From Candidatus Geohabitans tengchongensis (GTDB lineage Bacteria; Sysuimicrobiota; Sysuimicrobiia; Sysuimicrobiales; Humicultoraceae): a stretch of DNA of 53,848 nucleotides. The notes beneath the pieces are model-generated. The model was not told the DNA's origin. It did not search any database and was given only the letters and a program-made list of their open reading frames with translations. Shown here piece after piece: positions 1-53,848 of this stretch. The stretch is from NCBI GenBank assembly GCA_031459625.1, contig JAVKIH010000016.1, positions 1 through 53,848 on the forward strand, read 5' to 3'. The translations under genes were made by a program, and so were the position numbers. Every line of letters begins with the position of its first letter. Within the stretch, counting starts at the first letter, position 1.

Positions 1-779
1 TCACCGATCGCCGCGATACGGCTCCCGACGCGTTCGACCCGGCCCACCGTAAGGTTCGTCACGATGTTGACGCCTTCGGCCCGCAAGATCTCCGTCAGAG
101 CAACTGAGACCTCCGGCTCATACGCAGGCAGGATCCGAGGACTGCGTTCGAGGACGGTGACTGCGCTCCCCAGCCGCTGAAAGAGCTGGCCGAGTTCCAG
201 GGCGATATATCCCCCGCCGATGATGAGCAGGGAGCGAGGCAGTTCCCAGAGCTCCACCGCTTCATCCGCAGCAAGCAGGTCAGAGGTCAGGTAGGGCACC
301 TGGTCGAGCCCGGCGATGGCCGGGATGATCGGCCGGGATCCGGTGGCAATGAGGTAGTGGTGACCGCGGAGTTTCCGGCCGTCGACTTCGACGGTGCCGT
401 CCGGAGCGAAGCCCGCCTGTCCCGTGTGGACCGCAATCCGACCCGCGTCGGCGACGACGGACTGGTACTTCTTGTCGCGAAAGTCATCGATGATCTCGTC
501 CTTCTGGCGGATGAGTGCCGGGAAGTCGATGTCCATGCCTCGCGACAGCAGGCCAGGGAAACGCGGCCGGGTCGCCTCCCAGTAGACCCGCGCCGCCTCA
601 ATGAGGTTCTTGCTGGGAAGGCATCCCCGGTTGACGCACGTTCCGCCCAGAACGCGTGACTCCGTCATGACCGCGGTCTTCCCCAGTTCGGCCGCCCGGA
701 TGGCCGCGGCGAAGGCCGTCGTTCCGGAGCCGAGGATGACGAGGTCGTAGGTCTCTTCGGCTGCGCTGTCTCTACCCAT
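1..779 (-). CDS. merA: Mercuric reductase MerA (partial, runs off left edge; no N-terminal NmerA domain)
   Basis: Hand translation from ATG 779: [59 protein letters not shown]. Contains the FAD-binding GxG, redox-active GGTCVNxGC and later [13 protein letters not shown]. Lies downstream of merB and merR. The diagnostic C-terminal Cys pair is outside the window. Confidence 0.85.
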
Positions 780-1243
780 CCCGATATCCCCCGGACTCTC
801 GTCCGTCCACTGTTTAGTGAGCGGACGGGTTTCTGGAAGCTCTGAATGATCGCGAAGCAGGGGCACTCCTCGACCGTCCGGACGCCTGGTGATACCTCCG
901 CTTTCAGCAGGCGCCGCAGCCGCCGGAGGTCTCCCCGGATCCGCTCGAGCTGGGCAATTTGACCCTCTACCTTGGTGAGGTTGTCAGTCACCAGGGCGAG
1001 CACGTGCTCGCAGGGGGCCGCGCCCTCGTCCCGAACGGCCAGGATGCGGCGGATGTCTGCGAGGGACATGCCGAGGGCCTTGGCCCGGCGGATGAAGTGC
1101 AGACGATTGACGGTGTCCTCTTCATACATCCGGTAGCCGGCAGCGGTGCGCCCACTCGGGCGGACGAGCCCGACCCGGTCGTAGTACCGGAGGGTCTTAG
1201 CCTCGAGGCCGGCGAGATTTCCCAAACGTCCGATCGTGAGCAT
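665..1243 (-). CDS. merR: MerR-family metal-responsive transcriptional regulator
   Basis: MerR HTH (TIGRLG...[10 protein letters not shown]...GYRMY), coiled coil, Cys78/Cys127/Cys129. The low-complexity tail overlaps merA by 115 nt. Confidence 0.9.
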
Positions 1244-1252
1244 GGGATCCTC

Positions 1253-1915
1253 CTAGCGACGGTCCCCCAAACCGAGGGCGTGGCCGAAATTCCGCGCATT
1301 CGTGACCTGCCCGAGTGTGAATGCTTCGTCCAGAGAAAGCAGAAAAGTTCCGGGATGGCGCGAGAGCCAGGCCTCTGCAGCCTCGGTGTCGCGGAAGAAA
1401 TAGACAAAGTGGCAGAAGTTCACAATGACGTTCCGGTCGAAGGTCCGGTCGGGCGCGAGGAAGGAAACGACGACGGTGGGCGGCGCGACGTTCCGGATGC
1501 CCTCCGGACCGACCTCCAAGGAGATCCGCGCTTTCGTCACGGGGCAGACCGATTCCACGGCCGCCGTCTTACCCAGGATGCCGGGGATGAACAGGCTATC
1601 CCAGGCACACCAGGTGTAGAGCGTTCTTCCGTCAATCGTAAAGTGGTGGGGTGGCATCTCGGCCACCGTGAGGCCGCCGAAGCCGATGACCGCGCCGTGG
1701 TCGTCCCGGAAGAGGGGCCACTTCGGGATGGTAGCCTCTACTGTGGCTTCGGGCAGGCTGACGGCATCCGCGACGCGCTTGAGGGGAACCGGGGTCCCTT
1801 TGCTCAGCAACCGGTATAGGGCGACCGCCACCTCCTGGCCCCTGGCGTCAAACCGGGGGACGGTCCCGACGATCTTGTCCGCCAGGTCCGCGGTTTTGGA
1901 TGTCGTTTGGTGCAT
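1253..1915 (-). CDS. merB: Organomercurial lyase MerB
   Basis: Catalytic YTWCAWD motif, SVCPVT and NFCHFVYFF, with an N-terminal HTH-like region. Confidence 0.93.
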   Translation of the reverse strand: MHQTTSKTADLADKIVGTVPRFDARGQEVAVALYRLLSKGTPVPLKRVADAVSLPEATVEATIPKWPLFRDDHGAVIGFGGLTVAEMPPHHFTIDGRTLYTWCAWDSLFIPGILGKTAAVESVCPVTKARISLEVGPEGIRNVAPPTVVVSFLAPDRTFDRNVIVNFCHFVYFFRDTEAAEAWLSRHPGTFLLSLDEAFTLGQVTNARNFGHALGLGDRR

Positions 1916-1960
1916 TTCATGAACCCCCTACGGGGCTGCCATGATGCGCTCAGCTAGCCC

Positions 1961-1992
1961 ATTCTAAACCTTAAACCCAGGTTCAAGGTCAA
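1961..1992 (-). promoter_or_regulatory. MerR-type promoter and operator of the mer operon
   Basis: Minus strand TTGACC-N20-TAGAAT. Dyad ACCTTGAACC-TG-GGTTTAAGGT (9/10 match) spans the elongated spacer. Confidence 0.85.
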
Positions 1993-2306
1993 CAAACTCT
2001 TAGCACTCGTGTGGCGCCGTTAGATCAGCACCCGTTTTCTGATGCGGTCGCCCCAGCTCTGGAGAAGGAGTTCGAGTCCAGACTCGAAGACATCCGGATC
2101 GCAGTCAGCCGAAAGACCGATCGCAACCCCTCGTGGCAGGGGGCAGCCGAGGACGTGCGCGGGGTCGGAGTTTCGGCCGCGACAGGTTGATCTGCTCCAT
2201 GCTTCACTGATGAAGTGGACATCGACGTAGGGTGGCGGGTAGCAGACGGTGGGCCACTTACGCCGCGCCTGATTCTTCGGCTGGAGCGGTCATGACAAAT
2301 GCGGTG

Positions 2307-2325
2307 GTGGGTCAATTTGACCCAC
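2307..2325. repeat. Perfect 9-bp inverted repeat GTGGGTCAA-T-TTGACCCAC
   Basis: Read directly from intergenic sequence; function unknown. Confidence 0.7.
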
Positions 2326-2675
2326 TGCCCGGAGGCGCCCATGCGGGTTTCTCGGTTGGTCGCGGGCACACGTTCGGGGGGCAGGGCATCAAGCCACCCT
2401 CCCCGTCCGGATGAAGTCAGCCACAATATAAGACGCCCTCCCGGCACCACGAACTCCCCTGTTATCGGCTGTTCACTTCCTCGGTTTGGCGTGTGCCACC
2501 TCCCCCCGTGGGAGGCCCCCTCGGTCATAACGACGCGCACCTCGCGGTCCTGCAGTTGCTGCACCTCGCGGCGGAAGCCGCACCGGACCAGCGCCATCCA
2601 CACCACCCCCGGGCATGATGCTGCAGCCTGTGCGCCCGGCCCGGGCAAGAATACCCAAGCTGTGGCGCGGTGGGC

Positions 2676-3041
2676 TCAACCTTCCGGCTCCAGCAGTTCC
2701 AGCCGGTTGCCGAAAGGGTCCGCCGTGTACAGACGCCGGAAACCGGGCAGGGGCGCGTCCTCGACCACCGCGGCACCATGCTCCTGCAGGCGTCGGCGCC
2801 ACGCCTCGAGGTCGGTCACCTCGAGGGCCACGTGCGCCTTGCGTGCCGGGCGGAAGTCCTGCTCCATCCCGATGTGGAGCTCCAGCCCCCCGCAACGGAA
2901 CCAGACGCCTCCGCGAGCCGCGAGGTGAGGCGGCTTGGGAATCTCCTCCAACCCCAGCAGGTCACCGTAGAAGCGGCGGGCGGCCTCCTCGCACTTCGGC
3001 GGGGCCGCGATCTGGACGTGGTGGATGGCGCGCGCCCGCAT
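2676..3041 (-). CDS. VOC/glyoxalase family protein
   Basis: MRARAIHHVQIA...FYGDLLGL...HVAL...DPFGNRLEL. G-rich RBS before ATG 3041. Confidence 0.88.
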   Translation of the reverse strand: MRARAIHHVQIAAPPKCEEAARRFYGDLLGLEEIPKPPHLAARGGVWFRCGGLELHIGMEQDFRPARKAHVALEVTDLEAWRRRLQEHGAAVVEDAPLPGFRRLYTADPFGNRLELLEPEG

Positions 3042-3156
3042 GCCCCTCCCCCAAGTCGGTTTCACGGACACTGACTGGACGTCGACCCGTCCATCACCCT
3101 TCGCTACATCCCTCCTGACTGCTCGCGGCGCGCGCCGGGCAGTCGCCTCAACCACC

Positions 3157-4908
3157 TCATCCGTCCACCCCCCGGAACGTGCCTTGGGTGGGCATGAGCA
3201 GCCATGCCGGCTCCGCCAGCAGCCGCCCTACCGCCGCCAACGCCTCACCCCACGCCTCCGGGCCGACGGGCAGGCCGACAGTGCGGGGGGGAAGGACCGT
3301 CACCACCGGGACGTCGACCTCGGGCGGGATCCCGGCCAGCTCGCGCGCCGTGCGCACCGCCGCCTCGAAGTCGCCCAGCTCGTCCACCAGGCCGTGGCTC
3401 AGCGCCTGCGCGCCCGTCCACATCCGCCCGCGGGCCACCGCCTCCATCGCCTCGGGCGTCAAGCGCCGCCCCGCCGCCACCCGGGCCTTGAAGCGCGCGT
3501 AGACCTCGTCCATCCACCGGCGCAGGGCCGCCCACTCCCGGTCGGTGTACGGCACGGTTGCCGACGGCATGGTGGCCGTCGCGCCCAGCGCGATCACCTC
3601 GGGGCGCACGCCCGCCTTCGCCGCCAGCTCCCGCACGCTGAACTTCCCGGCGACGACGCCGATCGACCCGGTGAGCGTGGTGCGCGCGGCGACGATCCGG
3701 CGCGCTGCGCAGCTGACGTAGTACCCGCCCGATCCGGCAACGCTGCCCATGTGCACCACCACGGGCTTGCGCCGGTTCACCCGCTCCACCTCGCGCCAGA
3801 TGAGGTCGCTGGCCACCGCCGACCCACCCGGCGAGTCCACGTGGAAGACGACCGCTGCCACCCGGTCCATGCGCTCGGCCGCCCGGAAGGCCCGGGCCAC
3901 CGTCTCGTGTCCCGCCAGGCGTCGGCCGAGCAGCGGCAGGGGGATGGGGAGCTCGCGGCTCTCCCCCGGCACGATCGCCCCGACCAGCTGGACGACCGCG
4001 ATGGCGCGCCCCTGGCGGTCCCGCCGGCGCACCGGCACGGGGAGGCGTCGGGCGACCTGCTCCCACGGTTGCAGGCGCGCCGAGCGGCCGTTCCGGCCGA
4101 GCAGGCGGGGGAGGTCGTCCTCGAAGGCGACGAGGTCGACCAGGCCGCGCGAGCGCGCCGCCTCCGCCGACAGCAGGCCCTCGTCCACGGCCTCGCGCAC
4201 CCGCTCCGGCGCGAGGCCCCGCGAGCTGGCCACTGCCGTGACGATGTGGTCGAAGACGTCGGTGAGGAGGGCAGTGAGCATCTCGCGCTGCGGCGCCGGC
4301 ATCTCCGGGTAGAGCCAGCGGTTGGCGGCGGTCTTGTACTCGGCGATGTGGTGGAACTGCGGCAGCACCCCCAGCCGGTCGAGGGCGGCGCGCAGGAAGG
4401 GCACCTCGGTGCGCGGGCCGAGGAGGGCGAGTTCAGCGCTCTCCGGCACGACCAGCCGGTGGGCGGCGCTGGCGACGTAGTACGCGGGGAGGTCGGCCAT
4501 GGGCAGGTAGGCCGCGAGGTGCTTCTCTGAGGCGCGGAAGGCTTCGAGGGCCGCACGCAGGGCCTCCAGGGCGCCGAAGCCGGCCTGCAGGTCGTGCACC
4601 TTCAGCACGACGCCGTCCACCCGCGGGTCCGCGGCCACCCGGCGCAGGCGCGCCCGCACCTCCTCCAGGCTGAGCGCCGGTTTGCGGCCCAGCCACCGGT
4701 GGAGCCGGGGCACGCGCTCGTGGCGCTCGGGCAACGGCCCGCTCACGTCCAGGACGACGAAGTCCGGGGCGGGCAGCAGGCCGACCAGCAGGTTCCGCAC
4801 CGCCTGCAGCGCCTGACCCGCGGCCTGGGCGAGGATACCGGCCAGGGAGGGGACGTGCGCTCGTCGACGTCCGGCTCGTCCAGGCTCTGGCGTGTGACGA
4901 TCAGCCAC
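3157..4908 (-). CDS. sppA: Signal peptide peptidase SppA (S49, long form)
   Basis: Two S49 domains: YYVASAA, EYKTA, VDSPGGS, AGSGGYYVS, TGSIGV, ARGRMWTGAQA. Confidence 0.9.
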   Translation of the reverse strand: MADRHTPEPGRAGRRRAHVPSLAGILAQAAGQALQAVRNLLVGLLPAPDFVVLDVSGPLPERHERVPRLHRWLGRKPALSLEEVRARLRRVAADPRVDGVVLKVHDLQAGFGALEALRAALEAFRASEKHLAAYLPMADLPAYYVASAAHRLVVPESAELALLGPRTEVPFLRAALDRLGVLPQFHHIAEYKTAANRWLYPEMPAPQREMLTALLTDVFDHIVTAVASSRGLAPERVREAVDEGLLSAEAARSRGLVDLVAFEDDLPRLLGRNGRSARLQPWEQVARRLPVPVRRRDRQGRAIAVVQLVGAIVPGESRELPIPLPLLGRRLAGHETVARAFRAAERMDRVAAVVFHVDSPGGSAVASDLIWREVERVNRRKPVVVHMGSVAGSGGYYVSCAARRIVAARTTLTGSIGVVAGKFSVRELAAKAGVRPEVIALGATATMPSATVPYTDREWAALRRWMDEVYARFKARVAAGRRLTPEAMEAVARGRMWTGAQALSHGLVDELGDFEAAVRTARELAGIPPEVDVPVVTVLPPRTVGLPVGPEAWGEALAAVGRLLAEPAWLLMPTQGTFRGVDG

Positions 4909-5077
4909 CGACCGGCCTCCCTCGGGTCACAGGCGCCACATGCCCCGCTGCCTGCAGTCATCCTCCTCCCTTCCGTGAGTCTTGCCCGGCCTCCTGCGCA
5001 GGACCGTTGCGACACTGCCGAGCTCGTGCTGCGTCAGGATTCCGCACGCCGGGGGCGGCGGCCGCCGCCTGCGGCAC

Positions 5078-6037
5078 TCACGGCACCAGGACGAGACGGC
5101 CCAGCACCCTGCCCTGACGGACGCGACGGAGCGCCTGGTTGGCCTCCGCCAGCGGCATCGGCTCTACGTGCCAGGTCACGGCCCCCCGCCGGGCCAGGTC
5201 GACGACCGTACGCAGCTCCTCCAGGGACCCCCAGACCGACGTCGTGGCGTGGACCTCGGGCGGGAGCGTGTCGAAGCCGACGGTGATGCGCCCGCCGCCT
5301 GCGCCCACCTGGACGATGATCCCGCCCGGCTGGACCGCTGCGGCCGCCAGGGCCAGGGTGCGGCGCGTCCCGACGAAGTCGAAGACCGCACGCGCCTGCG
5401 GCATCGAGGCCGCCTCATCGGGCCGCCGCGCCTCGTCGGCGCCCAGCTCCGCGGCCCGCCGGAGCTTGGCAGGGTCGCGGTCGACGGCCACGACCCGCAC
5501 CCGCGCCATCACCCTCAGGTACTGCAGGGCGAACTGGCCGAGGCCGCCGATGCCGATCACCAGGGCCGTGTCGTGCTCGGTGAGCCAGGGCAGGGCGCGC
5601 CGTACGGCGCGGTAGGGGGTGAGGCCGGCGTCGGCCAGCGGTGCGGCGCGTACCGGGTCGAGGTTGCCCAGCGGAATCAGGTACCGTCGGGACGGCACCA
5701 CCATCCACTCGGCGTAACCGCCGTCGGCGCCCCAGCCCGCCTCGACCGCGTCGGGGCACAGCTGCTCCTCGCCCCGCCGGCACCAGGCGCACGTGCCGCA
5801 CCCCCAGGCGGCGTAGACCAGGACAGGGCCCATCTCCGGGGCCTCTCCGGCCACCTCGTGCCCCAGGACGAGGGGCAGCCGGATGCCGCCGAAGGCGCCA
5901 TCGGCGATGTGCACGTCGCTGTGGCACACGCCGGTGGCGAGCACCCGGACCAGGACCTGCTCGCCCCGCGGGACCGGCCGGCGCCGCTGCACGAGCCGGA
6001 GAGGCTGGCGGAAGCGGACAAGCACCATCGCCCTCAT
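5078..6037 (-). CDS. Zn-dependent alcohol dehydrogenase
   Basis: GVCHSD, GHE, structural Zn motif CGTCAWC-x7-C, GIGGLG. The ATG overlaps the upstream stop (ATGA). Confidence 0.92.
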   Translation of the reverse strand: MRAMVLVRFRQPLRLVQRRRPVPRGEQVLVRVLATGVCHSDVHIADGAFGGIRLPLVLGHEVAGEAPEMGPVLVYAAWGCGTCAWCRRGEEQLCPDAVEAGWGADGGYAEWMVVPSRRYLIPLGNLDPVRAAPLADAGLTPYRAVRRALPWLTEHDTALVIGIGGLGQFALQYLRVMARVRVVAVDRDPAKLRRAAELGADEARRPDEAASMPQARAVFDFVGTRRTLALAAAAVQPGGIIVQVGAGGGRITVGFDTLPPEVHATTSVWGSLEELRTVVDLARRGAVTWHVEPMPLAEANQALRRVRQGRVLGRLVLVP

Positions 6038-6280
6038 CGGGGTGAGGGCCGGTCGAGGCCGTGAAAGCGCGTTTGGAAGAGTACTCCCGCGCCGATGGCG
6101 AAGGCGACCCAGGGGCCGACGTAGAGCGCCGTGGCCCGTCCGCCGATGATCCGCCGCGCCATGAGCATCGTCGGGACGCAGGTGCCGCCCGCGCCCCGCA
6201 GGCAGGTGAAGGCCGGCCCGGGGGCGAGCCCCAGCTCCAGCGTGGCATAGGTCAGGGGGACTATGCACACTCCTGCATAT
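6034..6280 (-). pseudogene. C-terminal remnant of a DUF318/ArsP-like permease
   Basis: YAGVCIVPLTYATLELGLAPGPAFTCL...TCVPTMLMARRIIGGRATALYVG...AGVLF resembles the last helices of these permeases. The N-terminal part is missing. Confidence 0.5.
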
Positions 6281-6393
6281 GTGTTCCCGCCCGGTGACGG
6301 GCAGGTCAAGGTTCAGCGGAGGGGGTAGGATAGAGCCATCGCCTGGATGGGCAGCCACGCCACCGACCGGACGGGTCGGGAAGGGAGAGCCCC

Positions 6394-7374
6394 ATGCTCA
6401 CGGTCCGCGGACTCCTGCGGGTGCAGCTCGACGAGACCTTCGCCCGCGAGGGCTGGCACCCGCCGCTTGCCACCGCCGTGCACGGCCTCACCGCGGCCCA
6501 GGCCGCCTGGAAGCCGGCGCCGGAGCGTCACTCCATCTGGCAGATCGTGCGCCACGTCATCCACTGGAAGCGCGGCGTGCTGCGGGCGCTGGAGGGGGAC
6601 CCGCCCGACTACGAGCGGATGACGGCCGAGGACTGGGCGGAGGTCTCAGGCGACCAGGCAGCCTGGGAGGCGGACGTGCGCGCCCTCCAGGAGCTCTACG
6701 AGGCGTTCGGCCGGCTCCTGGAGGCACTGGGGGAGGACGGGGTGCAGCGGGCCGTCCAGGCCTACCGCCAGTCTTCAGGCCCCACCCCGGTGGCCCGCCG
6801 CTTGCTGAACGCGTTCACCCACGATGCCTACCACACCGGGCAGATCCAGTACCTGCGAGCCCTCCAGGGCATCCCGCTCGACCGGCTGATGACCGCGGCC
6901 TGGGACGGCCTCGGCGACCGTCTGGCGCAGGTCCTCGACCAGGCCCCCGCTCTCGTCCACGCCTACAACGGCGACGGGTGGAGCGCTCTGCACATCGCGG
7001 CGCACGCCGGACAGGCCGAGGCGGTGGCGATGCTGCTGGACCGCGGAGCGGACCTGGACGCCCGCTCGCGGAACGCCCAGGCCAACACGGCCCTCCATGC
7101 GGCGATCGCCGGGTGGCGGAGCGACCGCCGGACCGCCGTGGTCGACCTCCTGCTCGGGCGCAGCGCCGACCCGAACGCCCGAGATGCCCGGGGCAACACG
7201 CCCCTGCACCTGGCGGCGCACGAGGGTGACGCGGCGGTGGCCGGTCGGCTCCTGTCCGCCGGCGCGGATGTGCACGTGCGGCGCGCCGATGGCGCCACCC
7301 CCGTGGAGGTCGCGGACGCCCGGGGACACACGGCGGTCGCCGACCTGCTGCGCGCCCGCGCCGCAGCCGACTAG
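6394..7374 (+). CDS. DinB/YfiT-family domain fused to ankyrin repeats
   Basis: HSIWQIVRHV and HDAYHTGQI (His triad), followed by ankyrin repeats GWSALHIAA, NTALHAA, GNTPLHLAA, GATPVEVA. Confidence 0.88.
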   Translation: MLTVRGLLRVQLDETFAREGWHPPLATAVHGLTAAQAAWKPAPERHSIWQIVRHVIHWKRGVLRALEGDPPDYERMTAEDWAEVSGDQAAWEADVRALQELYEAFGRLLEALGEDGVQRAVQAYRQSSGPTPVARRLLNAFTHDAYHTGQIQYLRALQGIPLDRLMTAAWDGLGDRLAQVLDQAPALVHAYNGDGWSALHIAAHAGQAEAVAMLLDRGADLDARSRNAQANTALHAAIAGWRSDRRTAVVDLLLGRSADPNARDARGNTPLHLAAHEGDAAVAGRLLSAGADVHVRRADGATPVEVADARGHTAVADLLRARAAAD

Positions 7375-7535
7375 GCCCGACCCGCGTCCCCGGCCGGTGC
7401 CGCCCGCCGGTGTGATCCGGCGCACAGCGCTCGGTGGGTGTGGACAGCGTCACACCGCGGCCGTAGCCTGCGGCAACGCCTCCCCGGCGGCCTCCGGGGT
7501 ACAGTGCCTCCAACGGCAGACCCGGAGGCATGGCG

Positions 7536-7999
7536 ATGCGGCTGGCAACCATGGCGCTCCTGACGTTGGTCCTGGTGGCGGGCGCCGCCCGCCCGGGTGA
7601 GGGCGGGGGCTCGCCGAGGCCGCCCGCAACCTGGCCGAGAACATCCTGGGCCCGGGCACCGTGACCCACGTCGCTGCCGCCTACGGCGGTGCGCTGATCA
7701 CCCTCCGCTGGGAGTCGCCGACCTACCGGGCCACGCACGAGCTAGCCTTCAACCAGGAACTGCTGTACACCGAGGCGGCATTCGCCACGGCGGCCATCAT
7801 GCGCTACCTCCAGGAGGTGCGGCAGGTCCGCTTCGTCATCCTCCACCGCAACCGGGTGCTGGCCACCGGCCAGGGCAGCCGCAGCGGGGTCCGGGTGCGG
7901 TTTGCCCCGGAGCTCGGGGGCGGAGAGTACGTGCCGCCGGCCCAGCCGGAGCAGCCGGCAAGGTCCGGAGGTGGGGGATCGGCCAACGCCGTCCGCTAG
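7536..7999 (+). CDS. Secreted hypothetical protein, frameshifted at G5 run 7605-7609
   Basis: GGAGG RBS and signal peptide MRLATMALLTLVLVAGAA. Adding one G joins it to LAEAARNLAENILGPGTVTHV... (ORF 7661-7999). Confidence 0.65.
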
Positions 8000-8068
8000 C
8001 GCTTCCCGGTCTGCACCATCCCCCCGGTGGGCATATCTCGTAGGCTGCCCCTGAGGGGCGCCGGGAGG

Positions 8069-9163
8069 ATGGAACCGGTGCCGCCCGCGTTGCACCAGTC
8101 TACGGCCGGTCCCCGGGAGACGGTCCCGACGCGCCGGGCCCCGCTCCAGATGGGGATGCGCCCCGCCCGCGTGCTGGTGATCGACGACGACCCCTGGGTG
8201 CGGACGGCGGCCAGGCGCGCGCTGGAGCCGTTGGGCGCCGTCGTCGAGGCCGCTCCGTCGGCGGCCGAGGGGCTGGCGGCGGCGCGCGCCGCTCCTCCCG
8301 ACCTCGTGATCCTGGACAGCACTCTCCCCGACGGGGAGGGATTCGCGGTGCTGGAACGGCTGCGCGAGGAGGCCGCCACCCACGCCGCCCCCGTCCTCTT
8401 CCTGGGCGCCGACGACGACCCCAACACCGAAGTCCAGGCCCTGGAGCACGGCGCCGCCCACTACCTGGTGAAGCCGTTCATCCTGCCCCGCCTGGTGGCC
8501 CGGGTGCACGCCATGGTGCGGCAGCGCAGCCGGGAGGAGGGGCTGCGCCAGCGCGTGCGCTTCCTGGAGGAGATCGCCGTCTCCGACCCGCTCACGACGC
8601 TGCGCAACCGCCGCGCCCTCGAGGAGGGGCTCTACCTGGAGGCGGAGCGGGCCCGTCAGCGCCACCACCCGCTCTCCTGCGTGGTCCTGGACATCGACGG
8701 GTTCAAGGGGATCAACGACCGGTATGGCCACCGCGTCGGCGACGAGGTGCTGGCCCAGGTGGCCAAGACCATCCTCGAGCGCCGCCGCGAGCGGGACGTG
8801 GTGGGCCGTTACGGGGGCGAGGAGTTCGTGTGGCTCATGCCCGAGGTGGGGCGGGAGATGGCCCTGGAGCTGGCGGAGTGGCTGCGCCGGACCATCGAGG
8901 AGATGGAGATCCCCACCGGCGAGGAGAGCTTCACCTTCACCGTCAGCCTGGGCGTCTCCACCTACTGCTGGAGAGAGCACGGCGTCGTCGCGGCGGACCT
9001 GCTCTTCGAGGCGGCGGACAGGGCGCTGCTGCGGGCCAAAGCCGCGGAGAAGAACCAGGTGGTGTTCATGGACCTCCTCCAGGCCGCGGCCGAGAAGGAC
9101 GGACCGCGCCAGCGCCCTGGATTTGACGGTGCGCTACCTGTCGAGTCTGCTCCGGGATCGTAG
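8069..9163 (+). CDS. Response-regulator diguanylate cyclase (REC-GGDEF)
   Basis: VLVIDDD, DLVILD, YLVKPF; DIDGFKGIND, RxxD I-site (RERD) and GGEEF. Start codon uncertain. Confidence 0.92.
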   Translation: MEPVPPALHQSTAGPRETVPTRRAPLQMGMRPARVLVIDDDPWVRTAARRALEPLGAVVEAAPSAAEGLAAARAAPPDLVILDSTLPDGEGFAVLERLREEAATHAAPVLFLGADDDPNTEVQALEHGAAHYLVKPFILPRLVARVHAMVRQRSREEGLRQRVRFLEEIAVSDPLTTLRNRRALEEGLYLEAERARQRHHPLSCVVLDIDGFKGINDRYGHRVGDEVLAQVAKTILERRRERDVVGRYGGEEFVWLMPEVGREMALELAEWLRRTIEEMEIPTGEESFTFTVSLGVSTYCWREHGVVAADLLFEAADRALLRAKAAEKNQVVFMDLLQAAAEKDGPRQRPGFDGALPVESAPGS

Positions 9164-9251
9164 TCATGCGCCTACGTGCCTGCTGAAGGCGACGCCTCGC
9201 AGTCAGGGGGAAAACGTCCTCGGGAGTCACGACGGAACAATGGAGGATGCC

Positions 9252-9473
9252 ATGGCACGGTACGGGCCGAAAGCCCAGCAGGCTGTGGAAGAGACAATGC
9301 GCAAATACAAGCGCGGACGGCTCCGCAGCGGGAGCGGCCGGAAGGTGAAGAGCCGCCGGCAGGCCATCGCCATCGGTTTGGCTGAGGCCAGGGAGAAAGG
9401 AGCAAAGGTCCCACGCCCGCCGAAGCGGTCGAGCAGGCGGCGGGCGGCGGGCAGGAGCCGGAGGAGGCGCTAG
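9252..9473 (+). CDS. Small basic DUF6496-like protein
   Basis: MARYGPKAQQAVEETMRKYKRGRLRSGSGRKVKSRRQAIAIGLAEAREKGAKVP, preceded by a GGAGG RBS. Confidence 0.8.
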   Translation: MARYGPKAQQAVEETMRKYKRGRLRSGSGRKVKSRRQAIAIGLAEAREKGAKVPRPPKRSSRRRAAGRSRRRR

Positions 9474-9704
9474 CGGGTTCCGCCCTGGAAAACGGGAGGA
9501 GGCAACCCGCGTCACTTCAGGGTCTCGGCCGCCCGTGCTGGGGAGAATGACGGGGACTCCCGCCCGCGGCGAATCGACCTGATGAGACCAATCGCCGTGC
9601 ACAGGGAACCACGAGGAGGTGAGCGCAGGCTGTCGAAGGTGTCCATCTGAGGGTCGTTGCTCATCGTGGAGCGGTGACAGGAGGCTGCCGACCGCGGCTG
9701 GGGC

Positions 9705-10608
9705 ATGGTGGAGATCTCTGAGCTCTCCGCGGGCTACGATGGTCCGTCGGTGCTGCACGAGATCACGCTGGCCATCCCCGCCGGCTTTCACGTCATCCCG
9801 GGACCGAACGGGGCAGGGAAGACGACGCTCTTCCGCGTGGTGGCGGGGATCCTGCCTCCACGTGCCGGGCGAGTGGTGGTGTTGGGCGAGGACGTGCAGG
9901 CCCAGCCGGCGATCAAGCGGCGCGTGGCGTATCTCCCCCATCGCGCTGGTCTTCATCCCGCCCTGACAGTGTCGGAGAATCTCGAGTTCTGGGCTCGTGT
10001 CCTCGGCCTCGCCCCGCGGGACCGCCACATCCGGATCGAGGGCGCGCTGGACCGCATGGGGATCAGGTCGCTCCGGGCGCACGCCGGCCGGCCGGTTGAG
10101 CCGCGGACAGGCCCAGCGGGTCGCCATTGCACGTGCCATGCTGGCAGACCCTCAGGTCTTCCTGCTGGACGAGCCCACCATGGGTCTCGATCCGGAGTCG
10201 GCGCGCGCGGTGCGCGACCTCCTCAAGCAGTTCGCCCGCGACCAGCGCATCGTCGTGTACTCCACGCACAACCTCTACGAGGCCTCGGAGCTGGCCGAAG
10301 AGGTCATCGTGCTGGCCGCAGGGCGCGTGGCCGCGCGCGGGACGGTCGAGGCGTTGCGCCGGCAGTTCGCGACCCGATGGCGAGTGGCCCTGCGCGTCGG
10401 CGGCGATCCCCGACCGGTGTTCGCCGCACTCGGATACTCCCCGGTCCAGGAGGGACCGCGGTGGATCGTCGAGATCACGCGTAGCCATCACGTGGGCCGG
10501 ATCGTACAGGCGATGGTGGAGGCGGGATTGGAGGTGCAGGAGGTCACGGAGGTCGGCAGTCCCCTGGAAGCCGTCTACTTCGGAGCACGAGACGCGCCGC
10601 CGCCGTGA
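9705..10608 (+). pseudogene. ABC transporter ATP-binding protein, frameshifted near 10070-10080
   Basis: Walker A GPNGAGKTT in one frame; LSRGQ signature, LLDEPT and STH in the +1 frame. Confidence 0.8.
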
Positions 10609-10796
10609 CCGACCGCCCCGCCGCCTTCCATCTCGCGAGCGTCCTGATCTGGCGGAGTTACCGGGAGCAGCGCGCGAAGCTGGTCCTCCTCCCGCTGGCG
10701 TTTGCCAGCCTCATCGCCCTGGTCCTGGCGAGCGTCGCCACCGGCCTGACGGTCCTGGGCCGCTGGTTCAGGCTGGCCGCGCTCCTCGAGTCTTAG
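10605..10796 (+). pseudogene. Internally deleted ABC-2 permease remnant
   Basis: 63 aa, coupled to the ATPase by GTGA. A permease-like N-terminus (LIWRSYREQR plus TM helix) runs directly into a C-terminal-like WFRLAALLES. Confidence 0.5.
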
Positions 10797-10842
10797 GCCC
10801 AGCGCCGGCGGACCTCTTCCCGGATCCAGCTCGAGGCGGCTC

Positions 10843-11205
10843 TCATCCCTGTGCGCCCTGGGCCTCCTGGGTTTCCGCCCACAGCCGGTCGATCTTGGCC
10901 GCCATGATGAAGTCGTTTTCCGACAGTCCGCCGATGGCGTGGGTCGTCAGGGTGAAGGTCACGCGGCGGTAGCGGATGGTGATGTCCGGGTGGTGGTTCT
11001 CCTCCTCGGCCAGCGCCGCCACCCGGTTCACGAAGGCGATCCCGTCGAGGAAGCGTCGGAACCGGAAGGTGCGGCTCAGGGTGCGGGCGTCGTCGCTGAG
11101 GGCCCACGCGGGGACCTGAGGGGCGAGGGCTTCCGCTTGGGCGCGCTCCAGCGGTGGGACCCCGCCCTCGCAGGGAACACAGCGGCGGTCGGCCAGTGTC
11201 GTCAT
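10843..11205 (-). CDS. phhB: Pterin-4-alpha-carbinolamine dehydratase
   Basis: CVPCEGG, AEEENHHPDI, TTHAIGGLSENDFIMAAKID. Confidence 0.92.
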   Translation of the reverse strand: MTTLADRRCVPCEGGVPPLERAQAEALAPQVPAWALSDDARTLSRTFRFRRFLDGIAFVNRVAALAEEENHHPDITIRYRRVTFTLTTHAIGGLSENDFIMAAKIDRLWAETQEAQGAQG

Positions 11206-11284
11206 CCGGACCCCTCCTTCCGGTAGCCTCGACCGGGCCCCGGTGGGGAAGGCAGCAGGAACGAGGCAGCCGGCGGCGTAGTAC

Positions 11285-11304
11285 AAGACTATAATCATGG
11301 TCTT
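11285..11304 (+). promoter_or_regulatory. TATAAT -10 box embedded in a dyad (putative operator)
   Basis: AAGACTAT-AATC-ATGGTCTT (7/8 inverted repeat) overlaps TATAAT at 11290-11295 in an AT-rich patch. Confidence 0.6.
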
Positions 11305-11356
11305 TTTTCTGTCTATATCCTGACCAGGGGCGCTCGGGGCGGGAGGGACGGCGACG

Positions 11357-12073
11357 ATGCGCGTGGTGAACACGGTGGAGCTGAAGGCCCGGACGAACGC
11401 GCTGCTGCGCGAGGTGGCGCGGGGCGAGGCGGTGATCATCACCCTGCGGGGGAAGCCGGTGGCCGCGCTAACCCGGCTCACCGACGCAGACCTGGAGGAG
11501 TTCGTCCTGCGCCACCGACAGGACGCGACACGCGTCCCGGCCGCAGAGACCGTCCGCTACCGCTACTTCACGGTGGAGGCCCCCTTCGGCCCGGTCTACG
11601 TGGCCTACGGGCCCGCCGGGCCGGTCCTGGTCTCCCGGGCCGCCTCCCCGGCCGCCTTCGAGCAGGACGCTGAACGGTACCTGGGCGCCCGGCCGGTCCT
11701 CGACGCCGCCCCGCCCGCGGAGCTGCGGGCGGAGGTGACGCGGGCCATCCGCGACCGCGTCCCCTACCGCGGCCGCGTCGACCTGTCGCGGGTGCCGCGC
11801 TTCGAGCGCGCGGTCCTCCAGGCGCTGCGGCGCATCCCGCCGGGACAGGTGCGGACCTACGGGCAGCTGGCGCGGGCGCTCGGCAAACCGGGCGCGGCGC
11901 GGGCGGTGGGGATGGCGTGCGCCCGCAACCCGCTGCCGCTGCTCATCCCCTGTCACCGCGTCATCCGCAGTGACGGGGCGCTGGGCGGTTACTCGCTGGA
12001 CGGGGGCGTGGCCCTGAAGCGACAGCTCCTCGAAGCGGAGGGCGCCCTGCCAGCGCTCCTGGCGGTGCGGTAG
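11357..12073 (+). CDS. Phd/YefM-like N-terminal domain fused to methylated-DNA--protein-cysteine methyltransferase (Ogt/MGMT)
   Basis: N-terminus VNTVELKARTNALLREVARGEAVIITLRGKPVAAL (Phd pattern). C-terminus IPPGQVRTYG...ARAVG...NPLPLLIPCHRV...LKRQLLEAE. Confidence 0.88.
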   Translation: MRVVNTVELKARTNALLREVARGEAVIITLRGKPVAALTRLTDADLEEFVLRHRQDATRVPAAETVRYRYFTVEAPFGPVYVAYGPAGPVLVSRAASPAAFEQDAERYLGARPVLDAAPPAELRAEVTRAIRDRVPYRGRVDLSRVPRFERAVLQALRRIPPGQVRTYGQLARALGKPGAARAVGMACARNPLPLLIPCHRVIRSDGALGGYSLDGGVALKRQLLEAEGALPALLAVR

Positions 12074-12236
12074 CCCAGGCCGCGCGGCGCGCGGCGCCCG
12101 CGGCCCCCCCTGGGCGCGGAGGCCGCGAGCTCTCAAAAAGCCATCATCACTAAGCAATTAAAGGAAGCGGCCACTCGGTCGTGGAAGCGCCCTCCCGGGG
12201 CGGGTCCCAATTCTGCCAATCGGGGGGGAACGATCC

Positions 12237-12383
12237 ATGGCCGATCTACGCAGGCTGTGCGTTGCCGTTGCTGTCGCGCTGCTCTTCGCCGTTACGACAC
12301 TGGCCGCCGCGCCGGTGGCCGCTGCGCCCGAACTGCCGGGCGAGAACGCCATCCAGGCCCCGGAACTGCCGGGGGAGAACTAG
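12237..12383 (+). CDS. 48-aa secreted propeptide with tandem APELPGEN repeats (candidate signalling-peptide precursor)
   Basis: Below the ORF-track length cutoff; hand translation MADLRRLCVAVAVALLFAVTTLAAAPVAA-APELPGEN-AIQ-APELPGEN*. Has a G-rich RBS and a Sec signal peptide. The repeats differ only at three synonymous sites. Confidence 0.85.
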   Translation: MADLRRLCVAVAVALLFAVTTLAAAPVAAAPELPGENAIQAPELPGEN

Positions 12384-12420
12384 CCAGGCGTGCGCGGGGA
12401 CCCGCCCCGCCCGATCCGCC

Positions 12421-12472
12421 AGAGTTCCCAGCAGTGCAGCGAGCCCGGCAGGGTTCCCCAGCGGTGCAGCGA
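12421..12472 (+). repeat. Imperfect ~22-bp direct repeat between the peptide and regulator genes
   Basis: AGAGTTCCCAGCAGTGCAGCGA (12421-12442) and AGGGTTCCCCAGCGGTGCAGCGA (12450-12472). Confidence 0.7.
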
Positions 12473-12486
12473 ACCACTGTAGGGTC

Positions 12487-13824
12487 ATGGTCAAGCAGCA
12501 GAAGACTTCCACCGAACCGGCTCCATCTTCGGCCCCGGCGTGGCTCCTGGCCTTCGGCGAGCGCCTGGAGCGCGCCCGCGGCCACGCCGGCCTGACGCAG
12601 GCGGGCCTGGCGCAGGGAGAGCTCTCCAAGAGCTTCGTCAGCCTGCTCGAGACCGGACGCTCCTACCCGTCGGTGGAGACGTTGCTGCTCCTGGCCGGGC
12701 GCCTGTGCACCTCCGTCGCGGGACTGGTGCTCGACGGGCCGGCGCTGCGCCTGGACACCGCACTCAGCCTGGCCCTCCTCGCCCGTTCGGCGGTCGACGC
12801 CGACCCGAAGCTGGCTCGGGCCCTGCTCGAGACTGTGGACCGCCTGGTACCGGACCTGCCGGTCCCGGTTCGGCTCGACGTGGCCGTCATCACGGCTCGG
12901 GCGGCGCTGGCCGAGGAGCGCCTGGACGAGGCCGAGCGGGCGCTCACGCAGGTGGTGCAGCAGGCCGAGACGGCCCAGGCCCTGGCCCCGCAGGCGCGGG
13001 CGCTGGCCCTGCTGGGACGCATCGCCCTGATCCGCCGCCGCTTCGACCAGGCTGCGGGCCACCTCACCCGGGCCGTGGCGCTGTTTCGGAAGGCCGACGC
13101 GCTGCGCAGCGAGGGCGGCATCGAGGCGTTGATCTGGCTGGGGTCGGCGGCCGTGAAAGTGGGGCGCCCCCGCTTCGCCCGGCGCACCTATGAGCACGCG
13201 CTGCGGCTGGCCCGCCGGCTAAAGCTCGTCGGGTTGCAGGGACAGGCGCTGCTCGGCCTGGGCTACCTGGCCTGGGCGGCCGGCGACCTGGCCGAGGCCA
13301 CGCGCCTGATGCAGGCGTCCCGTGATGCCTTTCAGACCAGCGAGGACCGGCTCCACCTCTCCAGCAGCCTGCTCACCCTCACCACGCTCTACCTGGAGCA
13401 GGGGCGGCTCGACGAGGCGCTGGCCAGCGGCCGCCAGGTGGTGCGGTTGCGCCAGCAGCTGGGCAATCTCCGGCAGCTCAGCAGCGCGCTGGAGACCCTG
13501 GCCCAGGTGCACCTGGCCCGCGGCGACCTGGGCTCGGCGGAGCAGACCGCGCGCGAGGCCCTGGCGGAAGCGCGCCGCGCGGAGGACCCGCAGCAGGAGG
13601 CGCGGGCCCGGGCGGCGCTCGGCCGGGTCGAGGCGGCGCAGGGGCGGCGCGCGCCCGCGCTGCGCCACCTGCGCGAGGCGCTGGCCACGTTCGAACGGCT
13701 GGGGCTGGCCGAGGATGCCGCCGAGGCGGCGCGCCACCTCTCGCAGGTGTTGCAGGCCGCGGGTCGGCACGACGAGGCGGCCCGCTACCTCCACCGAGCT
13801 TTCCGCCCGCGCAGCCTTCCCTGA
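12487..13824 (+). CDS. XRE-HTH plus TPR transcriptional regulator (PlcR/NprR-like architecture)
   Basis: FGERLERARGHAGLTQAGLA...SKSFVSLLETGRSYPS (XRE HTH), then roughly 8 TPR-like helical repeats. Confidence 0.88.
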   Translation: MVKQQKTSTEPAPSSAPAWLLAFGERLERARGHAGLTQAGLAQGELSKSFVSLLETGRSYPSVETLLLLAGRLCTSVAGLVLDGPALRLDTALSLALLARSAVDADPKLARALLETVDRLVPDLPVPVRLDVAVITARAALAEERLDEAERALTQVVQQAETAQALAPQARALALLGRIALIRRRFDQAAGHLTRAVALFRKADALRSEGGIEALIWLGSAAVKVGRPRFARRTYEHALRLARRLKLVGLQGQALLGLGYLAWAAGDLAEATRLMQASRDAFQTSEDRLHLSSSLLTLTTLYLEQGRLDEALASGRQVVRLRQQLGNLRQLSSALETLAQVHLARGDLGSAEQTAREALAEARRAEDPQQEARARAALGRVEAAQGRRAPALRHLREALATFERLGLAEDAAEAARHLSQVLQAAGRHDEAARYLHRAFRPRSLP

Positions 13825-13945
13825 GCCCGCCCGCCGCCAGCCGCGGCCCTGCACGCTCCCGGGTAGGGCCGTGCTGTCGTTCAGGGGCCGGGCGTGGGAT
13901 AATCTCTCCCGCCGCAGCCAGGCGGCCTCGAGGAGGCGGATCAGG

Positions 13946-15418
13946 ATGCCGGAGCGGTTCTCCATGATCATCGGCGGACGGTCGGTCGACGGGCAGAGCG
14001 GCGAGGTGATGGAGGTGCGCAACCCGGCCCGCATCGACGAAGTGGTCGGCCTCGTCCCCCGCGGCGGGCGCGAGGATGTCCGGGCGGCCGTGGAGGCCGC
14101 CGTGGAGGCGCTGCGCACCTCCTGGTGGCCGCGCCTTCACGAGTCCCGCCAGCGCGGCCGGGTCCTGCAGCGCTACGTGGCCCTGGTGGAGGCGCACAAG
14201 GACGAGCTGGCGCGCACGCTCACCCGGGAGCAGGGGAAAGTCTACCGCGAGTCGGTGGCCGAGCTGGACAGCCTGATCAACACCTTCGACTACTATGCGG
14301 GCTACGCCGGGAAGATCGCCGGCGAGGTGAAGTACGTCCGGGACGGGGACAGCGTCATCAAGGTGGAGACCCGCAAGCAGCCGGTAGGGCTGTGCGCGGC
14401 CATCCTTCCCTTCAACTTCCCCGTCTCCCTCTACGCTTGGAAGGTCGCTCCCGCGCTCATCGCCGGGAACGCGGTGCTGATCAAGCCGGCCAGCACCACC
14501 CCGATCACCGACATCCTGCTCACGCAGCTCCTCCAGGAGGCGGGGGTCCCGCCGGGGATCGCCAGCATCGTCACCGGGCCGGCAGCCACCGTGGGCGACG
14601 AGATCCTGCGCGCCCCCGAGGTGAAGCGCATCGCCTTCACCGGTTCCACCGAGGTGGGGCGGCAGGTGGCGGCCACGGCGACGCCCCTGCTCAAGCACGT
14701 GACCCTGGAGCTGGGCGGCAGCGACCCGACGGTGGTGGCCGAGGACGCCGACCTGGCACTGGCCGCAGAGACCATCGTCCGCTCGGGACGCTTCCGCAAC
14801 GCCGGGCAGTCCTGCACCTCGGTGAAGCGGGTCTACGTGGTAGCCTCGGTCTTCGAGCGCTTCATGGACCTGCTGACGGCCGCGACGCGGGCGCTGCGCG
14901 TGGGGGACGGGCTGCTGCCCGAGACCGACATGGGCCCACTCAACAACGAGCAGCAGCGCGAGGACGTGGAGCGGCTGCTTGCCGACGCGCTCGCGCGTGG
15001 GGCGGAGGCCGTGGTGGGCGGCCGGCGCCTGACCGAGGGGGCGTATGCGCGCGGGTACTTCTTCGCGCCCACCGTGCTGGTGAACGTCCCCCCCGATGCG
15101 GCCATCTGGCGGGAGGAGTGCTTCGGTCCCGTGCTCCCGGTGATGGCGGTGCGCGACCTGGAGGAGGGGATCGCCCGCGCCAACGAGACCGCCTACGGCC
15201 TGGGCGCGGGGCTCTGGTCGGAGAGCGACCGGACCATCGAGCGGTTCATCGCCGGCATCGAGTCGGGGATCGTCTGGGTGAACTACAAGCCGCTGAGCGT
15301 CCCGGAGACGCCCTTCGGCGGGGTGAAGGACAGCGGGGTCGGGCGGGAGCTGGGCGCGGAGGGGCTGGCGGAGTACCTGGAGACGAAGTCCATTCGCAAG
15401 TACATCGGCCGTGCCTGA
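13946..15418 (+). CDS. NAD(P)-dependent aldehyde dehydrogenase
   Basis: PFNFP, KPA, FTGSTEVG, LELGG, NAGQSC, EECFGP, PFGGVKDSG. GGAGG RBS. Confidence 0.95.
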   Translation: MPERFSMIIGGRSVDGQSGEVMEVRNPARIDEVVGLVPRGGREDVRAAVEAAVEALRTSWWPRLHESRQRGRVLQRYVALVEAHKDELARTLTREQGKVYRESVAELDSLINTFDYYAGYAGKIAGEVKYVRDGDSVIKVETRKQPVGLCAAILPFNFPVSLYAWKVAPALIAGNAVLIKPASTTPITDILLTQLLQEAGVPPGIASIVTGPAATVGDEILRAPEVKRIAFTGSTEVGRQVAATATPLLKHVTLELGGSDPTVVAEDADLALAAETIVRSGRFRNAGQSCTSVKRVYVVASVFERFMDLLTAATRALRVGDGLLPETDMGPLNNEQQREDVERLLADALARGAEAVVGGRRLTEGAYARGYFFAPTVLVNVPPDAAIWREECFGPVLPVMAVRDLEEGIARANETAYGLGAGLWSESDRTIERFIAGIESGIVWVNYKPLSVPETPFGGVKDSGVGRELGAEGLAEYLETKSIRKYIGRA

Positions 15419-15848
15419 GCGGCGCCACAACGCCCCGACCCGCCGGCCCACCCACCCGGGGCGGTCTGCCAGCCGGCGGCGTGCCATCCGCGGGCGCCGG
15501 GGCGGGGTACGGGTCATCGACGTGCTGAGCCGGGCTCGCCGCGCCACCCGTGACCTCTTCGAGGTGCTCGAGACGGGCGGGCGGCTGCAGGTCGCCTTCA
15601 TGAGCCTGGCACCGGGCCAGACCTCGGGAGAGCCGTCTGCGCACGTCGATGCGGATCAGCTCATCTACGTCCTCAGCGGCACCGGCAAGGCGGAGGTGGC
15701 GGGCCGCACCTACCGGCTGCCGACGGGGAGCCTGGCCGTCATCCCGGCGGGCGCGGTCCACCAGATTCGCAACACCGGCACGGAGCCGATGACCTCCCTC
15801 AACGTCTACGCCCCTCCCGAATACGCGCCGCGCTACCGGGAGCGCTGA
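15411..15848 (+). CDS. Cupin domain protein
   Basis: H-x3-DQLIYVLSG...IPAGAVHQIRNTG...LNVYAPP. Confidence 0.85.
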   Translation: MPERRHNAPTRRPTHPGRSASRRRAIRGRRGGVRVIDVLSRARRATRDLFEVLETGGRLQVAFMSLAPGQTSGEPSAHVDADQLIYVLSGTGKAEVAGRTYRLPTGSLAVIPAGAVHQIRNTGTEPMTSLNVYAPPEYAPRYRER

Positions 15849-15861
15849 GGCCGGGGAGGGG

Positions 15862-15888
15862 GGGCCAGGCGTTGGGCGCCTGGCCCTT
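15862..15888 (+). terminator. Hairpin after the cupin gene (probable terminator)
   Basis: Perfect 10-bp stem GGGCCAGGCG/CGCCTGGCCC with a 5-nt loop; only a short T tail. Confidence 0.5.
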
Positions 15889-15915
15889 GCGTCTCCACCC
15901 GGCCTCTCGTATAGT
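15887..15915 (+). promoter_or_regulatory. Sigma70-type promoter
   Basis: TTGCGT-N17-TATAGT. Confidence 0.7.
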
Positions 15916-16164
15916 CGCCTCGCGTCCTCCCATGTCCAGCTGCGGAGGTGGTCTCTCATGACCGGACGCGACCGCCAGGGCTGACAACCTAGCCGGCGTT
16001 CTCTCCTTCCGCTCCGACCCCGCTCGGGGTCGGGAACTCCGTCTTCAACCTGCCACAGTGGATGCTGGCGCCGGTCGAGCCGACCGCGGCCCGTGCCTGC
16101 CGTCGGGCTCCGGTCCTGCACCCGTGTGCGCCCATAGGTCGGGGAGCGCCGCGCGGGGAGAGTC

Positions 16165-16185
16165 ACAACGAAGATATGTCGTTGT
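16165..16185. promoter_or_regulatory. Dyad operator candidate upstream of the ABC exporter
   Basis: ACAACGA-N7-TCGTTGT perfect inverted repeat, about 30 nt before the ATG. Confidence 0.55.
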
Positions 16186-16216
16186 CATTCAGTACAGAAG
16201 GAGGCGGACCCCACCC

Positions 16217-16984
16217 ATGGAGACGGTGATCGAGGTGGCAAATCTGACGAAGCGCTTCAACGGCCAGGTGGCCGTGGACGGGATCTCGCTGCGGGTCCGG
16301 CGGGGGGAGTTCCTGGGGTTCCTGGGACCCAACGGGGCCGGCAAGACGACGACCATCGGCATGCTGCTCGGGATCGTGGCGCCGACGGCGGGGACGGTGC
16401 GCATCCTGGGGCGGCCGATGCCGCGGGAGCGGCAGGCCATCCTCATGCGGGTGAACTTCTCCTCCCCCTACGTGACCATGCCCCACGCGCTCTCCGCCTG
16501 GGAGAACCTGCTCGTCTTCGCCCACCTCTACCTGGTCCCGCAGCCGCGGGCGCGCATCCACACGCTGGCGGAGCGGTTCGGCGTCGCCCATCTGCTCCAC
16601 CGGCCGGTGCGGGCCCTCTCCTCGGGGGAGGCCGCCCGGGTGAACCTGGTGAAGGCTTTCCTGAACGACCCCGAGGTGCTCTTCCTGGACGAACCCACCG
16701 CCTCGCTGGACCCCGAGGCGGCGGACACGGTGCGGACCCACCTGCGGACGCTGCAGCGGGAACGGGAGCTCACCGTCTTCTACACCTCGCACAACATGGG
16801 CGAGGTCGAGCGCCTGAGCACCCGCATCGTCTTCCTGCACCGGGGGCGCATCATCGCCGACGGGCCGCCGGCCGAGGTCCTGCGCGCCACCCGCCACGCC
16901 ACGCTGGAGGAGTTCTTCCTGGCGCTGGCCCGCTCCGGCGAGCCGGCCGGTGCGGCGGACGCGGTGCGGAGGACCGCGTCGTGA
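16217..16984 (+). CDS. ABC exporter ATP-binding protein
   Basis: GPNGAGKTT, LSSGE, FLDEPT, TSH. Confidence 0.93.
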   Translation: METVIEVANLTKRFNGQVAVDGISLRVRRGEFLGFLGPNGAGKTTTIGMLLGIVAPTAGTVRILGRPMPRERQAILMRVNFSSPYVTMPHALSAWENLLVFAHLYLVPQPRARIHTLAERFGVAHLLHRPVRALSSGEAARVNLVKAFLNDPEVLFLDEPTASLDPEAADTVRTHLRTLQRERELTVFYTSHNMGEVERLSTRIVFLHRGRIIADGPPAEVLRATRHATLEEFFLALARSGEPAGAADAVRRTAS

Positions 16985-17769
16985 GCGCGCGGCGCATCGG
17001 CGCCCTGCTGCTGCGCCACCTCTTCGTCTGGCGGCGGAACTGGCAGTCCCTGACCGAGCTGTTCTACTGGCCGCTGGTGGACGTCCTGGTCTTCGGCTTC
17101 CTCTCCACCTACCTGACGCAGCGGGCGCCGGTGCCGTTCATCGTCGGGCTGCTGCTCGGGGCGCTCATCCTGTGGGACGTCTTCTTCCGGGTGCAGATGG
17201 GGATCACCGTCTCCTTCCTCACCGAGATGTGGAGCCGCAACCTGCTCAACCTCTTCACCAGCCCGCTGAGCCTGAGCGAGTTCCTGGTGGCGCTGATGCT
17301 CTTCGGGCTGGTGAAGATCGCCGTCAGCGCCTCCCTCATGGTGGCGGTGGCCTGGGTGCTGTACCGCTTCAACCTCTTCACGCTGGGGTTCCCGCTGGTG
17401 CCGCTCGTCGTGGCCGTGGTCCTGTTCGCCTGGGCGGTGGGCACGCTGGTGATGGGGATCCTGCTGCGCTACGGGCTGGCGGCGGAGACCCTGGCCTGGA
17501 GTCTCGCCTTCCTCTTCCAGCCCTTCGGGGCGGTCTTCTTCCCGATGAGCGTCTACGCCCCCTGGCTGCAGCGGGTGCTCTGGGCCCTGCCGCTCCCCCA
17601 CGTCTTCGAGGGGATGCGGGCGGTGCTGCGCAGCGGCCAGCTCCCCACACACCACGTCGTCTGGGCGTTCGGGTTGGACCTGCTCTACCTGGCCCTGGCT
17701 TTCGCCTTCTTCGGGCTGATGTTCCAGTCGGCGTTGCGGCAGGGCTCCCTGCTGAAGGCGCACGACTGA
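16981..17769 (+). CDS. ABC-2 type permease
   Basis: Six hydrophobic segments, LPLPHVFEGMR, GTGA coupling to the ATPase. Confidence 0.9.
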   Translation: MSARRIGALLLRHLFVWRRNWQSLTELFYWPLVDVLVFGFLSTYLTQRAPVPFIVGLLLGALILWDVFFRVQMGITVSFLTEMWSRNLLNLFTSPLSLSEFLVALMLFGLVKIAVSASLMVAVAWVLYRFNLFTLGFPLVPLVVAVVLFAWAVGTLVMGILLRYGLAAETLAWSLAFLFQPFGAVFFPMSVYAPWLQRVLWALPLPHVFEGMRAVLRSGQLPTHHVVWAFGLDLLYLALAFAFFGLMFQSALRQGSLLKAHD

Positions 17770-17812
17770 CCCGGTCCAATGAACGCGGCCGGGGGTTGGA
17801 GCGTCTGTACCA

Positions 17813-18697
17813 GTGAAGGCGATGTGGCTGCTCACTGCCATCCTCATCCTGCTAGCCCTGCTGGCGGCGGGCCCGGTCCACCCCGCGCCGGCCCCGTCAC
17901 CCGCGCGGCCGCCTGGGCCGGACCTCCAGGTGGAACGCGACCTGCCCTACGGGCCCGACCCGGCCCACCGGCTCGACGCCTACCTGCAGCGGGGGGCCGG
18001 GCCGCACCCGGTGGTGGTCTTCGTCCACGGCGGCGGGTGGGTCGCGGGGGACAAGGCGTCGGGCGGTCTGCAGCTGCTGCTCCCGGCGCTGGCTGCGGCC
18101 GGGTACAGCGTGCTCTCCATCAACTACCGGCTGGCGCCGCAGCACCGCCACCCCGCCCAGGTGGAGGATGCGCGCCTGGCCGTGCGCTGGGTGCGCGCGC
18201 AGGCGACCGCCCTGCGCGTCGACGCCGAGCGGGTGGCGGTGGCGGGCGCCTCCGCCGGCGGGCACATCGCCACGCTGCTGGCCTATACGCCCTGCCCGGG
18301 GCGGGACGGCCTCGACCTTGTGCTGCGGCAGCCCTGCCGGCCGCAGACCGTGGTGAACGTCTTCGGGCCCACCGACCTGCGCAGCCTGCCGCAGCCGATC
18401 GCCTCGCTCCTGCTCCCGCCGCCGGCCGACCTGGCCGCGCGGGCGGAGGCCTCACCGATCGTCCACGTGTCTCCGGACGATCCCCCGACCGTGACCCTGC
18501 ACGGCACGCTCGACCCGCTCGTCCCCTACCGGCAGAGCGTGGCGCTCCACGACGCCCTCACCCGCGCGGGCGTCCCCAACCGGCTGGTGACGGTCGAGGG
18601 CGGGACGCACGGGACGAACTGGTTCAGCCTGGGCCCGGTGACGGAGGCCTGGCAGCGGGCACTCGTGGACTGGCTCCGCGCCACGCTGGGGCCCTAG
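17813..18697 (+). CDS. Secreted alpha/beta hydrolase (HSL-like esterase)
   Basis: Signal peptide, HGGGW, GASAGG nucleophile elbow, HGTLDPLVP, GGTHG. Confidence 0.9.
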   Translation: MKAMWLLTAILILLALLAAGPVHPAPAPSPARPPGPDLQVERDLPYGPDPAHRLDAYLQRGAGPHPVVVFVHGGGWVAGDKASGGLQLLLPALAAAGYSVLSINYRLAPQHRHPAQVEDARLAVRWVRAQATALRVDAERVAVAGASAGGHIATLLAYTPCPGRDGLDLVLRQPCRPQTVVNVFGPTDLRSLPQPIASLLLPPPADLAARAEASPIVHVSPDDPPTVTLHGTLDPLVPYRQSVALHDALTRAGVPNRLVTVEGGTHGTNWFSLGPVTEAWQRALVDWLRATLGP

Positions 18698-18736
18698 CCG
18701 ACGTTGCGGCGGCCCGGCGCGCTGGTGCCCGGGCGT

Positions 18737-19195
18737 TCAGAGGCGGACCGAAAAGCTCACCACCACGTTGGGCGCGGCCACGCCGACCAGAGTCAGGGTC
18801 AGGCGCGAGCCCAGGTCCTCGGCCCGCACGGCGACGAGCGTCGCGGTGCCCACGGCCACGAGGGCGACCGGGGCGGATACCGGCACCAGGTACAGGAACC
18901 GCCCGCGCAGCTTGGCCCCTGCCGGGGTTGTCAGCCGGACGAGTTGCCCGGGGGGAATCTTCACGCCGGCCGGTGCGAAGGCCAGGAAGGTGCCACCCCT
19001 CTCACCGACGAGGAAGAGCGTGTAGCACGTCCCCGGGCTGATGACGATGGTGCCGTACACCAGCGCCGCGGTAGGGCAGAACGCCTCCCCCGCCACATAG
19101 GTCTTCACCTTGACCTTGGGTCCCTTCGGACCGGCCAGGGCCGGGGTGGGGGCGAGGGCGATGACCAGAGCGACCGCGGCCGCGAGAACGCGCAT
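18737..19195 (-). CDS. Secreted hypothetical protein
   Basis: GGAGGT RBS, signal peptide MRVLAAAVALVIALAPTPALA, beta-rich mature region. Confidence 0.7.
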   Translation of the reverse strand: MRVLAAAVALVIALAPTPALAGPKGPKVKVKTYVAGEAFCPTAALVYGTIVISPGTCYTLFLVGERGGTFLAFAPAGVKIPPGQLVRLTTPAGAKLRGRFLYLVPVSAPVALVAVGTATLVAVRAEDLGSRLTLTLVGVAAPNVVVSFSVRL

Positions 19196-19376
19196 GGGCG
19201 ACCACCTCCATCGATCTTCCTGCCCGCCACGGGGGAGGGTATAGACGGCGCCCCCAGGAGTATACTGCTGCCATGAGGCCGTTCGGCTGACGGTGAGCAC
19301 CTGACACTCCTGCGGCGCGCGCCCGCGCTCCGCCCGGCCTCCCTGCCGATCGACGAGATCGCAGGGAGGTGGAGCG

Positions 19377-20093
19377 ATGGTCCCAGATGTCGTGGATGTT
19401 GTGTGCGGGCGTCGCCTCGAGCGGGTGCCCGCCGCTGCATTGCGGGTGTGGGCCCAGACCTACCAGCGCGTGGTGGTGGATCTCGGTGCGGGCGACGGTC
19501 GGGCGGCCTACCGTCTTGCCCGAACACATCCGACTTGGGCGGCCCTGGCGGTGGACCCCGATGTCCGCGCCCTCCGCGAGGTCTCGTGGAGGGCCGCACG
19601 TCCCGTCCCCCGCGGAGGGGCGCCCAACGCCTGCTTCATTCGGGCTGCGCTGGAGATGCTGCCAGCCGGGTTGGATGCGCTGGCCGACGAGATCCGCATC
19701 GCCTACCCATGGGGGTCGCTGCTGCGGACGGTCTTGGGGCAGGATGCGATGGAGTTGCGCCGGATGGTTAGGTTGGGCGCACCCGGTGCGCAGGTCCGGG
19801 CCGAGGTGAACCGTTCGGCGCTGGCTGTGGTGCCAGGCGGGCCGGAGGCGGCGGGCCCCGACTTGGCCGCCGCCTGGGAGGCCGCGGGGCTGCGCGTGGT
19901 GTCCGTGGTCTGGGGCGCCCCGGCGCTCGAGACGTCCTGGGGACGGCGACTCAACCCGCGTGGCCGTGTCCGGGTCCTGCAGGTGGAGGGGCGGGTGCTC
20001 CGGGCTGAAGGGGAGTGCCTGCGGAGGAACCGGGCCGCCGGTGAGGCCGTCCAAGCGGCTGTAGAGACAGGATCGGGACAGCGGAAGGCCTGA
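19377..20093 (+). CDS. 16S rRNA m1A1408 methyltransferase-like protein (NpmA/KamB family)
   Basis: VDLGAGDG, RGGAPNACFIRAALEMLP, ADEIRIAYPWGSLL, TSWGRRL. These match the family's DxGxGDG, PWGxLL and SxWxxRL motifs. Confidence 0.8.
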   Translation: MVPDVVDVVCGRRLERVPAAALRVWAQTYQRVVVDLGAGDGRAAYRLARTHPTWAALAVDPDVRALREVSWRAARPVPRGGAPNACFIRAALEMLPAGLDALADEIRIAYPWGSLLRTVLGQDAMELRRMVRLGAPGAQVRAEVNRSALAVVPGGPEAAGPDLAAAWEAAGLRVVSVVWGAPALETSWGRRLNPRGRVRVLQVEGRVLRAEGECLRRNRAAGEAVQAAVETGSGQRKA

Positions 20094-20113
20094 AGGGGAC
20101 AAAGGTGCAGGCG

Positions 20114-21553
20114 ATGCGGATAGCCCTGGTTGCCCTGATGGTCATCCTGGTGGCGGGGTGGGCGGTCCCGCCCGGCACCGTCTCCACGGCGGCCCTGACC
20201 GCGGCGGCTGCCCTCCAGGCCCAGGGCCCCCCGGATGCCGTCGCGCAGCCCGCTGGGCAGCTCCCGCCTCCCTCGGCGCTCCTGGTTCAGGTCTTCCAGC
20301 TCATCACCGAAGAGGCGCTGGCTCCGCCGCCCTACCCCGCTCTCCTGCAGGCCGCCGTGGAAGGAATGCGCGCGGCGCTGCGGGCCGCGGGCGTGGCCAC
20401 CCCGCTCGCCGACATCCCCATCACCGGCTACCCCGACCAGGACCTCCAGGCGGTGCTGGCGCGCCTGCAGCGGGCCACCGCACTGCTCTCGGGCGGGCCG
20501 GCGGGATCGGCCGGATCGATGGAGGTGGCCTACGCCGCCGTCAAGGCCATGGTGGCGGCGGTGCGCGAGGCCAACTCCGTCTTCCTCACCCCAGACGAGC
20601 AGGCGCGCTTCAGCCGCAGCGAGAGCGGCGAGTTCGTGGGGATCGGCGTGGTGCTGGAGGAGCGGGACGGCCGCGTTGTCATCGCCCGCGTCCTGGAGGA
20701 GTCGCCCGCCGCGCAGGCCGGTGTGCTGCCCGAGGACGTCATCGAGGCGGTGAACGGCCAGCCCACCGCCGGGCTGGGGCTGGAGCAGGTCCGGGCGCTC
20801 ATCGCCGGGGAGGAAGGCGGGGTGGTGACGCTGCAGCTGCTGCGGCCCGCCACCGGCACCCAGGTCGTGGTCTCGATCACGCGCGCCCGCATCCGGCAGC
20901 GGACGCTCACGGCCCGGCTGGTCGCCCCGGCGGTCGGGTACGTGCGCCTGACGCAGTTCCGGCGGGGGGTGGCGCAGGAACTGGGGCAGGCCCTGACGGC
21001 GCTGCGAGCCGAGGGGGCGCGGGGGATCGTCCTCGACCTGCGCGACAACCCCGGCGGGCTGCTGAACGAATCGGTGGACGTGGCCAGCTACTTCCTCGAC
21101 GACGGCATCGTGATCACCGTCCAGGAGCGCACGAGCTCGCGCACCTATACCGTCCGCCCGCGCCAGCCCAAGTTCACCCGCGCCGTGGCCGTGCTGGTGA
21201 ACCGGGGCAGCGCCAGCGCCTCGGAGGTCGTGGCGGGGGCGCTGCAGGACGCGGGGATCCGCCTGGTCGGGGAGACGACGTTCGGGAAGGCCACGATCCA
21301 GCTCGTCTACGAGTTTCCCGACGGCAGCGCCCTGCGGCTGACCGTGGCCCGCTACCTGACCCGCAGCGGGCGCGACATCAGCGGGCGCGGGCTGGTACCC
21401 GACCTGGTCGTGCCCTTGGGGATGGCGGTGGCGGGCACCCCCAATGACGCCCAGCTGCAGCGCGCGGTCATGCTGGTGAGCGACCTGGTGCGCGGCGTGG
21501 CCCACAGCCGCCGCTCCCCGCCCGCCGCCCTGGCCTGGGCGTCGGGCTTCTGA
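20114..21553 (+). CDS. S41 family C-terminal processing peptidase with PDZ domain
   Basis: Signal peptide, FVGIGV (PDZ), LDLRDNPGG, SASASE, TFGKA. Confidence 0.92.
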   Translation: MRIALVALMVILVAGWAVPPGTVSTAALTAAAALQAQGPPDAVAQPAGQLPPPSALLVQVFQLITEEALAPPPYPALLQAAVEGMRAALRAAGVATPLADIPITGYPDQDLQAVLARLQRATALLSGGPAGSAGSMEVAYAAVKAMVAAVREANSVFLTPDEQARFSRSESGEFVGIGVVLEERDGRVVIARVLEESPAAQAGVLPEDVIEAVNGQPTAGLGLEQVRALIAGEEGGVVTLQLLRPATGTQVVVSITRARIRQRTLTARLVAPAVGYVRLTQFRRGVAQELGQALTALRAEGARGIVLDLRDNPGGLLNESVDVASYFLDDGIVITVQERTSSRTYTVRPRQPKFTRAVAVLVNRGSASASEVVAGALQDAGIRLVGETTFGKATIQLVYEFPDGSALRLTVARYLTRSGRDISGRGLVPDLVVPLGMAVAGTPNDAQLQRAVMLVSDLVRGVAHSRRSPPAALAWASGF

Positions 21554-21567
21554 CCTCCGTCGCACCG

Positions 21568-22152
21568 CTAGGGGGCGTTGCGCTCGGGGCCCACCCGGCC
21601 CCGGTGGGCGTCGATGAACCGCACGATGGTCGCCTCGTCGAAGGCCTGCAGCTTCAGGAGCCGCCCCCAGGCAGCCAGGGCGATGGGGACGTCGTTTGCC
21701 GGCCGCGGCGTCACGATGACCTTCGTGCGGTAGCGGCCGGCGATGGCCGTCAGCCGGTCGGCGAGCGCCCGGTCGTCGCGGTTGCGGTAGGAGATCCACA
21801 CCCCGCCGTGCTCCAGGTTGTGGACCAGCAACTCGTCCGGCAGGACCTCGGTGTGGACTCCCCAGGGCGCAGTGGTGGGCCAGTGAGGGCCGGAGGTCGG
21901 CGGGTTCGTCGCATACCCGGTCGCCCGCGTCCCTGGGGCGATGTGGGAGGGCGGCACCGTGGGGACGCGGTAGGGCGTGCGCAGCGAGCCGGTGGCCACC
22001 CAGGCCAGCAGGGCGATGAGGAGGACGGTGCCGCCGCCCCAGGTCAGCGCCTGCACACGTCGCCGGCGCGCCGCCGCGGCCCGTTCCGCCGCCCGGCGTT
22101 CCTCCCGTCGTCGGCGCCGCTCCTCTGCCTTGCGCGCATCCTTCTTCGCCAT
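21568..22152 (-). CDS. DUF3105 family membrane-anchored protein
   Basis: NPPTSGPHW, VHNLEHGGVWISY, LAAWG; one TM helix. Confidence 0.88.
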   Translation of the reverse strand: MAKKDARKAEERRRRREERRAAERAAAARRRRVQALTWGGGTVLLIALLAWVATGSLRTPYRVPTVPPSHIAPGTRATGYATNPPTSGPHWPTTAPWGVHTEVLPDELLVHNLEHGGVWISYRNRDDRALADRLTAIAGRYRTKVIVTPRPANDVPIALAAWGRLLKLQAFDEATIVRFIDAHRGRVGPERNAP

Positions 22153-22177
22153 CGCTCCTCCCGGTAGTATAACCTCC

Positions 22178-23974
22178 GTGGTCGTCCGCAGCGTCGTCCG
22201 GCACAGCGCCTACGCCGACTCGGTCACCCTCATGCGGGTCCAGCAGGAGGTCCGCCGGCAGGCCGGCGTCGAGGAGGCCGGGCTCGTGCTGGCCACCGAG
22301 GCCAACAAGGCGTTGTTGCAGCAGGCCGGCCTGCTCACCCCCGAGGCCTCGACGGCCGGGCCCGACGACCTGGTGATCGCCGTGCGGGCGGTCTCCGAGG
22401 AGGCGGCCGCCCGGGCACTGGCGGAGGCGCAGACGCTGCTGAGCCGCCCGCGCGCGTCGGCAGGCGGGGACGCCTACCGTCCCCGCACCCTGGCCGCGGC
22501 CCGGCGGCTGCTGCCGCAGGCCACGGTGGCGGCCGTCTCCGTGCCGGGGCGCTTCGCCGCCGGCGTGGCGCGCGAGGCGCTGCGCGAAGGGCTGCACGTC
22601 TTCCTCTTCAGTGACAACGTCCCCCTCGAGGAGGAAGTGGCGCTCAAGCGCGAGGCGGCGGAGCGGGGACTGCTGGTCATGGGCCCCGACTGCGGCACCG
22701 CCCTCCTCGGGGGCGTGGGCCTGGGGTTCGCCAACCGGGTGCGGCGGGGACCGGTGGGGATCGTGGCCGCATCCGGCACGGGCCTGCAGGAAGTGGCCAG
22801 CCTGGTGCACCGCTGGGGCAGCGGCGTGAGCCAGGCTATCGGCACCGGCGGGCGCGACGTGAGCGGTGCCGTGGGCGGGGCCACGATGGTCCGGGCGCTG
22901 GGCCTCCTGGCTGACGACCCGGCCACCCGGGTCATCGTCCTCGTGAGCAAGCCTCCCGACCCGACGGTGGCGGAGCGGGTCCTGGCAGCGGCGCGGGGGA
23001 CCGGCAAGCCGGTGGTCGCGGTGTTCGTGGGGGCGGAAGTGGCCGACAGCGGCACCGTCTCCGGCGCGCGCACGCTGGCCGGGGCCGCCCGGCGCGCCGT
23101 GCTCCTCGCCGAGGGCGCGGGGGTGCGGGAGGCGCCCCCCGCCGACGCGGAGGCAGAGGCCGGGTCGCTCCCCGAGCCGCTCCGGGCCGAGGCCGCACGG
23201 CTGGCGTCAGGGCAGCGCTTCGTGCGCGGCCTCTACAGCGGCGGGACGCTGTGCGCCGAGGCGCAGGCGGTCCTGCGCACCTACGTCGGCCGCGTGCGCT
23301 CCAACGCCCCCCTGGACCCGGCGGATGCCCTCCCCGGCACCGGCCCGGCCGTCGAGCACACCCTCCTCGACCTGGGGGCGGACGAGTTCACCCAGGGCCG
23401 GCTGCACCCTCTGCTCGACCCTACGCTACGCCTGCAGCGCCTGGCCGCGGAGGCCGCCGACCCCGCCGTCGCGGTGCTCCTCCTCGACGTGGTCCTCGGG
23501 GATGCGGTCGAGCCCGATCCCGCCGCCCGGCTGGGCCCCGCGATAGCTCAGGCCCGGGAGGAGGCCCGCCGCAGCGGGCGGACCCTGTGCGTGCTCGGGA
23601 GCGTGTGCGGGACCGAGCTGGACCCGCAGGATGCGGAAGCCCAGACGGCGGCCCTGCGGGAGGCAGGGATGCACGTGCTGGACGCCGCCGCCCTGGCGGC
23701 CCACGCGGCGGGCCAGCTCCTCCGGCAGCGCGGCGTCCGGGACGGGACGCGCGAGGTCACCCGCCTGGCCGTGCCCGAGGGGGCGGTCCCTCCGCCCGAC
23801 CCGGGTCCGCTGCGCACGCTGCTCCAGGGCCCGCCGGCCGTGGTGAACGTGGGCCTCGGCCTCTTTGCGGAGAGCCTGGCGCGTCAGGGGGCCCGTGTCA
23901 TCGACCTGGACTGGCGCCCGCCCGCCGGCGGCCGGGAGCGCTGGCTCGAGCTGCTCGACCGTCTGGAGGCGTAA
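22178..23974 (+). CDS. fdrA: FdrA-family acyl-CoA synthetase-like protein
   Basis: YADSVTLM, FLFSDNV, MGPDCGT, ASGTGLQE, GTGGRD, GLYSGGTL, DLGADEFTQGRLHP; C-terminal VNVGL...DWRPPAGG extension. Confidence 0.88.
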   Translation: MVVRSVVRHSAYADSVTLMRVQQEVRRQAGVEEAGLVLATEANKALLQQAGLLTPEASTAGPDDLVIAVRAVSEEAAARALAEAQTLLSRPRASAGGDAYRPRTLAAARRLLPQATVAAVSVPGRFAAGVAREALREGLHVFLFSDNVPLEEEVALKREAAERGLLVMGPDCGTALLGGVGLGFANRVRRGPVGIVAASGTGLQEVASLVHRWGSGVSQAIGTGGRDVSGAVGGATMVRALGLLADDPATRVIVLVSKPPDPTVAERVLAAARGTGKPVVAVFVGAEVADSGTVSGARTLAGAARRAVLLAEGAGVREAPPADAEAEAGSLPEPLRAEAARLASGQRFVRGLYSGGTLCAEAQAVLRTYVGRVRSNAPLDPADALPGTGPAVEHTLLDLGADEFTQGRLHPLLDPTLRLQRLAAEAADPAVAVLLLDVVLGDAVEPDPAARLGPAIAQAREEARRSGRTLCVLGSVCGTELDPQDAEAQTAALREAGMHVLDAAALAAHAAGQLLRQRGVRDGTREVTRLAVPEGAVPPPDPGPLRTLLQGPPAVVNVGLGLFAESLARQGARVIDLDWRPPAGGRERWLELLDRLEA

Positions 23975-24087
23975 CCGCGCGCCCGGCCCGTCCCTGAAGG
24001 CCGGCGGCGCGGTCGGACGGGCAAGGAAGGCCCACGGTCGAAGGCGAATTGTATTATACTTCTCGCCCACGGGAGGTGGAGGAGCGC

Positions 24088-25698
24088 GTGTCGACCGGTC
24101 GGCTCTGGAGAGTGGTCCGGTCTGTGGGTCTGGTGTGGCTCATCGGGGCGCTGGTGCTGCTCCCGGCACTGGCCACCGCCCAGCAGCCGCGGCGCGGCGG
24201 TACGCTCGTCTACATCGTGTCGGCAGAACCTCCATCCTTTGACGGCCACCGGGAGACGACCTTCGCTATGCTCCACCCGGTGAAGCCCCACTACAACTAC
24301 CTGGTGAAGTTCGACACCCAGAACTTCCCCAAGGTCGTCGGCGACCTGGCCGAGTCGTGGACCGTCTCCCGCGACGGACGCACGTACACCTTCAAGATCC
24401 GTCAGGGCGTGCGCTGGCACGACGGGTCGCCGCTGACGGCCCGCGACATCCAGGCCACCTACGACAAGATCATCTTCCCGAAGGAAGGGGTCATCAGCGC
24501 GCGCCAGGCCATGTACCACATGGTCCAGCGCGTCGAGGCCCCCGACGCCCAGACGGTGGTCTTCCGGCTGAAGTTCGCCTCCCCGGGGTTCGTGGAGAAG
24601 CTGGCGTCGCCGTTCAACTTCGTCTACAAGGCGGAGATCCTCGAGCGCGACCCGCGCTGGTACGAGCGCAACATCATGGGCACCGGGCCGTTCCGCTTCG
24701 TCGAGTACGTGCGCGGCTCCCACTGGGTCGGGCGGCGCAACGACGAGTACTTCAAGCCCGGCCTGCCCTACCTGGACGGCTTCCGCGCGCTGTTCATCGG
24801 CAGCCGCTCGGCGATGATGGCGGCCCTGAAGAGCGGCCAGGCCCTGATCGAGTTCCGCGGCGTCTCGCCGGCGGAGCGGGACGACCTGGTGCGGACCCTG
24901 GGGGACCGCATCGCCGTGCAGGAGCAGCCCTGGAACTGCAACCTCATCGTGGTCTTCAACACGCGGCGCAAGCCCTTCGACGACGCGCGGGTGCGCCGGG
25001 CCCTCACCCTGGCGGTGGACCGCTGGGGCGGCTCGCAGGCGCTGTCCCAGATCGCCCTGGTCCGCCCGGTGGGCGCGGTGATGCGCCCGGGCTCGGAGTA
25101 CGCCATGTCCCAGGCCGAGCTGATGCGGCTGGCCGGCTACGGGCGGAACATCACCGCAGCCCGGCAGCAGGCCCGCCAGCTCCTCCGCGAAGCCGGCGTG
25201 CCCGAGGGCTTCAGCTTCACCCTGAAGAACCGCAGCATCCAGATGCCGTACGAGCCCGTGGGGGTCTACCTGGTGGACCAGTGGCGGCAGATCGGGCTGA
25301 ACGTGCGCCACGAGCAGCAGGAGACGGCGCGCTACCTGGCCGACCAGCGCGCCGGGAACTACGAGGCCACGGTGGACTTCGCCTGCGACTTCATCGACGA
25401 CCCCGACGTGCAGCTGGTGAAGTTCCTCTCCGCCGACGTGAGCCCGCTCAACTACGGCGGGTACATCGACCGGCAGCTCGACGCCTGGTACTTCCGCCAG
25501 AGCCGGACGACGGACCGGGCGGAGCGGACCCGCATCATCCGGCAGTTCGAGCGGCGGCTGCTGGACGAGCAGGCCTACGTGATGTACGTCCTGTGGTGGT
25601 GGCGCATCATCCCGTACTGGCGGACGCTGCAAGGGTACAAGACCACCACGAACCACTACGTCGAGCCGGACCTGGAGGTCTACTGGCTCTCGCCGTAA
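24088..25698 (+). CDS. ABC transporter substrate-binding protein, family 5 (peptide/nickel)
   Basis: Signal peptide, GDLAESWTVS, YTFKIRQGVRWHDG, GTGPF, PFDDARVRRAL. Confidence 0.93.
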   Translation: MSTGRLWRVVRSVGLVWLIGALVLLPALATAQQPRRGGTLVYIVSAEPPSFDGHRETTFAMLHPVKPHYNYLVKFDTQNFPKVVGDLAESWTVSRDGRTYTFKIRQGVRWHDGSPLTARDIQATYDKIIFPKEGVISARQAMYHMVQRVEAPDAQTVVFRLKFASPGFVEKLASPFNFVYKAEILERDPRWYERNIMGTGPFRFVEYVRGSHWVGRRNDEYFKPGLPYLDGFRALFIGSRSAMMAALKSGQALIEFRGVSPAERDDLVRTLGDRIAVQEQPWNCNLIVVFNTRRKPFDDARVRRALTLAVDRWGGSQALSQIALVRPVGAVMRPGSEYAMSQAELMRLAGYGRNITAARQQARQLLREAGVPEGFSFTLKNRSIQMPYEPVGVYLVDQWRQIGLNVRHEQQETARYLADQRAGNYEATVDFACDFIDDPDVQLVKFLSADVSPLNYGGYIDRQLDAWYFRQSRTTDRAERTRIIRQFERRLLDEQAYVMYVLWWWRIIPYWRTLQGYKTTTNHYVEPDLEVYWLSP

Positions 25699-25755
25699 CG
25701 TGCGCGTGCCGTCCCCGGGGGTGGCGGGGCGCCGCCCGCCGGCGGCGCTGACGAC

Positions 25756-26709
25756 GTGACGCGCTACATCCTCACGCGGCTGCTGCTCATCGTCCCCACC
25801 CTCGTCACGGTGGCGGTGCTCATCTTCGTCATCATGCGCGTGGTCCCGGGGGACATCGTGGCCCTGCGACTGGTGCTGGGCGGCTCGTACATCACCCCGG
25901 GCGTGCTGGAGGCGGAGCGGGCCCGGCTGGGCCTGGACAAGCCCATGTGGGCGCAGTTCGTCGACTACCTGATGGGGCTGGTCCGCTTCGACCTGGGGAC
26001 CTCGATGTGGTCGGGGGCGCCGGTGGCACGGGAGATCGCCATCCGGCTGCCGCTCACCCTGCAGCTCGCCGTCATGGCCACGGTGGTGGCCGTGGCCGTG
26101 GCCATCCCCCTGGGGACGCTGGCCGCCGTCTACCGCGGGCGCTGGATCGACCACGCCGTCCAGGTCTTCAGCGTGGCCGGCCTGGCCGTCCCGTCCTTCT
26201 GGCTGGGGATCCTGCTCATCCTCTTCCTGCTCACCGTCTTCCACTACCTCCCCCCGCTCACCTACACCCCGCCCTGGGTGGACCTGCGGGCCAACCTGGC
26301 CCAGCTGATCTGGCCAGCGCTGGCGGTGGGCTACCGCTACTCCGCGGTGGCCACGCGCATGACGCGCTCGGCACTGCTGGACGTGCTGCGGGAGGACTAC
26401 GTGCGCACGGCCTGGGCCAAGGGGCTGGAGCGGCGGGTGATCCTGCGCCGCCACGCCCTGCGCAACGCGTTGCTACCGGTGGTGACGGTCATCGGGCTGG
26501 AGTTCGCCTTCCTCATCGGCGGCCTGGTCGTCACCGAGCAGGTCTTCAACCTCAACGGGGTGGGCAAGCTCATCGTCGACGCCATCAGCCAGCGCGACTA
26601 CACGCTCATCCAGGGGCTGATGCTGCTGGTCGCCTCCGCCTACATCCTGGTGAACTTCCTCACCGACCTGCTCTACGCCTGGCTGGACCCCCGCATCACG
26701 TTCGGGTAG
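25756..26709 (+). CDS. DppB/OppB-like permease
   Basis: PGD, GLDKP, DYVRTAWAKGL, HALRNA. Confidence 0.93.
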   Translation: MTRYILTRLLLIVPTLVTVAVLIFVIMRVVPGDIVALRLVLGGSYITPGVLEAERARLGLDKPMWAQFVDYLMGLVRFDLGTSMWSGAPVAREIAIRLPLTLQLAVMATVVAVAVAIPLGTLAAVYRGRWIDHAVQVFSVAGLAVPSFWLGILLILFLLTVFHYLPPLTYTPPWVDLRANLAQLIWPALAVGYRYSAVATRMTRSALLDVLREDYVRTAWAKGLERRVILRRHALRNALLPVVTVIGLEFAFLIGGLVVTEQVFNLNGVGKLIVDAISQRDYTLIQGLMLLVASAYILVNFLTDLLYAWLDPRITFG

Positions 26710-26713
26710 GGGC

Positions 26714-27610
26714 ATGGCGCGCGAGACGGTCTTGGAGCGCGTGGTGGCGGTCGGCGGGGTCGCCGCCCGCCGGCCGGCCCACCCCGTCGGGCGTTTCCTG
26801 CGACGCTACCCCCTGGGGACGGCGGGCGGAGCGGTGATCCTCGGCATGCTCCTCATGGGGATTGGCGCCGCCTGGGTGGCCCCCTACAACCCCGTGGCCA
26901 ACGACTTCGCCAACATGTTCCAGCCGCCCGGCCCGGCCCACTGGTTCGGCACCGACGCCTTCGGCCGGGACGTGCTCAGCCGCATCATCTACGGCGCGCG
27001 CACGGCGATGATCGTGGGCTTCGGTGCCTCCGTCCTCGGCGCCACCGTGGGTGCCGTGATCGGCGTGGCCAGCGCCTACTTCGGCGGGTGGACCGACCTG
27101 GCGGTGCAGCGGCTGGTGGACATCATGATCTCCTTCCCCATCATCATCCTGGCGCTGGCCATCGTGGCCATCATCGGGGTGGGGACCGACAAGCTCATCC
27201 TGGCCATCGCCCTCTCCTTCATCCCGCGGGCGGAGCGGGTGGTCCGCGCCAGCGCCCTCAGCGTCCGGGAGACGGTGTACGTCGAAGCGGCGCGAGCCAT
27301 CGGCGCGGGCCACCTGCGGATCATCTTCCGCCACATGGCCCCCAACGTCGTCGCCCCCTACCTCGTCATGCTCACCTCCTTCCTCGGCCAGGCCATCCTG
27401 CTGGAGGCTTCTCTCTCCTTCCTGGGGCTGGGCGTCTCGGAGCCCACGCCCGCCTGGGGGCTGATGCTGCGCGGGGCGGCGGTGGACTTCGCCACCCGCG
27501 CCCCCTGGATGGCGATCTTCCCCGGGCTGGCCATCAGCGTCGCCGTACTGGCCTTCAACATCTTCGGCGACGCGCTGCGGGACGCGCTGGACCCCCGGCT
27601 GCGGACCTGA
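26714..27610 (+). CDS. DppC/OppC-like permease
   Basis: HWFGTDAFGRD, YVEAARAIGA, GDALRDALDPR. Confidence 0.93.
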   Translation: MARETVLERVVAVGGVAARRPAHPVGRFLRRYPLGTAGGAVILGMLLMGIGAAWVAPYNPVANDFANMFQPPGPAHWFGTDAFGRDVLSRIIYGARTAMIVGFGASVLGATVGAVIGVASAYFGGWTDLAVQRLVDIMISFPIIILALAIVAIIGVGTDKLILAIALSFIPRAERVVRASALSVRETVYVEAARAIGAGHLRIIFRHMAPNVVAPYLVMLTSFLGQAILLEASLSFLGLGVSEPTPAWGLMLRGAAVDFATRAPWMAIFPGLAISVAVLAFNIFGDALRDALDPRLRT

Positions 27611-27658
27611 CTCGTCCGGGGCGGGAACCCGCCCCGGATGTGCCGAACTACAGGGCCC

Positions 27659-30634
27659 ATGGACAGGCGCGGACGGGCCATCCCGCCGGCGCAGCGCGCG
27701 GAGGCGACGAGGCGAGGGGGACCCGCGCGCCCGATGCGCCGCCTGCCCGCGCCGCGGACCTCCTTCATCGGCCGCACCGAGGAGGTCGAGGCGCTGGCCG
27801 CCCTCCTCACCACGCCCGGTGTCCGGCTCGTCACCCTCACCGGAGCGCCGGGGATCGGCAAGACCCGTCTGGCCCTGGAGGTGGCCCGCCAGCTGGCCCC
27901 GCATCTTCCCGGCGGTGTGGCCTTCGTCGACCTGGCGCCGCTCACCGACCCGGCGCAGGTGCTCCCGGCGGTGGCGCAGGCCCTGGGCGTCCGGGACCTC
28001 CCGGGACAGGACCTCCTGGAGACGGTGGCTGCGGCCCTGGGCGAGGGCGAGACGCTGCTGCTCCTGGACAACTTCGAGCAGGTGCTGCCGGCGGGGGCCA
28101 CGGTGGCGCGACTCCTCGACGGCAGCGCCGCGCTCACCGTGCTGGTCACCAGCCGCGCCCCGCTGCACCTGGCCGGGGAGCGCGAGTTCCCGGTGCCGCC
28201 GCTCGGCCTCCCCCGGGCCGGGTCGCCGGCGGAGCGCCTGGCGGCGCCGGCCGCAGCTCTCTTCCTCGACCGCGGGCGGGCTGTGCAGCCGACCTTCGCG
28301 CCCTCGGGGAGGGCCGCCGAGGCGGTGGCCGACCTGTGCCTCCGGCTGGACGGCCTGCCGCTGGCGATCGAGTTGGCCGCGGCGCGCGTGCGACATCTGA
28401 CGCCGACGATGATCCTGCGTCGCCTGGGCTCGCGCCTCGACCTGCTGGTCGGCGGCCGGGACGCCCCGCCCCGCCACGCCACCCTGCGGCACGCCATCGG
28501 GTGGAGCTACGAATTGCTCGCTCCGGACCACCGGGCCCTCTTCCGCCGTCTGGCCGTCTTCGCGGGGGGGTGCGCGCTGGAGGCGATCCAGGCCGTGGCG
28601 CTCGGGGAGGGAGAGGAGTCGGCGCTGCTGGACGACCTCGCTGCGCTCGTCGACAACAGCCTGGTGCAGCAGGAGCCGCTGGAGGACGGCGAGGCGCGGT
28701 TCCGCATGCTGGAGACGGTGCGGGAGTTCGCCCTGGAGCAGCTGCAGGCCACGGGCGAGGCCCACGCCATCGCCCGGCGGCACGCCCGCTACTATGGACG
28801 CGTGGCGGAGGCGGCGGAGCCTGCGCTGACCGGCCCGGAGCAGGCGGTCTGGCTCGAGCGTCTGGAGCGGGAGCACGACAACCTCCGGGCGGCGCTGGCC
28901 CACCTCCTGGCCACGGGGGACGGTGAGGCCGGGCTGAGCCTCGCGGCCGCGCTCGGGCGTTTCTGGGAGCGCCATGGGTACGCCCGCGAGGGGCTGGAGT
29001 GGCTGCAGCGCTTCATCGACGCGGCTCCCGCTGCCCCGCCGGCCCTGCGGGCAAAAGCCCTCAACGCGGCAGGGAACCTGAGCCGCAGTCGTGGAGACTA
29101 CCCGGCGGCGCTCGCCTGCTACGAGCGCGCCCTGGCGCTGCGCCGGGAGGTGGGGGACGAGCGCGGCGTGGCCATGGCCCTCAACAACCTGGGGGTCGTC
29201 GCCAAGGACCAGGGTGACTACGCTCGCGCCCGCGCCTACCTGGAGGAGAGCCTGGCGGTGAAGCGCCGGCTGGGGGAGGAGCGCGGTATTGCCGTCACCC
29301 TCAACAACCTGGGGCTCGTGGCGAAGTCCCAGGGGGACGCGGCCGGCGCCGAGGCCTTCTTCGCCGAGAGCCTGGACCACTTCCGCGACCTGGGGGACGT
29401 CTGGGGGCAGGCGCTCACCCTCAACAACATGGGGGCGTTGGCCGCATCGGTGGGCGACTACGAGCGCGCGCTGGCGCTCCACAAGACCAGCCTGGCCAGT
29501 CGGCGGGCGATGCAGGAGAAGTGGGGGGTGGCCGAGTCCCTGGAGGGGCTGGCCCGTGCGGCCGCGGGCCTGGCGCAGCCCGCTGCCGCTGTGCGCCTGC
29601 TGGCCGCCGCCCACCGCGTGCGGCAGGCCACCGGCTTCCCGCTGCCGCCGGACGAGCAACCGGGGCTCGCGCAGACGACCGAGGCGCTGCGCGGCACCCT
29701 GGGTGAGCCAGGCTACCACGAGGCGTGGGCCATCGGCGAGGGCTGGACCTACGAGCAGGCGCTCGACGTCGCGCTGGCCCTCTTGCCGGAGGCGGGGGCC
29801 CGGCCCGAGGCGGCGTCGCAGGGTGCGGTGCGGGTGTACCTCTTCGGTCGGTTTCGCCTGGTGGTGGGCGAAGAGGGGGTGTCGGAGAGCGTCTGGGGAC
29901 GGCCGCAGGCGCTGGCGCTCTTCCAGTACCTGATGCTGCACCGCCACCGCTACGTCTCCGCAGAGGAGCTGGTCGAGACCTTCTGGCCGAAGGCTCCGTC
30001 GGTGGAGTCCACCGCCCTGTACACCACGCTCTCGCGGGTGCGCCGGGCCTTGCGGGTGACCGGGGCAGCCCCCCGGATCGCCCTGGTGCGGGAGCACGCA
30101 GGCTACCGCCTGCGCCTCGACCCGACGGTCTGGGTCGACGTCGACGCCTTTGCCCGGCACCTGACCGCGTCCCTCTGGCGCAGGGAGGGTGGAGAGGGCG
30201 ACGGCGCCGTGACAGTTGCAGCCTTGCGGGAGGCGCTGGCGCTGTACGAGGACGACCTGCTGACGACCGTCCCGGATCCCTGGTGCGTAGAGGAGCGCGA
30301 GGCGCTGCGCCGCCGCTACGTCGAGGGCGCGCTGCGGCTGGGCGGCCTGCTGGAGGAGCAGGGCGAGGCGGAAGCCGCCCTCGAGGTCTACGCCGGGGTC
30401 GCCGGGCGTGAGCCCCTGTTGGAGGCGGCCCACCGCGGTGCGATGCGCTGCTACGCCCGCCTGGGACGGCGGGATCTGGCGCTGCGGCAGTATCGGACCT
30501 GCGTGGAGGCGCTCGCCCGCGACCTGGGCGTGGCCCCCGAGCCCGAGACGGAGGACCTCTACCGGTCGATCGCCGGCGAGGCGCCGGTCAGTCCAGACCG
30601 ACGTCCCGACCGTCTCAGTGCGGCCAGCCCCTGA
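27659..30634 (+). CDS. STAND ATPase-TPR regulator with C-terminal wHTH-BTAD (SARP-type) output
   Basis: Walker A GAPGIGKT, Walker B LLLLDNFE, GLPLAIELAA, ALNNLG TPRs, then VYLFGRF...LSRVRRAL...GYRL (wHTH) and EAAHRGAMRCY...ALRQY...LGVAPEPET (BTAD). Start codon uncertain. Confidence 0.9.
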   Translation: MDRRGRAIPPAQRAEATRRGGPARPMRRLPAPRTSFIGRTEEVEALAALLTTPGVRLVTLTGAPGIGKTRLALEVARQLAPHLPGGVAFVDLAPLTDPAQVLPAVAQALGVRDLPGQDLLETVAAALGEGETLLLLDNFEQVLPAGATVARLLDGSAALTVLVTSRAPLHLAGEREFPVPPLGLPRAGSPAERLAAPAAALFLDRGRAVQPTFAPSGRAAEAVADLCLRLDGLPLAIELAAARVRHLTPTMILRRLGSRLDLLVGGRDAPPRHATLRHAIGWSYELLAPDHRALFRRLAVFAGGCALEAIQAVALGEGEESALLDDLAALVDNSLVQQEPLEDGEARFRMLETVREFALEQLQATGEAHAIARRHARYYGRVAEAAEPALTGPEQAVWLERLEREHDNLRAALAHLLATGDGEAGLSLAAALGRFWERHGYAREGLEWLQRFIDAAPAAPPALRAKALNAAGNLSRSRGDYPAALACYERALALRREVGDERGVAMALNNLGVVAKDQGDYARARAYLEESLAVKRRLGEERGIAVTLNNLGLVAKSQGDAAGAEAFFAESLDHFRDLGDVWGQALTLNNMGALAASVGDYERALALHKTSLASRRAMQEKWGVAESLEGLARAAAGLAQPAAAVRLLAAAHRVRQATGFPLPPDEQPGLAQTTEALRGTLGEPGYHEAWAIGEGWTYEQALDVALALLPEAGARPEAASQGAVRVYLFGRFRLVVGEEGVSESVWGRPQALALFQYLMLHRHRYVSAEELVETFWPKAPSVESTALYTTLSRVRRALRVTGAAPRIALVREHAGYRLRLDPTVWVDVDAFARHLTASLWRREGGEGDGAVTVAALREALALYEDDLLTTVPDPWCVEEREALRRRYVEGALRLGGLLEEQGEAEAALEVYAGVAGREPLLEAAHRGAMRCYARLGRRDLALRQYRTCVEALARDLGVAPEPETEDLYRSIAGEAPVSPDRRPDRLSAASP

Positions 30635-30664
30635 CGGTCCGCGTCCCTGCCGCGACCTGTGGGG

Positions 30665-31561
30665 TCACGCCCCGCTCGATCCGGTGCCCTGCCCCGGCGG
30701 CGCGGGCTCGGGTGCCGAAGGGACAGGGGTCGGAGCAGCCGGCCGCGCGCTGAGCTGCCGGCTGCGGAAGGGTGACTGCGCCAGCGCGCGCCGCAGCAGC
30801 AGGACGTAGAGGCCGATGCCGACGAGCCAGACGAGCACGGTGAGGCCGAAGGCGGGGGAGAGGAACCCGGTGGGGGCCTCGAGCTTCTGGGCCAGGCTGG
30901 GGGGGAAGTTGAAGGCGGCGTGGAGCAAGGCGGCGAGCAGCAGCCCGGCGAGCACCCACCGTCCATTGCGCCGGCCGACGACGGCCTGACCGAGGAAGTA
31001 CCCGACGATCCCCGACATGGCCACGTGCCCGGTGGCGCTGAGCAGCGAGCGCAGCGGAGCGACGATGCCGAAGGCCTGCAGGGCCGCAACGGGGGCCGCC
31101 TCCGTGGCGGCCACCCCCGCCTCGGCGGCCCCGGCGAGGATCCCGGTGTAGGTGCCGAAGATGTAGAGGAAGTTCTCCGCGGCCGCGAAGCCCAGCGCCG
31201 CGGTGGTCATGTAGATCATGCCGTCGACCGGCTCGTTGAAGTTCGGATCGGTGCGGGTGCTGTTGGCCGTGACCAGGTACTTCATGACCTCTTCGTTGAG
31301 CGCCTTGACGAAGACGAAACCGAAGAGCAGGGCGATGGCCGCCGGGATGGCGCCCGCCTGGCCCACGGCGTCGACGTACCGTTCCAGCCGCGCGAGGAAG
31401 AGCGCCAGGCCCAGCGCCCAGGGCGCGGAGAAGACGCCCCAGACGAAGAGCTTGCCGATCAGGCGTCGGGGCTCGCGCTCATACCGGTCCCGGGTCCAGA
31501 AGAACCACAGCCAGGCGACGGCCGGGATGAACGCGGCCAGGATGGCGGCGATCTGTGCCAT
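30665..31561 (-). CDS. PrsW-family intramembrane protease
   Basis: DRYEREP, EEVMK, DGMIY...GFAAAEN, GH, LHAAFN. Confidence 0.9.
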   Translation of the reverse strand: MAQIAAILAAFIPAVAWLWFFWTRDRYEREPRRLIGKLFVWGVFSAPWALGLALFLARLERYVDAVGQAGAIPAAIALLFGFVFVKALNEEVMKYLVTANSTRTDPNFNEPVDGMIYMTTAALGFAAAENFLYIFGTYTGILAGAAEAGVAATEAAPVAALQAFGIVAPLRSLLSATGHVAMSGIVGYFLGQAVVGRRNGRWVLAGLLLAALLHAAFNFPPSLAQKLEAPTGFLSPAFGLTVLVWLVGIGLYVLLLRRALAQSPFRSRQLSARPAAPTPVPSAPEPAPPGQGTGSSGA

Positions 31562-31601
31562 GTAGGCCTCCCTCCTCCGCCTTGCGTCAACTCGTTTCGC
31601 C

Positions 31602-32456
31602 TCACGCCAACCCCGTCTTGCTGCGCTGCCGGTCCATGATGGCCTTGCCGATCTTGAGCGGGATGGCGCCCCCGGGCACGACGAGGTTCACCGTCTCGGC
31701 GCCCAGGTCGAAGAGCACCTCGCGGTTGAAGATGCGCCGCACCTGCTGCTGGAAGGCCCCGGTGCCGACGGTGGCCTCGCCGGTGACGCCGTCCAGCTCG
31801 ACCACGCCCCGCTTGCCGCGGGCCTGCCAGACGTACTCGAAGGCGAAGACCGGCCGGTAGAGCAGGTGCAGGAACTCGACCTGGATCCCCTCCTCGAAGA
31901 CCTGATCCGCCTCGTACGGGGTCAGCAGCCGCTGCACCAGCCGCTGCACGACCTGGGAGGCCTTGACCTCGGGCGGGACGACGACGGCGTCCGCCGGCGC
32001 CAGGGCCGCCAGGTCCTCCACCTCCTCGCGCGCCGCGGTGAGCAGCTGCGGCGCCTGCAGCTCCGCTCCGCTGCGGGCATCCACGAGCTGCTCCACCCGT
32101 ACGTCGTCCGTGCAGTGCTCGACCCCACGCACGATGAAGTGCCGCGGGGGCCCGTCGGCCACCGGGTAGTCGGTGCCGGCCACGGTGACGGCGCGCACCG
32201 TGGCGTCGCCCACCGGCACGCGGTACTCGCGTCCGCGCTCGAAGACGAGGCGCTTGCGCGCCGCCAGGTGCCACACCGGCTCGTAGCGCTTCTCGATGGC
32301 CGCCACGGTGATCTCGTCGCCCTTCGGACGGTGCAGCAGCCGGGAGAGGGAGCCGAAGGCCACCATCTTGTGGTCCCAGGCCCGCTCGCGCGCCTGCTCG
32401 GGGGTGAGCCGGGCGGCGACGAGGAAGACCTTCTGCTCGCTGACCGTGATCTCCAT
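31602..32456 (-). CDS. Hypothetical cytoplasmic protein
   Basis: Clean 284-aa ORF with host-like codon usage, within the operon. Confidence 0.8.
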   Translation of the reverse strand: MEITVSEQKVFLVAARLTPEQARERAWDHKMVAFGSLSRLLHRPKGDEITVAAIEKRYEPVWHLAARKRLVFERGREYRVPVGDATVRAVTVAGTDYPVADGPPRHFIVRGVEHCTDDVRVEQLVDARSGAELQAPQLLTAAREEVEDLAALAPADAVVVPPEVKASQVVQRLVQRLLTPYEADQVFEEGIQVEFLHLLYRPVFAFEYVWQARGKRGVVELDGVTGEATVGTGAFQQQVRRIFNREVLFDLGAETVNLVVPGGAIPLKIGKAIMDRQRSKTGLA

Positions 32457-32480
32457 GCGCCGGGCGGCCGGTGCTGCGGG

Positions 32481-32774
32481 CTACTTCAGGATCACCGCGA
32501 CGACGAGCAGGGCCATGGCCACGATGGTGGCCCCCTGGACCACCGCCACCGCCATGTTGCCGTTGCGCAGCTCCGCCATCTCGTCGATGCCCGGGGTGAC
32601 CCGGTTGAAGACGCGCATGGCGATGGGGGCCATGATGGCGAAGGCCACGCCGGCGACGACCACCCAGAAGAGCAGGAAGAGGGCGTTCAGCAGGATCTGA
32701 CCGTAGTCGGGCCCGGCGCCCACGGGGAAGCCAAACGGCGGAGCCTGCTGGGCGAGGCGGATGAGGAGCAGCAT
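32481..32774 (-). CDS. DUF350-family membrane protein
   Basis: AAAGGAGG RBS; FNRVTPGIDEMAELRNGNMAVAVV. Confidence 0.8.
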   Translation of the reverse strand: MLLLIRLAQQAPPFGFPVGAGPDYGQILLNALFLLFWVVVAGVAFAIMAPIAMRVFNRVTPGIDEMAELRNGNMAVAVVQGATIVAMALLVVAVILK

Positions 32775-32902
32775 CTCAGCGTTCCCTCCTTTGAGCCGCC
32801 CGGTCCCCTCGGGGGGAGGCGGTGGTGGTGCATGGTCATGACAACGACAGATCTTCGGTGTCGACACGGCCCGGGGGGCGCGTGCCCTCAGGCGTGTCGG
32901 CG

Positions 32903-33469
32903 TCAATCCGCGAAGTGCTTGTTCACGAAGTCCTTGCGGTCGGCCCAGCGGCGGTTCTCGATGTCCCAGACGGAGAAGCTCATGGTCTTGATCAGCCGCT
33001 CGGCGGCCGCCTTCTTCTGGTCATCGTTCCTGGCCGCGTTCCAGGCCTGCAGGAAGTCGGCCCACTCCTGCTTGGTGACGGCGAAGTTCAGGATGTACCT
33101 GGTCCAGACCTGGGCAGCGATGAGCACCGTGGCCGCAGGCTCCTGGGTGAGCACCGAGTGCATGACGTCCCAGGTGTTGGCCGCCTGGTTCATGGCGTCC
33201 GCAGTCGTGGGGGCCCCGTAGAGGGCGGCGGTCACGGCGCCCCAGATGGCGGGATCCCGGCCCTGGGCGCGCCTGATGACGACGTCGTAGACCTTCATGC
33301 CGCGCCGCTCCAGGCCGGCTTTGATCTGCCTGGCCTGCGGGTCGGTCGGTTCCTTGCTCTGGATGGTGACCTGCGCGTGCACCAGCGCGGGCAGGGCGGC
33401 CACGAGCAGGCCCACCACGAGCAGGGCCACCACCCCGACCAGGCCGAGCCGGCTCCGTCCCGGTGTCAC
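32903..33469 (-). CDS. Secreted hypothetical protein
   Basis: GGAGGT RBS, GTG start, signal peptide ending VHA-Q. Confidence 0.8.
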   Translation of the reverse strand: MTPGRSRLGLVGVVALLVVGLLVAALPALVHAQVTIQSKEPTDPQARQIKAGLERRGMKVYDVVIRRAQGRDPAIWGAVTAALYGAPTTADAMNQAANTWDVMHSVLTQEPAATVLIAAQVWTRYILNFAVTKQEWADFLQAWNAARNDDQKKAAAERLIKTMSFSVWDIENRRWADRKDFVNKHFAD

Positions 33470-33528
33470 AGGCCCACCTCCCCGGCCGGCGGGCGGCCCG
33501 GACACCGCCGCTGGCCTCGTGTGGAGCG

Positions 33529-33563
33529 ACTCTAGCAGGCAGACCTGAACAAAACCTGGACGG
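33529..33563 (-). promoter_or_regulatory. Promoter with heptamer direct-repeat box (copy 1)
   Basis: CCG-TCCAGGT-TTTG-TTCAGGT-CTGCCTGC-TAGAGT; near-identical copy at 42496-42530. Confidence 0.8.
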
Positions 33564-33587
33564 CCCTCGGTCGTCGGGCATCGACCA

Positions 33588-33897
33588 TCAGGTCTCAGCC
33601 CGCACCCGGGCGATCTCGGCCTCCTTCGCGGCAATCTGGCCGGCGAGCGCGTCGGCCTGGCGGCAGAGGGTCTCCACCTCCGGCGGGAAGGCCGTGCCGG
33701 CCTCGTGCAGGTCGTAGACCCTGGCGCCGATGGCCTCCAGGGCGTCCTCCATCCGGGCGTTGAGCGTGTGGATCTCCACTTTGAGCCTGGCCACCGCCGC
33801 CGCGTCCCCGGCGCCCTCCGCCGCCCGTCCCTGCCGCCTCCTTGACCTCCTCGGCGGCGCGCTGCGCGGTCTGCTTCACCTTCTCCAGCCAGCCCAT
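33588..33897 (-). CDS. Small coiled-coil protein, frameshifted at 33829-33831
   Basis: Removing one G gives MGWLEKVKQTAQRAAEEVKEAAGRAAEGAGDAAAVARLKVEIHTLNARMEDALEAIGARVYDLHEAG... Confidence 0.7.
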
Positions 33898-33966
33898 CCC
33901 CGTTCCCTCCTCCCGCTGCTCGTGGCGTTTCGTGCCTGGATCAGCCCCGCGGCGACGCGGCGGCCG

Positions 33967-36178
33967 TCAAGGGGGGCCAAGGAGCGTCGTCTCCCGGTAG
34001 ATCAACCGCTGGCGGGGGTCGGCCGAGATTCGCTGGACGATCGACGAGACCGACCGCGTCCCCTGACGCAGGCCCGCGGTGAAGCTGTGGGTCACCGCCT
34101 CACCCGTCTCGAAGGACTGCTGGCGAATCAGCACGCTCACGTGCGGGTTGGGGCCGCGCAGGTCCTTGGTCACGATGACGCGGGTCTGGTAACGGGCCGC
34201 CCCCTTCGTCCCCTGCTGCTCCGTACCGGTCTGGTGGAGCCCCTCGTCCGTGACGCCCGTGGTGAGCCCGCTGGCCGGCTCCACCCGCCACCAGGCCAGG
34301 CGCGGCCGTCCCGCCACGGTCAGCGGCCGCACGGGAGCGACGACCAGGAAGCCCCGGCGAAGGTCGTCACGCACCCGCTCCCGCGCGTCGGCGGGCACCT
34401 CCCCGCTCAGCGCCCGCGCCTCCGGGTCGACACGGACGATCGGCGCCTGTTCGCGACGGGCCTGGTCGAGGAGGGTGCTGGTGCTCACCCATGGCCCCGC
34501 GCCCCCGGTGAGCGTCTCCATGACGACCCGCTCGAGGGTGCCTTCGACCACCCCGCGGAAGACCTGCGCCGCCAGGGCCTGTCCGGTGGCCCCTTCCGTG
34601 CCCACGAGCCGACGGGCGTGGCGGCGCAGGTCGATGGCCACCCGGGCCACGCCGTCCCAGCCGCTCACCTCGGCGATGACGAGGCGCGGGGACGCCGGGT
34701 AGAAGGCCAGCCCCGCGCCCCGCCCGTGCAGGCGGTCGACCAGGGCGTCCGCGGCCGCCACCTGCCAGAGGCTGATGCGGTGCAGCACGGCGCGCAGGTC
34801 TACCGCGTCCTCCGGCAGTGTGGGCGGGTCCGCCGCGACCTCGCGCAGGTGCCCCGGTGCCAGGCGTCCCGTGGTCACGAAGGTCGAGTAGACGTTCCCG
34901 GTCAGGTCGGCGCCCCGGCGGCCGGCCGCCAGGGCCTGCAGGTCCTCCGGGGAGAGCGTGCCGCCCGCGGCGCGGCGCGCGGGACCGAGCGCGTCCCACA
35001 GCTCGCGCACGACCGTCTCCCGCTCTCCGTCGGGGCCGGCCACCTCGAAGACGAGCCACTCGGCGGTGACCACCGACGCGGTCCGGCGCAGCCCTTCGCC
35101 GCTGAGCAGGGAACGGACGCGCCCGCCCCCGTCGGGCTGCCAGCGGAAGCTCTCGCCCACCAGGATCTCACCGCCCACGATGAGGACAGGCTTCACCCCG
35201 CCTTCGGGTCCGAGCGGCAGTGGAGCGGCGCCGCCCCCTTCGGGAGTCCACGCCTTTGGCATGTGGAGGAGGACCAGGTCCGCCGCGGAGAGGTCGGCGG
35301 CCCGGGCGGTGAACCGCAGCAGGTCGCGCGTCACCGCCGGGCCCTCACCGCGCTCCTCGACGCGCACGACGACCGTGAGCGTGTGGAAGAGGGTGTCCGG
35401 CAGGGCGGTCAGGGTCTCCTCCACCCGTGTCCAGGCGCGACCGGGGACCGCGTCCGCAAACGAGGGGTCGAGGTCGATCCAGCGGCCGTCCCGCTCCACC
35501 TGGACCCAGTAGTGGGGACGGGCCTCCGCGATCAGGCTCTCCACCGTCGGCAGGACCGTCGTCGCCGCCCTTGAGGTGCTCCCGGAGCAGGGCGAAGTCC
35601 CGCCGCGCGGCCGCATCCAGGAGCGCGAACGTCCCATCCGCCGCGGGTCCGGCCGGCGTGGCCGCCGGCGTCGTCGCCGAGGGGGGGTCCGGGCGCGGGG
35701 CCCAGGCGGACGTGACCAGGGCGCGCGCCCGGGCCTCGTCGAGCGTGCCGCGGACGAAGCGCACCCGTCGTCCCCCGGCTTGGAGCATCGCTGCCAGCAG
35801 CAGGGCCCGGTCCGGGCTGTTGCCGGCCATGGCCAGGAGCGTGCCCCGCGCCCCGCGCAGCACGCCGGGGTAGGGCTCGTACGCCACCGCGTCGCGCAGG
35901 AAGGCGAACAGGCGGTCGGAATCGTGGTTGAGCGCCGCGGCGACCGCCTGCGGGTCGATGTGGGTCAGCCAGGGGGTACGCGGCCCGGAGAGGTCGACGG
36001 TGACCGAAGCCGGTGAGAGGCCCGGGCCTCGGGCCCCTTCTTGCTCGGGACCGCGCCCAGGGTCGCGCCCTCCCCCGGCGCAGGCCGCGAGGGTCAGGAC
36101 GGCCAGCGTCGCCAGGAGCCGGGAGGCGGGGCGGGTCGTCGCCCGGGTGGACCGTGGGGCGTGGTCGCTCCTCCTCAC
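33967..36178 (-). CDS. Transglutaminase-like lipoprotein, frameshifted at 35568-35570
   Basis: Lipobox LAAC and YEPYPGVLRGARGTL...GNSPDRALLLAAML in one frame; HYWVQ and WIDLDP in the next. Removing one G joins them. Confidence 0.72.
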
Positions 36179-37077
36179 GGGGTGACCTCGAACGTCCCCT
36201 CGCCGGCCGGGTGGCCATTCAGTTTCAGCTCGAAACGGAAGCGGCCCGGCGGAGCCCCCTGCCTCCACCCCACCCAGAACCACAGGTTGCCGCTGGGTCC
36301 TCCCGTTCCGACAGCCTCGCGGACCGTGGCGCTGCGCCTGGTGAGCTCCTGGCCGTCCTTGAACCAGATGCCCTCCAGCCGGTCGTCCGGGCGCAGCCCG
36401 CGGAAGGGGAAGAAGGCGTAGATGCGGCGGGTCCCTTCGGGGAAGCGTGTGGCGGCGCCCACCGGCCGGCCCTGTTCCACGGCCGTGGCGAAGGTGATGG
36501 GGCCGAGGGTGGCTTCGCCGGGGGCCGAGGTGGCGCCCGGAGCGGGTGCGCCCGTCGCCTCCGGCGCAGGCGATTCGGGTGCGGGAGCGGGCGGTGGCGG
36601 TGCGGCGGCTGGCGGGGGTGGTGCGCCGCCCTCCGCCTCGATCTGGAAGGCCGCGGTGTGGGCGAGGCGCTCGGCGATGTAGAGGTCGACGCGGTATGCG
36701 CCCGGCGGCCACCCGCGCGTGGGACGGGAGAGGGAGAAGATGCCGCGCGTCGTCTGCGCGCCGGTGGTCAGCGTGGCTTCGTCGATGGTGTCGTCGGCGG
36801 GCGCCGCTGCGGTCTTCACGGCGACCCACACCGAGCGGATGGCCACACCCGGCGGGACGTCGGCCAGCGTGAAGACGGCGTAGATCTTGGGCGTGTCGGG
36901 CGTGAAGGTGGTCCTGGGGGATGGGTTGTCCGGGTCGTCCGTGAGCACCACGCTCGTGAAGCGGGGCTGGCCCGGTGTGGCCTGTCCCTGCGGAACGCCC
37001 CCGCCGTCCCCGCGACAGGCCACCAGCGCCCCCATCGTGAGCCCCAGGATCAGTGCTCGTCCAATCGCGCGCCGCAT
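36175..37077 (-). CDS. Lipoprotein with two Ig-like beta-sandwich domains and a Pro/Ala linker
   Basis: Lipobox LVAC; two repeats of F-x3-T-x2-IYAxF...W...PG-x-(Y/F)R-x-(D/E)L. Confidence 0.8.
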   Translation of the reverse strand: MRRAIGRALILGLTMGALVACRGDGGGVPQGQATPGQPRFTSVVLTDDPDNPSPRTTFTPDTPKIYAVFTLADVPPGVAIRSVWVAVKTAAAPADDTIDEATLTTGAQTTRGIFSLSRPTRGWPPGAYRVDLYIAERLAHTAAFQIEAEGGAPPPPAAAPPPPAPAPESPAPEATGAPAPGATSAPGEATLGPITFATAVEQGRPVGAATRFPEGTRRIYAFFPFRGLRPDDRLEGIWFKDGQELTRRSATVREAVGTGGPSGNLWFWVGWRQGAPPGRFRFELKLNGHPAGEGTFEVTP

Positions 37078-37112
37078 GGGCTTCCTCCTCTTGGCACCAC
37101 CGTGCCTTGCGC

Positions 37113-40100
37113 TCACGGCCCCACCACCTGGACGCCCACCCGGGCGCCTTCCTTGTGCAGCAGCACCTTGGTGAATGCCCGGGCGCTGACCCGCACGTGC
37201 CGCACGGTGATCGGCTCGGCCGCCTGGACCGCGACGGTGTAGATCCCCTCCGGGACCCGCACCGGCTGCCCCGTCGTCCCGCGGGCCACGACCGTGCCGG
37301 CGGCGTCCCGGACCTGGTAGGGGAGGGCCAGCGACTGGCGGATGGCCTGGGTGAGCGCGCGGGCGTTCCGGGCGTCGAAGAAGCGGCCGCCAGTGAGGCG
37401 GGCCACGCGCGCCATTTCCTCCCGGGTGGTCGGGTCGGCCAGGGCAAAGCCGACGATGTTCAACCGGACCTGGACGCCGCGGGCGACCAGGTCGGCGACG
37501 ACGGCGGAGGGGCTGCCGCCGCACTCCTCCTTGCCGTCGGTGACGAGGATGACGAGCTTCTCGCCGGGCACGCCGCGGAGGTCCTGGGCGACCTGGCGGA
37601 GGGTGTAGGCGATGGGCGTGGTGCCGAGGGCCTGGATGGCGCGGACGCGCGCGATCATGCGCGGCCCATCGAGGCGCTGGAAGGGGACGAGGAGCTGGCT
37701 GTCCTGGCAGTCGCCGGGGCGCCCTTCCCGGATGCGGTGGCCGTAGACGCGCAGCGCCACCCGGGCATCGGGCGGCAGGTCCTTGATGATCTGGACCGTC
37801 ACGTCCTTGGCGATGTCCATCATCGGGCGGCCCTCGATGCGCCGTTTCATCGACCCGGACGCATCCAGGATCAGCTCGATGGCGCCGGGGGCGGCGACCG
37901 CGGCGAGGCGCTCCCCCGTGGCGCTCACGGCCAGCGTCCCGGTGCCCCGGCTGAGCGTCGCCCGCAGGTAGTAGGGACCCGGGCGCCGCAGCTCCTCGGC
38001 GATCTGCCGGTAGATCTGCGTGAGCTGCTCGGGGTCGCTGGTGAAGAACGACCGCGCCGCCGTGGCCAGGGCGGCGTGGGCCAGCAGGCGCCGGCCGCTC
38101 GAGCCCAGGACCGGGTCGAAGACCGGCAAGTCGCGGCCCAGCCCGACCGTGTACAGGCGAATGCGGTGCCGTTCCAGCAGCCGCCAGAAGTCGGGGTAGG
38201 AAAGGCGGCTCGTCGTGTCGGCGCCGTCGGTCATCAGGACGATGGCCCGGTTCCCCTCGGCCTGCTGGAGGAGGACCACGGCCTGCCGGACGGCGTCGTA
38301 CAGCGGCGTCCCGCCCTTGGCGAAGAACCGGTCGCGGACGGCCGCGCGGAGGCGGGCGGGGTCGCTCGTGAAGGCAGGCAGCAGCGTCTCCACATAGGGC
38401 GGGTCCTTGACGCCGGGGCGGCCCGAGAAGCGGATGAGGTTGAGGCGCTCGCTGGGCTGCACCCCCTCCAGGTAGGCTTCCACCGCGGCCTTGAGGTTGG
38501 CCACGCTGGCGGCGTCCATGCTCCCGCTGGTGTCCCAGACGAGGACGATGGAGGCCGGTGGCTCGGTGACGCGGACCAGGTGGTCGCCGGGACGGACCGC
38601 CCAGGAGAATGCGGCGCGGCGCCCCGGGAGGGCGCGCGGGGTGAGGGAGGCGAGCGTCCGGCCGGCCGGATCCTGGAGCGTGACGGAGGAGCGGATGGCC
38701 GGCTGGCCGGCCACCTCGAAGGTGAGCACCGTGTCCGCGGGGGCGGGCACGGTCAGCCTGAAGAAGTCCTCTTCGCCCAGCGGCTCGATCGTCCCCCGGA
38801 TGCGCCGGCCCGGCACGAGCGGGTTGGCCTGGGCGGGCGTGTTGTTGGCCTCCTGCTCGACGGCGGCCGCCGCGGCATCCTCCACCGGCGGCGGGACAGC
38901 AGCGGTTTGCCGTTCGAGCTCGTGCGCCGTCGTGAGGAGGATCGAGGTGTAGCCGGGCGCGGTCCCCTCCAGCACGCGGACCTCGCCGATGGCGACCCGG
39001 CGGTCCTCGGCCGCCTCGGTGACCCGGAGCCGGAGGAAGCGGGCGCGCCGGTTGATTGGGATGGTCTGGTCGCCCGCGGCCTGCGGGACCGCGAAGCGCC
39101 CCACCTCCTCGAAGCCATCGAAAGGCGTCTCGGTCGTGGCTTCGACCACGACGGTCCTGGGCCAGGCCTCGTCGTGGCCGAGCGTCCGCTCGTCCGGCAG
39201 CGTCAGGACCAGACGGTCCACGAGGGCGACCTGGTCGCCGTGGAAGGCGAAGACGAGCTCCACGGGGACAGGGTCGTGCGAGACCCAGACGGTGGCGGGG
39301 TCGCCGTCGATCAGGTGGGCCGCCTGCCGGTGTCCCCGCCGCGAGCTCCACCGGGAGACGACGCCGCCCAGCGCCTGGTGGGCGATGTTCTTCGGCAGGT
39401 CGGCCAGGATCGAGGGGCCGTCCGGCACCTCCAGGACCTTCACCTCGGCCAGGTGGATGGCGCGGGCACCGTAGTTCGAGAGGACCCGCAGGCGGACGAA
39501 GGCCGCGGGGGTGGGGGCGAAGGCGATGAGGTGCTCGCCCAGCCGGGCGGGCAACCAGGCGGCCGCCACGCGGGTGAAGCCGTCGGTGGGGCCGGTCGTC
39601 GAGACCCACACCTCGACCTGCCGCGGTTTGTAGGCCAGCGGGTACCAGTGCTGGAAGGAGGTCGTGTCGATGACGACCGCGTGCACGGTGGCGCGCCGGC
39701 CCTGGTGGAAGCCGAAGACGATGTCCTGGGGGAAGTTCGCCCGGTGGGCCTCGACGCTGTTTGTCGCGCGCTCCCGGGAGAGCCAGCCGCAGGAGGGCTC
39801 GCAGTCGGCGGGGTCGTCGATGATGACCGGGAAGCCGTCGATCAGGGTGCGGCCGCTGCGGGAGGCGTCGTTCTTCTCGGAGGTGACCGAGACGATCCGT
39901 CCGCCCAGCGCGGCCGCGGCGACGTTCAGGCCCCGGACCGCCGCAGCCGCCTCGGCGCCGCCCGCCTGGGGAGCCGCCGGGGTGACGGTGAAGGCGATGG
40001 CGCGCCGGACCGGCCCGCGCAGCTCCACCGTGTAGGCTCCCGGGGCGAACCCGCTGTAGGGACCGTCGAACCAGAGCACCCACCCGCGGGGCGAGCGCCG

Positions 40101-40679
40101 GGCCTGTCGGCTTCCCGGGCGTGCGTACACGTAGCCCAGGTCGGCGTTGGCCTCGTGCCCTTCGACCTGCACCGCCCTCCAGTGCGCGAAGAGGTTCGGG
40201 TCCTCGACGGCCACCGGCGCACCGTCGACCACGACGTAGATCCGCTCGGTGGTGTCCGGGAACTCCAGGCCCGGCTCCACCGCCTCGCCGCCGTCCGTCA
40301 CGCCGCGGGCGAGCTGCACGCGGACCTGGTCAGTGGCGGCGGAGGTGGGACCGGCGGTCGGGGGCACGGTGGGGCCCGTGGCGGGTGTTGCGGCCGCGGG
40401 CGTGGGGACGGCTTCAGGTGCGGGCGTCGCCGTGGGGCGGGTTTCGGATGTGGGCGTCGCCGTGGGCCGGGTCTCGGCGGGCGGGCTGGCAGCGGGGGGC
40501 GCCGGCGCGGGCGCGGGGACGGCTTCAGGCGCTGGCGTGGAGACGGCTTCGGGGGATGGCACGGGGACGCCCCGACCCTCGGTTCCCCGCCATCCACCGC
40601 TGCGTGGTCCCGTGCACCCGGCCACCACCAGCAGGGCGGCGAGGAGCAGGGCCCTCCCCGATCGCCCCGGGGACCTCAC
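37113..40679 (-). CDS. Large surface lipoprotein: Ig-like domain, two discoidin-like domains, PPC-like domain, two VWA domains
   Basis: Lipobox VAGC; NVAAAALGG and NIAHQALGG...LIDG repeats; EQEANNT; MIDAS motifs DTSGSM/GGTPL/MTDG and DASGSM/GTTPI/VTDG. Confidence 0.88.
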   Translation of the reverse strand: MRSPGRSGRALLLAALLVVAGCTGPRSGGWRGTEGRGVPVPSPEAVSTPAPEAVPAPAPAPPAASPPAETRPTATPTSETRPTATPAPEAVPTPAAATPATGPTVPPTAGPTSAATDQVRVQLARGVTDGGEAVEPGLEFPDTTERIYVVVDGAPVAVEDPNLFAHWRAVQVEGHEANADLGYVYARPGSRQARRSPRGWVLWFDGPYSGFAPGAYTVELRGPVRRAIAFTVTPAAPQAGGAEAAAAVRGLNVAAAALGGRIVSVTSEKNDASRSGRTLIDGFPVIIDDPADCEPSCGWLSRERATNSVEAHRANFPQDIVFGFHQGRRATVHAVVIDTTSFQHWYPLAYKPRQVEVWVSTTGPTDGFTRVAAAWLPARLGEHLIAFAPTPAAFVRLRVLSNYGARAIHLAEVKVLEVPDGPSILADLPKNIAHQALGGVVSRWSSRRGHRQAAHLIDGDPATVWVSHDPVPVELVFAFHGDQVALVDRLVLTLPDERTLGHDEAWPRTVVVEATTETPFDGFEEVGRFAVPQAAGDQTIPINRRARFLRLRVTEAAEDRRVAIGEVRVLEGTAPGYTSILLTTAHELERQTAAVPPPVEDAAAAAVEQEANNTPAQANPLVPGRRIRGTIEPLGEEDFFRLTVPAPADTVLTFEVAGQPAIRSSVTLQDPAGRTLASLTPRALPGRRAAFSWAVRPGDHLVRVTEPPASIVLVWDTSGSMDAASVANLKAAVEAYLEGVQPSERLNLIRFSGRPGVKDPPYVETLLPAFTSDPARLRAAVRDRFFAKGGTPLYDAVRQAVVLLQQAEGNRAIVLMTDGADTTSRLSYPDFWRLLERHRIRLYTVGLGRDLPVFDPVLGSSGRRLLAHAALATAARSFFTSDPEQLTQIYRQIAEELRRPGPYYLRATLSRGTGTLAVSATGERLAAVAAPGAIELILDASGSMKRRIEGRPMMDIAKDVTVQIIKDLPPDARVALRVYGHRIREGRPGDCQDSQLLVPFQRLDGPRMIARVRAIQALGTTPIAYTLRQVAQDLRGVPGEKLVILVTDGKEECGGSPSAVVADLVARGVQVRLNIVGFALADPTTREEMARVARLTGGRFFDARNARALTQAIRQSLALPYQVRDAAGTVVARGTTGQPVRVPEGIYTVAVQAAEPITVRHVRVSARAFTKVLLHKEGARVGVQVVGP
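40401..40560 (-). repeat. Intragenic Pro/Thr-rich linker repeats (PEAVxxP x3, ETRPTATP x2)
   Basis: 30-bp-period repeat at about 40422-40477 and recurring GACGGCTTC units. Confidence 0.7.
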
Positions 40680-41149
40680 GGGGGCGTCACCGTGAAGGTG
40701 CCGGTGCGGGCGTGCTGTCCGTTGAGACGCAGCTCGAAGCGGTACGTCCCCGGCGTGGCCCCGCCCTCCCACTGGATCCAGAACCAGAGCCGGCCCTTCC
40801 CGGGGAAGCGCGATCCGAAGATCTCACCGAGGGTGGTGCTCTGTGTGAGGAGGCGCTGACCCTCCCGCAGCCACCGGCCCTCCAGCCGGTCGGCGGCCCG
40901 CAGCTCCGCAAACCGGAAGACCGCGTAGATGCGTCGCGTACCCGCAGCGAAGCTCTGGGCCGCGCCGACGGGACGGCCGTTCCGGGTGGTCGCCGTGAAG
41001 GTGATCGGGGAGATCGTGCCACCCGGTGCGCCGGCGGCGTGCCGGACGAAGGGGGCCGCCAGGACGGCCACGACGAAGGCCGTGACGACGGCGATGACGG
41101 TGATGACCCGAGTGCGGGCCGGGGTGGGCATATTGGGGCACCTGGTCAT
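40676..41149 (-). CDS. Secreted single Ig-like-domain protein (paralogue of the C-domain of 36175-37077)
   Basis: PITFTA...GRPVGAA...GTRRIYAVF...DRLEG.W...LWFW...PG.(Y/F)RFEL.LNG is shared between the two proteins. Confidence 0.8.
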   Translation of the reverse strand: MTRCPNMPTPARTRVITVIAVVTAFVVAVLAAPFVRHAAGAPGGTISPITFTATTRNGRPVGAAQSFAAGTRRIYAVFRFAELRAADRLEGRWLREGQRLLTQSTTLGEIFGSRFPGKGRLWFWIQWEGGATPGTYRFELRLNGQHARTGTFTVTPP

Positions 41150-41169
41150 GATTGGCCCGACCTCCCGGG

Positions 41170-41586
41170 CTACGAGCCGCCGGCGTAGCGGGCGGCGAGA
41201 CGGCCGACGATGGGGATCTCGAAGCGCTCGCCCTGGTAGGCCCGGTAGGCGTAGAGGAGGGTGAGGACGATCCAGCCCAGGGCGAGGATGGGCGTGAGGA
41301 AGACGAGCGGCAGGAGGAACGGCATCGTGGCTGCCAGGACGCCCATCACGATCGACCAGCCGGCCATCACCACGATGCCGGCCACGATGAAGCCCAGGGC
41401 CTGCACGGCGTGGTAGCGCAGGAAGCCGTGGCGCTTCAGGTCCGTGAGGAGCACCACCAGCGCGATGATGCCGATGGGGTACCCCAGGGCGGCCAGCAGG
41501 CGGTTCTCGTTCGTCCTCGTCTCTTGCATGACGATCTCCTCCTCGTCTGCCCCAGCAGGGGTGGTCGCCGGCGTGATCTGCGTCAA
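41170..41586 (-). CDS. DUF4870-like membrane protein
   Basis: LLAALGY, FLRYHAVQAL, AYRAYQGERFEIPIVG. Confidence 0.85.
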   Translation of the reverse strand: MTQITPATTPAGADEEEIVMQETRTNENRLLAALGYPIGIIALVVLLTDLKRHGFLRYHAVQALGFIVAGIVVMAGWSIVMGVLAATMPFLLPLVFLTPILALGWIVLTLLYAYRAYQGERFEIPIVGRLAARYAGGS

Positions 41587-41813
41587 CGTCCGCCCTGCGA
41601 TCCGCTCCCCGCGGCAGGGTCCTTCGGATCCCCCCCCGCCCGGCCCACGGTGAGGAGCAGGTCACGCAGGTTGCCGGCGATCAACGCCTCCCGCTCCTCC
41701 GTCGAGAGGTCGTAGCCGTGGAGGGCGCGGTGGGGGTCGTCCAGGAGACGGTGCCGGAACCGCTCGTCCTCCAGGGCCCGGGCCAGGATCTCCTGGAGGA
41801 CCTCCTGGCTCAC
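41583..41813 (-). CDS. NHLP-clan (Os1348/Franean1_4349-like) small protein
   Basis: MSQEVLQEILARALEDERFRHRLLDDPHRALHGYDLSTEEREAL matches the nitrile-hydratase-leader-like pattern RAxxDxxFRxxLLxDP. Confidence 0.75.
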   Translation of the reverse strand: MSQEVLQEILARALEDERFRHRLLDDPHRALHGYDLSTEEREALIAGNLRDLLLTVGRAGGDPKDPAAGSGSQGGR

Positions 41814-41823
41814 CGGCGCGGCC

Positions 41824-42486
41824 TCATGCGCCGGCCTCCGGCCCGCTCACCCGCGCGGCGGCCACAAACCGGCCGGGGGCCTGGGCCCGCGGGCCCTCAC
41901 CCCCACCCGTGCGGGCGCTCAGGACCACGCTGCCCACGGCGAGCGCCAGGGCGGCGATCACCGCCAGCACCTGCACCGCGCGTGGGGTGGGCCGGCGGAC
42001 CACGACCGCCCGCGCGGCCAGGTCCCCCAGCCGCTGGCGTCCGGGCGTGACCATGATCACCACCATGCCCACCAGGTAGAGCGCCAGCCCGTCGACCAGC
42101 CGCAGCACGTTGCGGATGACCGCCCGGGCCAGGCTCAGGCGCCCGCCCTCCTGCCGGCGTACGCGGATCCCTGCCGCCACCTTGCCGAGGGTGGCGCCGA
42201 CGAGGGCCTCGCCCAGGGCGAAGTAGGCGAGCAGCACGAGACCGACCAGCCCTATGGTCAGGAACGCCGGCCCGCCTTCCAGCTGGAACCCGCCGCCGGT
42301 CAGGCCGCCGTACCGGGCCGCCACACGCATGCCAACGAGGAAGAAGACGGCAAAGGCGACCAGCCCGTCGACGACCTGCCCGGCTGCGCGCAGCAACAGC
42401 GTCGCCGGGGCGTCGTCGGGCCGCGGTACGGCCTCGGCAGCCGTCGGGCCGGCGACCGGGGCCTCAGGGGCAAGGGGTGTCGCCAT
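41824..42486 (-). CDS. RDD family membrane protein
   Basis: RAAGQVVD, GATLGK, IRNVLRLVD, QRLGDLAA. Confidence 0.88.
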   Translation of the reverse strand: MATPLAPEAPVAGPTAAEAVPRPDDAPATLLLRAAGQVVDGLVAFAVFFLVGMRVAARYGGLTGGGFQLEGGPAFLTIGLVGLVLLAYFALGEALVGATLGKVAAGIRVRRQEGGRLSLARAVIRNVLRLVDGLALYLVGMVVIMVTPGRQRLGDLAARAVVVRRPTPRAVQVLAVIAALALAVGSVVLSARTGGGEGPRAQAPGRFVAAARVSGPEAGA

Positions 42487-42495
42487 CGCAGGGCC

Positions 42496-42530
42496 ACCCT
42501 AGCAGGGGCACCTGAACAAAACCTGGACGG
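42496..42530 (-). promoter_or_regulatory. Promoter with heptamer direct-repeat box (copy 2)
   Basis: CCG-TCCAGGT-TTTG-TTCAGGT-GCCCCTGC-TAGGGT, 9 nt upstream of the RDD ATG. Confidence 0.8.
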
Positions 42531-42623
42531 GCCCCCGGCCCTTGGGGGCGTCGGGCCTGCCGACGACGAGGAGGGGCGACCCGGGAGCCAGGCCGCCCCT
42601 CCGTTGCTCGAGAGACCGATGTG

Positions 42624-42764
42624 CTACTGGACGACGATGCGCCGGTAGGCGACGAGGAGCCAGATGATGAGGATGAGCACGAGCAGCCAGACCAGTTCGC
42701 TGTTGCCGCGCTCGCTGCGAAGCCGTGCCAGCAGGTGCTGCAGCCAGATCTCCATCGGAATCAT
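42624..42764 (-). CDS. 46-aa membrane peptide with a prepilin-like leader
   Basis: GGGAGGTGAGG RBS; MIPMEIWLQHLLARLRSERG-NSELVWLLVLILIIWLLVAYRRIVVQ. Confidence 0.65.
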   Translation of the reverse strand: MIPMEIWLQHLLARLRSERGNSELVWLLVLILIIWLLVAYRRIVVQ

Positions 42765-42900
42765 CGCCTCACCTCCCGCTCGGAAAGATTCCGCCATCGG
42801 CCTCCCGCTTCCTGTCGGCCAGGCGAGGCGCGGGCACGCGCTTTGAGAGCGCGCGCTGGCGCGCTCCCCCGGGCACATCAGGAGGGACGGCGGGATCTGC

Positions 42901-45210
42901 TCAGGGAAGGGGCGGGCTGATCCGCACGGGCGGGTCGAAGGCCAGCACCCGCTGCGTCATGAAGTGGGACGGCGCGACCATGTAGAGCCGGTGGACGCGC
43001 CCCGTCGCCTCGCCGACGGCGGCGGCGAAGGCGGCCCCCGCGCCCTCCCACAGCACGAGGCGGCACGGTTCCCCGGGGCACCGCGCCGTGCGGCCCACCC
43101 GGGCGCGGGTGGCCTCCCGCATGTAGAGAACCGGCCCCGCCACGGTGATCGCCCGGGGCAGCTCGTCGGCCTCCCACGGTGCGTCAGGTGCGCGCCGGAT
43201 GAAGCGGCGCCGGCCGATGATGACCCCTTCCACCCCGCCGGTGGTGCGGTAGCGCAGGCGGTCGGGGGGTTGGGCTTCGAAGAGGCTCGCCACGCCACCG
43301 CCCTGCCCGTCGCTGATCTGCTCCACCTCCCGCCACGTGCGCAGGCGGGCCGTGGCCTCTCGCGCCCGGGCCAGCCAGCGGTGCGCCTCCGGGTCGCCGG
43401 GAGGCGGTGTTCCTGCCGGCGAGGGTGGCGGCGGTCCGTCCGGCGTGCGCACGGGGAAGCTCGTCACGCGGTCGAGCGCACCGGCCCGCCGCACCACCAC
43501 CTGGACCTCCCAGAACCCCGGCACGCCCAGCTCCGCGCCGTCGGCCACAAAGCGCCCGTCCCCGGCTGGCGTGAGCGTCCGGGTGATCGTCGCCACCTCC
43601 TCGTCGAGCTTCACGAAGCGCAGCAGCACCCGGTCGGCCGGTCCCTCCACCGTCACCGTGTAGCGGCGGCGCAGGCCGCCGGCGGGCTCCAGCGCCAGCG
43701 TCACCGGCGTGCCGTCTGCCCACCCCACCAGCCTGAGGAGGGGGAGTGGCGGCGCGGCCTCCGGCGGCGGGGTGATGGTGAGCGCGGCGGCGACCAGGAC
43801 GACGACCGCCGCGAGCGCGAGTTCGCCCCCCACACTGCGGGCCAGCCACCGCACCGCAGGGTGACGCTGCCGCGTGTTCCGCAGCGCCGGGCGCAGGACG
43901 AAGTGGTTCACGGCGGCCAGAGCGGCCAGCGGCAGCACCAGCGCGATCTTCAGCAGGAGGGCGTGGCCGTAGGGCGCGGTGGGCAGGGCCCGCACCGAGG
44001 GGACGATCGCCCAGGCCGCGACGAGGCCGGTCAGCACTAGTGTGCCCAGGGCGATGCCGGCCAGGCGGGAGAACCGCGGCAGCAGCGCCGCCGCCAGCTC
44101 GGCGCGCCGGGCGCCTGCCGCACGCAGGAGGCGCAGGAGCGCGGCGAGGCCTCCGATCCACAGCCCGGCCGCGGCCAGGTGGAGCCAGTCGACCGTCCCC
44201 AGCGCCCACCCGCGCCCCGCGGAGTGGGAGGCGAGCGAGACGGCCCCAAGCAGCGCCGCTGCCGGCAGCAGCGGCACCCAGGTGACCCGCGGCGGACGCC
44301 TCAGCGCCGTGGACACGGTGTGGACCACTGCCGCACCGAGGATCAGCACCAGGTGGCCCAGGTGGCTGCCGGTGGCCACGGCCGTGGGGCCGCCGAAGAG
44401 GGAGGCCAGCGCCCCCACACCCGTGAGGAGAATCACGCCGACGCCCTGAGCCAGCCGGCCGCTGCGGGTGGGGGGCAGGAGCAGCAGCACCGCTGCGGCC
44501 AGCCGGCCGAGCGTGCTCCAGCCGATGCGCGTCCCGAGCAGCAGGGCGCGGAAGCGCGGGTCGGCCACGGCGGCCGCGAGGGGTCTGTCGAGCAGCTGCG
44601 CGGCGTTGGCCAGGAACTCGGCGGTGCTGCCCGCCAGCACCCCGAGCGCGCCCAGGACCACCAGCGGGCGCAGGCGCGCCACCACGGTTTCAGGGGGCAG
44701 GACCTCGGCTGCCGCCGCCCCCACCAGCAGCGGGAAGGCCACCGCACCGGTAGCGAGCAGCGCGGCCGCCAGCGCCACCCAGCGAGGAACCACGACCATG
44801 AGCGCTGGCGCGCCACCCTCCGCCGACCGGCGTCCCGCCGGTACCGCCTCGCCCACCCCGAAGACGACGATGCCGCTCGTGGTGTGGCCGTCCACCATGG
44901 AGAGGACGCGCCAGCGCACGACGTAGAGCCCGCGCCCCCCGGAGGACAGGGGCAGGACGAGACGCCGCCCGTCCGGAGACCGGCGGAGCCCGGCGCTGTG
45001 CACGCTGCCCCCAGGATCGGTGACGCCGACGCTGCTGAGCGCGGGGTCCACCGGCTCGCTGAAGACCAGCACCACCCGGTCCGGGCGCGCCTCCACGGTG
45101 GCGCCCGGCGGCGGGTCGGCGCGCTCCAGCACGGCGTGGGCCCCCGCCGGGGCCGCCACGAGGAGCGGCAGCGCGAGCGCCGCCAGCACCGTGAGGACGT
45201 GCCGGCCCAT
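42901..45210 (-). CDS. CopC-CopD fusion with additional C-terminal periplasmic domains
   Basis: [25 protein letters not shown] (CopC); [31 protein letters not shown] (CopD). Confidence 0.9.
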
Positions 45211-45238
45211 GGCGCCGTTCAGGACCGCACCGCCATCG

Positions 45239-45691
45239 TCACCGCCGCACCGTGAACCGGAAGGTCCCGTGCAGGACATCCCCGTCCACCGCCGAGACAG
45301 TACGCCATCCCACGGTGTACGTGCCAGGACTCAGCGGGGTTCGGAGCACGGCCACCATCGAGGTGCGCTCCAGGTCGGCCAGGTCGACCCCGCCGCTGGC
45401 CAGCAGGCGCCCGCGGGCGTCGCGCACGTTCATCACACTGCCCTGGGGGGCCAGCTCTTCGCTGAACCACGCCCGCACCACTCGCGGCGGGCGGGTGAGG
45501 ACGGCGTTGGGCGCGGGCTCCGCCCGCACGAGGCGCGCGTGCCCAGGAGCCGGGACCGCCGCGAGGTGCCAGGCCAGCCCCACCGCCAGCAAGCGCACGA
45601 GCAGCATCCACGGGCCTGGCCGCCCCCCGCGCGTGGAGCGCGGGCCCGCCCGCGTGACGCCGTCCTTCACGGACCTGGTTCTCTCAGCCAT
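45239..45691 (-). CDS. copC: Copper resistance protein CopC
   Basis: [30 protein letters not shown]. Start may instead be ATG 45607. Confidence 0.85.
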
Positions 45692-46773
45692 GTGATCCCT
45701 CCGCCCACGCTCTCGTCCGTCAGGCGCAGGAGGCGCGCCGTCGCCATCTCGTACAGGAACAGGCCCAGCTCGCCGGTGAAGGCGACCCACCGCCCGTCGG
45801 GGGACCAGGCGGCCACGATCCCGTCCTCCGCGACCTCGGTGAGCCGCTCCAGCCCGCTGCCGTCCCGGGCGACCACCCACAGGTCCCAGGGGATGCCGTG
45901 CGCCTGCACCCTGGCCGGCCCGGGCCGCCACTGCAGACGCGGCACCGGGGCCGAATCCAGCCACCGGGCCAGGGCCATCGCCTGCCTCGGGACGGCGCGA
46001 CCCGGACCCCCGGCGTCCGCTCCGCGCTTTGCCCGCATGGGCGGCCCGCCGAAGCCGGAGAAGACGATGCGCCGTCCGTCCGGGGCGAAGCGTGGGGCCA
46101 CGAGCCCGAGGAAGTCGCCGCCCACAAGCAGCCGCGGCGGGCCGCCCGGCTCCCGGACCCACAGCTGCGGGCGGCGCGTCCGACGATCGGTGGTCAGGTA
46201 GGCCACCGCGCCGTCGGAGGCGACGGTGGGCCAGGAGCCATCGGAGACCACCACCCGGAGTCTGGTCCCGTCGAGCGCCACCTCCTCGATGCGCGTGGCC
46301 GCCTTGCGGTTCTGGCGGACGACGAACAGGCGCTGCCCCCTGTGATCCCAGGCCGGCTGCATCGCGGCGCCCGCCTCGGCGTCGTAGGCCACCACGCGCC
46401 GTTGGGTCTGCCCGTCGGCACCCATGATGTAGACGTCCGTCCCCTCAGGATAGCTGCCGTCGGGGTTGGGGAAGAGCGCCGTGTAGGCGATGAGGTAGCC
46501 GTCAGGCGAGGCGGCGGGGTCGCCGACGTAGGCGCCGGGGGAGAAAGGGCGGAGCAGCCGCCGCGTCGCGGTCGACGGGCGGAAGCTCCAGAGGCCTCCG
46601 GGCCGCGGGAAGACGAGCGTGCCGCCGACCTGCGGGAGCGGGCCGCTCAGGGGCAGGCGGCGTGGGTCCGAGGAGCGGCAGGCGCTCAAGAGGACCAGCG
46701 CCAGGGCGCCGGCCACTGCTGCGCGACGCGCCGGGGGGGCGGCCCGCCTGTGTGCCGCTCCCAGCGGGCTCAT
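45667..46773 (-). CDS. TolB-like beta-propeller lipoprotein
   Basis: Lipobox LSAC; repeats PAASPDG, PAWD, PRFAPDG, AWSPDG. Confidence 0.85.
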   Translation of the reverse strand: MSPLGAAHRRAAPPARRAAVAGALALVLLSACRSSDPRRLPLSGPLPQVGGTLVFPRPGGLWSFRPSTATRRLLRPFSPGAYVGDPAASPDGYLIAYTALFPNPDGSYPEGTDVYIMGADGQTQRRVVAYDAEAGAAMQPAWDHRGQRLFVVRQNRKAATRIEEVALDGTRLRVVVSDGSWPTVASDGAVAYLTTDRRTRRPQLWVREPGGPPRLLVGGDFLGLVAPRFAPDGRRIVFSGFGGPPMRAKRGADAGGPGRAVPRQAMALARWLDSAPVPRLQWRPGPARVQAHGIPWDLWVVARDGSGLERLTEVAEDGIVAAWSPDGRWVAFTGELGLFLYEMATARLLRLTDESVGGGITWLREPGP

Positions 46774-49043
46774 CGGTCCGTGGGTGCGAAAGTGCGGATG
46801 AAGTTGATCACGTGCCACCGTTCCTCGGGGGTCAGGACGTCGCGGAAGGCCGGCATGGCCGTTCCGGTCACGCCGTTCGTCACCCAGTAGAAGAGCTGTC
46901 CGTCCGTATGCCCGGCGGCCATGTGGATGCGGAAGTCGGCCGGGCGCGGCACCATCGTGGCCGCCGCCGGACCGTCGCCCCGTCCCTCCACACCATGGCA
47001 GACCTGGCACCGGGCGCGGTAGACGACCTCGCCGACCCGCAGCGACTCCGCGGTGGGCGAGAAGGGATTGGTGGCCGCCAGCAGGGCCTGCTCCCCGCGC
47101 ACGGCCTGCACCGCCAGGAACAGGCCGGCGGCGGCAAGGAAGGCGCCGGTCGCGGCGGCCGCTGCCCGCCGGCGTCCCCTGCGCTGGCGCAGGGCCACCA
47201 CCAGCACGGCGATCCCCACCAGGCCGACCACCACCCCGCCGACCGTGCGCGGCTGCCAGAAGGTCGTGCCGGCGAGCGGCTCGGGTGGGCGGTCCGCCTC
47301 GGCACCGGTGGGGGTGAGGCGGAAGCGCACCGCCGTGCGCGCGTCCTCCATGCCGGCCCGCCGGACGAGCAGCTCAACCTGCCACCGCCCCACGACGGCC
47401 GCCGCAGCGGTGGAGACGACGTACGCCCCCGGACCTGCAGGTCGCGCCCGCTCGACGACTGTGCCAACCGGCTGGTCCAGGTACGTGAAGCGCAGGTCGA
47501 CGCGCTGCGCCGTCACCGGCCGGCCGGCCCGGTCGCGTACCGTCACGGTGACGGTGTTGAGCCCGGGCCGTCCCGGACTGAGCGCCACCGTGAGGGACAG
47601 GTCGCCCGCCGTTGCGGACACGCGGAAGGGGCGCAGGGCCGCCAGGCGCGCGTAGGTGTCGCGGGCAGGGGCCAGGCTGGTGAGCACGGCGCTCGCGCCC
47701 AGGACGAGCACGGCGAGGAGGACCTCCACGGTGACGATCCGGTGGAAGAGGCGCGCCAGACCACTGACCGCGTCGGCACGACGGGCCGGTCCGCGCACGG
47801 CGGCGGCCAGCTTCGGGCGGATCAGCGTCAAGTTCACGCCGCCGAGCAGCACCAGCGGGACGACGAGGAGGAGTTTAATGCCCAGGGTCCGGCCGTAGAG
47901 CGTCTCGCGCATGGCCGCAGGCGTGCCGACGTGCGTCCAGGCCAGCACCAGCCCCGAGGCGACGAGCGCGCTGACGGCGGCGACGGCCAGCCGGGAGAAG
48001 CGCGGGACCACCTCGGCCAGCACCGCCTGGCGCTGCGCCCGCGGCAGCGCCCGCAGCCAGAGGGGCAGGACCGCCACCAGGCCGACGAGCCCGCCGACCC
48101 AGACGGAGACCCCGAGCAGGTGGACCCAGTCGGCAACCACCGCCACCGCGGCGCCGGCGGCGGCGCTGTGGCTGTTCAGAGCGGTCGTCGCCAGGACGCC
48201 GGCGGCGAGCAGCGCCGTGCCCACCCGGGCGGCGCCGCCGGCACGCAGCGCGCGCGGGAGGAGCAGTGCCGCGACGATCACCCCTGCTACCCGCAGGGCC
48301 CAGACCTGCCCGAAGCGTGTCCGCCAGGCCAGTTGCCCCAGCGTGGCCAGGAAGGTCTCTGTGCCGGTCCCGCCGACGAGGACACCCTGCACCACCAGGG
48401 CCCCGACGCTGGCCAGCAGCAGGCCGGTCCAGGCCGCCCATACCAGGCGGTGCTCGCGCGCCCGGGCGGCCGCCTCCTGCCCCAGGTCGAGCCGCCGGCC
48501 GCGCAGCGCCGGCCCGAGCGCGAGCGGTCCGAGCAGGAGCAGTCCCAGCAGGACGGCGCCGGCGAGGTACCCCGCCCAGCGCACCGCCGCCTCGAGCGGC
48601 ATGGCCGGGCCGACCTGCTGCGGCGGCTCGGGAGGCGGCGGCACCGTCGCCGGGCCGACCAGCAGGCTGAAGCTCCCCCGGGTGACGTGGCCATCCACCG
48701 CCGAGAGGGCTCGCCACGCCACGGTGTAGACGCTTGGTTCCAGGGGGGCCAGCGCGACCGCGACCGCCGTCCGGTCCCCCGGCACCGGCTGCGTGCCGCC
48801 CCGGTCGACGCGCCGTCCCTGCACGTCGAAGACGGTCAGCTCGGTGAAGCGCAGCTCCACCGGCTCACTGAACCAGACGCGGACGTGCGCCGGCGCATCG
48901 GTCAGGCTCACCCCGGCCGGCGGGTCGGACCGCACGAAGGTGGCGTGCGCCCGGACCGGGATCGCCTGGAGCAATACCCCGATGGTCGCTGCGGCCAGGA
49001 TCGCCGCCGGGACCGGGAGGTGGGACCGTCGCGCCGCGGTCAC
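46770..49043 (-). CDS. CopC-CopD-YtkA-like-cytochrome c fusion protein
   Basis: AHATFVRSDP...SAVDGH; NSHS, DWVHLL; PGLNTV...GRWQVEL; C-terminal CQVCH plus MPAF haem-c domain. Confidence 0.9.
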   Translation of the reverse strand: MTAARRSHLPVPAAILAAATIGVLLQAIPVRAHATFVRSDPPAGVSLTDAPAHVRVWFSEPVELRFTELTVFDVQGRRVDRGGTQPVPGDRTAVAVALAPLEPSVYTVAWRALSAVDGHVTRGSFSLLVGPATVPPPPEPPQQVGPAMPLEAAVRWAGYLAGAVLLGLLLLGPLALGPALRGRRLDLGQEAAARAREHRLVWAAWTGLLLASVGALVVQGVLVGGTGTETFLATLGQLAWRTRFGQVWALRVAGVIVAALLLPRALRAGGAARVGTALLAAGVLATTALNSHSAAAGAAVAVVADWVHLLGVSVWVGGLVGLVAVLPLWLRALPRAQRQAVLAEVVPRFSRLAVAAVSALVASGLVLAWTHVGTPAAMRETLYGRTLGIKLLLVVPLVLLGGVNLTLIRPKLAAAVRGPARRADAVSGLARLFHRIVTVEVLLAVLVLGASAVLTSLAPARDTYARLAALRPFRVSATAGDLSLTVALSPGRPGLNTVTVTVRDRAGRPVTAQRVDLRFTYLDQPVGTVVERARPAGPGAYVVSTAAAAVVGRWQVELLVRRAGMEDARTAVRFRLTPTGAEADRPPEPLAGTTFWQPRTVGGVVVGLVGIAVLVVALRQRRGRRRAAAAATGAFLAAAGLFLAVQAVRGEQALLAATNPFSPTAESLRVGEVVYRARCQVCHGVEGRGDGPAAATMVPRPADFRIHMAAGHTDGQLFYWVTNGVTGTAMPAFRDVLTPEERWHVINFIRTFAPTDR

Positions 49044-49050
49044 GCCTGCC

Positions 49051-49656
49051 TCATCTCCACCGACGCACCAGCGCGAGGCCGCCCAGCACGCTCCCCAGGA
49101 GGCCCAGGACCAGCCCGGCGCCTCCCAGCGTCTGGGCCCGCCGGGCCTGCGCCGCCGCCGCGGCCGTCTCCCGGCTCAGGTCGGCGGGGGACGGCAGACG
49201 CTCAGGGAACTGGATAGCCGCGATCTCCTCGACGCCGTCGAACTTCCCGTCAGCCGAGTCGAAGGTCTCGTCCACCGGCTGCCCCTCGATGGTGCCGGTG
49301 ATGCGGAACCGGTAGTCACCGACCCGCGTGGGGACGATGTCGGCCGTGTACCGTCCCGGCTGGCGGAAGACGGGGCGCAGGGTGAGCGCCCGCGACTGCC
49401 CGCCGAAGAGGACTTCGGCGCGCAGGGTGCGCTCCAGCCCCTCGACCGGCCTCTCTTCCCCACCATGGGGAGCGGGAAGGAGGACCCGCAGGTCCAGCCC
49501 GTTCTTCTCACCGACAAACGCAGGCTCGGTCGCCCATCCTACGACGAACTCGACCTGCCCGACCTTCCGGTGCTCGTGCGCCTCGACGGGGACCGCCCCG
49601 TTCAGGGTCACTAGCAGGGGTACCATACCGATCGCTCCCAGCATCCACCCGCGCAT
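49051..49656 (-). CDS. Exported protein with N-terminal His after the signal peptide and a C-terminal TM anchor
   Basis: VEA-HEHRKVG...VVGWATEP; C-terminal hydrophobic helix followed by RRWR. Confidence 0.8.
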   Translation of the reverse strand: MRGWMLGAIGMVPLLVTLNGAVPVEAHEHRKVGQVEFVVGWATEPAFVGEKNGLDLRVLLPAPHGGEERPVEGLERTLRAEVLFGGQSRALTLRPVFRQPGRYTADIVPTRVGDYRFRITGTIEGQPVDETFDSADGKFDGVEEIAAIQFPERLPSPADLSRETAAAAAQARRAQTLGGAGLVLGLLGSVLGGLALVRRWR

Positions 49657-49760
49657 ACAACTTCCTCCCTTCGGCCATCCCGATGTGTCGCCGGATCTCC
49701 AGGCGCGGCTCCCGTGCAGCCGGCGACGGGGCCGCGTCGCGTTGTCCTGGAGGGGTGCCG

Positions 49761-50186
49761 TTAGAGCGGGCGGGGCGGAGGGTCGGCGGGAGCCCAGGCC
49801 AGGCTGTGGATCGTCGGAGGGACCGGCGGCACGACGGACGCCACCGGCTGCGAGAACCAGACTGGTGTTCCCGGCGCCGGTTCCAGCACGGCGCCAGCGG
49901 CCAGCCCCAGAACCGTCACCGCCGTGGAGGGGGAGGTGGCGAGGACGACGGTCACGCCGCCCTCCCGCCGTGGGGCACCGGCCGGCGCGTGGGTATGCGG
50001 GGCGGCCGCGCCGTGGGTGTGCGGTGGCAGCGAGGACGCCCAGGTGATCCCGTTCGTGGTCAGGACGAGGTGCTCGTGGAGGGGGTCGGCTTCGGCGGCA
50101 TGATGGTCCAGCCGGGCCAGTCCCGCCGCCCAGAGCGCGACCAGGAGCAGACCCGCAACGCGATACCGGCGTGACCGTCCACCCAT
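49761..50186 (-). CDS. His-rich exported small protein ending in DPPPRPL (candidate leader ORF)
   Basis: TM/signal segment, DHH, HEH, HTH x2, Pro-rich C-terminus; first gene after TATAAT. Start could be GTG 50228. Confidence 0.65.
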   Translation of the reverse strand: MGGRSRRYRVAGLLLVALWAAGLARLDHHAAEADPLHEHLVLTTNGITWASSLPPHTHGAAAPHTHAPAGAPRREGGVTVVLATSPSTAVTVLGLAAGAVLEPAPGTPVWFSQPVASVVPPVPPTIHSLAWAPADPPPRPL

Positions 50187-50237
50187 GGTCCTGCCGTGGT
50201 GCGGTCCGTCGACCATCACGGACCGCACGGCGCGTCA

Positions 50238-50291
50238 ATTATACCTCAGGCCGCCTGTCAGGCCGCCTGAGACCACCTGTCAGGCCGCCTG
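50238..50291 (-). promoter_or_regulatory. Copper-cluster promoter: TATAAT preceded by a 22-bp tandem repeat
   Basis: CAGGCGGCCTGACAGGTGGTCT-CAGGCGGCCTGACAGGCGGCCT-GAGG-TATAAT (units 20/22 identical). Confidence 0.7.
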
Positions 50292-51125
50292 CGCCTCCCG
50301 CAGCGCCGCCCGCCCCGCACGCACCGCCTGGAAGAAGGCCGCCTCCTCCTTGAGGGCTAGGCGGCGCGGGCGCGGCAGCGTCACGGGGATCTGGGCTACG
50401 ATGCTCGACCCCGTGCGCGGCGAGGGGCCGCGGCTCATCACCACCACCCGGTCGGAGAGGAAGACCGCCTCCTCGAGCGAGTGAGTGACGAAGACCACGG
50501 TGAGCCGGCGCCCCTCGACCACGCGCAGCAGTTCCAGGTTCATGCGGTCCCGTGTGAGCTCGTCCAGCGCCCCGAAGGGCTCGTCCATCAGCAGCACCTG
50601 GGGGTCGAGGGTGAGGGCCCGGGCGATGGCGGCGCGTTGCTGCATGCCGCCGGAGAGCTTGTCCGGGTAGTAGTCGCCGAAGCCGTCCAGCTCGACGGTG
50701 GCCAGCAGCGTCCGGGCGCGCTCCAGGTACCGGCCGCGCCGCCAGGGCCACAACCACCAGCGCGGGTCGCGCAGCCGCAGCGGCAGGAGGAGGTTCTCCT
50801 CCGTGCTCAGCCACTCGAAGAGGACGGGCTGCTGGAAGATGACCGTGCTGAGCCCCGCGCGCAGCGCTTCCTGCGGCGGGCGTCCGGCCACCTCGATGGT
50901 CCCGGCGGTGGGCGGCCGCAGGCCGGCCAGGAGGAAGAGGACGGTGCTCTTGCCGCACCCCGACGGGCCGATGAGGGAGACGAACTCCCCGGGCCGGACC
51001 TCCAGGGTGAGGCCGGAGACGACCTCCAGGACCTGGCCCGGGGCGCGGCCGGGCCACCCGGCCGGCCGCGCCACCTCGTAGGCCTTGGCCACGTCCACCA
51101 TCCGGATGACGGGGGGTGCGGTCAC
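50280..51125 (-). CDS. NitT/TauT-family ABC ATP-binding protein
   Basis: [30 protein letters not shown]. Confidence 0.93.
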
Positions 51126-51126
51126 G

Positions 51127-52116
51127 CTAGGGCATCACCCGACTGGGGAACCGGGTGGTGTAGGCGGCCTGGACGTTGCGCGCCCGCAGCAGGTTGGCGT
51201 TGGCCAGGTCGCGCGCCAGCTGCGTCCACGCCGCCGGGTCGACGTACCCGTAGCCGTGGCGCCGCGTCGCCTCCGTGACCATGATCGAGTAGAGGAAGTC
51301 CATCCCCTCGATCTCGTGGGCCTCCCCGCCCTTGAGGTTCCTGTTGTACTTGACTAGGATCTGCGCCGCCTCCTGGCGGTTAGCGAAGGCGTACTTGAAC
51401 CCGCGGTAGCGGCCCGTGAGGTACTGCTGCACCACCTGGGGGTGGCGGCGGATGATCTCCTCGGTGGTGAAGACGACGTTCTCCGGCCAGCGCTGGTTGA
51501 AGTCGTCGGCGTAGCTGTAGACGTAGTACTGCTCCTTCACGGTGCGCTTGGCCACCAGCACCTCGTTGTAGCCCATGGCGTGGGCGAACTGGTACTGCTT
51601 CTGCAGCCACCCGCCGATGGTGGCCGGGTCGCCCTGCTGGTTGACGATCTTGATCTGCTTCTCCCACCCCGGCCCGATGGCCGCCTTGATCTGCTTGTCG
51701 TAGCCGATCCAGGTGGCGACGGTGCCCTTCACGTCCCGGGGGCCGCTCAGCGGTACCCAGGAGAGGAGGTGGATGGCCGACTTCTGGAAGTCGTGGGCCA
51801 CCACCACGAGCGGCAGGCGCTGCCGTTCCCGGGCTTCCAGGATGTTGTAGGGGTAGTCCACCCCCAGCACGATGTCCCCGCGCCGCGCCGCCGCCATCAC
51901 CCGGTCGATGGGCGAGAGCCCGGGGCCGCCGCCCACGACCTGCACCTGCAGGTTGCCGAAGAGCCTCTTCTCCACCGCCACCGGGTCGCCCATCGACTCG
52001 TTGTGGATGAACCACGCCTCGATGATGGTGACCCGCGGCCCCTGCGCCCCCGCGCCCGCGCCGAGGAGCAGCGCCAGCACGAGTCCCAGGGTTCCCATGA
52101 CGACGAACCTGCGCAT
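51127..52116 (-). CDS. ABC substrate-binding protein (NMT1/THI5-like)
   Basis: Signal peptide, GGGPG, AHAMGYNE, VVFTTEE...HPQVVQQYL...GFKYA. Confidence 0.8.
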   Translation of the reverse strand: MRRFVVMGTLGLVLALLLGAGAGAQGPRVTIIEAWFIHNESMGDPVAVEKRLFGNLQVQVVGGGPGLSPIDRVMAAARRGDIVLGVDYPYNILEARERQRLPLVVVAHDFQKSAIHLLSWVPLSGPRDVKGTVATWIGYDKQIKAAIGPGWEKQIKIVNQQGDPATIGGWLQKQYQFAHAMGYNEVLVAKRTVKEQYYVYSYADDFNQRWPENVVFTTEEIIRRHPQVVQQYLTGRYRGFKYAFANRQEAAQILVKYNRNLKGGEAHEIEGMDFLYSIMVTEATRRHGYGYVDPAAWTQLARDLANANLLRARNVQAAYTTRFPSRVMP

Positions 52117-52144
52117 CGCCCCACCTCCTTTGGCCGTCGGGCGG

Positions 52145-53041
52145 TCAGACCGGCCGCCCGCGCGTGATGCTGACGTGCCAGGGCAGGACCAGCCGCTCGG
52201 CCAGCGTGACCGCACCGAGCAGCACCCACCCGATGAGCGTCGAGCACACCGCCGCGAGGAACACCCGGACCGTGTTCCCCACGTAGCGAGAATCCAGGAT
52301 CATGTAGCCCAGGCCCTCGAAGGCGCCGAAGAGCTCCCCGACGATGGCCCCGTTCACCGCCGCCATCACCCCGCCCTTCAGGCTGGTGAAGATGATGGGC
52401 AGGGCGGACGGGACGCGCAGGAGGAGCATCCGCTGCAGCCAGGTGGCGTTGTAGACGTCCATGAGGTGCTCGCGCATGGGGTCCACCGAGATGAACGCCT
52501 TGTGGGTGTGGTAGAGGACGGCGAAGAAAGTGTACATCCCGGCGATGATGACCTTGCTGGTGATCCCCAGGCCGAACCACACCACCGCCAGCGAGGCCAG
52601 GGCCACGAAGGGGGTGCTGTTGAGGGTGACGACGAGCCGGTAGAGGAAGTCCTCCACCGCCCGGGGCAGCCAGACGAAGAGCATGGCGCCGAGCAGCGCC
52701 AGGGCCGACCCCAGCAGGAAGCCCCAGACCACCTCCTGCGTGGTGATGGCCGCGTAGGCCAGCACGAGGTCCAGGTCCTCGCGCAGGGCCAGGGCGATCT
52801 GGGAGGGGGCGGGGAGGAGGTAGGGCTGCGCGTAGAGGCGCGAGCCGACCTCCCAGGCCGCCACGGCGACCACGGCGAAGACGGTCCACGAGCCCAGCCC
52901 CATCAGGACGGCGCGGGAGACCCGTGGACGGCTCTCCGCGACGGCCGGAGCCGGGACGGCTGGAGCCGGGGCGGCGGACCGGCCGGGCGCGGCGGCGCCG
53001 CCGGGGGCGGTGGCCTGGGCGGGGACGTCGTCAGGCGTCAA
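52145..53041 (-). CDS. NitT/TauT-family ABC permease
   Basis: YLLPAPSQI, VWFGLG, PSALPIIFTSLK, GAIVGE, GLGY. Start codon uncertain. Confidence 0.9.
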   Translation of the reverse strand: MTPDDVPAQATAPGGAAAPGRSAAPAPAVPAPAVAESRPRVSRAVLMGLGSWTVFAVVAVAAWEVGSRLYAQPYLLPAPSQIALALREDLDLVLAYAAITTQEVVWGFLLGSALALLGAMLFVWLPRAVEDFLYRLVVTLNSTPFVALASLAVVWFGLGITSKVIIAGMYTFFAVLYHTHKAFISVDPMREHLMDVYNATWLQRMLLLRVPSALPIIFTSLKGGVMAAVNGAIVGELFGAFEGLGYMILDSRYVGNTVRVFLAAVCSTLIGWVLLGAVTLAERLVLPWHVSITRGRPV

Positions 53042-53462
53042 GGGGGTGCCGCCACGTCAGGCCCGGGAAGCGACTGTAGTCCCTGTCGGTGGTGATCCAC
53101 TCGCAGCCCGACTCGATGGCCAGCGCGGCGAAGTACGCGTCGGGCACCAGGTTGCCCCGAACGGCTGTGCGCCGGCAGAGGTCGACGAAGATCTCCCAAT
53201 GGCGCGGCCTCGGCGCCAGCAGCACGCAGTTCGGCCGCTCCCGCAGGGCCTGAACGAACTTGAGCGCCCGTGCCATCGGCGTCGGCGTCCTGAACACCCG
53301 CGGGTGCGTGACCACGCGCAGAAACCCGCTCAGCACGAGCTCGGCGATCCCGTATGGGGAGGGGGATGCCAGGACCTCCTCCAGCCAGGCACGGTAGCGG
53401 GCGTGGTCGGGAGCGTCCGCTCGATGCGCGTAGACCAGGACGTTCATGTCGAGGAGGATCAT
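53031..53462 (-). CDS. vapC: VapC-family PIN toxin
   Basis: ILLDMNVLVYA, GNLVPDAYFAALAIE, TTDRDY. Confidence 0.92.
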   Translation of the reverse strand: MILLDMNVLVYAHRADAPDHARYRAWLEEVLASPSPYGIAELVLSGFLRVVTHPRVFRTPTPMARALKFVQALRERPNCVLLAPRPRHWEIFVDLCRRTAVRGNLVPDAYFAALAIESGCEWITTDRDYSRFPGLTWRHPLDA

Positions 53463-53698
53463 CCCCGCTCCATGACGTCGAGCAGCGCCGCGGTATCATC
53501 CAGATCCACCCCGGGCTGGAGGCCGTCGCCCCGAAACGTGGGGAGCGCCGGCCCCCGGGTCTTCCGGGGGCGCCTCGCCGCCGCGAGCGCCTGCCGGAGC
53601 GCGTCCTCGATCACCGCCGTGAGGGTGCGCCCGGTGCGGGCGGCCAGCTGTTTGGCTTCGGCCAGCAACTGCGGGTCCAGGCGGATCGTCGTTCTCAT
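53459..53698 (-). CDS. vapB: VapB-family RHH antitoxin
   Basis: MRTTIRLDPQLLAEAK...VIEDALR...PGVDLDD; ATGA-coupled to vapC. Confidence 0.9.
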   Translation of the reverse strand: MRTTIRLDPQLLAEAKQLAARTGRTLTAVIEDALRQALAAARRPRKTRGPALPTFRGDGLQPGVDLDDTAALLDVMERG

Positions 53699-53699
53699 G

Positions 53700-53734
53700 C
53701 ATCGAGATGTAGGCAGTTGACATCAAGATGTCAA
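53700..53734 (-). promoter_or_regulatory. vapBC promoter with two palindromic operators
   Basis: TTGACA-N17-TACATC. Perfect TTGACATC-AA-GATGTCAA (53717-53734) over the -35, and CATCGAGATG (53700-53709) over the -10. Confidence 0.8.
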
Positions 53735-53786
53735 ACCTCAGCGTCCCGCACCGAGCTGGCCCGCAGGCCCTCGTTCGCCCGGACCG

Positions 53787-53848
53787 CTATGGGAGGAAGC
53801 GGACCTCCTCGGTCCGGCCGTCCCAGTGGACGCGCGAGCGGGCGGGCT
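53787..53848 (-). CDS. 3' end of an upstream gene (partial)
   Basis: ...PARSRVHWDGRTEEVRFLP* with host-like codons; too short for a firm call. Confidence 0.45.
   Translation of the reverse strand, partial: PARSRVHWDGRTEEVRFLP

Follow-up and report, generated by a model that had tools for sequence, protein, structure and literature searches.

A candidate peptide-receptor cassette resembling NprR-NprX in Sysuimicrobiota, lipopolysaccharide-making bacteria outside the Bacillota

Descriptions of peptide signalling of the RRNPP type concern Gram-positive Bacillota and mobile elements of these bacteria (PMC10075063; PMC9765709). Five criteria make up the RRNPP(A) signature: a propeptide of 10 to 100 residues, its secretion via Sec, a receptor of 250 to 500 residues, 5 to 9 TPRs arranged in a superhelix, and adjacency of the two genes (PMC10075063). 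Tandem copies of the peptide, orphans and a peptide gene placed upstream of its receptor are already known in RRNPPA (PMC9765709; PMC11343458; PMC5199041; PMC3601992). Whether the root of the family had 9 or 5 TPRs is an open question that calls for remote homologues (bioRxiv 10.1101/2023.09.19.558401). Passages of this preprint and of another (bioRxiv 10.1101/2021.08.18.456871) treat Firmicutes only. Our own searches of the literature, in part loose and covering few subscription journals, found no report of such systems in Sysuimicrobiota or in diderms, a statement to be read with the supplements of RRNPP_Detector and FoldTree in mind, as these could list systems outside the Bacillota.

The DNA analysed here, 53,848 nucleotides long and called the window in what follows, belongs to Candidatus Geohabitans tengchongensis, a member of the Sysuimicrobiota with a genome of 2.76 Mb at 73% GC. 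All features discussed lie on its forward strand. At 12487..13824 it encodes a regulator of 445 residues, the putative receptor, in which Pfam, an AlphaFold2 model and fold comparison recognize an XRE-type HTH domain followed by 9 TPRs. The HTH domain, placed at residues 18-81 (12538..12729) by Pfam and the model, holds all six columns that are invariant among 100 homologues; the Pfam match itself (HTH_3, residues 27-73) scores 22.5 bits, just below the cut-off of 23, and comes with matches to TPR_12 and TPR_MalT. The 18 helices of the TPRs span residues 84-438 (12736..13800) and align with residues 67-418 of NprR. Two direct repeats of 26-27 nt lie in the leader of this gene (12420..12475). 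Downstream comes an aldehyde dehydrogenase gene (13946..15418, Pfam Aldedh), a neighbour that recurs at three other loci (L075, L076, L078), the remaining loci scanned having different genes there; it is a weak candidate for a target of regulation.

Ahead of the receptor, on the same strand, lies a predicted gene for a secreted propeptide of 48 residues (12237..12383), identified as an open reading frame, by its recurrence in the family and by the synonymous bias of its variation in relatives. It is preceded by a G-rich ribosome-binding site (12222..12229), at the place where its homologues have sites of the GGAGG type, and 103 nt separate its stop from the receptor's ATG. The initial annotation had remarked that this order reverses that of plcR-papR. 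The order is indeed as described; it is hardly an oddity, since upstream placement is not unusual in RRNPPA (PMC9765709, Introduction). Set beside the five-part signature, the cassette shows four of the traits, a propeptide of 48 residues, a receptor of 445, 9 TPRs and gene adjacency; the fifth, Sec export, is predicted by a heuristic only. We file it as RRNPP-like and not as a member because descent is unproven, the host lies outside the Bacillota and the receptor of the window lacks the anchoring Asn described below.

The propeptide reads, in order, a signal-peptide-like N-terminus, APELPGEN (copy 1, 12324..12347), AIQ, and a C-terminal APELPGEN (copy 2, 12357..12380) before the stop. The predicted Sec-type signal peptide covers residues 1 to about 29 (12237..12323): an n-region precedes an 11-residue hydrophobic stretch with a mean Kyte-Doolittle value of 3.15, and sites of the A-x-A type occur at residues 23, 25, 29 and 30, so that the 48-mer passes an n/h/c-region heuristic for Sec. 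Neither a lipobox nor a Tat motif is present in any of 72 propeptides of the family. Coordinates, translation and heuristic therefore bear out the initial annotation of a signal-peptide frame with a doubled APELPGEN ahead of an HTH-TPR gene. The same is true of its count of the differences between the two copies: there are exactly three, all at third positions and all synonymous (GCG/GCC, CCC/CCG, GGC/GGG). Selection had been read from them. Taken alone, they are modest evidence of it, with P = 0.018 under neutrality.

This is where the family becomes informative. The genome carries two further full-length HTH-TPR genes (36% and 32% identity, on contigs C20 and C1), both with a signal-peptide micro-ORF upstream on the same strand, one of 61 residues containing GDDPPDSD twice, the other of 43 residues with a single Gly-rich tail, so that all three full-length receptors of the genome have such a neighbour. 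Sysuimicrobiota, or CSP1-3, comprise a single class and a single order (PMC11604079). Our set of 94 genomes fits this, as phylum, class and order coincide in it, and one receptor homologue at 49% identity bears the label Armatimonadota at NCBI; 80 of the 94 genomes have a receptor match at E <= 1e-15, the matches being absent from all 12 genomes of one family. The survey took 131 matches: among 150 listed, 30 came as loci and 101 were fetched, and 122 had at least 400 nt of upstream sequence. Outside it stayed the other 19 of the list, most of them at contig edges or the weakest, with one paralogue of the own genome among them, and 37 unlisted matches. Two loci from genomes marked as unpublished (L077 in G016, L102 in G024) are included in the counts, and conclusions are independent of them; both genomes also figure in the tallies of 94, and G016 in the PF18768 search reported below.

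A fixed filter for micro-ORFs asked for a ribosome-binding site, 30-110 residues, an uncharged hydrophobic stretch and a distance of at most 300 nt. Upstream on the same strand it was positive at 70 of 122 receptor loci (one of them, L118, a false positive), against 2 of 122 on the opposite strand and 1 of 125 downstream. As background, it accepted 37 of 2224 crude gene starts of the own genome, seemingly for the most part tails of membrane-protein genes, with two true cassettes among them. At 52 of the 122 loci, one whole clade included, this strict filter saw no peptide; looser searches added a few peptide genes.

Propeptides of the family are 40-110 residues long (median 48) and rich in Gly, Asp and Pro; 34 of 72 contain exact internal repeats. 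The 159 synonymous differences found between exact repeats are synonymous by construction and make no test of selection. In the receptor tree each clade has a peptide motif of its own (types GHGDGELL, GDDNGPG, GDxGPxG and ADxDxPGGG), one clade is devoid of peptides, and further orphans occur here and there. Peptide similarity declines with receptor distance (Spearman -0.38, n = 71, kin not being independent), and peptide similarity is 0.24 in 19 pairs of same-genome paralogues versus 0.51 in 125 pairs of close receptors. Receptor homologues with adjacent signal-peptide micro-ORFs and a co-varying motif, the test that the initial annotation had proposed, are thus what the family displays. In a set of 19 sister pairs picked by hand, the peptide cores have a pN/pS of 0.22, the signal one of 0.42 and the spacer one of 0.48. 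Peptide cores of the family are thus under purifying selection.

Outside the class, no full-length receptor homologue was found in a phage collection. Receptors of lower identity (25-30%), from records whose titles name Gaiellales, Gaiellaceae, Thermoleophilia or Actinomycetes, form a separate clade in a small tree and have their micro-ORF directly downstream. Among the matches listed, this was the case at 28 of 30 full-length named actinobacterial loci and, for loci from metagenomes, at 23 of 27; among the same matches, 44 of the 51 downstream peptides have DG or DN near their end, and Asn297, a residue to which we return, is present in 51 of 57 receptors of this type. A profile search of 1.8 billion representatives gave matches dominated by long TPR proteins.

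The promoter of the peptide genes is the next point of resemblance with described systems. A pattern AGGA(A/T)-N16/17-GAA lies ahead of 55 of 70 peptide genes, those of the own genome all among them, whereas shuffled sequences give a mean of 2.5 and a maximum of 8, and peptide-less receptors 2 of 53. It fits mapped SigH promoters (PMC7438776, Table 3). In the window, AGGA-N18-GAAG at 12162..12188 is the predicted σH-type promoter ahead of the peptide gene. SigH scores above the TIGR02859 cut-off in the own genome, as it does in 84 of 94 genomes. The motif is further present ahead of spoVS, itself a SigH target (PMC7438776); in Bacillota, σH promoters belong to nprX and to most of the phr genes (PMC4147580). 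Before the downstream peptides of actinobacterial type the motif occurs in 0 of 51 cases. A candidate operator of the AGCAATT type abuts the -35 box (12152..12161). This motif is found in 10 of 70 upstream regions of peptide genes, all in the clade of the window receptor (shuffles: mean 0.23, maximum 2), and has two matches in the whole genome; ACTTCA-N7-TGAAGT occurs at 13 of 70 peptide promoters. No family-wide operator palindrome emerged, the motifs being specific to clades, and we treat them as candidate operators. A scan for sigma-70 promoters and terminators returned nothing. The one RNA run that covers the region assembles into a single 43-kb contig across everything, as library DNA would give, and is not evidence of transcription.

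What does the fold tell of kinship? The AlphaFold2 model (pLDDT 95.8) shows the HTH domain and 18 TPR helices. Compared with 961 chains, it matches RapJ (4gyo; Z 29.2, rmsd 4.5, 343 residues), RapI (Z 29.0, 348 residues) and NprR (5dbk; Z 28.1, rmsd 4.2, 346 residues, model residues 87-443 on NprR 67-418); LGN gives Z 29.6-30.1 over 312-316 residues. Foldseek places LGN first and RapF at rank 30, and LGN also stands above Rap and NprR by sequence profile. The receptor thus fits NprR and Rap over the whole domain, yet this is no proof of RRNPP descent, as an unrelated TPR protein, LGN, scores as high. The absence of PlcR and AimR among the best 50 of the 961 chains excludes nothing. Sequence comparisons are of the same tenor: the profile of the receptor family meets RapJ with E 5e-18, generic TPR proteins scoring higher; no RRNPP-specific model is among the best 25 family matches of the receptor; a single-sequence search of the PDB returned generic TPR and XRE matches only; and an hhalign alignment with phi105 Rap (54%) was out of register and too weak for residue mapping. 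PF18768 (RNPP_C) matched 0 of 41 genomes, but the search missed its B. subtilis control as well.

More can be learnt from single positions. Known receptors anchor their peptide by an Asn (RapF N227, RapJ N225, NprR N275), and in NprR, which has 18 helices, the peptide is contacted by Asn194, Asn275 and Asp309, in helices 7, 11 and 13 (PMC3763537). Columns 217, 297 and 337 of the family lie in helices 7, 11 and 13 of the model, and from helix number, together with offsets of 20-25, they would be the equivalents of these three residues. Asn or Ser at 297 together with Asp or Glu at 337 is found in 75 of 76 peptide-linked receptors as against 19 of 54 peptide-less ones (a tally from which three incomplete or mis-parsed rows were dropped and L118 removed, and to which two paralogues and, by hand, L151 and L161 were added); at position 297, 45 of the 76 have N, 30 have S and one has T. 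The only exception is the receptor of the window, with T297 and T337, codon 297 (13375..13377), the predicted peptide-anchoring position in helix 11, specifying Thr, and N327 being the sole Asn of the protein. The same change is present in a relative at 88% identity, and 24 relatives at 46-52% (P0004-P0027) keep N297. The putative peptide-binding Asn that the initial annotation had been unable to point to is therefore present in the family and replaced in the very receptor that had been looked at.

Put together, these observations suggest the following course of events. At the transition to stationary phase σH, whose gene and promoter motif are both present, would transcribe the peptide gene. 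The propeptide would be exported by Sec and cut after Ala, releasing two copies of an acidic, Gly/Pro-containing peptide of 7-8 residues, (A)PELPGEN, of 754-825 Da; the mature form may be PELPGEN, because the cores of the family come after Ala in 96 of 131 anchored cores. One of many Opp/Dpp transporters, for which the genome has 21 SBP_bac_5 (binding-protein) matches, might then re-import the peptide. It would bind in the groove of the 9 TPRs, as the fold of the family and its co-conserved groove residues suggest, and switch the XRE-HTH regulator, which may in turn act on the operator at the peptide promoter and so create a feedback. Anatomy, recurrence, selection, fold, co-conservation and the promoter motif are seen in the sequences and the model, and from them we infer expression, export, processing, import, binding and the sign of regulation. 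As a whole, a σH-driven peptide that is exported, re-imported and feeds back on its own promoter by controlling an HTH-9TPR regulator allosterically is in our judgement the best explanation and a probable one. A peptide-receptor mechanism at the level of the family is highly probable. As for the window receptor still reading its own peptide, we lean towards it only slightly: the pairing is less sure at this locus than in the family, since its receptor is the sole exception at positions 297 and 337 and near-identical relatives have no peptide gene.

To whom the message is addressed is another matter, because the host has an outer membrane and the peptide could well remain within the envelope. 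A cluster on contig C12 contains BamA, OmpH, LpxD, LpxC, FabZ, two LpxA, LpxB and Lpt genes, and of the 94 genomes 86 have LpxC; encoding lipid A synthesis and BamA, the host is a diderm with LPS. Porins usually limit passage to about 600 Da, and peptides of 750-830 Da are near or over this value. The peptide might accordingly stay in the periplasm and be re-imported by the cell that made it, which would use it privately as a timer, or to monitor export and envelope state, and not as a census of neighbours, an arrangement compatible with most of the explanation that we prefer. We regard it as a serious possibility, though an unlikely one. Against it stand the many divergent, clade-specific peptide types and their repeats, of the kind that diversification of pherotypes yields in Rap-Phr (PMC5199041; PMC11343458), and the presence of the same pairing in monoderm actinobacterial relatives. 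The cassette may serve quorum sensing, as the initial annotation had it.

A second reading accepts that the family senses peptides and takes the receptor of the window to be an orphan that has become blind to them, the peptide being vestigial or read by another receptor. T297 and T337 do resemble what is seen in peptide-less receptors, and orphan Raps are known (PMC5199041). Moreover, in two close relatives (L204, L205), whose receptors are 96% identical to that of the window, and likewise in run X14, the segment 12074..12429 with promoter and peptide gene is replaced by 117 unrelated nt; the receptor is still under purifying selection where the peptide gene is gone (pN/pS 0.25). The segment is present, with mainly synonymous changes, in two runs of other studies, X5 and X6: among the six substitutions listed in these relatives' contigs, five are synonymous in the frame of the peptide gene and the sixth falls in the linker between the two copies. 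Lost in the former and kept in the latter, the peptide gene can therefore be done without in some lineages while others conserve it, which is consistent either with strains that do not produce the peptide or with a pair in decay. Several features speak against blindness at this locus. In the window, neither the promoter and ribosome-binding site nor the signal peptide and the two copies show any damage; the two paralogues, which might read the peptide instead, adjoin quite different ones; and Thr can still form a hydrogen bond with a peptide backbone. We judge this reading rather improbable.

Much less credible is that the micro-ORF encodes the precursor of a RiPP or some other small secreted product, with the HTH-TPR protein as its mere neighbour or regulator. 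Repeated cores are typical of RiPP precursors too, and the receptor matches, weakly and far below cut-off, NCBIfam models for HaaT and for TPR proteins of FxSxx systems. However, NCBIfam models match 0 of 25 peptides, the neighbours scanned are variable housekeeping genes with no modifying enzyme among them, the three radical-SAM genes of the genome lie far from all three cassettes, and the groove residues are retained with the peptide and lost without it. Finally, it is next to impossible that the receptor gene is longer, begins at GTG 12181 and contains the micro-ORF as a fortuitous frame: 12181-13824 does run open, but as one receptor frame it had to be rejected for its pattern of GC by codon position, five of the six substitutions just mentioned are non-synonymous in it, the micro-ORF recurs across the family, and relatives that have the segment deleted keep the receptor intact from 12487.

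To return to the explanation that we prefer, the family would supply remote homologues of RRNPP type with putative cognate peptides that can be read from the genome. Through it one may ask if signalling by peptides can operate in cells that have an outer membrane, in what way receptors diversify in their specificity for peptides (there are more than 70 natural pairs, orphans and a natural deletion of the peptide) and what σH controls in the phylum; as orthogonal peptide switches, too, the pairs are candidates. A broader proposition is tempting, and we think it somewhat more doubtful than not. Peptide signalling through cytoplasmic receptors wired to σH might be an old system spread over the Terrabacteria and no invention of the Bacillota, one that works across the outer membrane of LPS-diderms, with many orthogonal peptide 'languages' and natural non-producers, and the 9-TPR receptors might be the outgroup that roots RRNPPA.

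Among known systems, RstA of Clostridioides difficile shows a weak full-length match to one family member (21% over 93%, E 1e-7), but a small tree with RstA as its root places it outside the family, whose groove residues it does not share. PlcR-PapR, AimR-AimP and AloR have in common with the cassette an HTH-TPR receptor adjoining a small propeptide, of the Sec type by prediction in the cassette, and the logic of a palindromic operator (PlcR box; PMC4147580); peptides rich in Asp, Pro and Gly are reported for relatives of AimR and AloR, whereas PlcR differs by its 5 TPRs (bioRxiv 10.1101/2023.09.19.558401). With Rap-Phr of B. subtilis and of phages phi3T and phi105 it shares the superhelix, several paralogues per genome, orphans and intragenic duplication of the peptide (PMC5199041; PMC11343458), as well as peptide genes with promoters of the σH type (PMC4147580). 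Unlike it, Raps have no HTH and act on response regulators, and an Arg is conserved at position 2 of the Phr peptides (PMC3601992), where the cores described here are acidic and rich in Gly and Pro. NprR-NprX comes closest. Both receptors combine an HTH with 18 helices in 9 TPRs, the Asn columns of the family lie in helices 7 and 11 as do Asn194 and Asn275 of NprR, and in both cases a peptide of 7-8 residues would stem from a Sec propeptide whose gene has a σH promoter (PMC4147580). The differences are equally plain: identity is 11-12%, the peptide gene lies upstream with its own promoter whereas nprX lies downstream and is co-transcribed, cores are often tandemly repeated, the host is a diderm outside the Bacillota, and the copy in the window has Thr at the anchor. 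The cassette is likely, as far as genomes can tell, to be one member of a phylum-wide family of peptide-receptor pairs similar to NprR-NprX, outside the Bacillota and in LPS-making diderms.

Upstream of the cassette, the domain matches of a single gene of the window (11357-12073, + strand) indicate a fusion protein, in which an antitoxin-type domain (Phd/YefM) is joined to a DNA-binding domain of the O6-methylguanine (Ogt/ATL) type. The 117-nt stretch that stands in for the peptide gene in two close relatives (L204 and L205) has no match in the host genome, G000; judging from its sequence, it looks like the end of a short hydrophobic ORF.

Two paralogous cassettes are present in this genome. 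The propeptide encoded on contig C20 (from 30483, L286) comprises two copies of GDDPPDSD and, between them, a spacer with two cysteines, which might possibly form a disulfide loop. At the locus of the third receptor (contig C1, about 223250-222900, - strand, L287), the peptide gene is preceded, at a distance of 204 nt, by a perfect ACTTCA-N7-TGAAGT repeat, and a small HTH gene, LuxR-like in our reading of the sequence, comes immediately after the receptor on its 3′ side. As for homologous loci, four with a peptide-less receptor (L083, L084, L088 and L090) have it divergent from a neighbour gene whose product resembles a TrpR/YerC-type protein; glnS is found on the opposite side at L087 and L090. 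L200, where the receptor and its peptide gene are divergent, is an exception within the receptor family.

The lipid A cluster of the host (contig C12, 100000-120000, L288) comprises two lpxA copies, and a 634-aa ORF without assignment is flanked there by lpxD and lpxC.

Finally, the host codes for an equivalog match to SigH (contig C43, 95643-96233), and a σH-type promoter motif lies upstream of spoVS (contig C28, near 21885), with about a dozen further candidate σH promoters in the motif listing. Of the 94 genomes of this diderm phylum, 84 have a SigH of the Bacillus type that passes the equivalog cut-off.
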